Source of the DNA: Candidatus Methanospirareceae archaeon
Lineage (GTDB): Archaea > Halobacteriota > Syntropharchaeia > Alkanophagales > Methanospirareceae
Direction: 5' to 3'
Assembly: GCA_049975405.1 (NCBI GenBank)
Contig: JBNGDK010000004.1
Span: 270-64,269 of the forward strand
DNA length: 64,000 nt
In this document: one piece after another, positions 1 through 64,000 of the stretch
Layout: each line of letters opens with the position of its first letter
Position numbering within the stretch: position 1 is the stretch's first letter
Notes under the pieces: generated by a model
The model's input: the letters and a program-made list of their open reading frames with translations, nothing else
Databases searched by the model: none
What the model was told of the DNA's origin: nothing
Translations under genes and position numbers: made by a program

Positions 1-88
1 GGGAGCAGATCTTGAGTCTGCCACCTTTGTCCACTCGGTAACCCCCGCTTGTATCCTATCCTACCCTACCGTATCTATCCAAACTCAG

Positions 89-487
89 CTAAACAATAAT
101 CGCCGCAGCCGACGCGATCTTCGAGAAGCGCTCTACCGCTTCCCGCGCCACGGGTCCGCGAATCTCCGAGCCCTTCGGCATGCCCTTATCGTCCACGATC
201 ACAGCCGCGTTATCCTCGAACTTGACACGCAACCCCGACGGCCGCCTGAACTCCTTTCGCTGGCGCACAATCACCGCTTTTACGATCTGTTTCTTGATCT
301 CCGGCCTGCCCTTCTTCACCGTAACAATGACCACATCACCGATTCCGGCCTTCGGGTACCGGTTCTTCACGCCACGATACCCCTTCACCGCAATAATCTG
401 CAGGACCTTCGCACCGGTATTATCCACGCAATCTAACCGCGCACCGGTCGGCAAAGCCCGCGGTATCTTCGCTTTTATCCCTTTCAT
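89..487 (-). CDS. rpl14: 50S ribosomal protein uL14
   Basis: 132 aa. The N-terminus [27 protein letters not shown] is typical of archaeal L14, and the gene sits in the conserved r-protein operon order. Confidence 0.95.
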
Positions 488-574
488 CTTTCTTCGCGCT
501 CCCTTGCTCGCTCGTTCTTATACTTCTTTCCCGTGGCAGGTTAAAAGCTTGCGTCGCTCGCGTGCGAACAAACC

Positions 575-895
575 TCACCGTTTCTCCACCACGACGAAGC
601 TCTTGGTCTTGCTCAGCGGTCTGCATTCCGCGATCTTCACGACATCGCCAACCTTCGCATTGATGCAGGGCGGATTGTGCGCGTGTATCTTCGACTGCCG
701 CTTCTCGTAGCGTTCATATTTCGCGATCTTCTTCAGGTACGAGCGGAGCACCACGACCGTCTTCGGCGCTTTATCGCTGACAACCTCACCCTCCAGGATC
801 TGACCGCGTACCGGTAAGGATCCATGAAATGGGCAGTTGATATCGTCACAGTCCTTCTCAGGTACCTTCACATTGAGCCCTATGTCTTCTCTCAT
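575..895 (-). CDS. rps17: 30S ribosomal protein uS17
   Basis: 106 aa with the cysteine pair DDINCPFHG characteristic of archaeal S17. It lies between the RNase P protein gene and L14. Confidence 0.9.
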
Positions 896-1021
896 TTCGC
901 TTCCTGTTCCTCTTCTAATAACCTTCTCTTCCCTATTCCTTATGTACTTTAGACCAGAAAAGTCTGAGTCGATCGAGATGGCAGACCTGAGCTGGTTCCG
1001 AACCCCGCCGGTTGTGGAACT

Positions 1022-1294
1022 TTAACGCTTCTTGATCCGGTCCTCAGGCCGTGCAACGAGTCGGTCGCCCTTCACGCGCACGCGCACACCATCGTCAAGC
1101 GTAAAGATAAACCAGTTACCCGTTTTGGAGACGCTCTTCTCCGCCCGCTGTGCAGTCTCAATGACGAGCATGTTTCGCGTCTCATTGACCACCGTACCGC
1201 GTAAACCGGCGAGCGTGCCATTCGTGCTCTCGTCCACCGTGATCTGCAAGCCAATGAGCTCATGCTGCAGGAGATTACCCGGCCTGAGCTTCAT
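1022..1294 (-). CDS. rnp1: RNase P protein component 1 (Rpp29/Pop4-like)
   Basis: 90-aa basic protein at the conserved position between L29/SUI1 and S17 in archaeal r-protein operons. The motif LIGLQITVDESTNGTLAGLRGTVVNETRNMLVIET is Rpp29-like. Confidence 0.75.
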   Translation of the reverse strand: MKLRPGNLLQHELIGLQITVDESTNGTLAGLRGTVVNETRNMLVIETAQRAEKSVSKTGNWFIFTLDDGVRVRVKGDRLVARPEDRIKKR

Positions 1295-1318
1295 CTATCT
1301 CGCTCTTTCCAGATTCAA

Positions 1319-1618
1319 TCAATCCTCGCCCTCGAGGATAAATCCCATCTCCTTGAGCGCTATCTTGGTCCCCTTCCGCTGATCGCCCTGCAATTCGATA
1401 GTGCCCGCTTTCACCGTGCCGCCGCAGGCGAACTTCGATTTGAGTTCCTTCGATAACGCCTTCAGATCTACTTCCTTACCGTCGATCCCATCAATCACGG
1501 TGATGAACTTCCCGAACTTCTTCCGCAGCGTATAGACCTTAACGATTTGCTGCTCTTTAGCGATCTCTTTACAAATGCATAAATCAAGCGGCAATCCACA
1601 CTTTTCGCAGATCTCCAT
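1319..1618 (-). CDS. Translation initiation factor aSUI1/eIF1
   Basis: 99 aa. It has an N-terminal CxxC...CxC zinc ribbon and a C-terminal FACGGTVKAGTIELQGDQRKGTKIALKEMGF that matches the SUI1 domain. Confidence 0.85.
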   Translation of the reverse strand: MEICEKCGLPLDLCICKEIAKEQQIVKVYTLRKKFGKFITVIDGIDGKEVDLKALSKELKSKFACGGTVKAGTIELQGDQRKGTKIALKEMGFILEGED

Positions 1619-1623
1619 GCAGC

Positions 1624-1881
1624 TTAGCTCCTCTTCGCCTTAAGTGCTCGCTTCACGTCTGCGGTTGCGGCCGTTGCTGCTCCGCGCCGCTCCTCACTCT
1701 GGACCGTCTTAATCCGCGCGATCGTCCGTCGTATCTCTCCTATTCGGCCGGGGTTGTCCGGCGAGCCACCGGTAGCGATGACCCCACGCTCCTGCAACAG
1801 GTCCTTCATCAAACTCTCCAATTCCTCGTTACGCTCCTTCACACTCATCTTTCGGATTTCGTCAATTTTAAAGATGCTCAT
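1624..1881 (-). CDS. rpl29: 50S ribosomal protein uL29
   Basis: 85-aa coiled-coil protein at the conserved operon position. Its start overlaps the end of S3. Confidence 0.85.
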   Translation of the reverse strand: MSIFKIDEIRKMSVKERNEELESLMKDLLQERGVIATGGSPDNPGRIGEIRRTIARIKTVQSEERRGAATAATADVKRALKAKRS

Positions 1882-2738
1882 GCTTCAGGTCCCGTCTCTT
1901 CCGCCCCTTCCGTTTTTGCCGCAGGATCTAACTCCTCGGCAGGCGCTGCAGCGGTTTCTGCTGGTTTAGCTTCTGTCTTCCGCGCTCGCTTCTTCTTCTC
2001 TTTCTTTGCTTCACCCTGCGGCTGTTCAACCTCCGCTTTGGGACTGACTGTAGATTCCTGTTCCGTCTCCTTTTCGGCAACTGTTGATTCTTTCGAGCCC
2101 ATTTCAGGTGTTACCGCCTCTGTTTCTCCTGCTGCTTCTACCGCTGGTGTTAACTGCATCTGAAAAGTGTCAGGAATATACACGTCGGGTCTGACGATTC
2201 GAACTTTGACCCCGATCACGCCCGCCTTCTTCTTCGCGATCGCATAGCCATTATCAACGATCTCTGCAGCTAACGATCCGCAATGCTTGATATACCCGTC
2301 AACCATCTTCTCCATCCGACCACGAGGACCCTTCAGCTTCCCGGTCATCCGTATCTCGCATCCGCGCGCGCCGCGATCCATGATCCGCTGCAGGGTTGAG
2401 CGCCCGGCACGCCGGAAATGCCAGCCGCGCTCGATGAGCTTCGCGAGCCGATTCGCCATCAATTGCGCGTTCAATTCCGGGACATCAATCGGTTGTACAT
2501 CAATCTGCGGATTGTCCAGTTCTTGCCGCTTTATGATATCATTGGTTATCCGTTTGATACGCTTGCCGTCCTTCCCGATAATCATCCCGGGCTTCTCGAC
2601 TTTCACCGTGATTTGCGTGCCCATCGGCGTTCGCTTCAACTCCATCCCGCCATAGCCCGCACGATCAAGCTCAGTCCTGAAATACTCGTTCATCCGAACT
2701 TTTTTAATCCCTTCTTCGACGAAAATCCTCTCTATCAC
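1878..2738 (-). CDS. rps3: 30S ribosomal protein uS3, with a C-terminal low-complexity tail of about 90 aa
   Basis: A KH domain (GKDGKRIKRITNDI...) is followed by a long tail rich in E, K, A, T and P. Confidence 0.95.
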   Translation of the reverse strand: MIERIFVEEGIKKVRMNEYFRTELDRAGYGGMELKRTPMGTQITVKVEKPGMIIGKDGKRIKRITNDIIKRQELDNPQIDVQPIDVPELNAQLMANRLAKLIERGWHFRRAGRSTLQRIMDRGARGCEIRMTGKLKGPRGRMEKMVDGYIKHCGSLAAEIVDNGYAIAKKKAGVIGVKVRIVRPDVYIPDTFQMQLTPAVEAAGETEAVTPEMGSKESTVAEKETEQESTVSPKAEVEQPQGEAKKEKKKRARKTEAKPAETAAAPAEELDPAAKTEGAEETGPEA

Positions 2739-2745
2739 GTTCCAT

Positions 2746-3216
2746 CTAACTCCCTGCTTCCTTCAAAATGATCTCAACCGTTACCGTTTGTGTATTGAAC
2801 GGTGTTGCACGCCCAAAAGCACGCGGGAGGATTCCTTGTATCGTACGTCCCTGCTTCGTGACCACGCGCCACACCCGCAGCGCCTCGGTATCGAGCCCCT
2901 TATACTCTGCATTACTCCGTGCGCTCTTCAGCAATTTCAGGATTTCTGCGGTCGCTCTCACCGGATAGCGACCTGCATCCCAGTTCTTAAGCCCGCGGCG
3001 ATGGGGCACTTTATGCTTGTACCGCTTAAAAGGTACCGCTGACTTCATGTCGAGCACGTTCTCGAGGAACGTCTCCGCGTCATCAACCTTCTTCCCCCTT
3101 ATGGCAGTGACAACTTCATGTGCGTGCTTTGGGGAAATATGGAGCTCATAGGCCATTGCTCGTGCTGTCGTTTCCGGATCTGCTTCGGATCCCTGTGTAT
3201 AATTAACTTTGGCCAT
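2746..3216 (-). CDS. rpl22: 50S ribosomal protein uL22
   Basis: 156 aa, in operon context between S3 and S19. Confidence 0.93.
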   Translation of the reverse strand: MAKVNYTQGSEADPETTARAMAYELHISPKHAHEVVTAIRGKKVDDAETFLENVLDMKSAVPFKRYKHKVPHRRGLKNWDAGRYPVRATAEILKLLKSARSNAEYKGLDTEALRVWRVVTKQGRTIQGILPRAFGRATPFNTQTVTVEIILKEAGS

Positions 3217-3242
3217 CTTCTCCTCTCTTCTCAGCTCCCTCG

Positions 3243-3668
3243 TTACTTCAGCGGCACGTACTTTGACGACCGGGTCGCACCCACGCCTGCAGCGCCGTGT
3301 GCTACCTTTTTCCGCGTCAACGCGAGCTCGCCCAGATAGTGTCCGACCATCTCGGGTTTGATCTCGATGAACTCGAAACCCTTACCGTCGTGGATACCGA
3401 TCTTTGCGCCCACCATGCTCGGCAGCACGATCGAGTCACGCAAATGGGTCTTAATGTTCTCCTTTCCCGCTTCAATCTCGGCGAGCAGCTTCTCCTCTTC
3501 CGTACGGAGTGAGCGGTTGAGCTTTCGTCGCTGCCGTGCACAGAGCAGCTCGGCGAACTCCTCGAGCTTCATCTTCTTGAGCTTCGCCAGCGTATAACCA
3601 CGATACGTGAACTCCTCCTCCTTCCTCTTTAATGTTGTTTTAGCCTTAGCTTTCCTCTTCTTTGCCAT
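3243..3668 (-). CDS. rps19: 30S ribosomal protein uS19
   Basis: 141 aa with the S19 signature [13 protein letters not shown]...[11 protein letters not shown]. Confidence 0.95.
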
Positions 3669-3685
3669 ACTTCCTGCTTACCTCA

Positions 3686-4426
3686 TCACTTCTTCCCGGT
3701 TCGCTTGGCCGCGATGCTCCCCACCTTCCGTCCGGGTGGTGCGCCACGTCCGGGCGTCTTGCTCTTGCCAATGTGCTGATGCCCACCGCCACCATGCGGA
3801 TGATCAACGGCATTCATGGCGACACCACGCACGGTCGGATATTTCGCCGCACGTGCACGCATCTTATGATATTTCTTGCCCGCTTTAACAAATGGCTTAT
3901 CGGTACGTCCTCCACCAGCGACCACGCCGATGGTGGCAAAGCACTCTGAGGACAGCCATTTCTTCTGACCACTCGGCATCGCTATCAATGAGCGACCCGT
4001 CTCGTGCTCGTGCGCCACCAGGGTTGCACTCCCACCGGAAGATCGCACGAATTTACCGCCGTCGTTTGGCCGTGACTCCAAATTACAGAGTGCTATACCT
4101 TCAGGAATACAGCGCAGCGGCACGGTATTGCCCGTCTTTATCGGTGCCGCATCACCATAGAAGAGTAAATCACCCTCGGCCACGCCCTCGGGAACAATAA
4201 TGTAACGCTCTTCAATCTTCGTCTCATCACCGTTCTCTCGCTCGTACTGAATGCGGGCGATCGGAGCGCTCCGCGCAGGATCGTGCTCAATCTTCAATAT
4301 TTTTGCTGAGATTGTCTCGCCCTTGCTGATCGGAACATGTTCGAGATTGCCTTTATATCGGTGTGCGGGCGCCCGATACGTAGGGGTTCCTCTTCCTCTC
4401 CGCTGTGCGATTATTCGTTTTCCCAT
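3686..4426 (-). CDS. rpl2: 50S ribosomal protein uL2
   Basis: 246 aa with the L2 signatures AMNAVDHPHGGGGHQHIG and GRGAPPGRK. Confidence 0.97.
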   Translation of the reverse strand: MGKRIIAQRRGRGTPTYRAPAHRYKGNLEHVPISKGETISAKILKIEHDPARSAPIARIQYERENGDETKIEERYIIVPEGVAEGDLLFYGDAAPIKTGNTVPLRCIPEGIALCNLESRPNDGGKFVRSSGGSATLVAHEHETGRSLIAMPSGQKKWLSSECFATIGVVAGGGRTDKPFVKAGKKYHKMRARAAKYPTVRGVAMNAVDHPHGGGGHQHIGKSKTPGRGAPPGRKVGSIAAKRTGKK

Positions 4427-4436
4427 CTTTCCGTGA

Positions 4437-4691
4437 TTATAATATGCCGAGTGAAGTGCCGATCTCTTTGGCCTTCTCTTCTTGCTCTAATTCTACTATT
4501 GCCTTCTTCTCACCTTTAAACGTTATCATCGTCCGTACGTTCCGTACGGGCGTCTCAAAGATACGCTCCACCTCATGCTTTATCTCGCTCTTGCTCGCGT
4601 TTATATCAACAATAAATTGCAGCTTGTTCTCCGCATCGATCTGCAGCGTTGCTTTTTCGCTTGGCACGATGTGTTTCAGTGTTCGGTGCAT
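4437..4691 (-). CDS. rpl23: 50S ribosomal protein uL23
   Basis: 84 aa, in operon position between L4 and L2. Confidence 0.9.
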   Translation of the reverse strand: MHRTLKHIVPSEKATLQIDAENKLQFIVDINASKSEIKHEVERIFETPVRNVRTMITFKGEKKAIVELEQEEKAKEIGTSLGIL

Positions 4692-4703
4692 CTCTTTCTT
4701 TTA

Positions 4704-5501
4704 TCACTCCATTGCGGTTAAGTGTGCTAGTGAAGACTCAGTCCAGATCGTTAATCTGCCTGGATGCGTCCCTGGTGCGAGCAATTCGGTGTTGAGCTCC
4801 GGGGCGTACGCGATATCCACGCCCGGTAAGTTCTTTGCCGCTTTCAGTATCGGTCGTTCCTCGGCCTGCGCATCTTCACGTCCAATAACGATCAATAAGC
4901 TCTTTTTCGTCTTGTATCTCCGGCCGCGCATCTTGCCTTTACCAGCCCGTACCTTTCGCACCTTCGCTCTGAGCACATCGTCCCAGACGCCCAACGTCTT
5001 GAAGACGGCCTCGACCTCCGCGGTCTTCGCGAGGCCCGCTAATGAATCCTCAACGATCAGTGGCAGCGGGAGATTCTCACTAAATCGATGCCCGCGTTCA
5101 CGTACCTTAAGGGGATCAGTGGTGGCAGCAATCGCAGATCGGATCGCTTTTCTCCGCTCCTTCTTGTTGATTTTACGTTCCAAGCGCTTTTCGGGCTTTG
5201 GCGGATGCGCGCGTCGCCCTCCAACGGTCTGTGGTGCTCGCGCGGCGCGTCGCCCATCTGTAACCCGAGGAACCCGTGCAACACCTCTACCAGGCCCCCA
5301 GCTCTCCGCAGAAGTCCGCCGCCCGGCCAAGGGATCCGTGCCCTTCGGCTGAAAGCGATTGGACTGCAGAGCGAGCACTGCGCGCTTGATCAAATCCGGC
5401 CGGTACTCCTCCAGGAAGACCGGTGGCAATGAAATCTCCTTAACAACCTTACCCGATAAATCTAATACCTTTGCTGTGCTTGTCACTTCTCTTACCATCA
5501 C
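4704..5501 (-). CDS. rpl4: 50S ribosomal protein uL4
   Basis: 265 aa, in operon position, with an L4-like basic loop. Confidence 0.92.
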   Translation of the reverse strand: MMVREVTSTAKVLDLSGKVVKEISLPPVFLEEYRPDLIKRAVLALQSNRFQPKGTDPLAGRRTSAESWGPGRGVARVPRVTDGRRAARAPQTVGGRRAHPPKPEKRLERKINKKERRKAIRSAIAATTDPLKVRERGHRFSENLPLPLIVEDSLAGLAKTAEVEAVFKTLGVWDDVLRAKVRKVRAGKGKMRGRRYKTKKSLLIVIGREDAQAEERPILKAAKNLPGVDIAYAPELNTELLAPGTHPGRLTIWTESSLAHLTAME

Positions 5502-5526
5502 TCTTCTTCTCGTCGTCCCGCTCTAT

Positions 5527-6510
5527 CTATTTCCCCTGTTGTGATCTCGTGCTGATCGCGATAATTTCAGGTGCACCCAGCCGTGGGTGCGGTCGTATGG
5601 CATGCGAAATTCGTATCAGTCGCTTCTTCGGGCCGGGCACACTCCCCTTGAGTACAAGGTACTCGTTCGTCACAGCGCCGTACCGCACGAAGCCACCCTT
5701 CGGCGTTATCTCCTCGTCAGTACCACCAAGCTTCATCACACGCTTATTATACTCTGTACGCTGGTGATAGCCCGTCTGTCCCATCTGAGGTACGCGCCAG
5801 CGGACTCTGCGTGGTCGCCAGCCACCAATGGCACCCACATGCCGCCCTTTTCCCGATCGTTGCGCTTTCGCGTTCTGAATCATCACACCCCAGCGCTTTA
5901 CCGGGCCCTGGGTGCCCTTACCCCGGGTAATGGCAGTGACATCCACGAAATCGCCCTCCTTCACCACGTCCGTAACTTTCAAATCCTTACCTATAAGCTC
6001 TTTCGCATACTCAAGGTCGTTCTCGACCGTATCGCTCATCTTAATCTCCATGAGCCCCTGCTTCTTCTTCGGCAACGCAGCCACCATCTCGGGCCTCGTG
6101 GCCGCAATCAAACGCAGACAAAAAACTCGTGTATCCTCCGCCTTCTCGACGAGCGCTTTCAGTGAGCGTAATCCTCCGTCCGTCTCCGCGGCTTGATCGC
6201 CCGTTACCCACACTTCTTTGACGGCGCGGCGACCGTAATTAGTCATCTTGTAAAGACGGAAACCGACCACGCGCATCGGCGGGGTCTCAATGATCGTTGC
6301 GGGAACAGCAATCTCCATTCCCTTAGTCATACTATGAGCATAATCGTCAGTGAGCATAAGGTGAGTCATACCGGCTTTATAGCCCGCGAAACCCTGCAGT
6401 CTCTTACCCTCGACTCGTTCCTCTCTCTTTATTCTACACGTTTCACTTCGGGCCCGCTTCCGCGGTGAATAGGCGAGCGAGCCTCTCCTCGGTCTGTGTC
6501 TTTTAGCCAT
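5527..6510 (-). CDS. rpl3: 50S ribosomal protein uL3
   Basis: 327 aa and the first gene of the operon. It carries L3 motifs such as GFAGYKAGMTH. Confidence 0.95.
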   Translation of the reverse strand: MAKRHRPRRGSLAYSPRKRARSETCRIKREERVEGKRLQGFAGYKAGMTHLMLTDDYAHSMTKGMEIAVPATIIETPPMRVVGFRLYKMTNYGRRAVKEVWVTGDQAAETDGGLRSLKALVEKAEDTRVFCLRLIAATRPEMVAALPKKKQGLMEIKMSDTVENDLEYAKELIGKDLKVTDVVKEGDFVDVTAITRGKGTQGPVKRWGVMIQNAKAQRSGKGRHVGAIGGWRPRRVRWRVPQMGQTGYHQRTEYNKRVMKLGGTDEEITPKGGFVRYGAVTNEYLVLKGSVPGPKKRLIRISHAIRPHPRLGAPEIIAISTRSQQGK

Positions 6511-6534
6511 CTTCCTCTTCGGTCACGACTAGTT

Positions 6535-6575
6535 ACTGTAAGAGCTTTGAGTATATAAGTATTTAAAAACAGCCA
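6535..6575 (-). promoter_or_regulatory. Putative BRE/TATA promoter of the L3-L14 r-protein operon
   Basis: The minus strand reads GTTTTTAAATACTTATATACTC about 45-60 nt upstream of the rpl3 ATG. Confidence 0.35.
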
Positions 6576-6579
6576 GCGC

Positions 6580-7752
6580 TCAAAACGCCTGCTGCACGCA
6601 TTGCTCGGTCGTACACAGCTGTACCGCCGCTCCACCACAGAGCAGCGGCACGTATCGCAGCATCTTTCCGGAGTTGGTAATGACGCAACGGTACTGCTCA
6701 AACGCAGGCGAGACAACGAAACAGGTATCGCAAATCACCTTCACACCGTACGCCTCGATCTTCCGCACTACATCCTGCATACGCTCCTTCACCGCACGTG
6801 CAGTAAATACAAAGAATTCTTTCCGCACTGTTCGTCCCTTGCTCTCGGTGCGCAGAAACTCATGAATCTGCTGGAGTTCGGTCGCTGAGCAATGGGGACA
6901 ACCGATCGCGATCACGTCGCCCTCGCAGCGCGCCCTATGGACGGACTCGATATCGCTTCTGTCCAGCTCGAGCTTTTCCGCAGGATGTCCAAAGTACTCG
7001 GAATCAGGCGTGAGTCCTGCGATATGGTACAATCCGACGGAGCCGGTCGCGCCGATCGCCGCGGATAAATGCTTCAATTCATCGGCTGTCGGCTGTGACG
7101 CGGGCAGGAGCTCGATCAGTGGTATCTTGTTCCCGACGAGCTCGCCGAGTATAAACCCGAGCGCACTGTAATCCGCATCCCGTAGCGCGCACTGCACGCA
7201 GACCCGAAGCTCAGGTTCCCGATTTTCCGTAAGATGAAGCCCATATTCGGGCGTCTTCCCGATGAGTGCCGCGGCAAGAGCAGAGGGGGCACCTTCCATA
7301 TTCGTGCGCGCGCCCAGGGCCGAATTGGCGTAAAGAACGGCTGACGATTCAGCCCATGCGATGTGCTCGCCCTCTTGCGGCCTGTTGCCGACATGGTACG
7401 GAATACAGGTGCATTCGACGTCGATGCCCAGGCACCGGTAGGCGTGCACGACCTCACGCTGCTTCGCGACAAAGGTCTCCGAGACGTTGAGCGACTGCCA
7501 GATACGGCGATCCACACCGGTAGGATTGAGCGTGCTTTTCACCTGCACGCGCGCACCCTCAAGGCTCTTGATGAACTCAAAGGCGTCTCCGATCGTCTTA
7601 TACGAGGCACCGGAGATATGCGCGCTCTTGATGGGGATCAGGTGCGATGCGTGATGGATATCGCCGATCGCAACGAGGATCTCCATCGCCTTTTGACGTG
7701 CCCAGCCCTCTTCGCCCTTAAGGATCCGCTCCTCATCGTTGGTAAGATGCAT
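6580..7752 (-). CDS. Aconitase X family protein (DUF521): likely large subunit of phosphomevalonate dehydratase, archaeal mevalonate pathway
   Basis: 390 aa with AcnX-type conserved segments, for example GASYKTIGDAFEFI, a cysteine-rich core and the C-terminal CDTCFVV. Confidence 0.7.
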   Translation of the reverse strand: MHLTNDEERILKGEEGWARQKAMEILVAIGDIHHASHLIPIKSAHISGASYKTIGDAFEFIKSLEGARVQVKSTLNPTGVDRRIWQSLNVSETFVAKQREVVHAYRCLGIDVECTCIPYHVGNRPQEGEHIAWAESSAVLYANSALGARTNMEGAPSALAAALIGKTPEYGLHLTENREPELRVCVQCALRDADYSALGFILGELVGNKIPLIELLPASQPTADELKHLSAAIGATGSVGLYHIAGLTPDSEYFGHPAEKLELDRSDIESVHRARCEGDVIAIGCPHCSATELQQIHEFLRTESKGRTVRKEFFVFTARAVKERMQDVVRKIEAYGVKVICDTCFVVSPAFEQYRCVITNSGKMLRYVPLLCGGAAVQLCTTEQCVQQAF

Positions 7753-7965
7753 CGCTGCTCGTTACTCTCGTTACACCACAGAGTGAATAGGAGCTACATT
7801 CATTTCATTTTTCTCTTTCACCAGCATGTTCAGAACGACTGCCGACTGAACGCACCCTTACCGGGCGACGGGAATAAAAAGGCTCAGCAGCCGAGAGCGG
7901 ACCAAAAAGCCCGTTACAGTACGGAGACAGGAAGCTTTTTGTAGTCCTTTTACAATGTAGAAGCG

Positions 7966-8538
7966 ATGAGCGAGAAGATCCCGATTTTAAAGGGTAAAAA
8001 GATCAAAACGCGGATCTTACGGCCTTCTGAGTTCGAACAATTGCGTACCGGCGCGAAGAGGACGGAAAATCGTACTCTTCTGGATGCTTGTCTGCTGTTG
8101 GGCGCACGGTACACCGAGTGCAAGAAGATTCAGGATAATGCCCGGTGGTTCGATGGCAATTTCGTACATCTCCCCTCAGAGGCACAGCGGAAGGTGAAAC
8201 GGAAACAGGCTGAGCGATGGATCAGATTGAGCTCAATGGGAAAGGCAATTCTCCCGTACTTCTTCGAGAATAGGAAACGACTGCCTTCGATACAGGCCTG
8301 GGATTACGCACTGGTGCAGTGGGCAAAGCAGGGTGATTTAAATCCTGTTGGCATATCCGCACGGACCATGCGTAAGACCTACGAGAGCTGGTTGATTTTT
8401 TATTTCCCTGAAGCCACAAATTTAGTTTATCTTTCACAGGGACATACTACATTAACTTCTTTGCAACATTACATTAATTTGCCCTTTATAGAAGACGATA
8501 AAAAAAATATGGGTAAATGGGTAGAAGGATGGTTATGA
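7966..8538 (+). CDS. Tyrosine recombinase (phage-integrase family), catalytic domain only
   Basis: 190 aa. ARYTE is box I (Arg). ARTMRKTYESWL lines up with the HxLRHT box and keeps its Arg. SQGHTTLTSLQHY supplies the His and the Tyr nucleophile. There is no N-terminal core-binding domain. The 3' 150 nt of the gene are AT-rich. Confidence 0.6.
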   Translation: MSEKIPILKGKKIKTRILRPSEFEQLRTGAKRTENRTLLDACLLLGARYTECKKIQDNARWFDGNFVHLPSEAQRKVKRKQAERWIRLSSMGKAILPYFFENRKRLPSIQAWDYALVQWAKQGDLNPVGISARTMRKTYESWLIFYFPEATNLVYLSQGHTTLTSLQHYINLPFIEDDKKNMGKWVEGWL

Positions 8539-9300
8539 TACATTTGTTTTCGTATTAGATCCTTTGTGTCGTGTATGAAGCAATAATAATTTATTTTTCA
8601 TATATATATCTTTTTAAATTAAGAGAATAAAATTTTTAATTTGTTTTAATTTAAAAATCCATTTTATAGATAAAAGATTCTTACTACACTATTTTATTTA
8701 TATTATTGCCTTAATTTACCCAATATAAAAGAAGTAGATACTTACAATATTGTGCGTTTAAATTTTGCAATTTCGCTATAGCCAATATATTCCACCCATA
8801 TTAACCTTTAAGTTTTATAAAAACTTCAAGTATCATCGTCGGGTGGGAATCCCGAAAACCGCTCATATCACCGTTTATAATAGGAATAGACCGTATATCG
8901 TCCCACCTTCAGGAAGGTTGAAGTTTTATCATAAAACTTCAGGTCGCGTGCGCTGGTTGGGTACAATTATTCGTACACCAAAAATTATTTTGCGTTATAC
9001 TACTTCATCGCTTCTAAATTTGCGATTTCTGCGATTTTTTTAGTTCCATCCAATACATTCCATCTCCTTGACCCTGCGAGTGCATCAGAACTCAAATTTC
9101 GTTATTTTGATGAGCGTAACGTTTTATGGTAGGTTGATTTATGTGAACAAACACAAAAAGTGTTAAAAAAAGCGTATACTAATACTTTTTTATTAGATCC
9201 AGCTCATCAAAATAATATTATGTATGAATATCTTATTTGTTTAAGTCAAACTTTGCAAAAATATTTTTTTACCCTAATGATCTTTCCGTATCGCGACTCT
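8539..9300. other. AT-rich non-coding island (about 30% GC) with hairpin palindromes
   Basis: There is a sharp GC drop relative to flanking genes. Two related perfect hairpins occur: AAGTTTT-ATA-AAAACTT at 8810-8826 and GAAGTTTTAT-C-ATAAAACTTC at 8920-8940. The motif AAATTTGC(A/G)ATTTC is repeated at about 8761 and about 9017. No credible ORF is present. Confidence 0.5.
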
Positions 9301-10119
9301 TCAGTCGAGTTGAGCCATAAGGGCAACGATCTCAGGCGCCGAGCATACCGCTTCTGGCTGACCCTCGGTCAGGTCACAAATTAACGCGGTCAGGATCTGC
9401 TCCTCCTGCGCTTCGCCAAGGGTAATGTTTGCACCAATACGATAATAGCTGCAACCCAATACGGTGGTTGGAATGGTCCCGCCGGGGTTGTAGGAAGCAA
9501 AGACCTCGCTATCCACAATGGCATTCATATTATCATGAAGAGCGATGTACCCGTCGAATTTTGAAGTCACGTTGAGGAGGATCGGGTGCTCCCACTGGCA
9601 GGCGCTACAACTGGGAGCGCCAAAGAAATAAATGATCGGCTTGCCCTCCTCGGTACAGAGCGGATCCTCGCTCCTGATGTAGTCGCCAATGGTTTTACCA
9701 GACTGCTGTTCACGATTGCGCTGCTCCTCCAGTGCCCGTTGCGCTTCTACCCGCTCGACATAGTCGTCGATGTTCGTGGCGCCGAGGAAGAGCAGCTCGC
9801 CATCCTTCGTCATATACACCTCGCGCATCTCCGTGGCCCCGAGCATCGAGACAGTAACCGCGATTTCATACAGGCCCGATTGCTCATCCGTGGTAACTGA
9901 AGCCAGCGAAGCTTCGACACCCTGCGGAATAGCATACGTTGTGAGGAATTCGATTGCTCGTTCACCTGCCGCTTCCGGTGTCAGAGTATCTGCCGGTTTG
10001 GGAGTGGGGGGCGTAGACGGTGCTGAGGGCGCAGAGAAAACGGAATACCCTATGACCGCCCCGAGGATAATTCCCACGATAACACCTAGTACCAGAAAGC
10101 CAACCGATGCGGTCTTCAT
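9301..10119 (-). CDS. Membrane-anchored secreted thioredoxin-fold protein with a CxxC motif
   Basis: It has an N-terminal TM helix and a PT-rich linker. Its first domain (PEAAGERAIEFL...VYMTKDGELLF) is shared with the upstream paralog. The C-terminal domain carries APSCSACQWEH, the CxxC motif of a thioredoxin fold. Confidence 0.55.
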   Translation of the reverse strand: MKTASVGFLVLGVIVGIILGAVIGYSVFSAPSAPSTPPTPKPADTLTPEAAGERAIEFLTTYAIPQGVEASLASVTTDEQSGLYEIAVTVSMLGATEMREVYMTKDGELLFLGATNIDDYVERVEAQRALEEQRNREQQSGKTIGDYIRSEDPLCTEEGKPIIYFFGAPSCSACQWEHPILLNVTSKFDGYIALHDNMNAIVDSEVFASYNPGGTIPTTVLGCSYYRIGANITLGEAQEEQILTALICDLTEGQPEAVCSAPEIVALMAQLD

Positions 10120-10138
10120 CTCGTTTCAATCACCTCAT

Positions 10139-10594
10139 TCATGATAAGCCCTGAGTCGCTGCCATCTCCTCGAATTCGTCGATGTTTATCGCGCCCGGGA
10201 AGAGCACTGCACCATCTTTCGTGACATGCACTACCTGCTGTTCCCATGCACTCTGCGTGGAGACATTGACCGTAACCTGGTAGAGATTCGCCGTTTCCAG
10301 CTCGGTAACGTTCACTAATGAAACATTAATTTCAGGCGATACGGCATAATTCGCAAGGAAATCGATTGTGTGTGCGCCAGCTGCTTCCGGGCTCAGTACG
10401 CCGTCCGATGGTCCGGCGGACGACGATAGGAATGACTGACCTGAGAAGATGGAGCTGCCACTGGCTATACCCAGGATCAGGCCGATAATGAGCCCTATCG
10501 CCAGGAAGCCAATGTTAAAGCTCTGGTTGCCCTTGTCCTTCGATCTCTTCGGGGCCTCGCTTGACATCGTGAGTACCGCTAAAAGTACAGGCAT
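10139..10594 (-). CDS. Membrane-anchored paralog of the thioredoxin-fold protein's N-terminal domain, without a Trx domain
   Basis: It has a TM helix, then PEAAGAHTIDFLANYAV...VVHVTKDGAVLF, which is collinear with domain 1 of the 9301-10119 protein. Confidence 0.45.
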   Translation of the reverse strand: MPVLLAVLTMSSEAPKRSKDKGNQSFNIGFLAIGLIIGLILGIASGSSIFSGQSFLSSSAGPSDGVLSPEAAGAHTIDFLANYAVSPEINVSLVNVTELETANLYQVTVNVSTQSAWEQQVVHVTKDGAVLFPGAINIDEFEEMAATQGLS

Positions 10595-10646
10595 CCCTGT
10601 ATAAAAAGCTCGCGCTACTTTTTACCTTAAACGGTAAGTAGCTACT

Positions 10647-11663
10647 ATGGAGCAGAGTTCTTATGAGTTCGAGCTCGAGCGGGTAGCAGCTCTGGTACGA
10701 GAACGAGGAGCAACACGGGTGGGTTTACAGCTCCCTGATGGGCTCAGATCGGTGGCCGTTTCACTCGCCGACGAAATCGCGCAGGAGACTGGGGCCGTCG
10801 TGATTATCTCCGGTAATTCCTGCTATGGCGCCTGCGACATCGACGAGAAGCTGGCCTGTATGGTTGAGCTGCTCTTCCATTTCGGGCATTCGAGCGCGCT
10901 CTTCGCTCAGCGGCGCTTACGTACACCGACAGGTGATACGACGACCGGATTGCGGCCGGCCGAGACGGTGATCTTCATCGAGCTTAGAAGTACCAGTGAT
11001 ATCAAGCCCGTGGTGGAGCAGGCAGCAGCGGAGATTATCGGTGAGTGCGTTGGGCTTGTAGCGACCGTTCAGCACGTGCACGCCCTTGAAGATGCGAGGG
11101 CGGTACTCAGGCACGCGGGCAAGGCCGCTACGATAAGTAAAAGTTTACTGGTCGGCGCTGCCCCGGGATTGGTCCTGGGCTGCGAGTTCGGCGCTGCTCG
11201 TGCGGTGCCCAACGACGAGATTTTGTTCATCGGCAGTGGCGGCTTCCATCCCGCGGGCATCGCGCTGTACACGGGCAAGCGCGTTATTGCGGCCGATCCA
11301 TTCACCAAGCAGGTGCACGTATTCGAGCCCGATGAGCTGAGGAAGAAGCGCTACCTGGTTATTGCCCGTGCACTCGATGCGCAGACCTTTGGGATACTTG
11401 TAGGCACCAAGAGCGGCCAGTGCAAGCTCGAAGATGCGGTGGTCATGCAGCGAACGGCGATCGCTAAAGGCCGGAATGCGTACGTTATTGCGCTCGACGA
11501 GATCTGCGAGGCGAATTTACTCGGCTATGCCGTTGATGCGTTCGTTAACACTGCATGTCCACGCCTGGTAGAGGATTTGGTCGCGTTTAAGAAGCCCGTT
11601 CTCACAATCGCTGAGTTCGAAGTGGTGCTCGGCGAGCGGAGCTGGGATGAGTTGTGGCAATAG
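10647..11663 (+). CDS. dph2: Diphthamide biosynthesis protein Dph2, the radical-SAM 2-(3-amino-3-carboxypropyl)histidine synthase
   Basis: 338 aa with Dph2 three-domain architecture and conserved Cys residues (NSCYGACD, LVLGCEFG, NTACPRL). Confidence 0.85.
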   Translation: MEQSSYEFELERVAALVRERGATRVGLQLPDGLRSVAVSLADEIAQETGAVVIISGNSCYGACDIDEKLACMVELLFHFGHSSALFAQRRLRTPTGDTTTGLRPAETVIFIELRSTSDIKPVVEQAAAEIIGECVGLVATVQHVHALEDARAVLRHAGKAATISKSLLVGAAPGLVLGCEFGAARAVPNDEILFIGSGGFHPAGIALYTGKRVIAADPFTKQVHVFEPDELRKKRYLVIARALDAQTFGILVGTKSGQCKLEDAVVMQRTAIAKGRNAYVIALDEICEANLLGYAVDAFVNTACPRLVEDLVAFKKPVLTIAEFEVVLGERSWDELWQ

Positions 11664-11743
11664 CTGAGCGTGAATAGCGGGCAATACGAGGCCTAAATCC
11701 AGGATAACTTTATAGCCGGACGACCCCTTTAGGATGATGGAAG

Positions 11744-12454
11744 ATGACGCTCGGTATCATTGGCGGGACGAGTCTATTCGGCACGAAAGTGCTCGACGAT
11801 GTGGAGGAGCGCGAAGTAACGACTGCCTATGGCCCGGTTTACCTGCTTGTTACGACTGTTTATTCACAGGAGATCGTTTTCATTCCGCGGCACGGCAAGG
11901 ATCGAAACATTCCGCCGCATCAGATCAATTATAAAGCGAATATGCGCGTATTCAAGGACCTGGGCGTGGATAAAATCATCAGCGTTACTTCGGTGGGCAG
12001 TGTAAAGCGAGCTCTACCACCACGATCATTAATCGTTCCGCATGATTACATCGGATTGTTCAATATCCTCACGTATTACGACCACGAAATCGTTCATATT
12101 ACACCAGGCCTGGATGAAGCGTTGCGAAATCGGCTCATTGTTGCTGCACGATCACGGGCTATAAACATTGTGGAGCACGGTGTGTATTTCCAGACCCTCA
12201 GTCCGCGGCTGGAGACGAAAGCGGAGATAAATTTGATCAAGGATTATGCGGATATCGTGGGGATGAATATGGCGACGGAAGCGACGCTGGCGACGGAATT
12301 GGGCTTGCGCTACGCGAACATCAGCACCGTGGATAACTACGCGCATGGCATCGTCGAGGAGCCATTGGCTTATAAAGATATTGTCGCAGCGGCCGCACAA
12401 AGCCGCGCGGACGTGGAGAAGGTGTTGCTGAAGGTTATTGGAGATATGGACTGA
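11744..12454 (+). CDS. mtnP: 5'-methylthioadenosine / purine nucleoside phosphorylase (PNP family I)
   Basis: 236 aa with MTLGIIGGTSL, PRHGKD and VGMNMATEATLA, the PNP/MTAP motifs. Confidence 0.85.
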   Translation: MTLGIIGGTSLFGTKVLDDVEEREVTTAYGPVYLLVTTVYSQEIVFIPRHGKDRNIPPHQINYKANMRVFKDLGVDKIISVTSVGSVKRALPPRSLIVPHDYIGLFNILTYYDHEIVHITPGLDEALRNRLIVAARSRAINIVEHGVYFQTLSPRLETKAEINLIKDYADIVGMNMATEATLATELGLRYANISTVDNYAHGIVEEPLAYKDIVAAAAQSRADVEKVLLKVIGDMD

Positions 12455-12833
12455 ACTGGTCGGTTTCACGAAATAATCTCAATTGCATACTCATTGATCG
12501 GAGCTCATCTAACTATACTCTCTCCCCGTCAGCCCGTGTAAATCATAAACCAGCCTCAATATCTGCCTTATAATTCCACTTTTGCCCCCTTTTTTCTTCT
12601 GCAGCTCAAGCAATAATTTAGTTCTTTGTTATTTTTTTTATTTCAATAAAAATGTATATAAAGACTGCAAATAGCCCAGTGGTGAAAAAAATAAGAACTA
12701 TAGGTTTCCAAACAAGGTGCTGCACCGGTGTTATCGGCAGTAAACATAATGGTAGTACAACCCCAACAATAGTGAAATAAATGAGAGATATTATAAGCCA
12801 TTTAAAATTTTTTGGTAAAACTATTTGATTAAG

Positions 12834-13109
12834 TTAATTCATAAACTCTTTTAATATTGCGTTTTTACTAGATAGTTCCATCATTCTCTCCTCTTCTCTA
12901 ATAACGTTATTACTGTAATGTACTGTACCTGTGTGTTTTTCTTGCTCTAATTCCTTAATTTCTGCATTGATTTCGTTAATTCTGTTCTCTATTCGGCTTC
13001 TTTCACTTGCCATCATCATGACCCTACTTGTAACAAATGCACCCATTAATCCGACTATGGCCGCTGCTGATTGCGCTAGGGCAGAATAAAACCAATTTGG
13101 ATCAGTCAT
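12834..13109 (-). CDS. Small membrane / coiled-coil protein of unknown function, translationally coupled to the R-M enzyme
   Basis: 91 aa with one TM helix (ALAQSAAAIVGLMGAFV) followed by a coiled coil. There is a 4-nt overlap with the upstream R-M gene. The gene is AT-rich. Confidence 0.4.
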   Translation of the reverse strand: MTDPNWFYSALAQSAAAIVGLMGAFVTSRVMMMASERSRIENRINEINAEIKELEQEKHTGTVHYSNNVIREEERMMELSSKNAILKEFMN

Positions 13110-16090
13110 TCTCCCTCAACCACTTTTATCTCTTCCTCCGTTAGCCCATACAAGTCATAAACCAGTTTATCAATCTGCGCATCAACAATTTTTATTTGTC
13201 GTTCGTACAGCTCCTTGTCACGTTCCATCTTTGCCTCGTGGTATTTCTTCTGTAAATAGAGCATGTTCTCAACCAAGGAAACGACTTTATCGTGTTGTGC
13301 TTTTTCTTCGGGATCTGATAGATTAATTTTTGGAAAAGGTAAATCATAAAGTTTTGTTGCTTTTATTTGTGGAATAACTCTTAACTCCCCTTGAGTTGAT
13401 ATTTGATACAGGAATCCAAAAATGTTTGAGTGAAGTACTCCCAATACGAACTGATGTGATACCCTTGAATCCTTTTTTAACTTAAAAATATAAAGAGCAT
13501 CGGTCGCATAAAAATCTGAGCTTTCATCAAAGACAACGCTAATTTTTCTTGTTGTTGTCAAACCTATAAATTTTGGAGACTTAAAGATTCCCGGATTTCT
13601 TGGTCTATGAAGAGAAAACCATGGATGTTTGCCTTCTGCTACTTCACGGCATGTAATTTTGTCACGATATAAAGCTAAGTGATTTCTAACATTTGGATAT
13701 TTTTTAATATCATCTTTCCTTGTGAGATAAATAATTGATAAGGAGGAATCTATCGAACCATATCGCGATACATGTTGTCCAAGAACAACTTTCCGAAGTA
13801 CTTCCGGCTCGAACTCTTCTTTTTGGGCTTTCCAATCTTCAATAACAAAAGCCTCCAAGTAATCAGGAGTTATTCCTCTTTGAATTTCACCATCGAGAAT
13901 ACTCCTAAATTTAATATGATTATCCTTCAAACAGCTTAGGATCGAAACTCCTGAGAGATTTCTTGTAAAATAAGTGAAATACGAATCACTAAGCACAACA
14001 TTCTTCCAGTTCAGAAATGGGGAATACCCAATTTTAGAAAGTTGATTAGGTTTTTCATTAGAAGAAAAATCACGAAGATCAGCAACAATAAAGCCCCTTT
14101 TATTTGTTTCGTGTGCAACTCGTGAAACCACCAAAATTGTGGAGGTATTAAGGACATTCCTTCCGAAAACTTCAGTTCCCAGGTTTATTACAATATTAAC
14201 CTGAAAATCATTAATGAAGAAGCGGCGAAGATTTTGATTGTCTACTTGTGTTAGAAATGTGCTTGGGATTATCACCCCCAAGAGCCCTGATTTAGATAAA
14301 AGTTGCGATGATTTATGTAAGAAAAACATGAATGAATCAATCATTCTAATTATAATCTGGCTGTGCCTCTCGCGCAAATACTCTAGATCTTCATCTGGCA
14401 GAGTAGCACCCCACGGCGGATTCCCAATAACGCAATCGTACCCACCGCGTTTCATGATCTTCCCGAACCCTTTTTTGTCATCGTTCCAATCGAAGACGTT
14501 GATCCGCCGCATCTCATCTTCGTTAAAGAGCGTTGTCTGCTGCGTCTCGTAGAAATCGGGCCCGATGAGCGAATTCCCGCATTTGATATTATCTTCGAGA
14601 TTCGGCAGGATGCCCTCCAGCCCTAATTTCACCTGCTGGTTGATGCTCTCTCTACTCTCGTTCTCAAGCACCTTTAACAGCAAACTCAGTTTCGTTACTT
14701 CGACCGCCTGCTGGTCTATATCCACGCCGAAGATGTTATTGATAAGAATCCGCTTTTTCTCCGCCGTTGTCAGGTACCACTCGTTCTCTTTCACCTGAAA
14801 TACCGCGTTCTTGTGCTTCTTCGGCTGGTGACTGATGTACCAATCAAGATGATACTTCAGCAGGTACGTGTATGCGCCAATAAGGAAGCTCCCGGAGCCG
14901 CACGCAGGATCCAGAATCTTCAGTTCCGCGATCTCGTCCGGTGTCTTTCCCGTTATCAGCTTACCCACGGTGTTCTTGACAATATAGTCAACGATATACT
15001 GCGGCGTGTAATACACACCGCCCGCCTTTTTCACCTCCGGCTTCGTCTCCACCTTTGCCTGATGGCCCGCGGTCAATCGGATGACCTTACCCAGGAATTG
15101 CTCGTAAACGTTCCCCAGTATCTCGACTCCGAGCACTGAGAATTCGTACGGCGACTCTGGATAATACAGATGCCGAATGATCGTTTTCAAGACCTTATCA
15201 TCAATATGCAACGCGGGCGTTATTCTATCAGCCTCGAAATCGAATATGCCACTGTCGTATTTGGACTCCGCAAGTTTGAAGTGATTTAACAGGTGCTTGT
15301 AAACCTCATTGGATTCCGCTTTCGTCTGTAACTGGCCGTACGGTTCGATCCCTCTATCCTCGCAAATCCGCAGGAAGATGACTCGGTCTATAATCTTCTG
15401 TACCGCGTAGTTCAACTCGTAAATTGTTACGTCCGGATTGCGCAATGCGATGTTCTTGGCCAGCAACTCGCGCCAGGTCTCGATCTCCTTCAAAAATTCG
15501 GTATCAACTGCCGCCGTGCCCTTCTTGCCTTTGGTTGATTCCGCGTACCGATCAAAACTGCCTTTGAGTATCGCCTCTTTTGAAAAGACATCGTAGATCT
15601 CATCGAACCGATCGAGATAATCTTCAAACGTGTAATACGCGATCCTCCCCACACCAGTTTTGTCCGTTGCTTGAGGCTTGATCTGGCAGTCAAAGACCGA
15701 TAACTCCTCAAAATCCGTTAAGATCGATAACGGTAGTTTCGCACTCCATGCATACCGTCGCAACTGATACGAAGGACTGATATCCGCTTTTATGTTCACT
15801 GCCGGCTTCTTCGCTTCGACAAAGAACTTCCGTTGGCCACCAATCCTAAAGCTGTAATCCGGCGCCTTGGTTGAACGGCCCACTTTTATCGCGTCTTCGT
15901 GAATTACTTCCTTGTATTGCTCCGCATAGCCCTGGGCATTGCTCACATCCCAGCCCAGTGCTTCAAAGAAGGGATCAATAAATTCACGCCGGACCTGCGT
16001 CTCGTTATACGTAGATCGCTTATATACGTCAATGTTCGTTCGGAATCGCTCAACGAGTTCTTTAACCTTCTCCTTCGCTGCTTCCTTCAT
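13106..16090 (-). CDS. Type IIG/IIL fused restriction endonuclease and N6-adenine methyltransferase (MmeI/Eco57I-like)
   Basis: 994 aa. The N-terminus has a PD-(D/E)xK nuclease motif (APDYSF...FVEAKK). Methyltransferase motif I is ILDPACGSGSFL and motif IV is VIGNPPWGA. The C-terminal roughly 430 aa form the target-recognition region. The 3' half of the gene (about 13106-14400) is markedly AT-rich compared with the 5' half. Confidence 0.85.
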   Translation of the reverse strand: MKEAAKEKVKELVERFRTNIDVYKRSTYNETQVRREFIDPFFEALGWDVSNAQGYAEQYKEVIHEDAIKVGRSTKAPDYSFRIGGQRKFFVEAKKPAVNIKADISPSYQLRRYAWSAKLPLSILTDFEELSVFDCQIKPQATDKTGVGRIAYYTFEDYLDRFDEIYDVFSKEAILKGSFDRYAESTKGKKGTAAVDTEFLKEIETWRELLAKNIALRNPDVTIYELNYAVQKIIDRVIFLRICEDRGIEPYGQLQTKAESNEVYKHLLNHFKLAESKYDSGIFDFEADRITPALHIDDKVLKTIIRHLYYPESPYEFSVLGVEILGNVYEQFLGKVIRLTAGHQAKVETKPEVKKAGGVYYTPQYIVDYIVKNTVGKLITGKTPDEIAELKILDPACGSGSFLIGAYTYLLKYHLDWYISHQPKKHKNAVFQVKENEWYLTTAEKKRILINNIFGVDIDQQAVEVTKLSLLLKVLENESRESINQQVKLGLEGILPNLEDNIKCGNSLIGPDFYETQQTTLFNEDEMRRINVFDWNDDKKGFGKIMKRGGYDCVIGNPPWGATLPDEDLEYLRERHSQIIIRMIDSFMFFLHKSSQLLSKSGLLGVIIPSTFLTQVDNQNLRRFFINDFQVNIVINLGTEVFGRNVLNTSTILVVSRVAHETNKRGFIVADLRDFSSNEKPNQLSKIGYSPFLNWKNVVLSDSYFTYFTRNLSGVSILSCLKDNHIKFRSILDGEIQRGITPDYLEAFVIEDWKAQKEEFEPEVLRKVVLGQHVSRYGSIDSSLSIIYLTRKDDIKKYPNVRNHLALYRDKITCREVAEGKHPWFSLHRPRNPGIFKSPKFIGLTTTRKISVVFDESSDFYATDALYIFKLKKDSRVSHQFVLGVLHSNIFGFLYQISTQGELRVIPQIKATKLYDLPFPKINLSDPEEKAQHDKVVSLVENMLYLQKKYHEAKMERDKELYERQIKIVDAQIDKLVYDLYGLTEEEIKVVEGE

Positions 16091-17213
16091 TTATCTCCGT
16101 TTCTTTTTTAGATGCTTTCTTTTGACGCTCAGTCTTACGTTTTAGTTTCAATTTCATTTTATAATAGCTCAAGGGATGCCCAATCTTCTCACACACATCA
16201 TCACTATCACCGCAATTCCCGTAGGTCCGCATGGTTGAGCACGAGGGTGCTGAGTAGCGGGTACTGCCCAGCTCGCCCGAGATATGCACCACCTGATACC
16301 GCGTTCGCTCCTCATCGAAATCCGGTGAGCTCCTATAGAGCTCGATTATTTCGTCGACCGTCAAGCCCACGTTCAGCAAAAATGAGGTCACTGCGAACCG
16401 TGCGGTATGGGGCACATTAACCCCCGCACGGAGATTGCTCAGAATCGCCTTGATACAGGGCGGGAAGCTGGCAGGATCTTTTACCCGCATGCCCGTCTCA
16501 AACTCATTCTCATCTACCCGCTTCCGCCACGCTTCCAGCTCTGCTTTCAGATCCTTCGTGTACCGGAGCACCGATTCGCAGATCGCGGTGGGCACGTCAA
16601 GCGGCAGATCCTTACGTATACGCGCGTGAATCGCCTCTTGCAGAATACGCAAAAACTCGTTCGTTCGCAAATTCACCTGGCCGTTCTCGAGCGCACGATT
16701 CACCAGCTTCCAGCGCTTGTCACGGAGATTGACCGTGTAGCGCAGATATTCATTGAATGGGATTCGCACTGGAGCGTGCTCGTGCGGCAACTCCATAAAC
16801 TCGAGATGGAGCTCGAATTCACGTGCCATCTCGTAGAGTAGATCAGTATCGCCACCGCCAACCAATGACCCGGACGCCTCTTTCAGTGCCACGTACGCGG
16901 ATTTCGCCTCTGCGAGTGCAAAACGACGAACGAGGTGCTCGTTGTTGATACAGGAGACCAGAATACGAGCAAACGGATATGAGAGCAGCTCGATCTCCGC
17001 CTGAGTCCTGGTCATCACTGTCGGCTTACGAATCATTCCTGAACGGATCGTTTCACGCACGCGTTCCCTGCCACGCACGCGCGCACGCTCGAACGCGGCA
17101 CTGGAAATGAGCTCCTCGAGGGTAATGCCAGATGCTTCCACGTAACTCGTTGCCGCAGCCAGAAACGGAAAGTAGCTCAGGTGCGAAGCTTCTAATACCC
17201 CTTCCTCATTCAT
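16062..17213 (-). CDS. priL: DNA primase large subunit PriL
   Basis: 383 aa with a PriL helical domain and a C-terminal Fe-S cysteine set (CIKAIL...CSTMRTYGNCGD...C). Its 3' end overlaps the R-M start by 29 nt. Confidence 0.8.
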   Translation of the reverse strand: MNEEGVLEASHLSYFPFLAAATSYVEASGITLEELISSAAFERARVRGRERVRETIRSGMIRKPTVMTRTQAEIELLSYPFARILVSCINNEHLVRRFALAEAKSAYVALKEASGSLVGGGDTDLLYEMAREFELHLEFMELPHEHAPVRIPFNEYLRYTVNLRDKRWKLVNRALENGQVNLRTNEFLRILQEAIHARIRKDLPLDVPTAICESVLRYTKDLKAELEAWRKRVDENEFETGMRVKDPASFPPCIKAILSNLRAGVNVPHTARFAVTSFLLNVGLTVDEIIELYRSSPDFDEERTRYQVVHISGELGSTRYSAPSCSTMRTYGNCGDSDDVCEKIGHPLSYYKMKLKLKRKTERQKKASKKETEINEGSSEGEG

Positions 17214-17277
17214 ACGCTACCGAGCCTGTGCTGCTTCTACCCTGCCCGGCCCGTCAGGTCCATTTAGAATCTATTAT

Positions 17278-18030
17278 TCATTCAGATTCGATTCGTGGCG
17301 CGAGCAGATAGCTGACCTTGCCCTTACCCTCTGCCACGTCGAACTCGATCTGCAGCGGATAATCTTTGCCGAGGTTCAGTGTGATATTCGCCGCATGGCT
17401 CATGCCTTTACTCATCGCGGAGATATAATCGAGCGAGTAGAGCGAATGGAGTGTCCCGGGCGTCAAATGAATTAACTGCTCCTTCCTCAGCCCCAGGCGC
17501 AGCTTGTCCATCTCGCCCTCGACCTCCATGTAGAACTCCTCGCCGTCAACGCCGAGCACGATGTGGTCGCCGATCTTCTCTGCAGCCCGAATCGTCCGTC
17601 TGAATTCCTCGTTCTCGATCACCACCTGTACGGGGAAGTCGAGCTCAGGCACCTTCGGCTCTTTCCGCAACGACCCGGGATCAAGGAGCGAGACCGTATA
17701 ATCAAGACTGCCCATCTTGGTGAGCAACTTCTGGGCCTGCTCGTCCAGCCGCAACGCGACATCCTCTCGCCCACCAAAGCCCAGGATATCGTGCAGCTTG
17801 ACGAAATCGATACCCATTTCTATCGAGTCCGCTGCCGACTCCTTATCAAAACGGTAATCATCAAATGCCTCGCGGGCCAGCTCAAAGGAGACCATCGCCA
17901 CATTTGCGGGATCCACCGCTCTGAGCTGGAAACCACTCTCTGATATACGTAATTTACCTTCATCAACCACCGCGATAATTGACTCGATACATTCTTTTAA
18001 CACGTTAGCGTCTATCTTGGCCTCAAACAT
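17278..18030 (-). CDS. pcn: DNA polymerase sliding clamp PCNA
   Basis: 250 aa with the typical archaeal PCNA N-terminus MFEAKIDANVLKECIE and a two-domain length. Confidence 0.9.
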   Translation of the reverse strand: MFEAKIDANVLKECIESIIAVVDEGKLRISESGFQLRAVDPANVAMVSFELAREAFDDYRFDKESAADSIEMGIDFVKLHDILGFGGREDVALRLDEQAQKLLTKMGSLDYTVSLLDPGSLRKEPKVPELDFPVQVVIENEEFRRTIRAAEKIGDHIVLGVDGEEFYMEVEGEMDKLRLGLRKEQLIHLTPGTLHSLYSLDYISAMSKGMSHAANITLNLGKDYPLQIEFDVAEGKGKVSYLLAPRIESE

Positions 18031-18099
18031 TTCTCTCCGTCCCCCTCGGGCTTGTTATACTATGACCCCGTATATATTTAAACTATTCGGTGTGAGATC

Positions 18100-18945
18100 A
18101 TGCCCGCCTCGCAGGATCGCTCCGCGGTCATTAAAGTCTCTGAATTGACGCACTATCTCGTATGTCCGCGGCTGGTCTATTTCAACGCTCGGGGTACGGA
18201 ACGACCTGCACACGCGCAGATAAACGAACGGAACACTATCGAGCATGTGCTCTTTAAAGAGCTGGGTTTCAACTGGCAAAAACTCTGTTTGGGCGATGCA
18301 GTAAATGCATCAGAGTACAGGGATCGAAGACCTGGTGCACTGATTGAGCAGACGCTGGCGGAAATCATCGAGGATATCGAATGGATTTATAAGGACGAAT
18401 TGTGTGCGGTGAACGAAGATCTTCTCGAGCGTGTGAAAACGGACTTTATGGAGCTGGTCAGTACCCCTGATTGGCTCAGGCGGCTGCGATCAGATGATGA
18501 ACTGGCGATGCTGGAGAATTCTTTCGGATTTGAGCGTGAACGCACGGTCATATCACACCGGTTAGGCCTGGTTGGGAGTATGGATAAGCTGATACGAACC
18601 GACGACGAGCATATCCCCTGCATCATCAAGACCGGAAGATGCCCCGCGTATACTGTGTGGAAACGTGATCGCATGCAGCTGGCTGCGTACGCCATGCTCC
18701 TTGAGGATGCGTATGAAACGAGGGTTCAGCGCGGCTTTGTGGAATATATACGCGCACCGGACGTTCGCACTTCAGTTATCAAGCGGAGCGATCGTGCACT
18801 TGCCCTGCAGACCGCAAAACGTGTCAAACGGGTGAAGGACGGGCTGTTCCCCGATAGGGGCGAGCATGCTCCCTGTGAGCGCTGTGTCTTCGCGACGCAG
18901 TGCGAGACGAAGAAAACCCTTCTTTCTCGATTGCTGATCCGATGA
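18100..18945 (+). CDS. Cas4-like / RecB-family PD-(D/E)xK nuclease with an Fe-S cysteine cluster (DUF83-like)
   Basis: 281 aa. The cysteines are the N-terminal YLVCPRL and the C-terminal CERCVFATQC, giving C...CxxCx5C. It also has RecB motif II D (GSMDKL) and a QxxxY motif (RMQLAAY). Confidence 0.7.
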   Translation: MPASQDRSAVIKVSELTHYLVCPRLVYFNARGTERPAHAQINERNTIEHVLFKELGFNWQKLCLGDAVNASEYRDRRPGALIEQTLAEIIEDIEWIYKDELCAVNEDLLERVKTDFMELVSTPDWLRRLRSDDELAMLENSFGFERERTVISHRLGLVGSMDKLIRTDDEHIPCIIKTGRCPAYTVWKRDRMQLAAYAMLLEDAYETRVQRGFVEYIRAPDVRTSVIKRSDRALALQTAKRVKRVKDGLFPDRGEHAPCERCVFATQCETKKTLLSRLLIR

Positions 18946-18969
18946 GTGAAATATGACGTAAAAGTTACA

Positions 18970-19731
18970 TCACTGCGTGCCACGCTTTGCACGCATCTTC
19001 TCGGTCATTCGCTGGAATTGCTCGGACGGCTTAGCGGTTCCCGCGGTACTCAATGGAACAGCCTCTGCAATCCCGCGCAGTATCTCCGTGGGGATTGATG
19101 CAACCATAAGATCAGAATCCCAGTGCTCCATCCGACGTGCACTGATGTCGCCAACCGAGAGATTGAAGTTCCCGGAGATGAGCGGGTAGGTCACCGTGCT
19201 CCAGCAGAGCGGCCCCCGCATCTCGAGCGAGGGCGTTTTCCCGTCCCAGAACTGGTTCAGCGTAAGGAGTCGTGCAGCCTGTTCGGCATCGACCAGCAGC
19301 AGCACAAGATCGGGCCGAAATACACGCTTTGCCACGGGATAAAAGTATACGTGCGTGGCCAGCCCTATTGGTGGCCGCGCGAACTTCTCAGTCTCTGCGC
19401 TCGATCGAACCGCAGTCTTCACGTCATACCAGAGCTTCTCACCTTCCACGAGCATCTGCCACGGTATGGTGCTTCGCTGGGTAAGACCGATATGGCGCCT
19501 GCCGCCTGAGCAGGCGCAGCGGTCTTCCGTGAGCATAATGACCGCACCGTCCGCTGCCCTCAGTATCGCACCACAGACCGTATAGCTCCCCGGTTCGGGC
19601 TCCATAGCCGGCGGTTCGTCCGTATACGTAACGCCAATGGGCGCTTTTCGTATGCCCAGCGCGTCCGCAATTATCCGCACCAGTTCGGGATAGTCGTTCA
19701 TCATGCTTCGCTCCTCATTCAGTCCTCTCAA
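18970..19731 (-). CDS. DUF169-family protein (conserved archaeal, function unknown)
   Basis: 253 aa whose overall pattern resembles COG2043/DUF169. Confidence 0.5.
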   Translation of the reverse strand: MRGLNEERSMMNDYPELVRIIADALGIRKAPIGVTYTDEPPAMEPEPGSYTVCGAILRAADGAVIMLTEDRCACSGGRRHIGLTQRSTIPWQMLVEGEKLWYDVKTAVRSSAETEKFARPPIGLATHVYFYPVAKRVFRPDLVLLLVDAEQAARLLTLNQFWDGKTPSLEMRGPLCWSTVTYPLISGNFNLSVGDISARRMEHWDSDLMVASIPTEILRGIAEAVPLSTAGTAKPSEQFQRMTEKMRAKRGTQ

Positions 19732-19854
19732 TGAACACTCTAAGTCCTACCAGACTTAAGTAGATGGAGCACGAATAAGACTTGGTCGGTAACGCCCCTG
19801 GTGATCTCTGATCCCGGAGCTTTACCGTACTATCACTCGTGAGAGGTATGCAAA

Positions 19855-21012
19855 ATGGAAGAGCGAGGTATGAGCAGGGAGGCAGTTGAGTCACTGCTTC
19901 AGGAGAAGAAGTTGATGGACCTGTCGTACGAGCGAATTTTGAGCTCTATGTGCACGTATCCGCACGATATCGCGATCTACGCGCACAAGCTGTTCTTGGA
20001 ATCGAATCTCGGTGATTCTGACCTCTTTCCCGGAACGAAGGAGATGGAGGATAAAGTCGTTCGCATGATCGGCTCGCTACTCAGTAAAGGAGATGCGGCC
20101 GGCTACATCTCCACCGGTGGTACCGAATCGAATATCCAGGCCATACGCGCGATCCGGAACCGGAGACGGAAAGAAGGCCTGAGCGATGTGAACATCATCG
20201 TACCAAAAACCGCTCATTTCTCGTTTGAGAAGATTGCGGACCTCCTGAACCTCGAGGTGCGGCAGGCTTCGCTGGATCCACAGCTCAAAGTGGACGTGCA
20301 TGCGGTGGAACGACTGATTGACCATAACACGATCGCGCTGGTGGGCATAGCAGGAACGACAGAATTCGGACAGATAGATCCGATAGATAAGCTCTCGGCG
20401 CTCGCATGCGAACGAGATCTCTTCCTGCTCGTGGATGCGGCCTTTGGGGGGTTCGTGATACCGTTTCTCGAGCAGCACTATGCCTTCGACTTCGCGCTCG
20501 ACGGCGTGAGTGCCATCACGGTCGACCCGCATAAGATGGGCATGAGCACACTCGGCGCGGGCTGCCTCCTGTTCCGCGATCCGACGTTCCTGGATGAGTT
20601 GATGGTGGCAACGCCTTATTTGATCACCAAGCAGCAGTACTCGCTCGTCGGCACGAGAAGCGGCGCGTCCACTGCAGCGACGTACGCCGTGCTCAAATAT
20701 CTCGGTCGAGAGGGGCTCCAGGAAATGGTGCACGAATGTATGCGGCTCACGAGGTTACTGATACGCGGAACAAAGCGGCTTGGCATCTTCCCGGTCATCG
20801 AGCCCATAATGAATGTCGTGACTCTACGGTTATCGGAGGCCGATTTAGAGCGCGTGAGGAGGGCGCTGGAAGAACGGCGGTGGCATGTATCAATAACGCG
20901 AAGTCCCCGAGCTCTGCGGCTCGTAATCATGCCGCATACTGATGAAGAGACGATACAATACTTCCTGGAGGATCTGGAGGAGATCGTTGAGCAGCACGGT
21001 GGGGTAAGGTAA
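19855..21012 (+). CDS. mfnA: Group II PLP-dependent decarboxylase: MfnA-type tyrosine or aspartate decarboxylase
   Basis: 385 aa. It has an STGGTESN loop and a PLP lysine in DPHKMG. The short length and this motif are typical of archaeal MfnA. Confidence 0.8.
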   Translation: MEERGMSREAVESLLQEKKLMDLSYERILSSMCTYPHDIAIYAHKLFLESNLGDSDLFPGTKEMEDKVVRMIGSLLSKGDAAGYISTGGTESNIQAIRAIRNRRRKEGLSDVNIIVPKTAHFSFEKIADLLNLEVRQASLDPQLKVDVHAVERLIDHNTIALVGIAGTTEFGQIDPIDKLSALACERDLFLLVDAAFGGFVIPFLEQHYAFDFALDGVSAITVDPHKMGMSTLGAGCLLFRDPTFLDELMVATPYLITKQQYSLVGTRSGASTAATYAVLKYLGREGLQEMVHECMRLTRLLIRGTKRLGIFPVIEPIMNVVTLRLSEADLERVRRALEERRWHVSITRSPRALRLVIMPHTDEETIQYFLEDLEEIVEQHGGVR

Positions 21013-21147
21013 CTGCAAAGAGCAGTGATGGACCGATGGCGAATAAAAAACGCACTATGTTCGCACACTGTTAGTATATTATATAGATATGGTATAGTTA
21101 GAGCAGAGAAAAGGAGTAGCGCGCAAGTTCCGTTCCTGGACGTTCCG

Positions 21148-21810
21148 CTATATGAACGCGGAGAAATAGCGCTTCACGAACTCGTAATTCTGTTGTATTC
21201 GCTCGTAACCGATGAGTACCTCACCGTGCCCGGGCAACAGGAGCTTGGTATCCCGCCGTGAGATCTGTTCAATCGATACTTTTAGCGCTGCCGTATCGCC
21301 AAAAGGTAGATCGGTACGCCCCACGCCCCCCATAAAGATCAGATCGCCAGAGATCAGAAACTTCCGCTTGGGTGCGTAAAAGCAGATACTGCACGGCGAA
21401 TGGCCAGGTGTTTCTATGATTTCGAGCTCGAGCCCACCCGGGCTCAGCCGTTCTTCTAGTAACCGGTCAGCGGAGAATTTCTGCTCGATACCCACACCAA
21501 GGGCGTCCTGGGAGCCCTCATCCATCGCCTCGAAATACTCGACTTGCACCGGATGGAGTGCTACCTGTGCGTCTGTGACCTCCTTGAGCGCGGCCGTTGC
21601 TCCGCAGTGATCAGGATGGAGATGCGTCACCGCGATCAGGTCAATGTCCGAAGGCTCGATACCATCATCGCGCATCGCGAGCAGCCGCGGCCTGAGATAC
21701 GTTTCCATGCCAGGATCTATCAGTATCGTTTGCCCGTCCTGTATCACATACGTGTTGGCGTCAAAGAAGCCGTGTTCTCGATACCAGTAGAGCCCGTCCC
21801 GTAATTTCAT
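21148..21810 (-). CDS. MBL-fold metallo-hydrolase
   Basis: 220 aa with VTHLHPDHCG (HxHxDH) and a later GHSPCS/GD motif. Confidence 0.8.
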   Translation of the reverse strand: MKLRDGLYWYREHGFFDANTYVIQDGQTILIDPGMETYLRPRLLAMRDDGIEPSDIDLIAVTHLHPDHCGATAALKEVTDAQVALHPVQVEYFEAMDEGSQDALGVGIEQKFSADRLLEERLSPGGLELEIIETPGHSPCSICFYAPKRKFLISGDLIFMGGVGRTDLPFGDTAALKVSIEQISRRDTKLLLPGHGEVLIGYERIQQNYEFVKRYFSAFI

Positions 21811-21815
21811 GGATC

Positions 21816-22406
21816 TTAAGGCATCAGGAGTATACCGATGACGATCAAGGCTGATTCGACAAGAGCTGCAACAAAAAGGAGTGGGAGTATCAATCGCAGG
21901 TAGACGAGCAGCCCCTCACCGAGCTTGGCTTTCAACTGCCGCGATTCTTTCGGCCTCAACGCCTCGCGTGCAAGATACAGGCCAATCGCGAGGCTAATGA
22001 AGTATGCGGGGAGCTCAAACATGCCGTGTGGCACGATAGCGAGAAAGACAACCAAGCCCTCTTCATGTGCCAGCCACCCGAGTAACCCACCATTGATAAG
22101 CGTGGAGAAGATTGGAAAGATCCCCAAGAGGGGCCCTGTGAGGATATTGAGAAAGCAGGTAAAGGCGTTATTCAGGAAGATCACGACGAAGAACATCACG
22201 AAGATGACCCAAGAGGGGTAGCGTTCAGTGAGATCCTCGATGCCCTCGCTCAGCTCCTGCAGCCAGGCCAGTGAGTCACTGAAGAGGTCACTGAAGTATT
22301 CCAGATAGCCCACAGCCACCGCGGCAACAAAGAGGATACAGACGATCAAGAGGTAATATCTAAGCGAATAGAGATACTCACGCAGTGATACAACATCGTC
22401 CGGCAT
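21816..22406 (-). CDS. SpoIIM-like / DUF95 integral membrane protein
   Basis: 196 aa with about 4-5 TM helices and DUF95-like topology. Confidence 0.55.
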   Translation of the reverse strand: MPDDVVSLREYLYSLRYYLLIVCILFVAAVAVGYLEYFSDLFSDSLAWLQELSEGIEDLTERYPSWVIFVMFFVVIFLNNAFTCFLNILTGPLLGIFPIFSTLINGGLLGWLAHEEGLVVFLAIVPHGMFELPAYFISLAIGLYLAREALRPKESRQLKAKLGEGLLVYLRLILPLLFVAALVESALIVIGILLMP

Positions 22407-22467
22407 TTTCTCCCTTCTTAGTTAGTCCGCAGAGCATATATAGCTGGCTGGATGATGCAGTTCGAAG

Positions 22468-22884
22468 CTACAGCGTATAAAAGAAGGCGTACTCGGTCGC
22501 CGTTGGCAATCGCCGTCGTAATCGCCGCACATCATCCTTATTGATGAAGAGCGTCTCGCTACGCTCACCCTCATTCGCCGTACCCAATACGCGCCGTACG
22601 ATCTCGCAGTCGAGCACGCCATGCACCCGCGCGAAACCGCGCCCGTAATCAGAGGTGAGCTCAATATAGATCGGGAGCCGTAAACTCCGCTGCTCAGCCT
22701 CAGATACCAGTGTCGAGAGCTCCTCCAGCTCGCGCCGCATGATCCGGTGCAACGAGCCGTCCCGCGCTCGTACGGCCGGCTTCTCCTCGCGTAACAAGGC
22801 AAGCAGGGTCTTGCGTTCCGCGGGTAAGTGCTTGTTCAGCGCTTTGATCGCTTTAAAAAAGATACGCTCGTCTGTTCGCTCCAT
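22468..22884 (-). CDS. UPF0216/DUF61-like archaeal protein
   Basis: 138 aa with the pattern LNKHLP...RDGSLHRIMRRELE. Confidence 0.45.
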   Translation of the reverse strand: MERTDERIFFKAIKALNKHLPAERKTLLALLREEKPAVRARDGSLHRIMRRELEELSTLVSEAEQRSLRLPIYIELTSDYGRGFARVHGVLDCEIVRRVLGTANEGERSETLFINKDDVRRLRRRLPTATEYAFFYTL

Positions 22885-22985
22885 ACTGGTGTACGATAAA
22901 GAATAGTGACTCTAAAGCTTAAAGCTCAAACAACATTTAAATAGAACTACTTACATACACTCTTAACTGTAGGTGACAATACAAC

Positions 22986-24632
22986 ATGGCACAATTAGGT
23001 GGTACACCGATATTGGTGTTACGAGAAGGTAGTGAGCGAACACGAGGCAGAGATGCGCAGAACAGGAACATCCTGGCTGCGAAGACCATTGCGAACGCCG
23101 TCAAGTCCACCCTCGGGCCAAAAGGGATGGACAAGATGCTCGTTGACTCGATGGGCGACGTGGTGATCACGAACGATGGTGCGACGATCCTGAAGGAGAT
23201 GGACATCGAGCACCCAGCAGCGAAGATGATGGTCGAGATCGCAAAGACGCAGGACGAAGAGGTTGGCGATGGCACGACGAGCGCGGTGATCCTTGCCGGC
23301 GAGCTGCTCAAGCGCGCCGAGGATTTGCTGGAGCAGGAAGTGCACCCAACGCTGATCGCAACAGGATATCGTCTAGCCGCAGAGAAGGCCTACGAGATTC
23401 TTGAGGGCATGGCGGAGAAGATCTCTGTTGGGGATACGAAAACGTTAAAGAAGATCGCTATCACTTCATTGACCGGCAAGGGCGCGGGCACGGCACGCGA
23501 GATGCTGACCGATCTCGCCGTTGACGCGGTGAAGATGATCGCGGAGAAGGGTGTAAAGAAGATCGACGTTGATCATATCAAGCTGGAGAAGAAGACCGGT
23601 GGCAGTACCGAAGATACCGCTTTGATCTCCGGCATGATCGTGGACAAGGAGCGCGTGCACCCCGGCATGCCGAAGGCGCTGAAGAACGCGAAGATCGCGC
23701 TGGTCAATTCCGCGCTGGAAATCGAGAAGACCGAGGTGGATGCGAAGATCGAGATCACCGCGCCTGAGCAGCTGAAGTCGTTCCTCGAGGAAGAGGAGAA
23801 GATGCTGAAGGAGATGGTCGAGACGGTGACGGCGAGCGGTGCCAACGTGCTCTTCTGCCAGAAGGGTATTGACGACCTCGCGCAGCACTATCTGGCGAAG
23901 AAAGGAGTCTTTGCGGTACGGCGCGTGAAGGAGAGCGATATGAAGAAGCTGGCGAGCGCAACCGGCGGCAAGATCCTGACGAGCCTGGAAGAGGTGCGAC
24001 CTGAGGACCTCGGCAAAGCCGGTCTGGTAGAGGAGCGGAAGATCGGTGGAGAGGAGATGATCTTCGTTGAGGATTGCCAGAACCCGAAAGCGGTCTCAAT
24101 CTTACTGCGTGGCGGAACCGAGCATGTGGTTGACGAGCTGGAGCGCGGAATGAACGATGCGCTGCGTGTCGTTGCGGTTGCTATGGAGGATGGCAAGTAC
24201 GTTGCGGGCGGCGGAGCTGCTGAGATCGAGTTGGCGCTCAGGCTGCGCGACTACGCAGCAAGCGTTGGCGGTCGCGAGCAACTGGCCATTCAGGCGTTTG
24301 CCGATGCCATCGAGGTTATTCCGCGGTCACTGGCAGAGAACGCCGGTCTTGATCCGATTGACATGCTCGTTGCATTACGCTCGGCACACGAGCGAGGGGA
24401 GAAGACCGCAGGCCTGGACGTTTTCAAGGGCGAGCCGACCGATATGAAGAAGGCCGGTGTGATCGAGCCGCTCCGTGTGAAGACCCAGGCGATCAGCTCG
24501 GGCACAGAATCGGCAGTGATGATTCTGCGAATAGACGATGTAATCGCATCGAGCAGAGAGAAGATGCCAGGTGGTGGCGGCATGCCGCCAGGTGGCATGG
24601 GTGGCATGGGTGGCATGGAAGGGGAGTACTAA
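22986..24632 (+). CDS. ths: Thermosome subunit (group II chaperonin)
   Basis: 548 aa with the ATP motif GDGTTSAV and a C-terminal GGM repeat tail, [18 protein letters not shown]. Confidence 0.97.
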
Positions 24633-24635
24633 CCA

Positions 24636-24694
24636 ATTTTTTTCCTCTTTCCTTCTTTTTTTTCTTTTTTTTCTTAGACGTTAGTTCAACTTTT
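24636..24694 (+). terminator. Oligo-T tracts, archaeal-type terminator after the thermosome gene
   Basis: Runs of 6-9 T immediately follow the thermosome stop. Confidence 0.45.
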
Positions 24695-24740
24695 TTTATA
24701 TACCAGGTAAGGATGCAAGGACAAGAAGGGGTTTTGTGAA

Positions 24741-26615
24741 ATGGAAAGGATTATTGGCATAGATCTCGGAACAACGAACTCAGAAGCGGCATTCGTGGGT
24801 GCAGGTGGCGACGTGAAAATCATACCGAGTGCCGAGGGCAGCGCATATGGTGGGAAGATGTTTCCATCGGTCGTTGCCTTTACGAAGGACGGGCAGCGGC
24901 TGGTCGGTGTAGCAGCGAAGCGACAGGCGGTCGTGAATCCAGAGGGCACGGTACGCGAAGTAAAGCGGAAGATGGGTACATCAGAGAAGATTTACGTGAA
25001 GACCGTGGATAAAGAGTTTACGCCGCAGGAGATCTCCGCGATGGTGCTGCAGAAGATCAAGACGGACGCGGAGGCGTATCTGGGTGAGAAGATCAACGCG
25101 GCAGTGATCACCGTGCCGGCCTATTTCGATGATAACCAGCGGCAGGCGACAAAGGACGCTGGTGAAATTGCCGGGTTTGAGGTGAAGCGGATAATAAATG
25201 AGCCCACAGCGGCCGCCATGGCTTACGGGCTCGGCAAGGAAGGCGAATACAAGGTCGTCGTCCTCGATTTCGGCGGCGGCACATTCGACGTCACGATCAT
25301 GGAGATAGGCGAAGGCGTCTTCGAAGTGCTTGCCACGAACGGGGATACGCAGCTCGGCGGCACGGACATAGATGCTGCGATTGTCAACTGGCTGGTTGAG
25401 GGCTTCAAACAGATGGAGGGAATTGATTTACGTGCCGATTTAACAGCAGTGCAGCGCATACGGGACGAAGCGGAACGAGCGAAGATCGAACTCTCCTCAT
25501 CGGTCTCAACGAGCATCAACCTCCCATTTATTGCTGTAAAGGATGGAGAGCCGCGGCACCTGGAAGAGACCCTGACGCGAGCGAAATTAGAGGAATTAGC
25601 CGAGCCGACCTTGAGACGGCTGGACGCGCCGATACGACAGGCCCTGAAAGATGCGAAGCTCTCGGCTGCGGAGATCGACAGGATTATTCTTATCGGCGGG
25701 CCAACGCGTATGCCGATCGTAAAGGAGCGATTCGAGCGTATACTCGGCAAGAAGGTGGAGGGCGGCATTGATCCCATGCAATCCGTTGCACTCGGCGCAG
25801 CGATCCAGGCAGGCATCCTCGCAGGGCAGGTGAAGGAGGAGATCGTGCTGCTCGACGTAATACCCCTGACGCTCAGTGTGGAAACGCTTGGTGGTGTTGC
25901 CACGCCATTGATTGAGCGGAACACGACGGTTCCAACGAAGCGATCGCAAATATTCACCACCGCTGCAGATAGCCAGACGAGCGTCGAGATTCATGTCACG
26001 CAGGGCGAACGGCCAATGGCTGCGGACAATACCTCGCTGGGACGGTTCCACCTGGATGGTATTCCACCCGCACCGCGCGGTATTCCCCAGATCGAGGTAA
26101 CCTTCGATATCGATGCGAACGGTATTTTAAACGTCACGGCGAAGGATTTAGGGACCGGCAAAGAGGCTTCGATCAGAATAACCGCGTCAACAAAACTACC
26201 CAAGGAGCAGATAGACGAGATGGTGCAAGAGGCGGAGCGGTACAGCGAAGAAGATCGGAAGCGTAAAGAGGAGATAGAGCTTCGGAATCAGGCGGACTCG
26301 CTCGTCTACACCACGGAGAAGACGATCGAAGAGCTCGGTGAGAAGATCGCCGCAGACCAGCGTGAGAAGCTCGAGCGCGCGAAGGATACGCTGAAGGAAT
26401 CCTTAAAGGGTACAGATTTCGCGAAAATCAAGACGGATATGGACGAGTTGACGAAAGTACTGCATGAAGTCTCTGCAGTCATCTACCAGGAAGCGGCGAA
26501 ACAGGCCGCGGAAGCGGAAGCTGCAACGGGTACGAAAGAACCAGAAGCCGGTGAGAAGGCGGAGAGCGAATACGTGGACGTCGAGTATGACGTGAAGGAT
26601 GAGGAGGGAAAGTAA
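24741..26615 (+). CDS. dnaK: Chaperone DnaK (Hsp70)
   Basis: 624 aa with [18 protein letters not shown] and a C-terminal acidic tail. A TATA-like box TTTTTTATATACC lies about 30 nt upstream. Confidence 0.97.
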
Positions 26616-26732
26616 AGCGACCGCCCGTGAAGATGTTTGAGGGAGCCTTCCCTCATTCATATTATTTCCAGAATACCAGGTTCCTTTCTTTTTGCGGTAC
26701 AGCATTACGGACAGAGGCGTAACGATCAACCG

Positions 26733-28031
26733 TTATTTCTTCTCCCACAGATACAAATCCAGCACCTGCGAAAGCGTCTTACCGCGTTTTATCTCTTCTC
26801 GTACGCGTTCCTCGTTCTTCCAGACTTCCTTTGCACGCCGCGCGATCTCATAAGCACGCTCCTTGGGCACGACTACCACACCGTTGTCATCGCCGATGAT
26901 CCAATCACCCGGTCTGACCTCCTGATCACCGCAGGTGATCTCCGTGTTCAGCTCACCAAAACCTTTCGGCTCACCCGCATTTGGCACGATATAACGTGCG
27001 AAGACCGGAAACCGGATGCGCCGTATCTCGTCCACGTCCCGTGTCGCACCATCGATCACGATACCGGCGATGCCCCGCTGCTTGCAACTCCACGAGGCGA
27101 GCTCACCCCAGGGCGCGACGTCTTTCGCGCCCGCATAGGCCACGATTACCTCGCCTTCCTTTGCGGTATCTATAGCCTCAACCACCTTCGCCCAGTCGCC
27201 TTCAAAGGTCTGTACAGTGACTGCTTTGCCGACGAGCTTGATACCTTCGAAGACGGGCCGTATACCGTGCATAACGCCCTTGCGGTGCATCGCGTCCGAG
27301 ATATTAGGCGTACTCACCTGTCCAAAGAGCGCTTGAATCTCGTCATCAAGGCTCATTCTATCGTGTGCTCGTCCTGGCCGCTCTAAATCCATGCTCGCCC
27401 GAATTTGCCGCGTTGCTGCTTCCACCTCCGCCGTGCGGGTGATATTACCACCAACGATAATGACCTCAGCACCTAACCGTACGGCTTCTGCTGCCGCTTC
27501 TGCATCAATGCCACCGGCAACGGCCAAGGGGGTTGACACCGCAGCAGCTACCTGCTCGAGGAGTTGTAACGTATCCATACCTTCCATCTGCTGATCGATC
27601 CCCACGTGCACACAGAGGTAATCAACGCCGAGCGCCGCCAGTTCCCGCGCACGTTTTACCGGATCCGCTGCATTCATGAGGTCCACCATAAGTGATACAC
27701 CGTATTTCCGGGCGGAACGCACGGCGTCCTGGATCGTGGCATCATCTGCTGCGGCGAGGATCGAAACGACCGCTGCACCGGATTTCGCCGCCATCTCCAC
27801 CTCGATCGCACCGGTATCCATGATCTTCATATCAGCGACGATCTTCGCACCGGGAAACGTATCCCGTAACGTTCGAATCGCATGCATGCCCTCGCTCTTG
27901 ATCAGTGGCGTACCCGCTTCGAGCCAGTCGGCTCCACCAGCCACACATTCCTTCGCGAGCTGCACCGCACGGCCCAGTTCGGTCACGTCAAGTGCAACCT
28001 GCAGCAGTTTCCGCACCTTCGCGTTACCCAT
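26733..28031 (-). CDS. Fusion of 3-hexulose-6-phosphate synthase (N-terminal) with an RraA/DlpA-like domain (C-terminal)
   Basis: 432 aa. The N-terminal roughly 210 aa are an OMPDC-fold HPS (VALDVTEL...[10 protein letters not shown]...). The C-terminal roughly 200 aa are RraA/MenG-like ([20 protein letters not shown]...IVIDGATRD). Confidence 0.7.
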
Positions 28032-28143
28032 AATTACGATAATGATATGCTAGCTCACGGTCAGTTAGCGTCAAAACGCTAGATTCGCCGCTCATTGCTC
28101 AGTTACTCTTTATGGTAACAGTATATTAATTCAGTTACGAACA

Positions 28144-28971
28144 ATGGTTCGTGAGGAATTACTCACGCTCGCCGCACGGATGATCGCCACCGCGAGCCGT
28201 GTGGTAGCCTTCACCGGGGCTGGTATCTCGGTAGAAAGCGGCATCGCGCCATTTCGAGGCAGTGACGGGCTCTGGGAAACGTATGATCCCGCAGAGTATG
28301 CACATATTAACACGTTTCGTAGCAATCCTGAGAAGGCATGGATCCTGCTAAAGGAGATGCTCGCCACGGTTTCCACGGCAGAACCAAACGCAGCGCATCG
28401 CGCGCTTGCGGAGCTCGAGCATCTGGGCAAATTGCGCTGTATCGTTACACAGAATGTAGATAGCCTGCACCAGCGAGCTGGGAGTTCAAACGTCGTTGAA
28501 TTCCACGGTTGTTTACGGCGATTCGTCTGTCTGGACTGTGCGAGAAGCTTCGAGACGGAAGAACTCATGTTCGATCTCGTGCCGTTGCGCTGCGCCTGTG
28601 GCGGCCTTTTGAAGCCCGATGTTATCTTCTTCGGCGAGCCCATCCCCACAGATACGCTATTCCGTGCGGAATCCGTAGCATGCACCTGCGATGCGATGCT
28701 CGTGATCGGCACCTCAGCCATTGTCCAGCCAGCCGCAAGCTTACCGCTGATCGCTTGGAAGGCAGGCGCAAAAGTCATTGAGGTGAATACTGAGCCAACC
28801 ACCTTCACGGCGCTCGTCTCCGATTATTTTTTGGCCGGGGATGCGGGCGAGATCTTACAGCGCATGGTTGCGGAAGTACGGCGAATGATTCACCAGGAGG
28901 GGTTGGAAGCGAGCGACCGGTTTAAGCCAATGGAGGAGCGTGCTCATGCGGATAGAGATTCTGGGCACTGA
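28144..28971 (+). CDS. cobB: NAD-dependent protein deacetylase, Sir2 family (CobB)
   Basis: 275 aa with GAGISVESGIAPFRG, TQNVDSLH and a Zn ribbon (CxxC...CxC). Confidence 0.85.
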   Translation: MVREELLTLAARMIATASRVVAFTGAGISVESGIAPFRGSDGLWETYDPAEYAHINTFRSNPEKAWILLKEMLATVSTAEPNAAHRALAELEHLGKLRCIVTQNVDSLHQRAGSSNVVEFHGCLRRFVCLDCARSFETEELMFDLVPLRCACGGLLKPDVIFFGEPIPTDTLFRAESVACTCDAMLVIGTSAIVQPAASLPLIAWKAGAKVIEVNTEPTTFTALVSDYFLAGDAGEILQRMVAEVRRMIHQEGLEASDRFKPMEERAHADRDSGH

Positions 28972-29755
28972 ATCGCTGGGCGTTCGTGGCCTCAGTTGTA
29001 TCGTCGAAGTACAGGATCGGACAATCCTTATTGACCCTGGCGTTGCGCTCGGCTATACCCGTCACGGGCTCCTCCCCCACCCTTTACAGGTCGCTGTCGG
29101 CGTGAGCGTGCGTCAGAAGATTCTCACAACTTTGGCGGATGCGACGGACGTGGTGCTCAGCCATCTTCACGGCGATCATGTCCCGTTGATCAATGCAAAC
29201 CCGTATCAGCTCGCCGCACAGGACGCAGCTACAGCATGTCGGAATCAGGGTCGAAAACGCAGGTTCTGGTCGAAAGGGCCTCAGGGACTCTCACATAACA
29301 TGCAAAGCCGAATAAGTACGCTCCAGGAGCTGCTGGACGATGAATTCATGATCGCCGAGGGGTTGAATGACGGCTGCATGAGCTTCTCCTCGTCTGTTCC
29401 GCATGGCTGCCGCGGCGAGGGCGGTGGCATGGTGATGATGACAAGGATCGCCGACGGAAAAGAGGTATTTGTGCACGCGTCGGATATCCAGCTGCTCGAT
29501 GAAGATGCGGTTACCCGCGTCATCGCGTGGCAGCCAACGGTCGTATTCGCATCTGGCCCGCCACTGTATCTCCCACACCTGGCACAGAAACAGCGGAAAG
29601 TGGCGTGGATCAATGCCGTTCGGCTCGCCCGTGACAGTGACACACTCATTCTCGACCACCACGTAATGCGGTCAAAGGCCGGGGAACGGTGGCTCGATAA
29701 GCTGGCGGCTGTGACCGAGCATCGTGTTTGCTGCGCGGCTGATTTCATGGGATAG
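28940..29755 (+). CDS. MBL-fold metallo-hydrolase-like protein
   Basis: 271 aa with LSHLHGDH. It overlaps the 3' end of cobB, and the true start is probably MRIEILG at about 28946. Confidence 0.5.
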   Translation: MLMRIEILGTESLGVRGLSCIVEVQDRTILIDPGVALGYTRHGLLPHPLQVAVGVSVRQKILTTLADATDVVLSHLHGDHVPLINANPYQLAAQDAATACRNQGRKRRFWSKGPQGLSHNMQSRISTLQELLDDEFMIAEGLNDGCMSFSSSVPHGCRGEGGGMVMMTRIADGKEVFVHASDIQLLDEDAVTRVIAWQPTVVFASGPPLYLPHLAQKQRKVAWINAVRLARDSDTLILDHHVMRSKAGERWLDKLAAVTEHRVCCAADFMG

Positions 29756-29932
29756 CATCGTTTGCTGCTTGAAGCATGGCGACAACGGCTATATGCTGAA
29801 CTGCCCGTGCCTGAAGGCTGGCATGCTGCGTACGCACGCGGCAAGGTTGATCCGAGCCCCTATGGCGACTGGCTGCCGCGAGTCGAGCAGTGGTAACAGA
29901 GTGGGCAGGACCGTGTGGCTAAAGTGGTTTGA

Positions 29933-31108
29933 TTATAACGCATGAAAGTAAGCCTCCATCCGATCAAACCCTGTGTGGATCTCAGCTTCCGAGACGCAGA
30001 ATGACAGGCGTAAATGGCGCTCACCGGTCGGCCCGAATGCGATGCCGGGCGTGGTGGAGACACGGGCCTCTTGCAGAAGCTTCTTACAGAATCTTAGTGA
30101 ATCCTTACCTGCTTCAATGAGGATCTCGGGGAACATGAGGTATGAGCCCTCGGGTTTGTGGTACGCGAAGACCGAATCAAGGCTATTTAGACGCTCGCAC
30201 ATCACGTCACGAGCCGCGCGATAATGCTTACGGAAGTCCGCTACGCACTCCTGCGAGCCGCGTAAGGCCGCGAGTGCTGCGTATTGCGAGACCACCGGCG
30301 CACAGATGGCAAAGGGGATATGCGCCTTGAGAATCTGCGGAACGAGCTGCTCGTCCGCATGCAGGTAGCCAATCCGCCAGCCGGTCATCGCATAGGTCTT
30401 CGTGAAGGTGAAACAGCTCACCACATTGGATCTTAGCTCGGGTATCGATGCGATGCTGAAATGGCGGTGCCCGTCAAAGGTGAAATATTCATAGGCCTCA
30501 TCCGTGATGACCATGAGATCATGCTCCAGCGCGATGTCCGCTATCTGGCGAAGCTGCTGCTCAGAGAAGACAGTTCCCGTAGGATTACTGGGCGTGCAGT
30601 ACATAATTGCTCGTGTCTTCGACGTGATTGCCTTGCTGATCGCATCGAGATCAATACGAAAGCCCTCAGCTTCGAGCGTCGGCACGAGTACAGGTTTCCC
30701 GGAAGCGAGCATGACCTGCTGGATGTGTGTCGCGTAGGCTGGCGAAGGGAGAATGACCTCATCACCCGGATTGATCGCGGCCATTACGGCGGCTGAGAGG
30801 CCTTCCACTGCGCCAACGGTCACCACGAGCTCTAAGACGGTGGCATCGATCCTGTTGTCCCGCTTGAGTTTGTACGCGATCTCTTCGCGTAACTCGGGCA
30901 AGCCAGAGCTTTCGGAATAGCCGCCGACCAGACCCTGCCTGATCGCTGAGATTGCCGCCTCTTTAATATGCGCGGGTGTATCCACCGTTGGCTTCGCCCA
31001 TGATAAGAGCACGACGTCGTTGACCGTTTTGGAGAGCACAGTCATCTCGTTGATTGCTGATTTCGGGATCTGACGCACGCGATCAGAAACAAGTGGAGTA
31101 GCTTTCAT
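29933..31108 (-). CDS. PLP-dependent aminotransferase, class I (aspartate/aromatic aminotransferase-like)
   Basis: 391 aa with an SFSKTYAMTGWRIGY PLP-lysine region. Confidence 0.8.
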   Translation of the reverse strand: MKATPLVSDRVRQIPKSAINEMTVLSKTVNDVVLLSWAKPTVDTPAHIKEAAISAIRQGLVGGYSESSGLPELREEIAYKLKRDNRIDATVLELVVTVGAVEGLSAAVMAAINPGDEVILPSPAYATHIQQVMLASGKPVLVPTLEAEGFRIDLDAISKAITSKTRAIMYCTPSNPTGTVFSEQQLRQIADIALEHDLMVITDEAYEYFTFDGHRHFSIASIPELRSNVVSCFTFTKTYAMTGWRIGYLHADEQLVPQILKAHIPFAICAPVVSQYAALAALRGSQECVADFRKHYRAARDVMCERLNSLDSVFAYHKPEGSYLMFPEILIEAGKDSLRFCKKLLQEARVSTTPGIAFGPTGERHLRLSFCVSEAEIHTGFDRMEAYFHAL

Positions 31109-31290
31109 TTCATTTTCTCACGATCGGTTACTTTTTACCTTCCAACCACACCCACATATACCTTTCCCCCCCTGCTCTCGAATATGTAAACGTAAGAACA
31201 CCAAAGGTGCTTTTCTCTTCCTGCAGTATACTCATGAATATCCTCGCAATGCCGGTCTCGTAGTACGGTACTTCCCGTAGTCGTTCACTG

Positions 31291-31647
31291 GTGATCATCG
31301 AGCTGTTCATTGTGAGAGCATGCAACAGAATTATGGGGCAAAAGAAGATGGCACTCCCGGACGAAGTGAGCGAGAATTTGAAAGAGGTGTTGAGCGCATG
31401 GCTCGAGAATTTCGAGCCGATCGCGGAAGCAGAACGTGAGTTTTTGGCGCGGATCGGCATCGAGCCGACACGAGAAACGATGGTAAGCTATACCGCGGGC
31501 GTTGTTGATACGGTCGTCGGCAGCTATGTCCATACACTCTTCAATCGCGGTATGACCGAGGAAGAAGATGCAGAAATGATCGCGGTCTTTAAAGAGAAAC
31601 TACCTGAGCTCGAGCGCAAGCTGGATGAATTTCTCAGTAAGGACTAA
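31291..31647 (+). CDS. Small hypothetical protein
   Basis: 118 aa by the track. The more likely start is the ATG at about 31333 (MGQKKMALPDE...). No recognisable domain was found. Confidence 0.35.
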   Translation: MIIELFIVRACNRIMGQKKMALPDEVSENLKEVLSAWLENFEPIAEAEREFLARIGIEPTRETMVSYTAGVVDTVVGSYVHTLFNRGMTEEEDAEMIAVFKEKLPELERKLDEFLSKD

Positions 31648-31680
31648 CGTAACGGGGTCTGCTTTAGCGGTGGCACAACG

Positions 31681-33078
31681 GTGACGGATCGCGAGGTTTC
31701 GGTTGCGCGCGCACGGACGGACGCAACGGAAGGTGTGAAGACGCTGCTTGGCGATCCAAAGCGTGCGATTTGGAAGCTCGCACTGCCCATGATCGCCGCG
31801 ATGTCGATCCAGACGATCTACAATCTCGTGGACGCTTTTTGGGTTGCGGGTATCGGCGCGGACGCGCTCGCCGGCATTGGGTTCGTCTTTCCGTTCTTCT
31901 TCTTCGCGATGGCGCTCTCCAACGGGCTGGGCGTGGGCACCGGCTCGGCACTTGCGCGCCGAATCGGCGCGCAGGACAAAGCGGGTGCGGACAATGTCGC
32001 GGTTCATACGCTCATTATCATGGTGATCCTCGCCGTTCTCTATACCGTTCCGCTGGTAGTATTTGCCGAGGAGCTCTTTATCCGCATTGGAGCCGGCGCG
32101 ACGGTGTCCATGGCGGTCGCGTACGGTCAGGTCATCTTTGCGGGCAGCATGTTCCTCTTCTTCTCGAACGTCGCGAATGCGATCCTGCGCGGCGAGGGCG
32201 ATGCGAAACGTGCAATGTACGCAATGGCGCTGGGCGCTGGCCTGAACATTGTCCTTGATCCGATCTTCATCTATACGCTCGGGCTCGGCATCGCGGGAGC
32301 GGCCTGGGCGACTGTGCTCTCGCTCGGCATCACCTCACTCCTCATGCTCAACTGGCTGCTCTTCAAACGCGACACCTACGTATCGTTCGCCTTCCGCGAT
32401 TTCGCCTTTGATCGCGCCATCGTCAGAGACCTGTTCAGCGTTGGACTGCCGTCCGCGGCAATGCAGCTCTCCATGTCGCTCACCATGCTCGTCCTGAACG
32501 TGATCATCGTGATGGTGGATACAACGGACGGTGTCGCGGTCTACTCGACCGGCTGGCGGGTGGCGAGTATGGCTACGCTGCCCACGATCGGGATCGCAAC
32601 TGCAGTGGTGCCGGTCACCGGCGCCGCTTATGGCGCGCGTGTCTTCAACCGATTGAGCATTGCGCATTTCTATGCCATCAAGATCGGGCTACTGCTGGAG
32701 ACCGTGATAGCCATTGCTACCTTCGTCTTCGCGCCGCAGATCGCAGCGGCCTTCACACAAGCGGAAGCGGCCGCACGGATCGCACCTGATCTGACGCTTT
32801 TTCTCAGGATCATCTGCCTTTTCTACCCCTCTATCTCGTTCGGTATGCTCTCTTCAGCGGTCTTTCAGGGCACGGGCAAGGGTGTGAACGCACTGCTCGT
32901 TACCCTTTTGCGCACGATCATTCTCACCGTACTGCTCGCGTTTCTCTTTGCCGTCGTCTTCGGCTGGGGACTCGTAGGTGTCTGGTGGGGGCTGGTAACC
33001 GCGAATATCGTTGGTGCGTTCATCGCGTTCACCTGGGTGCGGCTGTATATCCGGGCGCTGGTGAAAATACGATCGTAG
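31681..33078 (+). CDS. MATE-family efflux transporter
   Basis: 465 aa with 12 predicted TM helices and a MATE-like N-terminus, LALPMIAAMSIQTIYNLVD. Confidence 0.85.
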   Translation: MTDREVSVARARTDATEGVKTLLGDPKRAIWKLALPMIAAMSIQTIYNLVDAFWVAGIGADALAGIGFVFPFFFFAMALSNGLGVGTGSALARRIGAQDKAGADNVAVHTLIIMVILAVLYTVPLVVFAEELFIRIGAGATVSMAVAYGQVIFAGSMFLFFSNVANAILRGEGDAKRAMYAMALGAGLNIVLDPIFIYTLGLGIAGAAWATVLSLGITSLLMLNWLLFKRDTYVSFAFRDFAFDRAIVRDLFSVGLPSAAMQLSMSLTMLVLNVIIVMVDTTDGVAVYSTGWRVASMATLPTIGIATAVVPVTGAAYGARVFNRLSIAHFYAIKIGLLLETVIAIATFVFAPQIAAAFTQAEAAARIAPDLTLFLRIICLFYPSISFGMLSSAVFQGTGKGVNALLVTLLRTIILTVLLAFLFAVVFGWGLVGVWWGLVTANIVGAFIAFTWVRLYIRALVKIRS

Positions 33079-33079
33079 G

Positions 33080-33307
33080 TGGCGAACTTCCACGAACTTC
33101 TACGGCTTGAGAGCGGACGCGCCGGTGGTTTACGACAACGGCCTGCTGCGGCAGCTCTCGTGGCTAGAAAGCGTTCGGGCGCAATCGTTCCCGGACGAGT
33201 ACTACTTCGCGGGGACGGTGGCGCAAAAATACCACCGACTCGGCGATGCCGTGCCGCCTAAGCTTGCGGAAGCGATCGCGCGGAGCATCAGGGAGCTTGA
33301 GAGGTGA
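33080..33307 (+). pseudogene. C-terminal remnant of a DNA cytosine-5 methyltransferase
   Basis: The frame opens right after the in-frame stop at 33062-64. The motif LSWLESVRAQSFPDEYYFAGTVAQKYHRLGDAVPPKLAEAIARSI matches the conserved C-terminal block of Dcm-type C5-MTases (..QSFPDD..F.GS...QY.QIGNAVPP.LA.AIA..I). Only about 65 codons survive, and they directly abut the MATE gene stop. Confidence 0.6.
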
Positions 33308-33328
33308 AGTGAAGAAAGAAAACTGGTC

Positions 33329-33532
33329 TTGATCATCCCTAAGCACAAAACCATTCGCATGATGCGGAATGCGAACCACGAAGCATGCTGGTCCGACATC
33401 AAGGATAAAGCACGGCGCATAAGAACGGTCGTTGACGACTCGGGTGCGGTCTACGATGTCTACAGGATCTCAGCTAAAGATCTTTTGTTTGTGATGATCA
33501 AGCAAGCGCACCCCAACACCCGCCCGGCGTAA
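33329..33532 (+). CDS. Small ORF of unknown function, possibly a further remnant of the decayed modification locus
   Basis: 67 aa with no recognisable domain. Confidence 0.2.
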   Translation: MIIPKHKTIRMMRNANHEACWSDIKDKARRIRTVVDDSGAVYDVYRISAKDLLFVMIKQAHPNTRPA

Positions 33533-33634
33533 CCATCAAAAATCCGCTAACACGCCCATTCAGGATGTTGTGGTTCGTTCTCATGCGCAAGTTTATATAC
33601 TGTATACATTTCCGACGTTATTGGGGTACAATTT

Positions 33635-33916
33635 ATGGGAAGAGAACCGTCAGAAGGCAAACCATTAGAAGACGCGCACATCTTAACACATCCTGTAAGG
33701 CACCGGATCGTGGAGCTGCTCGCGAAAAGGCCGATGCCCATCGACGCGCTGAGCAGAGCATTGGACGAAAAGAGGGGGCTCGTCGCGTACCATCTCGATA
33801 CGTTGCAAGAGCACGGATTCGTGAAGAGCGACTACGGACTCCTCTTACTGCTAGAGTCGGAGCAGAGAATAACGGCACTGAGGTTTACACGGCGACCGAT
33901 AAGGTGGCGTATGTAA
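33635..33916 (+). CDS. Winged-helix (ArsR-like) transcriptional regulator
   Basis: 93 aa. LTHPVRHRIVELLAKRPMPIDALSRALDEKRGLVAYHLDTLQEHGFV is an ArsR/HTH-5 pattern. Confidence 0.6.
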   Translation: MGREPSEGKPLEDAHILTHPVRHRIVELLAKRPMPIDALSRALDEKRGLVAYHLDTLQEHGFVKSDYGLLLLLESEQRITALRFTRRPIRWRM

Positions 33917-34042
33917 GTGAAGGCCGCGCTGAAGAAGGCGTTTTGAGTTAAACTAAGTCAACGAGCTTTCGAGTTTAAGTTCAGTTCGATCTTAAAATTA
34001 TATAGTGCAGCACGTAGTGCGCGCATCCAGGGGCTGTTTACC

Positions 34043-34792
34043 GTGCCTTCTAGTAGCTCACATGTCGAGGAAGCGAAGCCGCCCGCGCACCGCAGACGCG
34101 GCGGAACAGTTCCGTCACGAGCCAGCATATCCACCGGGCTGCCACGGCTCGATCCCTATTTAGGTGCATTCAAGGCGGGCAGTGTGAGCCTGATTGAGGG
34201 CAACCATCCTTTCATCTCCGAGGTGCTCTCCCTGCTCGCCATCAACACGATCACGCACCTGGAAAAATCGGTCGTGTACGTGGATGGCGGGAATTCCATT
34301 GATCCTTACCTCATTGCGACGCTCGCCAAGCGATCAGGGGTAAAACCGGCTAAGGTACTTCCGCAGATCCTGGTTGCACGGGCGTTCACCGCGTATCAAC
34401 TGGACACTATCATCTCAGATCGACTCGAAGCGGAGCTCGATCAGGCGAAGCCAGGCCTGCTGATCGTTGCTCGCATTACAGATCTCTTCATGGATCGTGC
34501 GGTGATGGAGAAGGAAGCGCTCGCCATGTTAACACGATGCGTTTCATGCATCGAAACGAGCACTCACGACCGGCAATTGATCACCGTGGTCACGAAGCGG
34601 CGGCGAGCGCCCTCGTCACGCGCGCTGGCGTTTGACGAGGTTTTCGCGAAGCTCGCGGAAGAGCGGATCGGCGTAGAGCGCAGGAAAAAGGGCGTCAGGC
34701 TACGCCAGCACACGCGTGGTAGCCTCATGGATTACGTGCCACTTTCGATCTATCAAACGACCCTGGATGAGTTCATAGGCGGTGGTACGTGA
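34043..34792 (+). CDS. RadB/KaiC-like RecA-superfamily protein lacking the Walker A motif (predicted inactive ATPase)
   Basis: 249 aa. The layout is RadB-like: STGLPRLDPYLGAFKAGSVSLIEG...VVYVDGGNSIDPY...PGLLIVARITDLF. The P-loop position reads IEGNHPFISEV, and there is no GK[ST] anywhere in the protein. Confidence 0.6.
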   Translation: MPSSSSHVEEAKPPAHRRRGGTVPSRASISTGLPRLDPYLGAFKAGSVSLIEGNHPFISEVLSLLAINTITHLEKSVVYVDGGNSIDPYLIATLAKRSGVKPAKVLPQILVARAFTAYQLDTIISDRLEAELDQAKPGLLIVARITDLFMDRAVMEKEALAMLTRCVSCIETSTHDRQLITVVTKRRRAPSSRALAFDEVFAKLAEERIGVERRKKGVRLRQHTRGSLMDYVPLSIYQTTLDEFIGGGT

Positions 34793-35069
34793 AATGGGCA
34801 GGACGGTCCGCACGTATCGGACGGTGCTGGAAGAGCTGATCGCTGACTGGGAACGGTTCAGGAAAGCATTGCGGAAAGAGGATCGGGAAGCGTTCGATCG
34901 CCTGATGGAGAAAGCGCGCACACACGCCAGCGCGGCCAGCTACGATGCGCGCTTTGATCCCAGCGAATCACTCTTCATGTCTATCCTGGTGGAACTGGAA
35001 CGTGAGCTCGAGGAGCTGCGAACGAAACTCGATAAGTTGGAGAAGCAGCAGGAGGAGCAGGAGCAGTGA
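34782..35069 (+). CDS. Coiled-coil protein, middle gene of the RadB-like/PolB-paralog operon
   Basis: About 92-95 aa. The likely start is the ATG at 34794, 2 nt after the upstream stop. The C-terminus is LERELEELRTKLDKLEKQQEEQEQ. Its stop overlaps the downstream GTG start (GTGA at 35066-69). Confidence 0.45.
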   Translation: MVREMGRTVRTYRTVLEELIADWERFRKALRKEDREAFDRLMEKARTHASAASYDARFDPSESLFMSILVELERELEELRTKLDKLEKQQEEQEQ

Positions 35070-37294
35070 ACGGCTGGGTACTCGACGTTGGTGCGGATTA
35101 TGGACAGAACCGTATTGTTCTCTGGCTGAAGCAGGAGAATGGTGCGGTCGAAGCGGTGGAATGCCCCTTCTTTCCCTCGCTGTATGTGCACGCGGCGCCC
35201 GCGAACCTGCAGGAACTGGAAGAGACCTTTGAGGGCGAGCCGTTCATCAACGCACTGGCGTACGAGGAGAAACGGCTGTGGCCGGGCGAGCCTGCGCAGG
35301 AGGTGTTAAGAATCACGCTCGCGGAGTACCGGATGCTCATGAAGCTCGCGCGCGAGATTGACGAGATGGGTGATTACGCGCTCTATGAGCTCTTCAACGT
35401 GGACCTCAGTATCCCCACGGCGTTTATGCTGGAGAAGGGCATCGTCCCGATGGCGCAGATCGCACTTACCGGCGAGTATGAGTTCGAGGTGCTCGAAGAC
35501 CTTACCGCTATTGATTACCCGCTCCCGGAGCTCCGTAGCATCAGCCTGGAATGCAAGGTCACGGCTACAAGCCCGCAGATGGCTGCATGTTGTCCATTAT
35601 CCGGGCTCCTACTCGATCGCCAGCCGGTGGCTGGTCACACTGAGCGGGATGTACTCAGTGGACTCATTGACGCGATCACTGCTGCAGACCCCGACATTGT
35701 GTACACCACTAATGGCGATGCGTTCCTTATCCCGTACCTCATGAACCGTGCAAGGCTCAACGAGCTCGATGACTTCTATCTCGGCCGCGGACGCGACCTC
35801 AGTCCGGTGGGGCAGCCGAAGTCCTATTTCAGCTACGGGCGCGTGATCTACCGGCCACCAAAATGCCGCTTCAACGGCCGGATACACATCGATCAGAGCA
35901 GCTCATTCCTCTTCCGCGAGGGCGGGCTCCCTGGCTTGATCGAGCTCGCGCGACTGTCACGGATTCCACTGCAATCGCTCTCTCGCGTGACGCCCGGCAC
36001 GGTGATCACCGCGATGCAAATCGCGGAAGCGTCGCAGGAGAACGTCCTCATTCGCTGGAAGAAGAACGTGCCTGAGGCGTTTAAAGACGCCCAAACGCTC
36101 TTCCTCGCCGATCGCGGTGGTATGATCTACGGTCCCCACGTGGGCATCCACGAAAACGTGGTGGAGATCGACTTCACCTCGCTCTACCCTACCATTATGG
36201 TAAAGCAGAACATCTCGCCTGAGACCGTGCTCTGCTCGTGCTGTCCTGAGAGCAGCCACCGTGTTCCCGTGATCGATTACCCGATCTGCGAGCAGCGGGT
36301 GGGGCTGATCCCGCGTGTCCTGGAGCCGGTGATCGAGCGCCGGAGTGAATACAAGCGGCGTGTGAAATCGAACAGATGGCGGGACTCGCACGCGATCTAT
36401 AAGGCGCGGAAGAACGTCCTGAAATGGATCCTCGTCACCTGTTTCGGCTACACCGGCTACAAAAATGCTCGGTTCGGCCGGATCGAATGCCACGAAGCGA
36501 TCAATGCGTACGGCAGAGAGCTGCTGCTCCAGACCGCGCAGATAGCGGAAGAGCGTGGCTATGAGGTGCTCCACGGGATCATCGATTCGCTCTGGTTGAA
36601 GGGCGGCGCGCGGAATGCACGCGACCATGAGCGATTGCGGCAAGCGATCGAGCACGAGACAGGCATGCCACTGGAGCTCGAGGGCGTGTATCGCTGGGTC
36701 GTCTTTCTGCCCCGGAAGGGCGGGGTCATTGGTGCGCTGAACCGTTACTACGGGCTCTTTGTAGACGGCACGGTGAAGGTCCGTGGCCTGGAGCTGAGGC
36801 GCAGCGATACGCCACTGCTGATCAGGAACGCACAGCTGGACATGCTGAAGGTTATGGCCAGGGCAGATACCGTGGCGGCGTTGTACGAGCTCATGCCGGA
36901 CGTTATCGAGGTTCTCCGTGGTTATGCCGATCGCATAGTGAACAACGAGTGCGCGTTGGATGAGCTGGTCTTCACGCCCGTGGTCTCACGCGAGCTCGAG
37001 TTCTATTCGCACCTGACAAACAACGCCGCATGCTTGTTCCAGTTGAAGCGGCGCGGACGATCCGTGCACCCAGGCGAGCAAATACAGTATATCGTGACCG
37101 ATGCAGGCTCAGGGCGGTATGCAAAAAAGGTCAAGGCCTGGGAACTGGTGAAAGGCACAGAGCAGTACGATAAGAAGTGCTACGTCCGCTATGTGCTCCG
37201 GGCCGGCGAGAGCATCCTCTCGCCGTTCGGGTATACAGAACGCAAACTGGCAGAGCTCATCAAACCCACACGACAGGTGATGCTTCCGGTCTAG
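35066..37294 (+). CDS. Family-B DNA polymerase paralog with a dead 3'-5' exonuclease and a degenerate motif C (inactivated-PolB-like)
   Basis: 742 aa. The PolB N-terminal domain is intact (MNGWVLDVGADYGQNRIVLWLK...FFPSLYVHA). Exo I FDIE is replaced by ISLECKV. In Exo II (NGDAFLIPYL) the FD aspartate is lost. Motif A is IDFTSLYPTI (Asp kept). Motif B is KWILVTCFGYTGYKNARFG (kept). Motif C YGDTDS is replaced by HGIIDS (one Asp lost). Confidence 0.8.
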   Translation: MNGWVLDVGADYGQNRIVLWLKQENGAVEAVECPFFPSLYVHAAPANLQELEETFEGEPFINALAYEEKRLWPGEPAQEVLRITLAEYRMLMKLAREIDEMGDYALYELFNVDLSIPTAFMLEKGIVPMAQIALTGEYEFEVLEDLTAIDYPLPELRSISLECKVTATSPQMAACCPLSGLLLDRQPVAGHTERDVLSGLIDAITAADPDIVYTTNGDAFLIPYLMNRARLNELDDFYLGRGRDLSPVGQPKSYFSYGRVIYRPPKCRFNGRIHIDQSSSFLFREGGLPGLIELARLSRIPLQSLSRVTPGTVITAMQIAEASQENVLIRWKKNVPEAFKDAQTLFLADRGGMIYGPHVGIHENVVEIDFTSLYPTIMVKQNISPETVLCSCCPESSHRVPVIDYPICEQRVGLIPRVLEPVIERRSEYKRRVKSNRWRDSHAIYKARKNVLKWILVTCFGYTGYKNARFGRIECHEAINAYGRELLLQTAQIAEERGYEVLHGIIDSLWLKGGARNARDHERLRQAIEHETGMPLELEGVYRWVVFLPRKGGVIGALNRYYGLFVDGTVKVRGLELRRSDTPLLIRNAQLDMLKVMARADTVAALYELMPDVIEVLRGYADRIVNNECALDELVFTPVVSRELEFYSHLTNNAACLFQLKRRGRSVHPGEQIQYIVTDAGSGRYAKKVKAWELVKGTEQYDKKCYVRYVLRAGESILSPFGYTERKLAELIKPTRQVMLPV

Positions 37295-37322
37295 CGAAAC
37301 GGCTCTGACTGCAGTAGTTTAT

Positions 37323-38228
37323 CTATACGCGCGTGAGGCGTTCTAACTGCCGTAGAAGGTGCCTCCTGAGCTCTTTTACTGCCAGTGAGGCGGTGAGATG
37401 TCCTTTCTCCAGCGTCGCTATCCGTCGGTTGCCATAGCAGAGCCGTTGACGGTCAAAACGGATAATTTGATCGTGCCGTGCCAGTAGCGGGAACACGTTA
37501 TTCGCTTGTACACGTGCGAACTCCCGCTCGAAGTTGAGCACCGCTCTTAGTTCGTCTGGGCTTGCGCGAGCGAGACGCCCGGTCAGCTTTCGGTAAACAG
37601 ACCTCGTGAAGATGTCGCCAAGCGCCGCACCGGCGAGCAAGGGCACGTAGGCATCAGCGGTATTGTAAAACGCGCGGTGGATATTCGTGACCCAGCCGCC
37701 AAGGCTTATACCGGTAACCATCACGCGATTACCTGTACTCAGTTTGAAGTAGCTCGTAAGATCGTTAATGAGTTTGACGGAGACGGCGAGCATGGCTGCG
37801 AACTTCGCCAAATCGCGCAGTTGCTCCGAGTAGGTCTTCAGCGAGCGCCGGTGAAAGGGCGCGGCGAGCACAATGAGGTTTGCCTGCACGGGCTCTTGCG
37901 AGCAAAGAAAGATCCGCTTGAAGCTCGTATGGCTGAACCAGCGGAAATCAAAGGGGCGCTCTGCGTTCCCATGATGCCAGAGCACGGTTGGATACTCCTC
38001 GCCCAGCCACTGAACGAAATAGAATGCGGGCTTGAAACGTCCAACGAGCGATTCTGCCGTGAGCTCGTAAATCCCCGGACCGTTTATTCGGGGCAGCCGC
38101 AGCTTTGTCCTTGCCAGATGCTCAGCAAGCGGCGGACTCTCGATACTCGCACTAAAGAATTTGTATCGGTTTAGCGCGAGTGCAGAAAGCTCTACTGCGA
38201 GGGCATCGATGAGTGCGTGGTAGTTCAT
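37323..38228 (-). CDS. Alpha/beta-hydrolase fold protein
   Basis: 301 aa with a GISLGGW nucleophile elbow (GxSxG). Confidence 0.55.
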   Translation of the reverse strand: MNYHALIDALAVELSALALNRYKFFSASIESPPLAEHLARTKLRLPRINGPGIYELTAESLVGRFKPAFYFVQWLGEEYPTVLWHHGNAERPFDFRWFSHTSFKRIFLCSQEPVQANLIVLAAPFHRRSLKTYSEQLRDLAKFAAMLAVSVKLINDLTSYFKLSTGNRVMVTGISLGGWVTNIHRAFYNTADAYVPLLAGAALGDIFTRSVYRKLTGRLARASPDELRAVLNFEREFARVQANNVFPLLARHDQIIRFDRQRLCYGNRRIATLEKGHLTASLAVKELRRHLLRQLERLTRV

Positions 38229-38351
38229 GGTGCTGCATCAAACCGGATCGCATTCCAGCCCATGAGATAAACAGAATAGACAGGTATTAAGGAGTAGCAC
38301 ACAGGGTAGGGTCTGTTAAAACCTTTATGGGAGCAATCGGTAAGTACCCTT

Positions 38352-39641
38352 GTGAAGTGGCTCAGTCGACTCCGTGGCCGGGAGGAAATCGCAGTGCCAA
38401 CCACCGTGGCCTTCGAGGAGCTCGATGCGTGGTTGGCTCAGGTCTCAAAGTCGCTCCTCGGTGATCTCAGTGCGAACGCTGAGCAGGGATATACAGCGAT
38501 CCGTGAGAGTCGTGACCGTCTCAAGCAACGTGTCGCTGAGCTTGGGGACGCGGACTCAACAGAGCAGGTGCCAGATCGTATTGTAAAGATCGGGTTAACG
38601 AGCCGGAAGAAGATGGTCAAGCATCTCCAGGCGATAACCGAAAAGATCACGCTGCCAGCACAGACCGATTATCACACTATTATAGCCTTTCATCATGAGA
38701 CCACCGCGGCGCTCGAATTCCCGTTTGGTAAATCGCAGACTAATATCTACTGTGTCCGCTCGCTCTTCCCTAATGAGATCAAAGAGATCATCAATGAGCT
38801 GAACCAGTTGCGAAGCGGTCTTGACCTGATGATCGCGCCGTTACAGGGCAAAGAGCAGCAGCTCCATGCGTTAGAGCGTGTGCCCGAACTCGCGGCGAGC
38901 AGCAAGCAGCTCCGTGCAGAGCTCCTGCAGGAACGCGAGCATCTCAGCAACCAGGAAAACGAGCTCACAACGCTCAACCAGCGAATTGAGCATGAGTGGA
39001 AGCAGCAGCAAATGCTGGAAGCAAGTGAGGAATGGCATCGGCTCACGACGCTCGAGCACGAGCGATCAGCTTTGCACGCGGAACTGGACGAGCTCGATTC
39101 GAACGTGCAGAAACTTTTTGCACCGCTTTCCAAACCGCTGATGCTGCTCCTGAAACAGGACGAATCTGGTCGGCTCACGCTCGCGCAGACCGATCGGCGC
39201 GCGATCTCGTCGCTGCTCGAATCGCCGAGTCAGGCACTTGAGGACGATATCACGGGATCGCTCAGCAGTATAAAGGGGCTCATTGAGGACGATCCCACGG
39301 TATTGAAGGATCGAAAACGCGAAACTGCACTGAGCTGGCTGGATAAGCTGCTCAAGGCTGATCTCGTCTCGATCGCAGAGAAACGGCGGAGAATACTATC
39401 GCAGATCGCAGAAGTGGAGGCTTCCTGTACGAATGCTGCGATTCGGCATGAGAAAGAGGAGCGCGAACGGGCACTTTCGAGCGCACAGGAGCAACTCACG
39501 CAGGCGGCGGGAGAACGTGATCGCGCAACAAAGCGAATCGCTATGCTCGAAGCAGATCTTGTTAAAACGAAGCAGTCCTTAGATGCCACACTGACTGAGC
39601 TTGCTAATAAGGAAATCGAGTTCGTGCTCGAGGTGCCGTGA
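38352..39641 (+). CDS. Large coiled-coil protein of unknown function
   Basis: 429 aa with extended heptad-like E/Q/L-rich segments and no enzymatic motif. Confidence 0.4.
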   Translation: MKWLSRLRGREEIAVPTTVAFEELDAWLAQVSKSLLGDLSANAEQGYTAIRESRDRLKQRVAELGDADSTEQVPDRIVKIGLTSRKKMVKHLQAITEKITLPAQTDYHTIIAFHHETTAALEFPFGKSQTNIYCVRSLFPNEIKEIINELNQLRSGLDLMIAPLQGKEQQLHALERVPELAASSKQLRAELLQEREHLSNQENELTTLNQRIEHEWKQQQMLEASEEWHRLTTLEHERSALHAELDELDSNVQKLFAPLSKPLMLLLKQDESGRLTLAQTDRRAISSLLESPSQALEDDITGSLSSIKGLIEDDPTVLKDRKRETALSWLDKLLKADLVSIAEKRRRILSQIAEVEASCTNAAIRHEKEERERALSSAQEQLTQAAGERDRATKRIAMLEADLVKTKQSLDATLTELANKEIEFVLEVP

Positions 39642-39737
39642 TTACGCGTTCGTTACCCGAACAGCGATTGATGCAACCGAATCAATTTTCTGTTTTTAGC
39701 CCGGTTTCGTTGCCGTGCTCTCCGGATGCCCGTGCCC

Positions 39738-41120
39738 CTATCCCTCTTCCTGTATCACGGGGAACCCTTTGGCGGTCCACGCGCGCATACTGCCGAGCAC
39801 GTCGCAGCAGATATTGGTAAAGCCCGCGCGGAGCAGGATACTCGCCGCCAGGCTTGCACGGTGGCCGATATTGCAGAAAACGGAGATGGGACGATCACGT
39901 GGGACTTCATCCAGCCGATTCTGAAGCTGCCCCACATAAATATGGAGCGCGTCTTTGATATGCCCGTCTCGCCATTCATTCTCGTCACGCACGTCGAGCA
40001 CAAGGAGATCCTCACCGCTCTCAAGCCGATTTTTCAGCGTGCCCACCGTCGAGAGCCCCGGTCGCTCGACCGGAAGACCGGCATTGTACCATCCGACGAT
40101 ACCGCCTTTCAGATACCCAGCGATCTGGTCATATCCCAGACGAACGAGGTAGCGGACCGCGGTCTCGAGCTCGGTACTGGACTCGAGCACCAGGAGCAGC
40201 GACGCATCGTAAGAGAGGACCCAGCCCGCAAAGGCAGGTATCCCGCCGAGCCAGATATTGTACGCGCCTTTAATATGGGCCCCGCCAAAACCCGCTGGAG
40301 TCCTGGCATCGAGCACAACCGCGCCGTGCTCCAGTTCTTTCTTGAACTCGCTGGGCGGTAACGGCGGTGGTAGAGAGATTCTACCCAGTCGCGGTGCGCC
40401 TTCAAGATTGTACCGTTCCATCTGGCGGAAATAGGGCGGACGTTCATGGTGCTCGCGAAGCTTGTAAGCGACGAATTCCTCCCTGGTTCGCAACTGCAGT
40501 ACGGGATTCTGCATCCGCTCAACACCTAATGTGCTTTCATTTCGATCGCTGATATGACCGCCGCAGACCGAGCCAGCACCGTGAGCGGGACAGAGGATAA
40601 CGCCATCGCCGAGCGCGAGAAGCTTCTCAAATATGCTCTCGTAGAGCAAACCTGCCAGTCTTGGCGCTTCGTCTGGCCCGTACAGATCTGTTCTACCCAC
40701 GTCACTGACAAAGAGCGCATCGCCCGTGAAGACCATGATCGGCTCCGAACCTGTCGATCGGTCTGTCAATACGTACGACATGCTCTCGTCAGTGTGGCCC
40801 GGCGTGTGCAGTGCTGAGAGCTCCAGACGTCCGATCTGGTATACCGCGCCCTCACGCAGCGCTGTACCGTAGCCCCATTCCAGACCCGCCCCGTGAAAGA
40901 TCTCTGCACCGGTGCGCTCAGACAGCTCGATCGAACCAACGATATAGTCCTCATTCCGATGTGTCTCGAAGATGTATTTGATATGCATCTCCTCACGCGC
41001 TGCCAACTCGAGATAAATCTCGATATCCCTGCGCGGATCAACAACCGCTGCGGTATCCTGTGAGCCGAAAAAGTACGAGTTATGCGCCAAACCCTGCGCG
41101 GTAATTCGTTTAAAGATCAC
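39738..41120 (-). CDS. MBL-fold domain fused to tandem rhodanese domains (persulfide-dioxygenase/rhodanese-like architecture)
   Basis: 460 aa. The N-terminal MBL fold carries an atypical metal motif FETHRNEDY at the HxHxDH position, and HTPGHTD follows. The C-terminus has two rhodanese-like modules, the last with a CDVLGSMRA Cys loop. Confidence 0.7.
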   Translation of the reverse strand: MIFKRITAQGLAHNSYFFGSQDTAAVVDPRRDIEIYLELAAREEMHIKYIFETHRNEDYIVGSIELSERTGAEIFHGAGLEWGYGTALREGAVYQIGRLELSALHTPGHTDESMSYVLTDRSTGSEPIMVFTGDALFVSDVGRTDLYGPDEAPRLAGLLYESIFEKLLALGDGVILCPAHGAGSVCGGHISDRNESTLGVERMQNPVLQLRTREEFVAYKLREHHERPPYFRQMERYNLEGAPRLGRISLPPPLPPSEFKKELEHGAVVLDARTPAGFGGAHIKGAYNIWLGGIPAFAGWVLSYDASLLLVLESSTELETAVRYLVRLGYDQIAGYLKGGIVGWYNAGLPVERPGLSTVGTLKNRLESGEDLLVLDVRDENEWRDGHIKDALHIYVGQLQNRLDEVPRDRPISVFCNIGHRASLAASILLRAGFTNICCDVLGSMRAWTAKGFPVIQEEG

Positions 41121-41300
41121 AGCCTTTGCCTCCTACCCATCATAGGCGCGCATCTACATATAAAGAGCGAGACACCTGCAGTGCAGGCAAACAGGTATAC
41201 TTCACTCTTTTTATCACAGAAAATATCACTTCAGTCAGGGGGAACATAGTAAACGAAAGCTCAAGCAGGGGGATCTCAGCTACCTGCATCTCACTGAGAA

Positions 41301-42164
41301 ATGATCATTGATGCGCGTGTGCGGCCGCCGTACAAGAGTTTGCAGCAAGTGCTGGCATCCACGCCGGGAGCGCGGCCATCGGTCAAGCGCAGCCCACTTG
41401 TTAGCGGCTACGAACGGTCAGCGTCGATGGCCCGGAAATCGCTCGAGCTCTTCCTCGCGGAGATGGATGAGGCGGGCATTACCCGGGGCGTGCTGGTAGG
41501 CCGCCAGGCAGGACATCGGTTGGCCTCAAATGATGATATCGCAGAACTCCGTGACCGGTATCCCGACCGGTTTCCCGTGGCGCTCGCAGGCATTAACGGA
41601 ACAGATGTGAGTGCGGCGGTCGCGGAGATCGAGCGCACAATCACCGATCTGAAGTTTAAGGGCGTTGCGATCGATCCCGGCTGGTGGACGCCACCATGCT
41701 ACGTGGATGATAACCGCATTTATCCGCTGTATGCGACGTGTGCGGAGCTTGGCGGCGTGCTGTACCTCACCTGCAGCTTAATGCAGGGCCCGGATATTTC
41801 GTACGCAGAGCCATATCGCATCCAGCGGGTCGCGAATGACTTTCCCACCCTGAAAATCGTCGTGGTGCATGGCGCATTCCCCTTTATCCACGAGATGATC
41901 GGGGTGATGATCGCGAATGCGTCGCTCGGTAATTTGTGGGTGCTGCCCGATTTCTTCCAGTTTATTCCCGGCTTCCCGGGCGCACAGGACTGGGTAGCCG
42001 CCGCGAACCAGTATCTGGGCGATCGAATACTCTACGGCTCGTCATATCCCGTGAGGCCGTTGCAGCAGAGCCTGGAAGAGTTTACGAGATTCTCGTACAG
42101 GCCCGAGGTGCTGGAGCGATTGCTCTGGAAGAATACTGCAGAGCTGTTTGGAATAAGGGAGTAA
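41301..42164 (+). CDS. Amidohydrolase-2 family metal-dependent hydrolase (TIM barrel)
   Basis: 287 aa, beginning MIIDARVRPP. There is a later HGAFPF, and the length and pattern fit COG2159-like amidohydrolases. Confidence 0.6.
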   Translation: MIIDARVRPPYKSLQQVLASTPGARPSVKRSPLVSGYERSASMARKSLELFLAEMDEAGITRGVLVGRQAGHRLASNDDIAELRDRYPDRFPVALAGINGTDVSAAVAEIERTITDLKFKGVAIDPGWWTPPCYVDDNRIYPLYATCAELGGVLYLTCSLMQGPDISYAEPYRIQRVANDFPTLKIVVVHGAFPFIHEMIGVMIANASLGNLWVLPDFFQFIPGFPGAQDWVAAANQYLGDRILYGSSYPVRPLQQSLEEFTRFSYRPEVLERLLWKNTAELFGIRE

Positions 42165-42203
42165 TGACAGACCTTATCGCAGTTACTCTCACATGTAAAG
42201 GGC

Positions 42204-43229
42204 TTGAAGAAACGGTGGCGAATGAGAAATAAAATGCCCGAAGAGAGTGCCAACCTCAAAGCTGAACTGGTGGCTATTGGAACAGTTGTTGTGGACGAGT
42301 CTGTGCTCCCAGGCATCTCCGTCTCTTCTGCGGGCCCCGGCACGGGGCTCAAAGCGATCTTCTTCCGATTCAACGGGCACCGTGTGCGCCTGGAGCTCAC
42401 AAAGGACTCACCGCTCAAGATGCTCAAGGCGAACGGCGACGTGATCATCCTGAAGGACGGCAAGGAGCTGGTACGGGGCGAGCTCGAGCAGATCCTTGCG
42501 CATTGCCCAGAGCAGGCGTACATCACGCTGAGTGGGCGCTGCGTTTATGATTGCAAATTCTGCTCCGTGCCCATTCTGCAGGGTGGAATCAAGACGCTGG
42601 ACGAGGTCCTCGGAATGGTTGAACGAGCAGCGAAGACGGGTAAGCTGAGGGCGATCGCGCTCACCACGGGCGTTGCGCACTCACCGGAGGAGGAGATAGA
42701 CCGCGTAATTGACGTCGTGATCGCGTTGCGGCGGTTCAACCTGCCTATTGGCGCCTCGGTCCATCCCACCACTGATTCATCACAGCGGCTCAAGGATGCG
42801 GGCGTTACGGAGGTGAAGTACAACGTAGAGACGATGGACCGCACGATCTTCGAACGGGTCTGCAGCGGCCGGAAAGGCTTATCTCTCGACTTCATCCTGG
42901 ATTCGTTACGGGATGCTGTGCGGATCTTTGGAAAGAATCGCGTCTCTACGAATTTCATCATCGGGCTCGGTGAAACGGACGAGTGTGTGCATGCGGGTGT
43001 GGAGTATCTGGCGAAGATGGGTGTTATTCCCATTCTCCGACCGCTCACGATCCCGCCGCTCCGCAAAGACGACTTAGAAGGGGCGAGCAGACCAAGTGGT
43101 GAACGGCTGCTGAAGCTCGGCAGGATGACCCGCGACATATTAGAAACGTACGGGCTTAACGTGAAGGAATCGCAGACAATGTGTCTCCCGTGCACCGGCT
43201 GCGACCTTACTCCCGTTCGCGATGTATGA
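42204..43229 (+). CDS. Radical SAM protein with an N-terminal extension of about 100 aa
   Basis: 341 aa with a CVYDCKFCS (CxxxCxxC) cluster motif and C-terminal CLPCTGC cysteines. The probable start is MPEESANL at about 42234. Confidence 0.7.
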   Translation: MKKRWRMRNKMPEESANLKAELVAIGTVVVDESVLPGISVSSAGPGTGLKAIFFRFNGHRVRLELTKDSPLKMLKANGDVIILKDGKELVRGELEQILAHCPEQAYITLSGRCVYDCKFCSVPILQGGIKTLDEVLGMVERAAKTGKLRAIALTTGVAHSPEEEIDRVIDVVIALRRFNLPIGASVHPTTDSSQRLKDAGVTEVKYNVETMDRTIFERVCSGRKGLSLDFILDSLRDAVRIFGKNRVSTNFIIGLGETDECVHAGVEYLAKMGVIPILRPLTIPPLRKDDLEGASRPSGERLLKLGRMTRDILETYGLNVKESQTMCLPCTGCDLTPVRDV

Positions 43230-43290
43230 GCGCTTCGGCTTCCGCTCCTCATACCCTAACGACTTTTAACGTCCCTCACTGCGCTGAGCC

Positions 43291-44301
43291 TTAGAGCCAC
43301 TGCTCGATGCTTAGTTGCATCTTCTTCGCTTTGGTTGCATCGGGCTGCACCGCGAGCTTCTCGAGCGCCTTACGCACCCGCTCTTCGGAAAAATCGTGCT
43401 CCTCGCAGAGGAATTCGAGCACTTTCACCTCGTTCACCGCGCCCCACGCGAGCTCGTATGACTCGTTCACCGCGGGCTGCAAAAAGATCTCACGCACGCG
43501 CTCGTAGCCTTCTAGCCCTTCGGTCTCCGCGAGCGCACCTGCTTCCAGGATCTGCTCGATACCGTGATGCTCTCTGACGAGTTTGAGCGCGCGTTTCGCG
43601 CCAATGCCCTTCACGCCCGGGTTGAAATCGGTGCCGATAAGGATAGCGATGTCCACGAGCTCTTCTCTGGATATGCCGTGCTCTGCTTCGACCTCGTGTA
43701 ACGATATGAGCTCGAGCTTAGCGTCGCGCCGCGGTGCGGTGAGATTCCGGATCATCATGGGCGCGCCGAAGAGCAGGCAGTCGAAGTCCTGAGAGGAGAC
43801 GAGTTCGGCATCGCCTTTATGGACCATGTAAGCGGCCTGCGCCTCCCCTTCCGTTGGTGCCTGCACGCAGGGAACGCCCAGATACCCCAGAAGGATGTGC
43901 GCATCCTCGATGATCTGATCGCTGAGTCGTGTCGAGGCTTTAGCGTACTTCAATGCCTCTTCGGGCGCCACCACTTTCGCCAGTTCCCATTTCTGACGCG
44001 CTTCCCTGCGCCGCTCAGACCGCGCCTGTATCACCTCGGTCTTCAGCTCTGAAGGTTGACCATCGAAGACGAGGATCGGTTTTATGTGCCGCTCCAGTAA
44101 CCGGGACGTGCGGTAGATCAAGCCAGAAAGATGCGAGGTGACACGGCCCTGGGCGTCCTTGAGCGGCGTGCCGTCCGGCTGGCGGATGATGCTCAGGAAC
44201 TGGTAGAGCGTATTATAAGCGTCGATCGCAACGATCTTGCCGGACAATGCCTCTAACTTCGTTGCACGGGGCGATACAAGATCGCTGATGGTAACTCCCA
44301 T
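43291..44301 (-). CDS. fen: Flap endonuclease FEN-1
   Basis: 336 aa with N and I nuclease domains (GKIVAIDAYNTLYQF...) and a C-terminal PCNA-interaction tail (QLSIEQWL). Confidence 0.95.
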   Translation of the reverse strand: MGVTISDLVSPRATKLEALSGKIVAIDAYNTLYQFLSIIRQPDGTPLKDAQGRVTSHLSGLIYRTSRLLERHIKPILVFDGQPSELKTEVIQARSERRREARQKWELAKVVAPEEALKYAKASTRLSDQIIEDAHILLGYLGVPCVQAPTEGEAQAAYMVHKGDAELVSSQDFDCLLFGAPMMIRNLTAPRRDAKLELISLHEVEAEHGISREELVDIAILIGTDFNPGVKGIGAKRALKLVREHHGIEQILEAGALAETEGLEGYERVREIFLQPAVNESYELAWGAVNEVKVLEFLCEEHDFSEERVRKALEKLAVQPDATKAKKMQLSIEQWL

Positions 44302-44510
44302 GGTTCGTGGTGGTGAAGGGGTGAATGCCTATGATTGTGGTCACAATAAGACCACTCACTATCTGTAGATGTGTGCGCGAGCTTAATAAATCGAGTACCC
44401 AGAATCTATACATATTACGATCTGGATTCGCGGCACGTAAATACAGATTCGCGGAGGGCGTAGCAATGAACTCAAAAGAGTAGCTATACCTGACCATTCA
44501 ATATGACCAT

Positions 44511-47500
44511 TCAATACAGCCTTATCGCCGGTATCCAGTGCTCGTGTCGCTTACCGTTGACATCCACGAACTCCTCACAGGTGATAACCCCGCCAGTTGC
44601 GTTCCATGAGGGTCCATGGATGATCTGCGGATATGAACCGGTGCGTATGGTGTAGTTGTAGGTTTCGTTGGCGTAGAGCGTAAAACCACTGTAGTCTTGC
44701 CCGGAAGGAGCACCTCCTCCTCCACCACGACTAGGTAGGTTCGAGTTGTAAGTCTGGTTTGCAGATTCAGGAAATGGTTCATCAAACGTGAGGTTATGCC
44801 AGTCGCCGGTGTAGCCGTTCCACGTTGCGGTTACGTTCCAGCCGGTGCTGTTCCATATCTTCACGTATTCGGTATGCCCGCCCGATCCAGGATAGGAGTA
44901 GGTGTATAGCTTGGTAATGTTACGAAGATCGCAGCAAGGTGTAATAGTGCCGTTGTGCGTGCCTGAGATGCTCGGATAGGCGCCATTGCCGGTATCAAAC
45001 ATGTGCGGTGCCGCAACCACTACTAATGGCAGATAATCCTTGTTCGTGCCGCCTGGAATATCATAAGGTATATCTCCAAATCCATCGCCGTTTATATCTT
45101 CGCCCGTATAATCGCTCCAGTAGTTGCCGCCGAGCCACGAGCCGCCTAGGATGTTCGGTCCTGCAGTTTTACTGATGTTCCAGATGTTAATTCCGCCATC
45201 GTAAGCGTTTATTGGGTTGTCGAAGTAGTTGTTATAGATGGCATTGTTGCTTGAAGAATCAAACTCAATGCCGTAGGTGCTGTTCGATGCAATGTTGCCC
45301 ATCATCGTGTTGTTGCTTGAAAAATACAGTATAATACCGTTGTATGTGTTCGAGTTAGCGCTGTTGTTGGTGAGCGTGTTGTTGCTCGAATCAACCAGGA
45401 GAATGCCGTCGTTGCTGTTCAAATTAGCAGTATTACCCTTCAGCGTGTTATTACTTGAAGAAACCAATTGAATGCCGGCACCTTTGTTCAAGTTGGCGGT
45501 ATTACCCGTCAGCGTGTTGTTGTATGCATAAAACAGACCAATGCCGTCGAAATTATTCAAGGCGGTATTATTAGTCAGAGTGTTGTTGCTCGAAGCATAC
45601 AGGATAATGCCAAAATAGTTGTTCGATGCGGTGTTGTTGATAATAATGTTGTTATTTGAGGAGATTGAGATTCCTGCTTGCGGATAATTGGTCGCGTTTA
45701 TCGCTGTAAAGCCGTCCAGAACAATACCATCGTGAGAGAGCGTAATTGCGCTTCCTATATCGTCAGCATCTACAACGGGTTGACCGCCGCCCGTATCATT
45801 GCCGCGCAAAATGAGTTGTTTTGTCACGTTCACTCTTTCAGGATAAGTACCCGAGTCTACCAGAATCATATGCCCATCCAGGGTATTAGCATCATCAATT
45901 GCTGCTTGTATAGTGGCAAAGTCCTCGCTCGTGTTGAGATTATGGACCGAGGGAAAAGCCACAATGTAGTAGCTCTCGCCATTGAGTGAGACGGTGCAAA
46001 AATGAGAAATGTAGTTCCCGTATACCCCCACCCGATCACCGACATCGATATGAGATTCATAATATCCTATCGGGGGAGATGGTACCAAATCAACCCTTAG
46101 AGTAGCACAGGAAGTCTGCGGGCCTGAGATGATCTCTTCTACCGTTACATTCCACCATAACGCTCCGGGCTGCCCCGGGGGGTTCTTAGCCGTGACCCTG
46201 CCCGTGAACCGGATCTCCTGTGCGGCATCGACATCGAAAGCAAGCATCTCTATTTGGTCATCGCTTCCCGCCATGTAAATAGCATCTTCGATGATTTCCA
46301 AGATTTGTGATTGACTCTTTCCAGCTATAACACCGAGAGCGGCCAGCGTTAACGAGCCTCCACCTCCTCCGGTCTTTGTGTACTCGTTATCACGTCCAGG
46401 ATGAAGCACCACGGCGATCCAGCTGCCAAGGTCTAAGCCTTCCGTCATGGTTTCGTTCTCACTGAATTCGTTTTCGTACACCGAGGCAGCACCTTTCACA
46501 ATTCCACCTAACACAGTGGCAGCATGGCCCGTTTTCCAGCCCTTGGGACCTACAAGAACATAATCAACAGCATTCACACCGGTTGCCGTTCCCTCAAAAT
46601 AATAGTTATCTCCTTCTGCAACGACGGCCCGTGGCTGTGTTGCAGTCAGTCCCGGATAGATTAATCGTATCGTTATGCTTCCATCAGGATCTACGCTTGC
46701 GTAATCTCCAGGATAAATATTCCATTGTTTAGCATCATCGATGTACCCCTCGATCGTGTACGAACCGACTGTCATGCCCGAGGTGTCCCACTCCACCGTG
46801 AATTCCTTGTTCTCGTCCACTGCTTTATCGTTTGCTATTTGTTTCTGGTTTTTAACGATCACGTCAATGAACCTACCGGCATCTATCGCACCATTAATAT
46901 TTACCTTTTCGCCGATGATCGCCGTAGCAGGAACATCGAACGTTACTGTTGGTGGCATAACGGTAACATTTACGCTATCACTATCCTCAAAGGCTACGAT
47001 ATCCGCATCGTTCGCCCATGCCCCCCCAGGGTCATCAGGAGGAAGAAGAGGCCCACGTGCGTCTTCAGGTGCCTTGTACACTTTTATCGTGTACGTTCTC
47101 TGATCTGCAGCGGTTGTGGAAACTTTAAAATCGGCAATGCCATCTGAACCCGTCTTAAGCCATGCGGCTAAATTGGGTGCACCCGCAGAGATTACCGCAT
47201 TTCCAGATAATGCTTTTACATCACCAACAGGTTTTATTTCCGGTGCTTTATATTCGCTCACATTGGTAACAACGACATAAAACCAACTGTTTGGAACGCC
47301 TTGAACGGTCAGTACCATGTCCATCCCACGTACGACGGTATCATCGGCCGCCCCTATTGAGAGATTTTCACTAATAATAACGAAAGAGTTTGTAACCTCC
47401 GGGATAACATCGCTTACCCAACCGGATTTCAAGTACTTGTATCCATTGAAATCGATTTTCAACGGCAAAACATCAAATGACACGGGCCCGTACCAGTATG

Positions 47501-47804
47501 GAGCTCCAGCAATGATGTAGCCGCCGTCGGTCGTCTGCTGTACTGAGGAACCAACATCTAAGAAAGACCCGCCAAACGTCCTGTTCCGTTCTTCTTCTGA
47601 TGTTGCTATTCCGGGGATGCATCCTACGCTTATGAATACCCACGTTGCTAAAATGAGTGCCACCAGAAGGGCCTTCAAAATCCAGCTTTCGCTGTTCGTT
47701 TTTAAGCACCCCCCGTTAACCCTAGATAGGTAAAATGTGGATATAAGCTTTTCGGTTTTTTGCACGCTCAACTCATGACCGCTGGGTATCGCACGCCAAA
47801 ACAT
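44511..47804 (-). CDS. Large secreted/cell-surface protein with parallel beta-helix (NosD/PbH1-like) repeats, predicted glycoprotein
   Basis: 1097 aa with an N-terminal hydrophobic signal/anchor (LKALLVALILATWVFISVGC). About 8 tandem repeats of roughly 22 aa (SSNNTLTGNTANLNxGxGIxL) lie at 45250-45660. There are dozens of NxS/T sequons. Confidence 0.75.
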   Translation of the reverse strand: MFWRAIPSGHELSVQKTEKLISTFYLSRVNGGCLKTNSESWILKALLVALILATWVFISVGCIPGIATSEEERNRTFGGSFLDVGSSVQQTTDGGYIIAGAPYWYGPVSFDVLPLKIDFNGYKYLKSGWVSDVIPEVTNSFVIISENLSIGAADDTVVRGMDMVLTVQGVPNSWFYVVVTNVSEYKAPEIKPVGDVKALSGNAVISAGAPNLAAWLKTGSDGIADFKVSTTAADQRTYTIKVYKAPEDARGPLLPPDDPGGAWANDADIVAFEDSDSVNVTVMPPTVTFDVPATAIIGEKVNINGAIDAGRFIDVIVKNQKQIANDKAVDENKEFTVEWDTSGMTVGSYTIEGYIDDAKQWNIYPGDYASVDPDGSITIRLIYPGLTATQPRAVVAEGDNYYFEGTATGVNAVDYVLVGPKGWKTGHAATVLGGIVKGAASVYENEFSENETMTEGLDLGSWIAVVLHPGRDNEYTKTGGGGGSLTLAALGVIAGKSQSQILEIIEDAIYMAGSDDQIEMLAFDVDAAQEIRFTGRVTAKNPPGQPGALWWNVTVEEIISGPQTSCATLRVDLVPSPPIGYYESHIDVGDRVGVYGNYISHFCTVSLNGESYYIVAFPSVHNLNTSEDFATIQAAIDDANTLDGHMILVDSGTYPERVNVTKQLILRGNDTGGGQPVVDADDIGSAITLSHDGIVLDGFTAINATNYPQAGISISSNNNIIINNTASNNYFGIILYASSNNTLTNNTALNNFDGIGLFYAYNNTLTGNTANLNKGAGIQLVSSSNNTLKGNTANLNSNDGILLVDSSNNTLTNNSANSNTYNGIILYFSSNNTMMGNIASNSTYGIEFDSSSNNAIYNNYFDNPINAYDGGINIWNISKTAGPNILGGSWLGGNYWSDYTGEDINGDGFGDIPYDIPGGTNKDYLPLVVVAAPHMFDTGNGAYPSISGTHNGTITPCCDLRNITKLYTYSYPGSGGHTEYVKIWNSTGWNVTATWNGYTGDWHNLTFDEPFPESANQTYNSNLPSRGGGGGAPSGQDYSGFTLYANETYNYTIRTGSYPQIIHGPSWNATGGVITCEEFVDVNGKRHEHWIPAIRLY

Positions 47805-48342
47805 ACCAAGGGGACAACTGGTATGAGGTAGAAGAAAGCGGTAATACTCAGAAAGAAACGAGCTGTTTTTTGACCGCTGGTGGCAGATCAGAGCCGCGGA
47901 TCAAAATCGGCTATGCTATGAAGAAGCGATCCGGAAGAAGCGACGCGAGCAGCTATATAGCGAGCTGGTAGAGCTTGCACAAATGAGCTGGTCAAAGCGC
48001 GCGAATGCAGAAGACGGAGCGGTATCAGCGGCGAACGTGGCGATCACCGCTTGAGCACTCATTCTTCACGGACGGTACACTAGGAGATACTATCTCACTT
48101 AAAGAAGAGAGATGCTCGTTTACTGCTGCCCCGCTGAAAAGAAAGCACTCCAGGCGTTCAGCCCCAAATGTGCTTTATATGCTTCTGCCACCTACCTAAA
48201 CGGGTAAAGAAATAAAATACCGTAGGGTCTACTATCAAGAGGCTCAGGTAGTGCGTCACGTTCGTTGCTGTGCTGCTAGCTAGCCACTCAGACTGACCTG
48301 ATACTCACCACGGGATCGAAGAGAAGAAAGAGAAGCGGAAAG

Positions 48343-48813
48343 ATGGATGTCGTTGAAGTTTTGATAGAGGGGGGTAAAGCGAACCCAGGTCCACCCTTAG
48401 GGCCCGCGCTGGGACCCTTAGGAGTCAATATCAAGCAGGTCGTTGCCCAGGTGAACGAGAAGACGAAGGCCTACGAGGGTATGACCGTGCCCGTGAAGAT
48501 TACGGTCGCGGGCGATACCGTGGATATCTCGGTGGGCGTACCGCCGACGGCGGCGCTGATCAAGAAGGAAATCGGGCTCGATAAGGCGAAGACCGATTCA
48601 ACCACCGAGTATACCGGCGAGATCTCGCTCGAGCAACTGAAGAAGGTTGCAGCAATGAAGCGCGAAGGGATTCTGGCCGCCTCGATGAAAGCTGCGGTGA
48701 AGGAGCTGGTCGGTACCTGCGTCTCCATGCGCTTACAGGTCGAGGGCAAGAGCCCGAAGGAGATCCAGCGCGAGATTGACGATGGCGTTTATGACGAGGT
48801 GTTAGGCGAATAA
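48343..48813 (+). CDS. rpl11: 50S ribosomal protein uL11
   Basis: 156 aa with a KANPGPPLGPALGPLGVN proline-rich L11 N-terminus. Confidence 0.95.
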   Translation: MDVVEVLIEGGKANPGPPLGPALGPLGVNIKQVVAQVNEKTKAYEGMTVPVKITVAGDTVDISVGVPPTAALIKKEIGLDKAKTDSTTEYTGEISLEQLKKVAAMKREGILAASMKAAVKELVGTCVSMRLQVEGKSPKEIQREIDDGVYDEVLGE

Positions 48814-48814
48814 G

Positions 48815-49438
48815 ATGGAAGCAGAAGAGCTTGTGAGCGCGGTGGAAGAAGTATTAGGCACGAAGGAGCGCGGATTTGTCGAGAGTGTTGATCTCTGTAT
48901 CAATTTGAAGAATGTAGATTTGAAGCAGCCGAAGAACCGGATCACGGTCGACGTGGTCCTGCCGAAGCAGATCAAGAAGCCGAAGATCGCCGTCTTCGCA
49001 TCCGGTGAGGCAGCAATGAAGTCGAAAGCCGCCGGCGCGGACGTTGTTGATCCGGAAGAGCTGAAGAAGATGGATAAGAAGACCGCACGGGCGCTGGCTC
49101 AGAAGTACGATTACTTCGTGGCAGACACAGCGCTCATGGCGCTGGTGGGTAAGAGCCTGGGCACGATCCTGGGCCCGCGGGGCAAGATGCCACAGCCGCT
49201 CCCGCCTGCCGTTGATCCCGCACCGCTCCTTGAGCGCCTGGCAAAGATCGCACGGATTAAGTCGAAGACCACCACGATCTGGGTGAACGTAGGCCGCCGT
49301 GATATGGCTGCGCGCGACATTGCAGAGAACGCTGCCGCGGTGCTCAAAGCGGTCGAAACGCGGCTAGAGCGCGGGTGGCAGAATATCGGCTCCGTCTACC
49401 TGAAGACGACCATGGGGCCGGCGATAAAGGTAGCATGA
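48815..49438 (+). CDS. rpl1: 50S ribosomal protein uL1
   Basis: 207 aa, following L11 with a 1-nt gap. Confidence 0.95.
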   Translation: MEAEELVSAVEEVLGTKERGFVESVDLCINLKNVDLKQPKNRITVDVVLPKQIKKPKIAVFASGEAAMKSKAAGADVVDPEELKKMDKKTARALAQKYDYFVADTALMALVGKSLGTILGPRGKMPQPLPPAVDPAPLLERLAKIARIKSKTTTIWVNVGRRDMAARDIAENAAAVLKAVETRLERGWQNIGSVYLKTTMGPAIKVA

Positions 49439-49448
49439 GGTAACGAGC

Positions 49449-50387
49449 ATGGTGAAGAAGAAAGTCAAACGAGCGTTACAATGGCGTAAGGATGAGGTAA
49501 AGAAGCTCAAAGGATTGATTGATGAGTATCCTACGGTCGGCATGGCGAAATTCCGCGGGCTCGGCTCCAACCAGCTACAGCGTATTCGCAAGGATTTCAG
49601 GGATAAAGCGGAGATTCGCGTCTCGAAGAATAGCATGCTTAATCTCTCCTTCACCGAGTGCGGCATGGACAGGATGGCCGAGTTCATTGATGATCAGATG
49701 GCACTGATCTTTACCAATTATGATCCGTTCCAGTTGTATTCCGTACTCGAAGCGGGCAAGATCCCGGCACCTATCAAGGCCGGTGCGACCGCACCATTCG
49801 ATATTGTGGTAGGAGCGGGTCCAACCTCGCTGCGGCCTGGCCCGATCGTTGGCGAGCTGCAGAGCAAAGGTATCCCGGCCGGTATCGAGAGCGGCAAGGT
49901 CGTGATCAAGCAGCGGAAGGTCGCGGTAAAGGAGGGCGATACGGTCTCTGCACCGATGGCTGATTTACTGGCAAAGCTGGAGATCTACCCGGTTAAGGAA
50001 GGATTAGACCTTCTTGCAGTCTTCGATCGCGACGGCAACGTGCTCTTCACACCTGAGGTGCTCCATATCGATGTCGATAAATACGTCGCTGACGTGCAGG
50101 AGTGTGCCAAAGCAGCTTTTTCGCTCGCAACGCACCTGAGGTACGACTATCCTACGCGGTTCACCATCCTCGACCTGCTCTATGAGGCGAGTAATAAGGC
50201 ACGTAACGTGGGCTTCAACGCCGCTTACCCGACTGCTGAGACGATCAAGCCGCTGCTGCAGAAAGCGTTTTCCCAGGCACGAAGTCTCGCGCTCACTGCC
50301 GAGGTGTATACGAAAGAAACGATGCCCGATCTCCTGGCAAAGGCGGGCGGGGACGCGCAGAAGCTAAAGACCGTCACGGGAGTGTAG
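49449..50387 (+). CDS. rpl10: 50S ribosomal protein uL10 (P0)
   Basis: 312 aa, long archaeal P0 form. Confidence 0.9.
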   Translation: MVKKKVKRALQWRKDEVKKLKGLIDEYPTVGMAKFRGLGSNQLQRIRKDFRDKAEIRVSKNSMLNLSFTECGMDRMAEFIDDQMALIFTNYDPFQLYSVLEAGKIPAPIKAGATAPFDIVVGAGPTSLRPGPIVGELQSKGIPAGIESGKVVIKQRKVAVKEGDTVSAPMADLLAKLEIYPVKEGLDLLAVFDRDGNVLFTPEVLHIDVDKYVADVQECAKAAFSLATHLRYDYPTRFTILDLLYEASNKARNVGFNAAYPTAETIKPLLQKAFSQARSLALTAEVYTKETMPDLLAKAGGDAQKLKTVTGV

Positions 50388-50454
50388 AATACAATAACGG
50401 TACCACCGCGGAAGGTGCACCGAGCATCGAAAAGACCACATTATCCGTCGAGCC

Positions 50455-50631
50455 ATGAAGAGCCAGGTGATCACGAGCATCATCTTTATCAGTATCGGCC
50501 TCATTCTGCTTATGGGCTATCCAATTACGCTTATTTACTCGATTCCGCTCATTCTCATTGGCCTCGCGCTCTATCTCTTTCGTGGGCGCGAAGCGATAAT
50601 AGAGCACCCTACTGAGGAGTATAGGAGGTAA
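50455..50631 (+). CDS. Small two-TM membrane peptide at the position where rpl12 is expected
   Basis: 58 aa read by hand (MKSQVITSIIFISIGLILLMGYPITLIYSIPLILIGLALYLFRGREAIIEHPTEEYRR), below the ORF-track length cutoff. Confidence 0.3.
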   Translation: MKSQVITSIIFISIGLILLMGYPITLIYSIPLILIGLALYLFRGREAIIEHPTEEYRR

Positions 50632-50657
50632 GAAGAGGAGGTGAAAGGCGGGAGAGG

Positions 50658-50978
50658 ATGATTATCTCAACGACAGATTCTGTGCCGGGCTACAGCTACG
50701 AGATCCTCGGGGGCGCGTTCGGAAACACCGTACGGGCAAAGCACATCGGAAAGGACATCGCCGCGGGCTTGAAGACGATTGTGGGCGGCGAGCTGCAGGA
50801 ATACACGGAAATGCTGTCCGACGCGCGCCAGGAGGCGCTGAACCGACTGATCAACGATGCGCAGCGGCTCGGTGCCGATGCCGTAATTAATGTCCGGTTC
50901 ACAACCTCGCAGACAATGGCTGGAGCTGCAGAGCTTCTGGCTTATGGCACGGCGGTTCGGTTGATCAAATTAGACTAG
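50658..50978 (+). CDS. YbjQ/DUF74-family protein
   Basis: 106 aa with the typical YbjQ pattern ILGGAFGNTVRAK...GGE...GADAVINVRF. Confidence 0.7.
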   Translation: MIISTTDSVPGYSYEILGGAFGNTVRAKHIGKDIAAGLKTIVGGELQEYTEMLSDARQEALNRLINDAQRLGADAVINVRFTTSQTMAGAAELLAYGTAVRLIKLD

Positions 50979-50996
50979 AGTAGGGCGAAGACACTG

Positions 50997-51473
50997 ATGA
51001 TGAGTTCGAACCACACGTTCCTTCGACTCATTACGCACGTGGAGCAGCTACTCGCGTCGAGCGTTGCTCAGGACGAGAAGCTGGCAGCACTTTGTACGCT
51101 TCTCAAGGACTCGGTACCTTACTATAACTGGGTCGGCATTTACCTCCTGGATGCGCAGACCAGAAACGACCTCGTTCTAGGACCGTTCACGGGTACACCG
51201 ACCGAGCACAGCCGAATACCCTTTGGCGCAGGCGTCTGCGGGCAGGCTGCGGTACGTCAGAAAACCATGATCGTCCCGGACGTCAGAAAGGAGCACTACT
51301 ATCTCTCGTGCAGCCCGCTCGTGAAGGCCGAGATCGTCGTGCCCATCCGCTTTGCTGGTACACTACAGGGCGTTCTTGACATAGACTCACATGAACCTGC
51401 ACCCTTCACGGACGCGGACCGCGCCTTTTTGGAGCGGGTCTGTGCGCTCATTGCGCGGCTTTTAGTTGGGTGA
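50997..51473 (+). CDS. GAF-domain protein, free methionine-R-sulfoxide reductase-like
   Basis: 158 aa. NWVGIYLLD...GPFTGTP...IPFGAGVCGQAA...DIDSH are the fRMsr-type GAF landmarks. Confidence 0.7.
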   Translation: MMSSNHTFLRLITHVEQLLASSVAQDEKLAALCTLLKDSVPYYNWVGIYLLDAQTRNDLVLGPFTGTPTEHSRIPFGAGVCGQAAVRQKTMIVPDVRKEHYYLSCSPLVKAEIVVPIRFAGTLQGVLDIDSHEPAPFTDADRAFLERVCALIARLLVG

Positions 51474-51543
51474 GGGCACGGTCTTTTTATCCGTCTTATC
51501 TACTAATTTAATCTGCGCTTCTCTGTGCCATGCTGACTGCCAC

Positions 51544-52632
51544 ATGACCCTCAAAAAACTAGTACCGGTTCGCGATGCCATCGCGGACATAAAGGAATAT
51601 CAACCCGGGAAATTGATCAAAGGTGCGATAAAGCTGAGCTCCAACGAGAATCCTCTGGGTGCAAGCCCGGAAGCGGTCCACGCTATTCTCAATGCGCTAG
51701 CAGCCGGCGAGCTGAACCTGAGCATCTATCCCTGGGAGCGTAACGAAGAAGCATTGAGGGCTGCAATTGCCCGCTATGTCGCGGTTAACGTGGAGAACGT
51801 TGTCATCGGCGCGGGCATCGATGGCGTTCTGGACACGCTCGTTAAGATCTTTCTTGGACGCAACGATGAAGCGATTATCCCTGTGCCCACGTTCTCGCTC
51901 TACGAGTCACTGGTGAAGATCGCTGCTGCGACACCATTCTACATACCGCGAAGCCCCGATGCGAACTACGCTATTTCCATTGATGACCTTGTAGCCGCCA
52001 GTAGCAGCAGAACGCGCATGATCTTTCTCTCATCGCCGAATAACCCAACCGGGAACTGCATCGCGGTGGATGACGTGCGTAAGCTCGCGGAATCAGTGCC
52101 GAGGGCTATGGTAATGCTTGACGAAGCTTACGTCGAGTTCGCCGATGCATCCTTGGTCAGGCTTACGAGCGAATACGAGAACGTGCTGGTCTTACGTACC
52201 TTCTCGAAGGCTTTTGGACTCGCCGGGCTGCGCGTTGGCTACGCTGTACTGCCCGAATGGGTGGTGGGCATGTACCGGAAAGTCTCGCTCCCCTTCACGG
52301 TGAATGACGTCGCACTCGTTGCCGCGCTCGCCGCGCTACAGGATACCGAGCACCTGCGACGGAGTGTCGAGCTGGTACGGTCTGGACGTCAGTATCTCAC
52401 AACCGCGCTTCAGGGGCTCTTCACGGTGTACCCGTCCGAAGCGAACTTTGTACTCGTGGACGTCGTTCCCAGAACGTCTTCTGAAGTGTGTAGCGAGCTG
52501 GAAGAGAAGGGTATTACCGTTCGCGACTGTAGATCCTTCAGGGGAGCTGGCGATTCGCTTATCCGGATCAGTGTGGGCACACAGGAGCAGAACGAGAAAC
52601 TCGTTACAGCGCTGAAAGCAAAAGAACGGTGA
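51544..52632 (+). CDS. hisC: Histidinol-phosphate aminotransferase
   Basis: About 362 aa from the ATG at 51544; the ORF-track start at 51466 is a TTG extension. It has SSNENPLG and a PLP lysine in RTFSKAFGLAGLRVGY. Confidence 0.85.
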   Translation: MTLKKLVPVRDAIADIKEYQPGKLIKGAIKLSSNENPLGASPEAVHAILNALAAGELNLSIYPWERNEEALRAAIARYVAVNVENVVIGAGIDGVLDTLVKIFLGRNDEAIIPVPTFSLYESLVKIAAATPFYIPRSPDANYAISIDDLVAASSSRTRMIFLSSPNNPTGNCIAVDDVRKLAESVPRAMVMLDEAYVEFADASLVRLTSEYENVLVLRTFSKAFGLAGLRVGYAVLPEWVVGMYRKVSLPFTVNDVALVAALAALQDTEHLRRSVELVRSGRQYLTTALQGLFTVYPSEANFVLVDVVPRTSSEVCSELEEKGITVRDCRSFRGAGDSLIRISVGTQEQNEKLVTALKAKER

Positions 52633-52701
52633 GTACGCGAATCAGGTTCGCTATCTTTAAAGAGGCAAGTAACTGGCTGGCGAGCGCTTTTTGGTGGCCA
52701 C

Positions 52702-53610
52702 TTACGCGGATAAAGCGAGCATACGTTCTATGGGCTTCCGCGCACGCTCCATGATCTCGGGTGGCAGGTCGATCCGCGGCTTTTCCTGCTCCAGTGACCT
52801 GAGAATCTTCGGTAAGGTGATCATCTTCATCTGCGGGCAGACGGCGGTCGTGGAAATAGGGTAATACGCCTTATCCGGCGCTTCCTTTTTCAAACGGTGC
52901 AGGATCCCGATCTCCGTGCCTATCAGGAGTTCCTTGTCCGCAATGTCCCGTACAAGCCGCACCATCCCACCGGTTGATGCGACGTAATCCGCTTGTTCCT
53001 GAATCTCAGGTGTGACTTCGGGGTGCACGATGATCGTTGCGGTCGGGTGCGCCTTCTTCGCGGATTCCAGCTCTTCAAGCGAGATCTGATGATGTGAGGG
53101 GCAATTCCCGTGCTCGGGCACGATGATGAGCCTCTTGTCACTGCCCTTCTGCGCATAATAGCCCAGGTTGCGATCCGGCCCAAAGATAACCTCCTCAGAA
53201 TCCATTGCCCGAACGATCTCAGGTGCGTTCGCCGAGGTGCAGATACAGTCCGCAAGTGTCTTGCTCTCAGCACGCGTATTGATGTAGAGAACCGTCTCGG
53301 CTTCCGGGTGCGCACGCTGTACGGATCGAAGCTCCTCGCTCACCAAGTGCTGCGCCATCGGGCAGATCGAGCAAAGATCAGGCAGAATCACCGCCTTCTC
53401 CGGATTCAAGATCGCCGCGGTCTCTGCCATAAAATCAACCCCACAAAAGACGATCAGTTCCGCATCTGTCGCCGTCGCTCGTCGCGCGAGCTCCAAGGAG
53501 TCACCAACGAAGTCCGCAATGTCCTGCACCGCAGGTATCTGGTAGTTATGCGCCAGAATGATCGCATTTCTCTCCCGCTTCAACGCCGCTATTCGCTCTT
53601 CGATCTGCAT
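52702..53610 (-). CDS. nadA: Quinolinate synthase NadA
   Basis: About 302 aa from the internal Met, MQIEERIAALKRERNAIILAHNYQ; the track ORF runs upstream to 53838. It has three Cys ligands and the FCGVDFMAE motif. Confidence 0.85.
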   Translation of the reverse strand: MQIEERIAALKRERNAIILAHNYQIPAVQDIADFVGDSLELARRATATDAELIVFCGVDFMAETAAILNPEKAVILPDLCSICPMAQHLVSEELRSVQRAHPEAETVLYINTRAESKTLADCICTSANAPEIVRAMDSEEVIFGPDRNLGYYAQKGSDKRLIIVPEHGNCPSHHQISLEELESAKKAHPTATIIVHPEVTPEIQEQADYVASTGGMVRLVRDIADKELLIGTEIGILHRLKKEAPDKAYYPISTTAVCPQMKMITLPKILRSLEQEKPRIDLPPEIMERARKPIERMLALSA

Positions 53611-53775
53611 CCCTTCCTTACTTTCCCTTTTCTTATTTTCACCATTAAATACTTCAGGGCACCTTCTGTCCGCACATTCGGTTACGGAACCGCAAAGGCC
53701 GTCACTGTATTTATCATTTCGGATACTCAATGATTTTACAGCGTGCTTGCTTGAAAGCTCGAAGCGTTCGGAAAC

Positions 53776-54219
53776 ATGAACGGCACGTATGTGCTTATTA
53801 TCGAGACGGTAAACGATACCGAGCTGAATGTTGGACAACGGGGGCTTCTTGCCTTCTCTAAAGGTTATTATGCCTATGTTGGTTCCGCGCTTTCGGGCCT
53901 GGAATCACGGATCCACCGGCACCTCCGTAAACCGGGTGACAAGAAACAACTGCACTGGCACATCGATTTTTTTCTCGCGGATCCTGCGGTTCGCGTGACG
54001 GACGTGATCTTTTCAGAATCGAAGACGCGTAAAGAATGCGAGGTCGCCGCATACCTGGACGCACACCTGAATTCCATCGCGCAGTTTGGCTGTTCTGATT
54101 GCGCGTGCTCCAGTCACCTCTTCTTCTCCTCCAGCCACACCGAGCTGCTGCAGCACGTTTACGATAGTTTTCACGCCGCGGGCGCAAACTTCCGCGCAAT
54201 GAAGATAAAACCGGTATGA
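53776..54219 (+). CDS. DUF123 / GIY-YIG-like (Uri superfamily) nuclease-fold protein
   Basis: 147 aa. GTYVLII...KGYYAYVGSA is the DUF123 signature, and there is a C-terminal CSDCAC. Confidence 0.55.
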   Translation: MNGTYVLIIETVNDTELNVGQRGLLAFSKGYYAYVGSALSGLESRIHRHLRKPGDKKQLHWHIDFFLADPAVRVTDVIFSESKTRKECEVAAYLDAHLNSIAQFGCSDCACSSHLFFSSSHTELLQHVYDSFHAAGANFRAMKIKPV

Positions 54220-54986
54220 GCGACCATGCGATTCTCCGGCCGCATACTCCGCCCTTTAACCTCCCAGCCGCGTAGTGCCATTTCGTAAATGCCCATGACC
54301 CGGAATCGCTCCGCGAACTGTGACTCAAGCCGCTTCGAGAGCTTGAAGATCTGCAGCACGGTCGGATTATAGCAGAGCAGAATACCACCGTTTCGGAGTG
54401 CTACATCAACGTGTTTCAGCGCTCTCCAGGGCTCTTGAAGGTCCAGAATTACTCGATCTACATCACGCTCCTCTATCCCGTCGTATACGTCCTTCTCCCT
54501 GACGATTAGCTCGCCCGAGCCCTCTGCTCCCGCACTCTCAACCGCACCGAAGAAGGTTTCGATGTTGCTGCGAGCGACCCCCAGAAAGTCCGACCGTCGC
54601 TCATAGGATATTACGGTGCCGCGCGGTCCTACAGCACGGAGCAGCGCCATCGTCAGCGCGCCCGAGCCAATGCCCGCCTCCAGTACCCGTGCACCCGGGA
54701 AGATATCGGCGAACATCAGGATAGCTGCGATATCCTTTGGATAAATGATCTGCGAGCCTTTTCGCATCTTGGCGATATACTCTTCCAGGGTCGGTCGAGT
54801 GACGAGAAGTCGCTCACCATGATCTGATTTTACCACGCTCCCGTCCTCCAGACCGATGAGTTCGTCGTGAGCCAGCGAACCGCGGCGGAACGTGAACGTG
54901 GCTCCCGTTTTCACGAGTATCTGGTATCTCCGTCCTTTTCTGTCAAGAAGGTGCACCAGTTCGCCTTCGGTTATCGGACCGACCAT
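54171..54986 (-). CDS. trmI: tRNA (adenine57/58-N1)-methyltransferase TrmI (GCD14 family)
   Basis: About 271 aa from the internal Met MVGPITEGE; the track start at 55085 is probably over-extended. It has a VLEAGIGSGALT SAM motif. Confidence 0.8.
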   Translation of the reverse strand: MVGPITEGELVHLLDRKGRRYQILVKTGATFTFRRGSLAHDELIGLEDGSVVKSDHGERLLVTRPTLEEYIAKMRKGSQIIYPKDIAAILMFADIFPGARVLEAGIGSGALTMALLRAVGPRGTVISYERRSDFLGVARSNIETFFGAVESAGAEGSGELIVREKDVYDGIEERDVDRVILDLQEPWRALKHVDVALRNGGILLCYNPTVLQIFKLSKRLESQFAERFRVMGIYEMALRGWEVKGRSMRPENRMVAHTGFIFIARKFAPAA

Positions 54987-55123
54987 GCTCTTTAATATTC
55001 CACGCTTCACTACTACAAAAAGAACCACGTAAATAACTTCGCGAATGATACTCCTACGGGCTCTCCTGCGTGTGCACCGTTTCACGGCGGTGATTTGCGC
55101 GGAAACAGAATGGGTGAACTACG

Positions 55124-56509
55124 ATGCTTGATCTCCTTCGTATCGCACTGGAATTTGCTACGCCGCGTTGCGACCAGGTCGAACTCTACGGCGAACGGGG
55201 CACTGTGCTCAGCATTGAGCTTGAGCGCGATGAGGTCAAGACCATGCGGTACGTGAGAAGCACGGGGATCGGCGTCCGCGTCGTTATCGCACATAAAATC
55301 GGATTCGCGCACACCACAGCAGTTGAGCAGCGGAACCTAGAGGAGTGCGTCACACATGCCATCAAGCACGCGCGTGTATCCGAACATGACATGCACTTCA
55401 GAAGCTTGCCATCACGGAAGATGGGCGCGCTTACTCGCGGTTACTGCACACCTGAAAAAACGTTCGATCGCACCATCATTGAGATGCTCAATGCGGAAAG
55501 CGGGAGCGAACTGGCGATGAACTACTGTAAGGAAATGCTCGCGGGAACGAGCGCGTATGAGCTGAAACCGGGCATTGGGTGCGAACCCACTGAGGGGAGC
55601 TTCGCCGCAGGGCACGATGAGAGTTTCATTATGAACTCGGAGGGTGTCGAAATTCATGATTCGGGCACGTATGCGTCAGCTGGTATGTCAGTCGTCGCAC
55701 GCGACGGGCTGGGTGAAGAGACTTCAGGCTACGAGAGCAAAGTGAGCCGGCTGCTCAATGAGGTTGATTTTGGCGCGATCGGTACAGAAGCGGTACGACT
55801 CGCAGCCGAAAACCTTGGTGGCAAACCTATCCAAACGAAGAAGCTCCCGGTGATCTTCTCACCTCACGCTGTGCAGAGCCTCTTCGCCTACACCCTTATC
55901 CCTCAGCTGAGCGCGGAAACCGTGCAGCGAAAACAGTCGCCCTATTATGGTAGAAAAGGCGAAGCGATTGCGTCCGAGATGCTCACGATTGTTGACGACG
56001 GCACGATGCCGCTGGGTGTGAACACCCGGAAGATGGACGGCGAAGGTGTCCCTACGCAATCAACAACCCTTGTTGCGAACGGCGTGCTCACCAATTTCTT
56101 CTATGATACCTACACCGGCGCGAAAGATCAGGTCGAAAGCACGGGAAACGCCCTGCGCGGCTTCAGCAGTCTACCGGTACCTGGCCCGACGAACTTCATC
56201 CTGAAGGCAGCAGACGACCGTGCAATCGCCACGAAGGACGAGCTTCTGGGCGATGCAAAGGACGGACTCTTTGTGCATGACGTTATCGGTGCGCACACCG
56301 CTTCTCGCGCATCTGGCGATTTCTCCGTCGTTGCTCAAAATGCCGTTGCGTTTAGCAAAGGCGCTTCATTTCCCGTTAAACATGCCATGATCGCAGGTAA
56401 TTCGCAGGAGCTTTTGAAACACGTAGAGCTGCTCGGTGATGACTCGCAACAGATTTACACGGTCGTCTCCCCCTCGCTACTGATAGCCGCGGTACAGGTC
56501 ATCGGGTAG
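55124..56509 (+). CDS. TldD/PmbA-family metalloprotease
   Basis: 461 aa with TldD/PmbA architecture, including the conserved C-terminal GxC...HxxxE-like region. Confidence 0.8.
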   Translation: MLDLLRIALEFATPRCDQVELYGERGTVLSIELERDEVKTMRYVRSTGIGVRVVIAHKIGFAHTTAVEQRNLEECVTHAIKHARVSEHDMHFRSLPSRKMGALTRGYCTPEKTFDRTIIEMLNAESGSELAMNYCKEMLAGTSAYELKPGIGCEPTEGSFAAGHDESFIMNSEGVEIHDSGTYASAGMSVVARDGLGEETSGYESKVSRLLNEVDFGAIGTEAVRLAAENLGGKPIQTKKLPVIFSPHAVQSLFAYTLIPQLSAETVQRKQSPYYGRKGEAIASEMLTIVDDGTMPLGVNTRKMDGEGVPTQSTTLVANGVLTNFFYDTYTGAKDQVESTGNALRGFSSLPVPGPTNFILKAADDRAIATKDELLGDAKDGLFVHDVIGAHTASRASGDFSVVAQNAVAFSKGASFPVKHAMIAGNSQELLKHVELLGDDSQQIYTVVSPSLLIAAVQVIG

Positions 56510-56741
56510 CGCGCTTCTTCAGCCTCTTCACTCCCGCTTCGCGCCGCGGATTCGGCGACCCATCATTTCCTGTGGAAGCGGCTGCCGCACTTCAATCGTG
56601 TTCCGCGAACGAAGCTAAAACCTTTTTAACTGCTTATTTTGCTTTTTAAACGACTAAAATGCATTTTCCTGTAAGCGCGCTCAAGAGCATTTCCATCCGA
56701 TAACTTTATATAACCCCTCATTCCTATATAGGAGAAGGAAA

Positions 56742-57866
56742 ATGTGGGGCGATAGGCTTAAAGAAAAAGAGGAAAAGATGGGAGAGATGCTGGGATACGC
56801 GAAAGAGACGGAAAATAAGCCGGTCGAGGAGGATGACGATTTGTTTGGTGTTCCTCAACTAGCGATCGTTGGTGTCGGTGGCGCTGGCAACAACTCTATG
56901 AATCGTTTGGAATATCTGGGTGGCTTGGAAGGGGTGAGCAGAATTGCTATCAACACCGACAAGCTGCATCTGGACTCCATTAGGTGTGAGAACAAGTATT
57001 TGATCGGAAAATCGCTCACGCGCGGATTGGGCGCGGGCGGTTCGCCGGATATGGGTCGGAAGGCCGCGGAACTGGACAAGGAAGCAATTCGGCGGCTCGT
57101 GACGGGCAAGAACTTCGTCTTCCTCACCGCAGGTATGGGCGGCGGTACCGGTACAGGCGCAGCGCCGGTGGTTGCCGATATTGCGAAGGAAGAGGGCGCA
57201 ATTGTCGTGGCGATGGTCTCATATCCGTTTGAAGCGGAGCGGATCAGACGGAAAAAAGCGGCAGAGGGTATTGAGCGCTTGCGAGAAACCACTGATACGG
57301 TTATTGTGCTGGAGAACGACAAGCTGATCAAGTACGCGGGCAATCTGCCGGTAAATGACGCATTCAGGACAATGGATATGCTGATCGCGGAGACTATCCA
57401 GGGGATAACGGAGACGATCACGCGGCCGTCATTGGTGAATCTCGACTTTGCGGACCTCAAAGCAGTAATGGAGGAGGGTGGTGTAGCGGTCATGCTCGTG
57501 GGCGAAACGGCCAAATCAGAGCACAAACCTGAAGCGGTCGTCGAGGACGCGCTCTGTCACCCGTTGCTGGAGGCAGATTATCGCGGTGCAACGGGCTCGC
57601 TGATTCACGTGACTGGCGGCTCTGACCTCACGATGAAAGAGACCAACGACATCGTTGAACTGCTCACGTACGAGCTGGATCAGAACGCGAACGTGATCTG
57701 GGGCGCGCGCGTCAATGAGGATTTCAACGGCATGGCGAAAGTCGTCGCGATAATGACCGGGGTGGAGCCGAGATGGACGTTTGGCGGCGTGTATGATGAG
57801 CGCAAAGAGCGTGTTGGTGCGGGCGCAGGTGGCTTGAGTGATCTCATCCCCGTTTATCATCGCTGA
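56742..57866 (+). CDS. ftsZ: Cell division GTPase FtsZ
   Basis: 374 aa with the tubulin signature GGGTGTG and the T7 loop NVDFADL. A TATA-like CTTTATATAA lies about 35 nt upstream. Confidence 0.95.
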   Translation: MWGDRLKEKEEKMGEMLGYAKETENKPVEEDDDLFGVPQLAIVGVGGAGNNSMNRLEYLGGLEGVSRIAINTDKLHLDSIRCENKYLIGKSLTRGLGAGGSPDMGRKAAELDKEAIRRLVTGKNFVFLTAGMGGGTGTGAAPVVADIAKEEGAIVVAMVSYPFEAERIRRKKAAEGIERLRETTDTVIVLENDKLIKYAGNLPVNDAFRTMDMLIAETIQGITETITRPSLVNLDFADLKAVMEEGGVAVMLVGETAKSEHKPEAVVEDALCHPLLEADYRGATGSLIHVTGGSDLTMKETNDIVELLTYELDQNANVIWGARVNEDFNGMAKVVAIMTGVEPRWTFGGVYDERKERVGAGAGGLSDLIPVYHR

Positions 57867-57911
57867 GTAACCAAACGAGCTATAATTTATCCTCGGAGAA
57901 CAAATTATAAA

Positions 57912-58185
57912 GTACGGGAGAGAGGAAGGGCAGCCGCCGGTCCTCGTTGTTCGAGGGCTGAGGAAAGTCCCCCCACCGTAGGGAGCGAACGCCGAGAGGG
58001 CGTAAGGCGAGAGTCTTGGCTCTGGTATAGAAACGGAACCGGGCCATACCCAGGTGATGATTCCGTAAGGATGAAGTCGTATGGTCACGGATGGAACGAC
58101 CAGCCTCGCGGGTGCAAGCCTGAGGAAGGCGCTCAGATAAATGCTGCTGAAACAGAAGGGGGCTTACTCTCCTCACTCCCGGTAC
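57912..58185 (+). ncRNA. rnpB: RNase P RNA
   Basis: GAGGAAAGTCC at 57960-57970 is the universal P4 5' strand, and ACAGAAGGGGGCTTAC at 58151-58166 is the P4 3' strand (consensus ACAGAAnCCGGCUUA). GTACGGGAGAGAGG at the 5' end pairs with CCTCACTCCCGGTAC at the 3' end to form a P1 helix. GCAAGCCTGAGGAAGG...CAGATAAATG matches the P15-P16 region of type A RNase P RNA. The element is non-coding. Confidence 0.8.
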
Positions 58186-59090
58186 CCGACCTCGATCGTC
58201 AGGAGGTCGCATGCCACGTCGCTGTTCTCAAAAACCTCTTGCGCTTCCGCTTTTAGCTTGCGTGCACCCTCGAGATCTGAATACCGGGCGCTCAGATGTG
58301 TGAGCATGAGCTGTCGCACCCCGGCCTTATTGGCAACCTCTGCTGCTTCCAATGCGGTTGAATGCATATACTCGATCGCAAACTCCTTCGTCTCCTCCGA
58401 AAGTGTCCCGTCATGAATCAGCAGGTCCGCGTCCTTACTCGCCTCGATCACGCTCGCGCACGGCCGGGTATCACCGGTATATACGATCTTGCGACCCGGT
58501 CGCGGCGGGCCCAGGACCTGCTCGGGTTTGATTTCGCGCCCGTCAATCTCGACTGAATATCCTGACTGCAGTCGCGCAAAAAGCGGGCCAGGTTTAATAC
58601 CCAGCTCGATCGCTCGGCTACGGTTGAATCGCCCGGGACGCTTGTCCTCTTCGAGCACATAGCCGATGCTCGTGACGTTGTGCTCGGTCTTCATCGTCCG
58701 TATCTCATATCCCGCTCTTCGGACCACGTCGCCAGCGCCCAGTTCTATCGCTTTTATCTCGAAGCCCCGGCCAGCATAACCTAACGCGAGGAGATGGTAG
58801 AGGAATTTATCCACGTACCGCGGGCCGTAAATCTCAAGCGGCTCTTCTCGTCCCTGCAGAGCCATCGTCTGTATCAACCCGGGAATACCGAGCACATGGT
58901 CAGCATGGAAATGTGTGAGGAAGATAGCGGCAAGCTTCATACCGGTCTTCGCACGCATCATCTGCTGCTGCGCGCCCTCGCCACAATCAAAGAGCAGCAA
59001 CTCACCCTCTCGATTCACGGCGATTGCCGACGGCGTTCTGTTCGGCGTGGGCATTGAGCCTCCGGTTCCCAAGAATGTGATGCGCAACAT
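58173..59090 (-). CDS. rnz: Ribonuclease Z (tRNA 3' endonuclease)
   Basis: 305 aa with LGTGGSMP, FDCGEGAQQQ and HFHADH, the short-form RNase Z signature. Confidence 0.9.
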   Translation of the reverse strand: MLRITFLGTGGSMPTPNRTPSAIAVNREGELLLFDCGEGAQQQMMRAKTGMKLAAIFLTHFHADHVLGIPGLIQTMALQGREEPLEIYGPRYVDKFLYHLLALGYAGRGFEIKAIELGAGDVVRRAGYEIRTMKTEHNVTSIGYVLEEDKRPGRFNRSRAIELGIKPGPLFARLQSGYSVEIDGREIKPEQVLGPPRPGRKIVYTGDTRPCASVIEASKDADLLIHDGTLSEETKEFAIEYMHSTALEAAEVANKAGVRQLMLTHLSARYSDLEGARKLKAEAQEVFENSDVACDLLTIEVGYRE

Positions 59091-59192
59091 AGGTAGAGCC
59101 TGAGCGTAAAAGATACCAAGAATTTAAAAACGACGAGAGATAAAAAAACCCGATTCATCGCAGATTTTGCGAGTCAAAACGAAAAAAAGCAG

Positions 59193-60050
59193 TCAAACCA
59201 AAACTACCCCTAATTCCGCACCCGTCATGGTCAGTTCTCGCTTCAAAGCACGTAGAAAAACCCCGTATAGCTCGATACCCACCTGGACTCGTTCGAGTAA
59301 ACTAGCCGTCGGGCCTTCTAACTCTCGCTCCATCTCCGTCTGGCTGGCAGCACCTAACTGCTGCAGCTGAGCCCAATTCGCTATGAGATACCTGACCAGA
59401 GCGGCGGATGCAAAATGAACAGGCACGACGGGATGACGTCCCGAGAGTTCAATGATCAACTGCCGCTCTTGTTCCACCTCGTCTTCTGAGATGCCGGAGC
59501 GTTTGATCGCTTTTACACGTGCTTCTTCGTGAACGACGCCCCGCATGTCCGGCGTGAGGTTCTGGAGATTATATTCCGCCATTTCGGTATAGATCTCGCG
59601 CTGAGCAAGCTCGTGCTCGAGCACGTAGCGCAGCATGTGCTCGGTCGCCGCTATTAAAAACGTCTCGTTCAGTGCGATAACTGAGACCCAAAAGCCGTGT
59701 ATGAAGAAACGGCGGAACATCGCCGTCCCCAGATCCACAGATGCGCTTGTAGGCGTTAATTGCGAAGGCGCGAAGACAAAGGCACCCATTTTTACGATGA
59801 ATATCTTCGTGAGTCGCTCGGAACCGGCAAGCTTTTTGAACACACGCTCTTCCGCTCCACGAAGCGGCGCGTACAGCGAGACCGGACGGTCACGGTACGT
59901 CTCGTAGCTGCGAATGAGATCCTGGATTCGATACGGATCGAGCCGTTTAAAGATCTCCGCGAGGGTTTTCGCATTCGTTCGCAGCCACGTAACGTAAGCG
60001 GCATCTTCGGTGCTCCGCTGCTCTTCCGTTTGCTTTTCCGCGGAAGTCAT
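59193..60050 (-). CDS. Hypothetical protein, possible all-helical metal-binding fold
   Basis: 285 aa with no clear family. A Glu/His-rich patch (ATEHMLRYVLEHELAQREIYTEMAEY) is reminiscent of di-iron/heme-oxygenase-like folds, but this is weak. Confidence 0.3.
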   Translation of the reverse strand: MTSAEKQTEEQRSTEDAAYVTWLRTNAKTLAEIFKRLDPYRIQDLIRSYETYRDRPVSLYAPLRGAEERVFKKLAGSERLTKIFIVKMGAFVFAPSQLTPTSASVDLGTAMFRRFFIHGFWVSVIALNETFLIAATEHMLRYVLEHELAQREIYTEMAEYNLQNLTPDMRGVVHEEARVKAIKRSGISEDEVEQERQLIIELSGRHPVVPVHFASAALVRYLIANWAQLQQLGAASQTEMERELEGPTASLLERVQVGIELYGVFLRALKRELTMTGAELGVVLV

Positions 60051-60096
60051 GAGTGTGCACTGTTAGGTAAGAAGCAGCGTGTAATAAACCGGTCTT

Positions 60097-61137
60097 TTAC
60101 AGACTATCTCGACCAACAATGAGCTCCAGGGTTTCGTAATTCTCGCGTGTGTGCGCCACCAGGTGAACGTTCCCGAGTTTGATCTTGCGCAGTCCAGCAG
60201 CCCTTGCCGCAAGGAAGGCATCGCTCATCTGCTCCAGAGAGGGTGGAGGCACGTTACGCAGCTGGTATGCGGGAAAGAATGCGAGTATGGTGTACGGAAT
60301 CTCGGTGTCAACCCTGGCTATCTCCTCTGCTATGTGACCAATTTGATCTGCCTCAACCCAACCGGGGATGCAGAGTGTGAGCACTTCGAAGACGAATCCT
60401 CGCTCTTTCAGTTCCGCTGGCAGCTGGAGGATACGCGCGTTCGAGACGCCGGTCAATCGCCGGTGTACCTCGTCATCGTACGCCTTTATATCAAGCCAGA
60501 AGGCATCAGCGCCTGCATCCTGTAACATACCCAGATTCTCCGGAGTGAGGCCATACCCGTTCGTCTCTATGAGCACCCACACGCTTTCAGGAATACCTTT
60601 GATCAATTCCGTTGACCGCACGTAGAATTCAGGCTGACAGGTGAGATCGCCGCCGGTGAAGGCGACGATATTGCGCGCCGGCCCCCAGCCCTGCGGGCTC
60701 AGTTCGATCTTATCGGGACTGAGAACACCGGGGCAGTGTTCGCTCCGCTTGCCCTGCAAAATACACCGGCCACAGCCCTTACAGAGCTCATGCGCATGCC
60801 AGCTCGTTGCCTGCTCACGTGGAACAGGAGTAATCTCATATTCGGTCAAATACCGCCGGACTGCAGTGGCTACTTCACGAGGAGACACCCAGTCGCCGAC
60901 CGCATGCTGCGTGAACTGCCATGAGTGGCATTTCTTGCAGGAGAGATTGCAGCCCGACTGGTATATCGAGAGGTAATGCTCGGGCCGCGAGAGCAAACTC
61001 CCGTGTATCAATCGATGGGGCGTGCCCTTTACTATTTTGAGCGTGGCATCGCACGCTTTTCGATACTGGCCCGATGCCCGATCGAGTACCTCGCAGCTTC
61101 CCTGCTCGAATCCTTGCTGGACGAGCCGGCATTCCAT
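60097..61137 (-). CDS. Radical SAM protein, PflA/COG1180-like activase family
   Basis: 346 aa with CNLSCKKC (CxxxCxxC) and a second Cys cluster, CKGCGRC...C. Confidence 0.7.
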   Translation of the reverse strand: MECRLVQQGFEQGSCEVLDRASGQYRKACDATLKIVKGTPHRLIHGSLLSRPEHYLSIYQSGCNLSCKKCHSWQFTQHAVGDWVSPREVATAVRRYLTEYEITPVPREQATSWHAHELCKGCGRCILQGKRSEHCPGVLSPDKIELSPQGWGPARNIVAFTGGDLTCQPEFYVRSTELIKGIPESVWVLIETNGYGLTPENLGMLQDAGADAFWLDIKAYDDEVHRRLTGVSNARILQLPAELKERGFVFEVLTLCIPGWVEADQIGHIAEEIARVDTEIPYTILAFFPAYQLRNVPPPSLEQMSDAFLAARAAGLRKIKLGNVHLVAHTRENYETLELIVGRDSL

Positions 61138-61229
61138 AAGCAGTACGTCATTTTAAACAGATACGATTCAGCGATAAAAGCGACAGAACGTTAAGCACGG
61201 ATGCGTTATTAAGTAACTGGTGGAGTTAA

Positions 61230-62147
61230 ATGAAACTGAACCTGGGTGCGCCGCCGCAGGATTGTGTCGGAGACTTCACGTATAACTTTATCTGGCAGCA
61301 TAAGGGCGAGCGGCTCAAGCCTGCTGATATCATACCCGCGCAGCACGGCACGAGCTATACGTACGAGGAAGTGGTGGCTGCGTTGAAGCATGGCGAGGAC
61401 GTGCATATCAAGGGTGATGCTGGTAAGCGCATCGGCTCGAGCCTGGGCGTGGATCTCGTCTTTTTTGGGGGTAACGGTAAGGAGCTGCCTGAGGTTGGCT
61501 CGATCATGATAGATGGTAACGCCGATTCACATCTCGGCTTGAGCATGCTTGCCGGTGCAATTTATGTCCGCGGCGAGGTTCGGGAACCGCTGGGTAACAT
61601 TATTGAGGTAGAATCCGACCGTGCGGGCTACAAGAAATTCGTCTCGATCACCTGGCTTCTCCACCACCCGGAAGAGCACGAGCACAACGCTCCGCTCGCA
61701 CCCAACGTCATCCGGGATGACGAATTGGTGATTGCTGATGGCTTGCTACGACATACTCTTGCTGCACGCTGCATGACCGATGCAAAAGTAACTGTGAAGG
61801 GCGATGTCGGGATCAGCGTTGGGATTCTGATGCGCCATGGCGAGGTCGTCGTGTCCGGGAATGCCGGCATGAATGCGGCTGCGCTGCTCAATGGCGGTAC
61901 CGTGGTAATTTTGGGTAACGCAGCGGAATTTCTGGGTGTGGAATTGCGCAAAGGCGTGGTCTTCGTGAAAGGCAATAGCAAAGGTTACATTGGCGCGCAG
62001 ATGACCGGTGGCCGAATCATCTGCAAACGAACGAAGCCGCTGCCGCCTTTAAGCGAGCAAAAGCTGAAGCAGGAGGATTTAGCATTACTCGCGAGATACG
62101 GTGTTGCTGGCATGCTCGCGCTCAGTTACGGGCGGTATGAGGTGTAA
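61230..62147 (+). CDS. GXGXG-repeat protein (formylmethanofuran dehydrogenase subunit C / GltB C-terminal domain-like beta-helix)
   Basis: 305 aa with repeated (V/I)xGxAGxxxG units, such as IKGDAGKRIGSSLG, VSGNAGMNAAALLNGG and VKGNSKGYIGAQMTGG. Confidence 0.65.
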   Translation: MKLNLGAPPQDCVGDFTYNFIWQHKGERLKPADIIPAQHGTSYTYEEVVAALKHGEDVHIKGDAGKRIGSSLGVDLVFFGGNGKELPEVGSIMIDGNADSHLGLSMLAGAIYVRGEVREPLGNIIEVESDRAGYKKFVSITWLLHHPEEHEHNAPLAPNVIRDDELVIADGLLRHTLAARCMTDAKVTVKGDVGISVGILMRHGEVVVSGNAGMNAAALLNGGTVVILGNAAEFLGVELRKGVVFVKGNSKGYIGAQMTGGRIICKRTKPLPPLSEQKLKQEDLALLARYGVAGMLALSYGRYEV

Positions 62148-62229
62148 CTGGTTTGTTTAAGGACGTCAGTAACGGTTTGTGAAAAACAAATAGGAAGGCG
62201 AATAAGGGTAAAACTAACGGAACGAGCTA

Positions 62230-62536
62230 AGCAGCACATCGTCAAGCACAGCATTAACGCTAATGAAATTGTTACCGGTGATTTTGATTTAGCCCTTTTT
62301 CTGGAAGCAGAAGATATTTGTGTGCTATCTACCAGCACGGACGTATTCTCAGAGAACTTGAGATATTCAAACGGTATCCAATGCCAAGTTTTGATGCAGT
62401 GATTTGCGCAATGATGCAGAGAGAAGGGATAGAATATCTTCTATCTTTTAATAGGAAACACTTTGACGCGGTTGATGGTATTAGACGGGTCGAGAAGGTG
62501 CCCGATTTAAAGAGATGGATACGTGGATCACGGTGA
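62230..62536 (+). pseudogene. Decayed VapC-like PIN-domain toxin gene (frameshifted, N-terminus degenerate)
   Basis: In frame 2 (62288-62536), CAIYQHGRILRELEIFKRYPMPSFDAVICAMMQREGIEYLLSFNRKHFDAVDGIRRVE aligns to the VapC C-terminal half (AARAYGEIRAALERAGRPIGSMDLLIAAHAL..G..LVTNN.REFERVPGLRVE). In frame 3, upstream, LSTSTDVFSENLRYSNG resembles the VapC ISSITLAELRYGA segment. No intact N-terminal Asp motif or start codon is present. Confidence 0.55.
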
Positions 62537-62618
62537 GCACCGCCTATATCAAGTTCTGGACCTACTGGCAGAGTTGCCACCCGATTTTTCCCGCTTTTCT
62601 CGAGTTAAGAACCGCTTA

Positions 62619-63686
62619 CTATTCATAGTCTGGCAGTGGCGAACACGCCCGACATTTAACGCAGCCCGCCTTGCACTTCCGCCAGCTCACGCCCCTCTCA
62701 CGCAGTATCTCCGCGACCGTTTCACACAACGGCCGTATTCGCTCGGGGTCCGGCGGCCGTGCATGCTCCAGCATTGAGCCGGGAATGGGCCGCAGCGGTA
62801 CGATGAACGGGTACACGCCCAGTTCCGCTAAGAGGCGACTACCTTCGATGATCGATTCGTCATGCTCACCAAGGCCGACAATCACGAAACTGCTCACCTG
62901 ACTCTCACCGAAGAGCGCGACGCTCCGCTTCCATGCCGCAATGTACTGCTCCAGCGGTATGTGCGCCTTACAGGGCGTTATCGCGCTCTGAACCCGCTTG
63001 TCGAAGCTCTCCACATGGATGCCCACGGTATCAACGGTGTCTGCGAGCCGATCGATGATACTGAGGTCTTTGGGCGGCTCGAATTGCACGTGAATGGGTA
63101 ACCCGGTCGCCGCTTTTATCATACGCGCCACGTTGACCAGGTGCTTTATCCCTTTATCGGGTGTTGCGGTGGTCCCGGTGGTGAGCGTAACGTGTGTGAC
63201 GGAATCCAGCCGCTTCGCCGCTCGTGCCACCTCCGCGAGCTGCTCGGGCGTCTTCTTCGCGATCGTCGCACCGCTCTGCAACGAGAGCTCAATCGCGCAA
63301 AATCGACACCGTAACGGCGTATTCCAGTAAACGCAGGTCTGGATGGTCGTTGTTGCCAGGCAATCCATGCCATGCAGGAGCGCGATCTTGGAATAGGGAA
63401 CACCCTCCGCAGTCTTCAAACTCTGGAACGTCGCGGTGGGGAATCGCACCTCGGTCACGAACTGTCCATCCTTCATGAGCTGGTAGCGATCATCGGTAAA
63501 CTCCAGCTGGTAGGGTGATTGCGCAACGAACCAGCTCTGCGTTGCTACGTTCGCGACGGTGTCGCCGATAATGAACATCCCACCAGCCGCCGGGCCCGCG
63601 CCTGCCTTCCTGCCCCGGTCTATGCCCGCCACCCTGGCGCCCAAACAGAGCAGATCGACCTTCAGAGCCCGAGTTTCCATTTCCAT
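62619..63686 (-). CDS. Radical SAM-like Fe-S protein with a non-canonical Cys spacing (biotin-synthase-related, COG2516-like)
   Basis: 355 aa. The cluster region is TCVYWNTPLRCRFCAI (Cx8CxxC), and C-terminal CKAGCVKCRAC cysteines follow. There is a 25-nt overlap with the upstream CBS gene. Confidence 0.45.
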   Translation of the reverse strand: MEMETRALKVDLLCLGARVAGIDRGRKAGAGPAAGGMFIIGDTVANVATQSWFVAQSPYQLEFTDDRYQLMKDGQFVTEVRFPTATFQSLKTAEGVPYSKIALLHGMDCLATTTIQTCVYWNTPLRCRFCAIELSLQSGATIAKKTPEQLAEVARAAKRLDSVTHVTLTTGTTATPDKGIKHLVNVARMIKAATGLPIHVQFEPPKDLSIIDRLADTVDTVGIHVESFDKRVQSAITPCKAHIPLEQYIAAWKRSVALFGESQVSSFVIVGLGEHDESIIEGSRLLAELGVYPFIVPLRPIPGSMLEHARPPDPERIRPLCETVAEILRERGVSWRKCKAGCVKCRACSPLPDYE

Positions 63687-64000
63687 TTCTTCTTCCGGAT
63701 CATCCGGCTGATCTCATCGCTCGTCACCATACCGATGATCCGCCTGTGGTTATCGATCACGGGCAATGCGGAGATGTTGCCGCGTTCCATCTTCCGGATT
63801 ACGAGCTCCAGGGGCTCATCAAGGTCTGCGGTTATCACTTTCTTCGTCATGATCTCGGACAATTCGACGTGCCGCTTCGCCACTGCCGCAGCGATATCCC
63901 ACGCAGTGACCATCCCCACGAGTTTCTTATCCTTCGAGAGTACGGGAATATGGGTGGTCTGAGTCTCCATGATCATTCGCGCGGCCTCTTCGATACTTGC
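63662..64000 (-). CDS. CBS-domain protein, 5' end beyond the window
   Basis: It has a CBS-pair pattern (GMVTAWDI...ALPVIDNHRRIIGMVTSDEI). The reading frame stays open to the window edge. Confidence 0.55.
   Translation of the reverse strand, partial: ASIEEAARMIMETQTTHIPVLSKDKKLVGMVTAWDIAAAVAKRHVELSEIMTKKVITADLDEPLELVIRKMERGNISALPVIDNHRRIIGMVTSDEISRMIRKKKWKWKLGL

Follow-up and report, generated by a model that had tools for sequence, protein, structure and literature searches.

The MmeI family (Type IIL), characterized by modification of a single strand, is the model for specificity determined by the target recognition domain (TRD), and in these enzymes the specificity is carried by a C-terminal module open to exchange or mutation. 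Type IIG restriction-modification (RM) enzymes of the Eco57I type (PF07669; PADLOC REase_MTase_IIG) combine three parts in one chain, a PD-(D/E)xK nuclease at the N terminus, a gamma-class N6-adenine methyltransferase, and a TRD at the C terminus; they methylate specific sequences and cleave at a distance. The substitution of TRDs between alleles of Type IIG genes has already been published and the process is known in bacteria, where close genomes align over the N-terminal part of a gene and over its flanks on both sides but not over the C-terminal recognition region. The shuffling (domain movement) of Type I HsdS TRDs (PMC3077401, PMC3467074) likewise involves variable recognition domains placed between conserved segments that are the substrates of recombination.

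The window considered here is a stretch of 64,000 nucleotides from an uncultured ANME-1c archaeon (Candidatus Methanospirareceae), and it carries a Type IIG RM gene showing the pattern of the published Type IIG case. The locus differs from that case in its archaeal host, in having three alleles and one deletion derivative, in the exchange beginning directly after methylase motif IV and so including the distal methylase subdomain, and in the conserved 3' tail forming the right flank. Compared with the HsdS systems, the locus has a single TRD module, built into a fused enzyme; neither inverted repeats nor a recombinase accompany it, and it therefore gives no evidence of reversible phase variation. 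The most probable reading (probability about 0.85) is that a resident Type IIG enzyme has an interchangeable specificity cassette and that this module alone has been replaced, by homologous recombination in the flanks. The RM gene and its parts are arranged as follows.

13106..16090, minus strand: Type IIG RM gene, 994 aa, intact (PADLOC REase_MTase_IIG PDLC03604 over the full length, E=1.9e-201)
14411..16090, minus strand: N module, aa 1-560, PD-(D/E)xK nuclease and methyltransferase up to motif IV (delimited by nucleotide identity to relatives and a GC3 of 0.64)
15812..15862, minus strand: nuclease catalytic motif PD77-x13-E91-A-K93 (direct reading of the sequence; within HSDR_N, aa 28-135)
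14411..14422, minus strand: motif IV NPPW, aa 557-560, the final conserved codons ahead of the homology and GC break
13321..14410, minus strand: putatively exchanged specificity module, aa 561 to ~923, distal methylase subdomain and TaqI_C-type TRD (GC 0.35, GC3 0.28; no DNA homology to L018 or L052)
13106..13320, minus strand: conserved C-terminal tail of the RM gene, copy 1, the proposed right-hand recombination flank (homology to L018 and L052; nhmmer tail profile)

The Pfam matches of the protein (HSDR_N, N6_Mtase, Eco57I, and TaqI_C) place nuclease and methyltransferase in a single polypeptide, with HSDR_N at aa 28-135 and N6_Mtase/Eco57I at aa 323-642, and the recognition domain lies in the same chain (TaqI_C, aa 832-918, above the gathering score). 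In the PDB search BseCI (7qw5) matches aa 737-951. The methylase motifs are DPACGSG (motif I, aa 394) and NPPW (motif IV, aa 557), and both, like PD..ExK, are present in 120 of 120 homologues. The enzyme is predicted to be a Type IIG enzyme of the Eco57I-like class, sharing the single-chain architecture of that type. An earlier sequence-only reading of the window gave the 994-aa gene, its motifs, and the 29-nt overlap with priL, all of which are as described, but its assignment of the enzyme to an MmeI-type system is contradicted by the Eco57I, HSDR_N, and TaqI_C matches. An MmeI or Type IIL identity was rejected with none of MmeI_N, MmeI_hel, MmeI_TRD, or MmeI_C found at E<=0.01, an MmeI_Mtase match (52 bits) below the Eco57I match (112 bits), and no MmeI chain among the PDB matches of the protein (phmmer). 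The likeness to the MmeI family lies in the C-terminal module in which the specificity of the window enzyme would reside. A BREX PglX identity was also rejected. PglX/BrxX has a methylase core related to that of the window enzyme and resembles it in the C-terminal region, as seen in partial matches to PDB entries 8c45 and 9ewz and to NCBIfam PglX, but the window enzyme has a nuclease domain, scores far under the cut-offs (best NCBIfam PglX match 104 bits compared with a cut-off of 500), and has priL, the small open reading frame (ORF), and mtnP as neighbors with no brx or pgl genes.

The RM gene is bounded by two core genes, and the segment between them forms an island.

16062..17213, minus strand: priL, DNA primase large subunit (Pfam DNA_primase_lrg, NCBIfam PriL)
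12472..16051, minus strand: the 3.58-kb island in full, missing in relative L088
11744..12454, plus strand: mtnP (MTAP), convergent core gene bounding the island (NCBIfam TIGR01694, Pfam PNP_UDP_1)

The last 29 nt of priL (16062-16090) overlap the start of the RM gene, and the identical overlap is present in L052. The mtnP gene is syntenic in L018 and L088, and the island between the two core genes contains only the RM gene and the small ORF. L088 matches the window in the flanks (86% and 81% identity), has 128 bp in place of the island, and retains the first 13 RM codons; an island-free locus that still has these 13 codons indicates that the RM gene is ancestral at the priL/mtnP position. The gene would have been seated between priL and mtnP since before the split from at least three sequenced relatives. 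The history of the locus comprises three different modules at one syntenic site and one island-loss derivative, and any of the three alleles could be the ancestral one.

Comparison with the relatives shows that the gene is a mosaic. At the nucleotide level the N module (14411-16090) shares ~90% identity with its syntenic counterparts in L018 and L052 and 79% with L051, whereas 13321-14410 cannot be aligned to L018 and L052 and is ~84% identical to the unlinked L051 gene. In 90-nt windows the identity of the N module is 0.90 to L018, 0.90 to L052, and 0.79 to L051, and that of the TRD is near the random level against L018 and L052 but 0.84 against L051, with the identity to the syntenic relatives falling from 0.90 to random inside one 90-nt window. 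The L018 alignment covers window positions 21023-14410 at 87% and 13318-9269 at 83%, leaving the TRD alone unalignable, and the homology from ~13318 takes in the tail, the small ORF, the spacer, mtnP, and dph2. For the L052 tails, homology is regained at window positions 13326 and 13252. L052 and L067 have the priL overlap and the N module as in the window (88% at the nucleotide level) with a different TRD, so that in L018, L052, and L067 alike the flanks and the N-terminal part align and the TRD does not.

The protein comparisons agree with this arrangement in that the nearest relatives of the TRD are not those of the remaining protein. Over the N-terminal 560 aa the closest are P0004 and P0008 (89-95% aa identity), which occupy the same priL locus and have recognition regions unrelated to that of the window (30% identity or less, or no match). 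Matches to the recognition region are confined to P0002, P0173, and P0189 (81-85%) and to a distant clade (~55%). In segment BLAST searches ~100 of 120 homologues are 80-94% identical in the N module and 60-82% in the tail, with a TRD at 35% or less or undetectable. A search with the TRD alone found 54 database relatives of the specificity module, the best at 82-85% aa identity and none a near-identical donor; with no donor closer than this the swap is not demonstrably recent, and the idea of a recent transfer from an AT-rich donor was dropped. The sequence-only reading had suggested that the specificity half was replaced by recombination with such a donor and that separate searches with the two halves would show whether their closest relatives differ. 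They do (P0004/P0008 for one half, P0002/P0173/P0189 for the other), which sustains the replacement, but the AT-rich donor it called for is not identifiable.

The base composition changes at the same place, the break coinciding within a few bases with the loss of DNA homology to three syntenic relatives. GC is 0.49 for 14411-16090, 0.35 for 13321-14410, 0.29-0.36 in the small-ORF frame, and 0.39-0.46 in the remaining flank. The break sits at synonymous sites, with GC3 at 0.55-0.72 over aa 1-560 and 0.20-0.30 over aa ~630-930; the N module as a whole is host-like (0.64) and the TRD module is at 0.28. The host mean is 0.646 (sd 0.053; 49 other long ORFs of the window) and the lowest value elsewhere is 0.43 (82 windows of 300 codons), placing the TRD far beyond the host range. 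The drop in GC from ~14400, after a host-like 5' ~1.7 kb, that the sequence-only reading had described is present as a GC3 step directly after NPPW. The GC3 of the TRD is below that of the N module in every one of the 34 family loci compared (mean difference 0.185, Wilcoxon p=3.6e-7), which span archaea and many bacterial phyla and include L027 from the Leptolyngbyaceae cyanobacterium UHCC 1019, a contig deposited without a metagenome-assembled genome (MAG) label. The composition break is consequently a family trait, and the AT-richness of the module probably reflects a family-wide property of recognition modules and not an identifiable donor. For composition-based transfer calls, this means that AT-rich recognition modules are general here and not the mark of a particular recent transfer.

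A compositional regime of this kind could stand by itself, with the low-GC module not foreign at all and having diverged in place, for example under weaker selection at synonymous sites or through a lack of GC-biased conversion in a non-recombining module. The 34 loci are in accord with this, as is L051, in which the same TRD has a GC3 of 0.35 beside a 1-kb flank of ~0.41 GC, so that the window copy is not simply donor-like. The regime may account for the AT-richness but not for the discordant relatives, and divergence in place, considered unlikely, was rejected because identity is lost in a single step, inside one 90-nt window, whereas it stays at 0.84 to an unlinked gene. The continued low GC from 14410 through 12500 would fit a single recombination with an AT-rich donor that brought the TRD, the small membrane-protein gene, and the AT-rich flank together as linked cargo, as the sequence-only reading proposed. 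In the L052 lineage the TRD does differ along with downstream cargo (p596, a SLFN_AlbA_2 gene) between the N module and a tail copy, showing that such joint events happen in the RM family. For the window this course is very unlikely, since L018 has another TRD and yet is 81-97% identical to the window over the tail, the small ORF, the tail remnant, and the spacer, and the same small ORF with its flanking tail is found in L052 at 88%; the AT-rich small ORF is thus older than the split between these genomes and falls outside the segment that was exchanged.

An assembly artifact would require the assembler to have passed from one RM allele to another present in the same sample, within the conserved N module and the tail. 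The contig is from a MAG, the RM family is very abundant in such metagenomic samples (at least 8000 matches), and the breakpoints are at the edges of conserved sequence. The alleles are, however, only 80-90% identical at the nucleotide level in the flanks and would offer few long exact k-mers, the reading frame is intact over both junctions, and the mosaic recurs in independently assembled relatives and in the L027 contig, apparently an isolate. P0002 has the same N-module/TRD junction at ~81% nucleotide identity, and a chimera is accordingly regarded as extremely unlikely.

Replacement of the module in a resident enzyme is the reading retained. From the N to the C terminus the protein comprises the PD-(D/E)xK nuclease, the gamma-class N6-adenine methyltransferase, the TaqI_C-type recognition domain, and a conserved helical tail, with aa 561 to ~923 constituting the interchangeable cassette. 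Homologous recombination in two conserved flanks, the 1.7-kb N module ending at NPPW and ~200 nt of 3' tail, would replace the module and nothing else, and the sequence that is methylated and cut would presumably change with it. The breakpoints, the discordant relatives of the two halves, the three modules at one syntenic site, and the derivative that has lost the island are direct observations; the direction and timing of each swap, the difference in specificity, and the activity of the enzyme are inferred. The locus offers a clean natural example, in uncultured methane-oxidizing archaea, of a fused RM enzyme that presumably switches specificity by module replacement, the enzyme staying at one chromosomal site through three alleles and one loss.

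Downstream of the RM gene are two further features.

12618..13109, minus strand: small membrane-protein frame, 163 codons (in-frame TAA at 12834-12836; start overlapping the RM stop as ATGA)
12520..12612, minus strand: RM tail, copy 2, degenerate and in direct repeat with copy 1 (nhmmer E=9e-6, profile positions 26-157)

The 91-aa transmembrane/coiled-coil ORF (12834-13109) noted earlier is present and overlaps the RM gene, but it is not a complete gene, as the frame continues, conserved, beyond the TAA to a stop at 12618-12620. Codon 92 is TAA in the window compared with CAA in L018 and L052 (the TAA, like the junctions, is read from single MAG contigs), and the ORF is predicted to be the front of a ~165-aa protein with three transmembrane (TM) segments, shortened by a CAA>TAA change. 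What had been taken as a 380-bp AT-rich spacer is mostly this coding frame together with the degenerate tail copy, and the same tail remnant occurs in L018 at 8359-8454. Tail copy 1 matches the nhmmer profile at 13287-13108 (E=2e-51), and the two copies (13287-13108 and 12612-12520), on the same strand, flank the small ORF as direct repeats longer than the 30 bp expected of a target duplication. The small-protein gene appears to be an older, separate insert in the conserved backbone and not part of the TRD swap, bracketed by two direct tail copies, shared with the relatives, and truncated by a nonsense codon in the window. No syntenic relative having the RM gene without the small ORF was found, L088 being without the whole island.

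This arrangement resembles the insertion with long target duplication described by the Kobayashi group (PMC2853133), in that the small ORF or other cargo is bracketed by direct repeats of ~75-180 nt that copy the sequence at the insertion point, the 3' end of the RM gene. It differs in that the duplicated target in the RM family is always the same conserved coding tail, that the insertions are serial with arrays of up to four tails, and that one cassette (the small ORF with a tail from profile position ~22) recurs at different array positions. In related loci the tail copies bracket diverse defense cargo, including HEPN/ApeA-like proteins, SLFN_AlbA_2, a PycC-like cyclase, toxin-antitoxin modules, and the small three-TM protein, and arrays of 2 to 4 tails are seen in archaeal and bacterial loci. 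On the right, cassettes end in every case at the stop codon of the tail, which frequently forms an ATGA with the following gene, and on the left the boundary of stand-alone tails differs from cargo to cargo (profile positions 1, 15, 21, 22, 35, 56, and 104). An integron-like or site-specific cassette system was rejected on these variable left edges and the lack of a recombinase in the island. A tentative suggestion, put forward with considerable doubt, is that the ~180-nt 3' tail acts as a portable homology anchor by which tail-bearing defense cargo is captured, stacked, and shuffled behind the RM gene. Plain homologous recombination, with excision and Campbell-type re-insertion between direct tail repeats, would then produce co-oriented and often translationally coupled cassette arrays with no dedicated recombinase, and the window would have an array of a single cassette, its small ORF flanked by tail 1 and the decayed tail 2. 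Nothing specific to tail-bracketed cassette arrays was found in the literature, and this cargo is possibly the only new angle here, the TRD swap itself being a known kind of process; if confirmed, the capture would be a recombinase-free route to building defense islands. The unit of small ORF and tail is found at array position 1, 2, or 3, depending on the locus.

The AF2 model of the small protein has four helices (pLDDT 80), and a Foldseek search of the PDB with this model returned nothing below E=0.8. The protein has no above-threshold Pfam match and no NCBIfam match, a PADLOC match to LmuB (E=0.0036) was dismissed as a meaningless coiled-coil match, and viral contigs gave two weak N-terminal matches only. 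No function is assigned to it, and the accessory-defense or abortive-infection role suggested in the sequence-only reading is conjectural. The family comprises ~50 clusters in ANME-1 and is physically linked to the RM family in several contexts, and the annotation of the neighboring gene is corrected to a truncated member of this ANME-1 membrane-protein family traveling with the RM family.

The 994-aa restriction-modification (RM) gene lies on a MAG contig of Candidatus Methanospirareceae (ANME-1c), a name carried by the identical proteins P0001 and P0149, and is arranged with its neighbors as follows.

Genes around the RM gene, in window positions
priL-side neighborhood, plus strand: Cas4-like gene
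priL-side neighborhood, minus strand: PCNA
16062-17213, minus strand: priL
13106-16090, minus strand: 994-aa RM gene
12834-13109, minus strand: small ORF (annotated as 91 aa), convergent with mtnP
11744-12454, plus strand: mtnP, with dph2 beyond

The 29-nt overlap of the RM start with priL described in the sequence-only reading is exact. The PADLOC Type IIG REase-MTase model PDLC03604 matches the protein end to end (E=1.9e-201), and Pfam places HSDR_N at aa 28-135, N6_Mtase/Eco57I at aa 323-642 and TaqI_C at aa 832-918. The signatures PD77..E91xK93, DPACGSG394 and NPPW557 are intact and are present in 120 of the 120 listed homologues. The MmeI (Type IIL) class to which the enzyme had been assigned is not supported, as the Pfam search finds no MmeI-specific domains and a sequence search of the PDB matches chains of CamA, BseCI and BREX PglX with MmeI not among them; the enzyme is therefore an Eco57I-like Type IIG enzyme.

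Segment-wise BLAST of the protein against its best 120 homologues shows that the family is modular. About 100 of these, mostly from ANME-1/Methanophagales, are 80-94% identical over aa 1-560 (the N module) and 60-82% identical over the last 94 aa, with aa 561-900 at 20-35% identity or undetectable. Three contigs from relatives are syntenic with the window. L018 (Methanomicrobia archaeon Zod_Metabat.342) aligns to window 21023-14410 at 86.7% and to 13318-9269 at 83.4% and has no counterpart of 14410-13318, the sole such gap between the two aligned blocks. The syntenic loci L052, L053 and L067 share with the window the Cas4-like gene, PCNA, priL, the 29-nt overlap and the N module (88%) and diverge from 14406. 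Window by window (90 nt), the match to L018 and L052 stays at about 0.90 identity as far as 14411 and falls to the random level in the window after it. The locus L051 (P0002), from an unrelated context, is 0.79 identical to the window in the N module and 0.84 in the recognition module (TRD). A search with the TRD only finds 54 relatives, the best being fragments at 82-85% and the others at 63% or less; hits spanning most of the module, other than the best fragments, do not exceed 56%.

The swap of the TRD proposed from the sequence is thus supported, the module being unalignable to L018 and L052 and 0.84 identical to L051, with conserved flanks on both sides. Recombination has very probably exchanged the recognition module, with the N module (up to the end of NPPW) on one side and the conserved 3' tail of the gene on the other. 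Three genomes at about 87-90% identity bear three unrelated modules, so at least two exchanges have taken place since they split, and any of the three alleles could be ancestral. For Type IIG genes at a conserved locus, allelic TRD substitution has been on record since 2010, in Campylobacter and Streptococcus (PMC2853133). TRD mobility has been documented more generally (PMC3077401, PMC3467074), and the structurally variable, high-pN/pS genes of ANME-1 include adenine-specific methyltransferases according to a 2026 study (PMC13385816). The exchange at the priL-mtnP locus is therefore a new and well-resolved instance of a known process. As the exchanged module begins right after NPPW, it takes in about 100 aa that are still Eco57I methylase by Pfam; this part (window 14110-14410, aa 561-660) is only 23-33% identical between alleles and covaries with the TRD. 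The RM protein P0024 of L014 (DATKXZ010000048.1, "Desulfobacteria bacterium"), on a contig assigned by binning to a sulfate-reducing bacterium, has an N module 87-90% identical in amino acids to the archaeal one, which would reflect either transfer between ANME archaea and their bacterial partners or a binning error.

The composition break read within the gene is borne out by the GC and GC3 profiles. GC is 0.49 at 14411-16090, 0.35 at 13321-14410 and 0.29-0.46 across the downstream flank. The drop is at synonymous sites, with GC3 of 0.55-0.72 to aa 560 and 0.20-0.30 over about aa 630-930, compared with 0.646±0.053 for the 49 other long ORFs in the window; elsewhere in the 64 kb no 300-codon window has GC3 below 0.43. 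Since codon usage is not uniform and separate searches with the N- and C-terminal halves give different nearest relatives, neither of the two grounds named for rejecting the swap, uniform usage or shared nearest homologs, is found. In each of the 34 loci with a parsable gene, the TRD has a lower GC3 than the N module (mean difference 0.185, p=3.6e-7); these loci come from ANME-1, ANME-2c, Nitrospira, cyanobacteria (including L027, deposited without a MAG label), Acidobacteriota, Planctomycetota and Bacteroidales. The largest difference, 0.36, occurs in the window, tied with the related locus L057. AT-richness is thus a trait of the module pool of the RM family and points to no particular donor, so the identifiable AT-rich donor of the sequence-only reading is not upheld. 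Among the other long ORFs, GC3 is lowest (0.51 against the mean of 0.65) in the gene for a 1097-aa NosD/beta-helix protein at 44511-47804 (minus strand).

In the syntenic locus L088 (PriL 82% and PCNA 95% identical), 128 bp between priL and mtnP replace window 16051-12472. L088 retains ATGAAGGACGAAGCC...AAAGAACTCGTTTGA, encoding MKDEARTKSKELV*, which overlaps the end of priL, and the N terminus MKE.AK.K.KELVERFR of this remnant is conserved in RM family members from other contexts. L088 is therefore a deletion derivative and its "empty site" a deletion scar, and the RM gene is a resident older than the lineage split rather than a recent arrival, in line with an N module whose GC3 is host-like. 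At L088 10100-10160 (compare window 16052-16090) the first 13 RM codons are kept though the 3.58-kb island is gone. In the more distant loci L070 (8601-12017), L072 (1861-3088) and L077 (4948-6023), with PriL at 62-68%, either other sequence of 1.2-3.4 kb separates priL from mtnP or the RM gene is 1 kb more remote from priL, which makes this interval a recurrent variable site in the lineage. Window 8550-9300, of low GC (0.32 at 9000-9299), aligns poorly or not at all to L018 and L088, with 8804-9099 at 70-72%, gaps elsewhere and both flanks at 81-87%; the adjacent ORFs 7966-8538 and 9301-10119 have no Pfam matches. This stretch is possibly another small variable spot.

Codon 92 of the small-ORF frame (12834-12836) is TAA and is CAA in L018 and L052, where the intact protein has 167 aa. 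Past the TAA the frame is conserved without a shift to a stop at 12618-12620, so that the annotated ORF is the front of a membrane protein, conserved and about 165 aa long; an in-frame TAA with the downstream frame intact suggests that the mutation is very recent, is polymorphic or is an error in the consensus. This frame is directly followed by a second, degenerate RM tail copy (12612-12520), a direct repeat of 13108-13287 (nhmmer E=9e-6), with a remnant also in L018 (8359-8454). The low GC read for the 91-aa ORF and a 380-bp AT-rich spacer stands, and the spacer itself thus resolves into coding frame, tail remnant and about 65 nt. The block of tail, small ORF and remnant is 81-97% identical to L018 despite the different TRD; the downstream gene was not cargo of the TRD swap, as had been suggested it was. 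The protein family comprises about 50 clusters, nearly all from ANME-1/Methanophagales. Its members have an N-terminal TM segment that is invariant (DPNWFYSALAQSAAAIVG), a coiled coil that differs in length and, at the C terminus, two TM helices; the AF2 model (pLDDT 80) has four helices. No significant Pfam, NCBIfam or PADLOC family and no fold match is found, and viral contigs give two weak N-terminal matches. The small ORF is ATGA-coupled behind a related RM gene in an unrelated context in L058-L060, is cassette number three in L052 and is flanked by tail copies in L061; in at least 17 members of the small-protein family the end of the frame runs into the following tail copy in another frame. 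The small ORF is thus physically linked to the RM family, with a functional link being putative only, and its protein is truncated in the window.

Direct, same-strand tail copies recur downstream of the RM gene in many related loci.

Tail copies in related loci
Four copies: L052 (8662-12799), L061 (87-5164)
Three copies: L002 (7680-10873), L057
Two copies: L058 (3806-4637), L049, L005, L006, L011, L021, L042

Between the copies lie genes for HEPN/ApeA-like, SLFN_AlbA_2 and HEPN_RiboL-PSP proteins, a PycC-like cyclase, a DSP-type phosphatase and the small TM protein and, judged by eye from sequence, toxin-antitoxin-like short ORFs and a Y1 (IS200-like) transposase-like ORF. Each copy ends on the right at the tail stop codon without exception, and this stop often forms an ATGA overlap with the next start; on the left, the edge differs from cargo to cargo (profile positions 1 to 104). 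These tail-bracketed arrays resemble the RM-linked "insertion with long target duplication" (PMC2853133) and are the only potentially new lead. They could have arisen through homologous recombination between tails, with repeated excision and integration, or equally through the decay of tandem RM-cargo units. Arrays with defense-type cargo occur behind RM genes of the family in both archaea and bacteria, and stand-alone tails often retain an open frame of 49-52 codons ending in ATGA with the next gene.

Follow-up and report, generated by a model that had tools for sequence, protein, structure and literature searches.

A PolB2 "mutasome" operon in the chromosome of a Candidatus Methanospirareceae archaeon very probably encodes a proofreading-less damage-tolerance polymerase complex

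Introduction

The closest described counterpart of the locus reported here is the PolB2-iRadA-PPB2 (arCOG07300) operon, or PolB2 mutasome (Makarova and Koonin, 2013). An operon of PolB2, an inactivated RadA and arCOG07300 was predicted by Makarova, Krupovic and Koonin (2014; PMC4104785), and a PolB2:iRadA:PPB2(3) heteropentamer was modelled by Timinskas, Timinskas and Venclovas (2025; PMC11791011), who also described the MGRT arm as the defining motif of PPB2, a Rad51-like interaction, and PCNA motifs in iRadA, reported at its C-terminus. The HxxxD form of motif C is a signature of PolB2, in which a D(K/R) loop motif has also been described (PMC11791011, PMC8764526).

All of the biochemistry and genetics of PolB2 comes from the Sulfolobales (Crenarchaeota) (PMC7390963, PMC8764526). 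Dpo2 of S. islandicus and S. solfataricus, which carries the HxxxD motif C, is a robust, exonuclease-free polymerase (PMC8764526, PMC7390963), with nucleotide incorporation on a par with that of the replicase Dpo1 and a role as a translesion extender (PMC8764526). It is damage-inducible and is needed for targeted, damage-induced mutagenesis (PMC7390963).

Here, we compare with these systems a three-gene locus of a Candidatus Methanospirareceae archaeon, contained in a stretch of 64,000 nucleotides that is referred to as the window. To our knowledge, none of the PolB2 proteins assayed so far is from a euryarchaeal or Halobacteriota organism, and the replicase of the host group is PolD.

Results

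Organization and conservation of the operon

The iRadA, PPB2 and PolB2 genes are intact plus-strand reading frames in this order (Table 1), and their tight coupling, as proposed in the original prediction, was confirmed. The stop codon of iRadA (TGA, 34790-34792) is followed after one base by the ATG of PPB2 (34794), and the GTG of PolB2 (35066-35068) overlaps the TGA of PPB2 (35067-35069) in a GTGA. Products identical to the 249-aa and 742-aa proteins are present in the NCBI annotation of the source MAG. Purifying selection acts on each of the three genes, with dN/dS values against the closest relative (L001) of 0.23 for iRadA, 0.06 for PPB2, and 0.14 for PolB2. The TTATATA upstream of iRadA, which lies within a segment collinear with L001 (33965-34042), is a putative promoter of the operon.

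Table 1. Features of the operon and its upstream flank (window positions)
Feature	Position	Strand	Description
Lineage-specific segment	33081-33964		884 bp, between MATE gene and operon; outside the system
Truncated C5-methyltransferase	33107-33307		within the 884-bp segment
orf67	33329-33532		within the 884-bp segment
ArsR/HTH_20 winged-helix ORF	33635-33916		within the 884-bp segment; Pfam E = 4e-9
TATA-box-like TTATATA	33998-34004	+	about 40 nt 5' of iRadA start; read from sequence
iRadA	34043-34792	+	249 aa, GTG start; inactivated RadA/Rad51-core paralog, N-terminal HhH domain missing
Degenerate P-loop position	34199-34222	+	iRadA residues 53-60, GNHPFISE; profile alignment to RadA
Walker B position	34457-34471	+	iRadA residues 139-143, LLIVA; Ala143 replaces catalytic Asp
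PCNA-binding-type motif	34754-34777	+	iRadA residues 238-245, QTTLDEFI; family conservation
PPB2 (arCOG07300)	34794-35069	+	91 aa, ATG start; three-helix PolB2 partner, C-terminal coiled-coil helix
PPB2 N-terminal arm	34794-34820	+	MGRTVRTYR (MGRT motif, Arg3, Arg9); homolog conservation
PolB2	35066-37294	+	742 aa, GTG start; family-B DNA polymerase without proofreading motifs
Degenerate Exo II	35711-35737	+	residues 216-224, NGDAFLIPY; Leu221 at canonical catalytic Asp
FKDA	36080-36091	+	FxxA-type motif F339-A342; Rad51-oligomerisation-like, predicted iRadA-binding
D(K/R) loop motif	36110-36115	+	D349-R350; predicted contact with PPB2 arm
Motif A	36164-36193	+	EIDFTSLYPT, catalytic D369; aligned with VSLDFRSLYPSI of P. 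abyssi PolB
Motif B	36422-36460	+	KWILVTCFGYTGY, K453; aligned with KILANSYYGYYGY
Motif C	36572-36589	+	HGIIDS, PolB2-specific HxxxD form (H503, catalytic D507); aligned with YIDTDG

The loci compared span ANME-1, Halobacteriota, Thermoplasmata, Methanomassiliicoccales, Methanoperedens, Theionarchaea, and Hadarchaeota. Of the 68 related archaeal loci whose upstream sequence was long enough, 54 had the contiguous trio and only 4 had neither partner, in agreement with the proposal that the RadA-like and coiled-coil genes co-occur with PolB2. PPB2 lies directly 5' of PolB2 in most related loci, and the commonest junction between the two is the 4-nt overlap (19 of the 53 junctions measured). These genes very likely form a dedicated, co-inherited module whose products make one complex. 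A fortuitous adjacency, or a set of decaying gene remnants, would be compatible with the degenerate catalytic motifs described below and with nothing else that we found; it is refuted by the conservation of the trio in several archaeal classes and by the dN/dS values, and the intact reading frames and the conserved 4-nt overlap also argue against it, leaving it with a negligible probability.

The neighbours of the operon are housekeeping genes, among them those for a MATE protein, a hydrolase, and a coiled-coil protein. Genes for orc1/cdc6, SRAP, and DUF72, which are reported to be enriched near polB2, were not among the annotated neighbours, and therefore the locus provides no contextual hint of damage regulation.

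A winged-helix gene was correctly placed upstream of the trio, but it lies outside the conserved system: its homologs were found in none of the 80 related loci by tblastn or phmmer, and it belongs to an 884-bp segment that L001 lacks. The blastn collinearity with L001 breaks exactly at the borders of this segment, where L001 has only 5 bp. The truncated C5-methyltransferase in the same segment matches Pfam DNA_methylase (1.5e-10) over model positions 270-323 of 324 only. A near-identical TTATATA (33593-33599) precedes the winged-helix gene.

iRadA has lost the ATPase motifs of the RadA/Rad51 core

iRadA matched Pfam Rad51 with E = 5e-6, and its family profile matched the RadA ATPase core (PDB 4a6p) with E = 1.6e-12. 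The AF2 model (pLDDT 86.9) retrieved RAD51/RadA cores as the top Foldseek matches, with a TM-score of about 0.7. The RadB/KaiC scaffold proposed originally was not supported, as RadA/Rad51 is the nearest family and the sole RadB structure matched (2cvf) gave a marginal E = 0.08. Archaeal RadB is likewise a short paralog of RadA that lacks the N-terminal HhH domain; however, RadB retains the Walker A motif and binds ATP, whereas the iRadA in the window lacks both Walker A and Walker B.

The predicted loss of GK[ST] from the P-loop of this RecA-family protein holds, and in the alignment to RadA both the P-loop and the Walker B Asp are replaced. Opposite the RadA P-loop GEFGSGKT, iRadA reads EG-NHPFI, and the loop joining strand 48-53 to helix 57-72 has just three residues in the model. 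GK[ST] occurs at the aligned position in 0 of the 64 iRadA relatives, and the Walker A pattern G(x4)GK[ST] is absent over the full length of all of them. The RadA sequence LLIVDS aligns with LLIVAR of iRadA, and the column of the Walker B Asp contains S, G, or A in 55 of the 64 relatives and Asp in none. At the other end of the protein, Q238 is invariant and L241 and F244 are nearly invariant in the family, with the QxxLxxF core close to the C-terminus in most relatives, a pattern that suggests PCNA binding via QTTLDEFI.

PPB2 carries the conserved N-terminal arm

For PPB2, all of the 174 homologs carry the precomputed Pfam assignment PF26485. The AF2 monomer model, which is moderately confident (pLDDT 76.7, pTM 0.37), consists of helices 8-25, 28-48, and 56-90. 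An N-terminal G[RK]T at the start codon was seen in 64 of the 73 PPB2 matches (63 GRT and 1 GKT), and G2, R3, T4, V5, and R9 were invariant among 31 homologs.

PolB2 retains the polymerase residues and has lost the exonuclease motifs

PolB2 matched Pfam DNA_pol_B (7e-31) and exo1 (2e-7), the PRK05761 subfamilies of NCBIfam (about 1e-140), and the PDB PolB profile (E = 5e-82). In motif A, D369, S372, and P375 are kept in all 75 PolB2 relatives, and the motif A aspartate is thus retained as claimed. The retention of motif B holds for K453, G461, Y462, and G464 (75/75), whereas the canonical Asn-Ser is now Thr-Cys. In motif C, the predicted IIDS was verified as part of HGIIDS, in which the Tyr and the first Asp of the canonical YxDTDS are replaced by His and Ile, respectively, and H503, G504, and D507 are kept in 75/75 relatives.

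Conversely, the exonuclease positions drift. The Exo II segment aligned with NGDNF[D/A]FPYL of P. abyssi PolB, and the column of its Asp varies among the 75 relatives (L24, Y11, D9, V8, and H7). The predicted loss of the exonuclease motifs therefore stands for Exo II and for the DxE form of Exo I, which is absent from the window PolB2, whereas the register of Exo I (SLE) is uncertain because HMMER aligns this segment differently.

The altered motif C would fit the original interpretation of the trio as a pseudo-enzyme complex, in which PolB2 is dead as both polymerase and exonuclease and the three proteins form only a DNA-binding or scaffold module. The same prediction appears in early comparative papers (Makarova et al., 2014, PMC4104785; Rogozin, 2008, as cited there), and the euryarchaeal PolB2 proteins fall outside the assayed set, which comprises Sulfolobales only. 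However, Sulfolobus Dpo2, with the same HxxxD/IID, is as active as Dpo1 (PMC8764526). In addition, the metal-ligand residues D369 and D507, as well as K453, H503, and K571, are invariant across the 75 relatives, in contrast to the variable exonuclease positions; this is the pattern expected if polymerase chemistry, and not the fold alone, is selected. Some Thermoplasmata homologs also have inteins inserted within motif B, and inteins are typically found at sites under functional constraint. These results make a pseudo-enzyme complex unlikely.

Position 339 of PolB2 is F or W in 74 and position 342 is A in 71 of the 75 relatives, and both are invariant in A1. The FKDA motif is located just 5' of the D(K/R) motif, as described by Timinskas et al. 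(2025; PMC11791011), and may mediate iRadA binding. In the D(K/R) motif, D is found in 75/75 relatives, and the second residue is R in 73 of them and K in the other 2. No evident PIP was seen at the C-terminus of PolB2, which fits the reported either/or pattern.

Discussion

We consider it highly probable that the locus is a chromosomal PolB2 mutasome operon of this ANME-1-related archaeon, encoding a proofreading-less damage-tolerance polymerase complex. The three translationally coupled products most likely assemble into one complex which, according to the published AlphaFold models, would unite single copies of PolB2 and iRadA with a PPB2 trimer. By analogy with its orthologs, from which a damage-inducible expression could also be expected, PolB2 would be the catalytic subunit, an active polymerase devoid of 3'-5' proofreading that extends mismatched or lesion-opposed primer ends in DNA damage tolerance. 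iRadA, a RadA/Rad51 core predicted to have lost ATP binding and hydrolysis, would dock on PolB2 via F339-A342 and probably links the complex to PCNA through its C-terminal motif. A single PPB2 subunit may insert its MGRT arm (Arg3 and Arg9) close to the DNA, where it would lie between iRadA and PolB2 and touch the D349-R350 loop.

An active complex could instead serve replication initiation or restart, origin-independent or recombination-dependent, and not translesion extension. The partner is a RecA-family protein, and the PolD replicase makes the cellular context unlike that of Sulfolobus. The initiation role was raised by Makarova et al. (2014; PMC4104785) because arORC2 is a frequent neighbour in Euryarchaeota, and orc1/cdc6 is associated with many euryarchaeal loci (PMC4104785, PMC11791011). 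However, orc1/cdc6 does not adjoin the operon in the window, and Orc1-2 of Sulfolobus is a regulator of the damage response (PMC6061795), so that the link to orc genes fits damage tolerance equally well. Moreover, iRadA without ATP hydrolysis would be incapable of driving strand exchange by itself. Initiation or restart is thus very improbable as the role of the complex.

The partnership of PolB2 with a degenerate RecA-family protein, originally taken as undescribed, is in fact published (PMC4104785, PMC11791011), and the trio in the window is a textbook copy of the known operon, real but ordinary. It shares the three families, the strand, the commonest order, and the tight coupling, as well as the PPB2 MGRT arm with Arg3 and Arg9, the HxxxD, D(K/R), and preceding FxxA-like motifs of PolB2, and an iRadA that lacks the N-terminal domain and Walker motifs and ends in a PCNA-type motif. 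All of the sequence hallmarks that were testable are present, and nothing substantive differs; orc1/cdc6, SRAP, and DUF72 genes are missing from the annotated neighbours of the window operon, which has the lineage-specific segment with the ArsR-type gene upstream.

Sulfolobus Dpo2 shares with the window PolB2 the IID within HxxxD, the loss of the exonuclease active site, and the operon partners, a radA-like gene and arCOG07300. Dpo2 is, however, the smallest PolB2 known (PMC8764526), with a more decayed exonuclease domain (PMC11791011), whereas the window PolB2 (742 aa) still has an N-terminal/exonuclease-domain scaffold that can be aligned. Unlike Sulfolobus, the host is of the euryarchaeal type (Halobacteriota) and uses PolD.

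The E. coli Pol V mutasome (UmuD'2C-RecA-ATP) is alike in outline: its TLS polymerase binds a subunit of the RecA family by means of an oligomerisation-like motif, and a small oligomeric subunit puts its N-terminal arm near the active site (PMC11791011). The two systems are not homologous, as Pol V has a Y-family polymerase, an active RecA with ATP, and a UmuD' dimer, whereas PolB2 belongs to the B family and its partners are an ATPase-dead paralog and a PPB2 trimer. Although its accessory subunits are unrelated and include no RecA-family component, eukaryotic Pol zeta (Rev3-Rev7(2)-Pol31-Pol32) resembles the predicted complex as a multisubunit, proofreading-dead B-family polymerase that extends distorted primer termini (PMC11791011).

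Organization and identity of the operon

The operon comprises the genes for an inactivated RadA paralog (iRadA), the small protein PPB2 (arCOG07300) and a family-B DNA polymerase (PolB2). The TGA stop codon of iRadA (34790–34792) is followed by a single base and then the ATG of PPB2 (34794), and the TGA of PPB2 (35067–35069) is overlapped by the GTG start codon of PolB2 (35066–35068). Shine-Dalgarno-like, purine-rich stretches can be read 5' of both internal starts (GGTGGT for the start at 34794, and AGGAGG/GGAG for that at 35066). A TTATATA element upstream of iRadA, which falls within the stretch common to the window and its closest relative (locus L001), is likely the promoter of the operon. 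The 249- and 742-aa products are identical (protein match 100%) to those called by NCBI on the source MAG, Candidatus Methanospirareceae (ANME-1-related). The ORF positions, the junctions and these identical products indicate that the gene coordinates and the coupling of the three genes, including the stop/start spacing and the overlap, had been predicted correctly.

Features of the operon and of the surrounding DNA (window coordinates)
Feature	Coordinates	Strand	Description
Type IIG/Eco57I-like fused restriction-modification enzyme	13106–16090	-	994 aa; Eco57I, N6_Mtase, HSDR_N and TaqI_C domains
DNA primase large subunit	16062–17213	-	start overlapped by the type IIG enzyme gene
Extra segment relative to L001	33081–33964		884 bp
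Truncated C5 cytosine DNA methyltransferase	33107–33307		last ~54 residues, Pfam positions 270–323 of 324
ORF with no family assigned	33329–33532		67 aa
ArsR/HTH_20 winged-helix gene	33635–33916		Pfam E = 4e-9; own TTATATA element
TTATATA element	33998–34004		likely operon promoter
iRadA	34043–34792	+	249 aa, GTG start
PPB2	34794–35069	+	91 aa, ATG start
PolB2	35066–37294	+	742 aa, GTG start
Alpha/beta-hydrolase-like gene	37323–38228	-	immediately downstream of the operon, opposite strand
Predicted coiled-coil protein	38352–39641	+	429 aa
FEN1/XPG-family flap endonuclease	43291–44301	-	~6 kb downstream of the operon

PolB2 has been described in a predicted operon with an inactivated RadA and arCOG07300, an alpha-helical protein of ~90 aa, and the products were proposed to form a complex that functions in the repair of damage or the regulation of replication (Makarova, Krupovic & Koonin, 2014; PMC4104785). 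The names iRadA and PPB2 were given by Timinskas et al. (2025; PMC11791011), who catalogued the gene orders, iRadA–PPB2–PolB2 among them, and modelled a PolB2:iRadA:PPB2(3) heteropentamer. The 40 published complexes have ranking scores of about 0.8 or more. The partnership, which had been taken to be undescribed, was therefore already published in 2014 and modelled in 2025. The PolB2–iRadA–PPB2 system is thus known, and the trio in the window almost certainly belongs to this family, the PolB2 mutasome.

Conservation of the gene neighborhood

A scan of a genome collection with a PolB2 alignment yielded 80 loci, which span ANME-1/Methanophagales, other Halobacteriota, Thermoplasmata, Methanomassiliicoccales, Methanoperedens, Theionarchaea and Hadarchaeota. 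A locus was regarded as informative if its upstream sequence was 1100 nt or longer (n = 68). The three genes were contiguous in the order iRadA–PPB2–PolB2 in 54 of these 68 loci, at least one partner was present elsewhere in the locus in 10, and neither partner was found in 4. The most common PPB2/PolB2 junction was a 4-nt overlap. Co-occurrence of the three genes, the neighborhood check attached to the original prediction, is thus borne out, and the contiguity in 54/68 loci, with only 4/68 lacking both partners, argues against a fortuitous adjacency.

In seven loci (L019, L036, L073, L047, L063, L065 and L075), iRadA, sometimes together with PPB2, lies 3–4 kb from PolB2; the loci with a distant iRadA are a minority of those of Methanomassiliicoccaceae and Thermoplasmatales. 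In L058, L062, L069 and L074, neither partner lies within 3–6 kb of PolB2.

PolB2 of the window and that of L001 share 88% identity. The dN/dS values relative to L001 were 0.23 for iRadA, 0.06 for PPB2 and 0.14 for PolB2, and 0.09 for the adjacent MATE transporter. These low values indicate that all three genes of the operon are kept by selection.

iRadA has a RadA/Rad51 core without an intact nucleotide-binding site

The iRadA protein matched Pfam Rad51 weakly (5e-6), and a profile built from 18 members of the iRadA family matched the RadA ATPase core (4a6p) with E = 1.6e-12. In the profile alignment, the RadA P-loop GEFGSGKT lies opposite the family sequence "dss-ssfv" (EG-NHPFI in the window), and the Walker B sequence LLIVDS lies opposite "llvvsc" (LLIVAR in the window). 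GK[ST] at the P-loop position, G(x4)GK[ST] anywhere in the protein and an Asp in the Walker B column are absent from each of 64 relatives.

The AlphaFold2 model of iRadA (pLDDT 86.9, pTM 0.83), for which the alignment was built from database homologs, has a loop of only three residues at the P-loop site. Its top Foldseek matches were RAD51/RadA cores (TM ~0.7). In the model, the core is preceded only by a disordered N-terminal tail of 25 residues, and the N-terminal helical domain is missing.

The replaced P-loop and Walker B residues, which none of the 64 relatives restores, and the three-residue loop indicate that iRadA has no intact nucleotide-binding site. In RadB and active RadA, both Walker A (GxxxxGK[ST]) and Walker B are functional, whereas iRadA in the window lacks the two motifs. 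The protein had been predicted to be a member of the RadB/KaiC type without Walker A; the loss of Walker A holds, whereas the RadB/KaiC assignment was dropped, since the profile and structural matches favor a RadA/Rad51 core.

The C-terminus of iRadA (...YQTTLDEFIGGGT) contains the PCNA-type motif QTTLDEFI at residues 238–245, with an invariant Q238 and with L241 and F244 each conserved at 90% or more. This is probably a clamp-binding-type motif, from which binding to PCNA is predicted. The C-terminus of PolB2 (…KPTRQVMLPV) lacks a pattern of the Qxx[LIMV]xx[FY][FY] type. PCNA-binding motifs, which are frequent but not universal in the system, have been reported at the C-terminus of iRadA more often than in PolB2 (Timinskas et al., 2025; PMC11791011), and the motif in iRadA together with its absence from the PolB2 C-terminus agrees with the reported either/or distribution.

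PolB2 retains the polymerase residues but not the exonuclease residues

PolB2 matched the Pfam DNA_pol_B model (7e-31), the exonuclease-domain model (2e-7) and the PRK05761 subfamilies of NCBIfam (~1e-140), and the PolB2 family profile aligned with the Pyrococcus/Thermococcus PolB structures (E = 5e-82). In the profile alignment, motif A reads veiDftSLYPsi (D369 in the window) and motif B reads KwllvtcfGYtGY (K453 in the window), with Thr-Cys in place of the canonical Asn-Ser. Motif C reads HGivDS, as compared with YIDTDG of P. abyssi PolB, and corresponds to H503-G-I-I-D507 in the window. This HxxxD motif, a signature of PolB2 (Feng et al., 2022; PMC8764526), has lost the first Asp of YxDTD and kept the second. 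H503, G504 and D507 are each conserved in 75 of 75 relatives.

For the exonuclease domain, alignment to PolB places Leu221 at the catalytic Asp of Exo II (NGDAFLIPY), the Exo I region of the window protein contains no DxE motif, and the Exo III region failed to align in the comparison of the profile with the PolB structures. The losses of the Exo II Asp and of DxE in Exo I, as well as IID in motif C, had been read accurately from the raw sequence. Replicative archaeal PolB1 and PolB3 possess intact Exo I–III and a YxDTD motif C, whereas PolB2 in the window lacks these. Across the 75 relatives, the exonuclease active-site columns drift and every polymerase catalytic position is invariant, as would be expected of a polymerase that is active but has lost proofreading.

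The published hallmarks of PolB2 include an invariant D(K/R) loop that touches the N-terminal arm of PPB2, and a Rad51-oligomerisation-like motif just upstream of it that binds iRadA (Timinskas et al., 2025; PMC11791011). In the window, the loop before motif A is D349-R350, with Asp in 75/75 and Arg or Lys in 75/75 relatives; it precedes IID by 156–158 residues, as compared with 148 in S. islandicus (253-DK-254 and 401-IID-403). Seven residues upstream of D349-R350 lies F339-K-D-A342, with an aromatic residue in 74/75 and Ala in 71/75 relatives. Its sequence is compatible with the Rad51/RadA-oligomerisation-like beta-alpha motif, which makes it a candidate iRadA-binding element.

Many PolB2 homologs of about 890–1260 aa carry intein domains (PF14890 and PF14528), including P0057, P0064, P0095, P0110 and P0116 from Thermoplasmata and Methanobacteriota MAGs. 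The intein site corresponds to window residues ~458–460, which lie in motif B immediately ahead of the conserved Cys459. That a family regarded as "inactivated" contains an intein is a further hint of functional constraint on motif B.

PPB2 carries the conserved N-terminal arm

PPB2 had no matching model in the copies of Pfam and NCBIfam that were searched; its 174 homologs, of about 85–95 aa, all carry precomputed PF26485. The monomer model consists of a free N-terminal arm and helices at residues 8–25, 28–48 and 56–90, with a pTM of only 0.37. A sigma-factor-like similarity has been reported for the PPB2 fold. An N-terminal "MGRT" arm with Arg3 and Arg9 is the hallmark of PPB2 (Timinskas et al., 2025; PMC11791011). 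The window protein begins with MGRTVRTYR, and G2, R3, T4, V5 and R9 are invariant across 31 homologs. In the related loci, 64 of 73 PPB2 matches have G[RK]T at the start codon (63 GRT and 1 GKT). Locus L033 contains a second PPB2-like ORF (1768–1956) without MGRT, which recalls the reported duplications of PPB2.

The upstream segment and the surrounding genes

A winged-helix gene is present just upstream of the operon, as originally predicted. In L001, sequence collinear with the window from 33965 onward begins within 5 bp of the stop codon of the MATE transporter gene. The L001 MATE gene thus adjoins the iRadA-side sequence almost directly, indicating that the window holds an extra 884 bp, in which the winged-helix gene lies. 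Relatives of this gene were found by phmmer and tblastn in none of the 80 PolB2 loci, nor were any found in viral contigs. Given these zero matches and its position in an indel relative to L001, the idea that the gene is a regulator conserved with the operon was rejected. The segment is not bordered by any notable direct or terminal inverted repeats; it is a lineage-specific and apparently decayed remnant, probably of a restriction-modification or mobile module.

The operon is set among housekeeping genes: thermosome, DnaK, Sir2, aminotransferase and MATE transporter genes lie upstream, and MBL-rhodanese, FEN1 and L11/L1/L10 genes lie further downstream. No tRNA genes were found in the window. 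The 429-aa coiled-coil protein had no significant family match, only weak archaea-specific SMC-related and CENP-K matches. It is 88% conserved in L001, where the divergent alpha/beta-hydrolase-like gene is also conserved, and its absence from the other 79 PolB2 loci places it outside the PolB2 system. The FEN1 gene, which encodes a further PCNA client near the operon, is probably unrelated housekeeping.

Predicted activity of the complex and comparison with known systems

Dpo2, the PolB2 of Sulfolobus, polymerizes robustly and has no exonuclease activity; it inserts poorly opposite lesions, efficiently extends mismatched or lesion-opposed termini, is damage-inducible and is the sole agent of targeted mutagenesis (Feng et al.; PMC8764526, PMC7390963). 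In motif C, it is the second Asp that binds the metal; the first is oriented away from the active site (PMC8764526). Dpo2 has IID in motif C, as does PolB2 in the window, and the missing first Asp is thus no proof of a dead polymerase.

The operon had been proposed to encode a dedicated pseudo-enzyme complex. The idea of a dedicated three-protein module is borne out; the activity of Dpo2 and the invariant catalytic residues speak against a pseudo-enzyme, which we consider very unlikely. A role of the complex in replication restart or initiation is about as unlikely. Of the accessory, non-defining genes enriched near PolB2 (orc1/cdc6, SRAP and DUF72), none was present among the annotated ORFs near the operon and elsewhere in the window. 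Either of two further readings is also unlikely. In PolD-replicating Halobacteriota such as this ANME-1 relative, the trio may be a non-catalytic or replication-restart module and not a Sulfolobus-type extender, along the lines of the original prediction and of early comparative papers. Alternatively, the 884-bp segment, which brought an ArsR-type regulator and its TATA box to a position directly upstream of the likely operon promoter, may have given the operon a new local regulation.

An active extender polymerase without proofreading is the best-supported reading, given the activity of Dpo2 with IID, the invariant polymerase positions and the drifting exonuclease positions. By likeness to Dpo2 and from its conserved residues, PolB2 in the window is very probably an active polymerase. 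It would be held in a complex with a PPB2 trimer and with iRadA, the RadA paralog that is dead as an ATPase; through iRadA, the complex would probably be tethered to PCNA. A role as translesion extender in this organism is likely, as suggested by the resemblance to Dpo2, the invariant catalytic residues and the purifying selection.

To our knowledge, experimental work on the PolB2 system has been limited to Sulfolobales. Pol V and Pol zeta offer parallels to the system, a multisubunit translesion polymerase of family B found in prokaryotes. The locus in the window adds a clean copy, canonical in all respects, from a methane-cycle archaeon that has not been cultured. It lends mild support to the view that the published model applies generally in Halobacteriota, and it raises no new question. 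The locus has the same three genes as the PolB2 mutasome, on one strand and in the typical order, and the published sequence hallmarks are present in it, the sequence at the Rad51-oligomerisation-like motif being compatible with that element.
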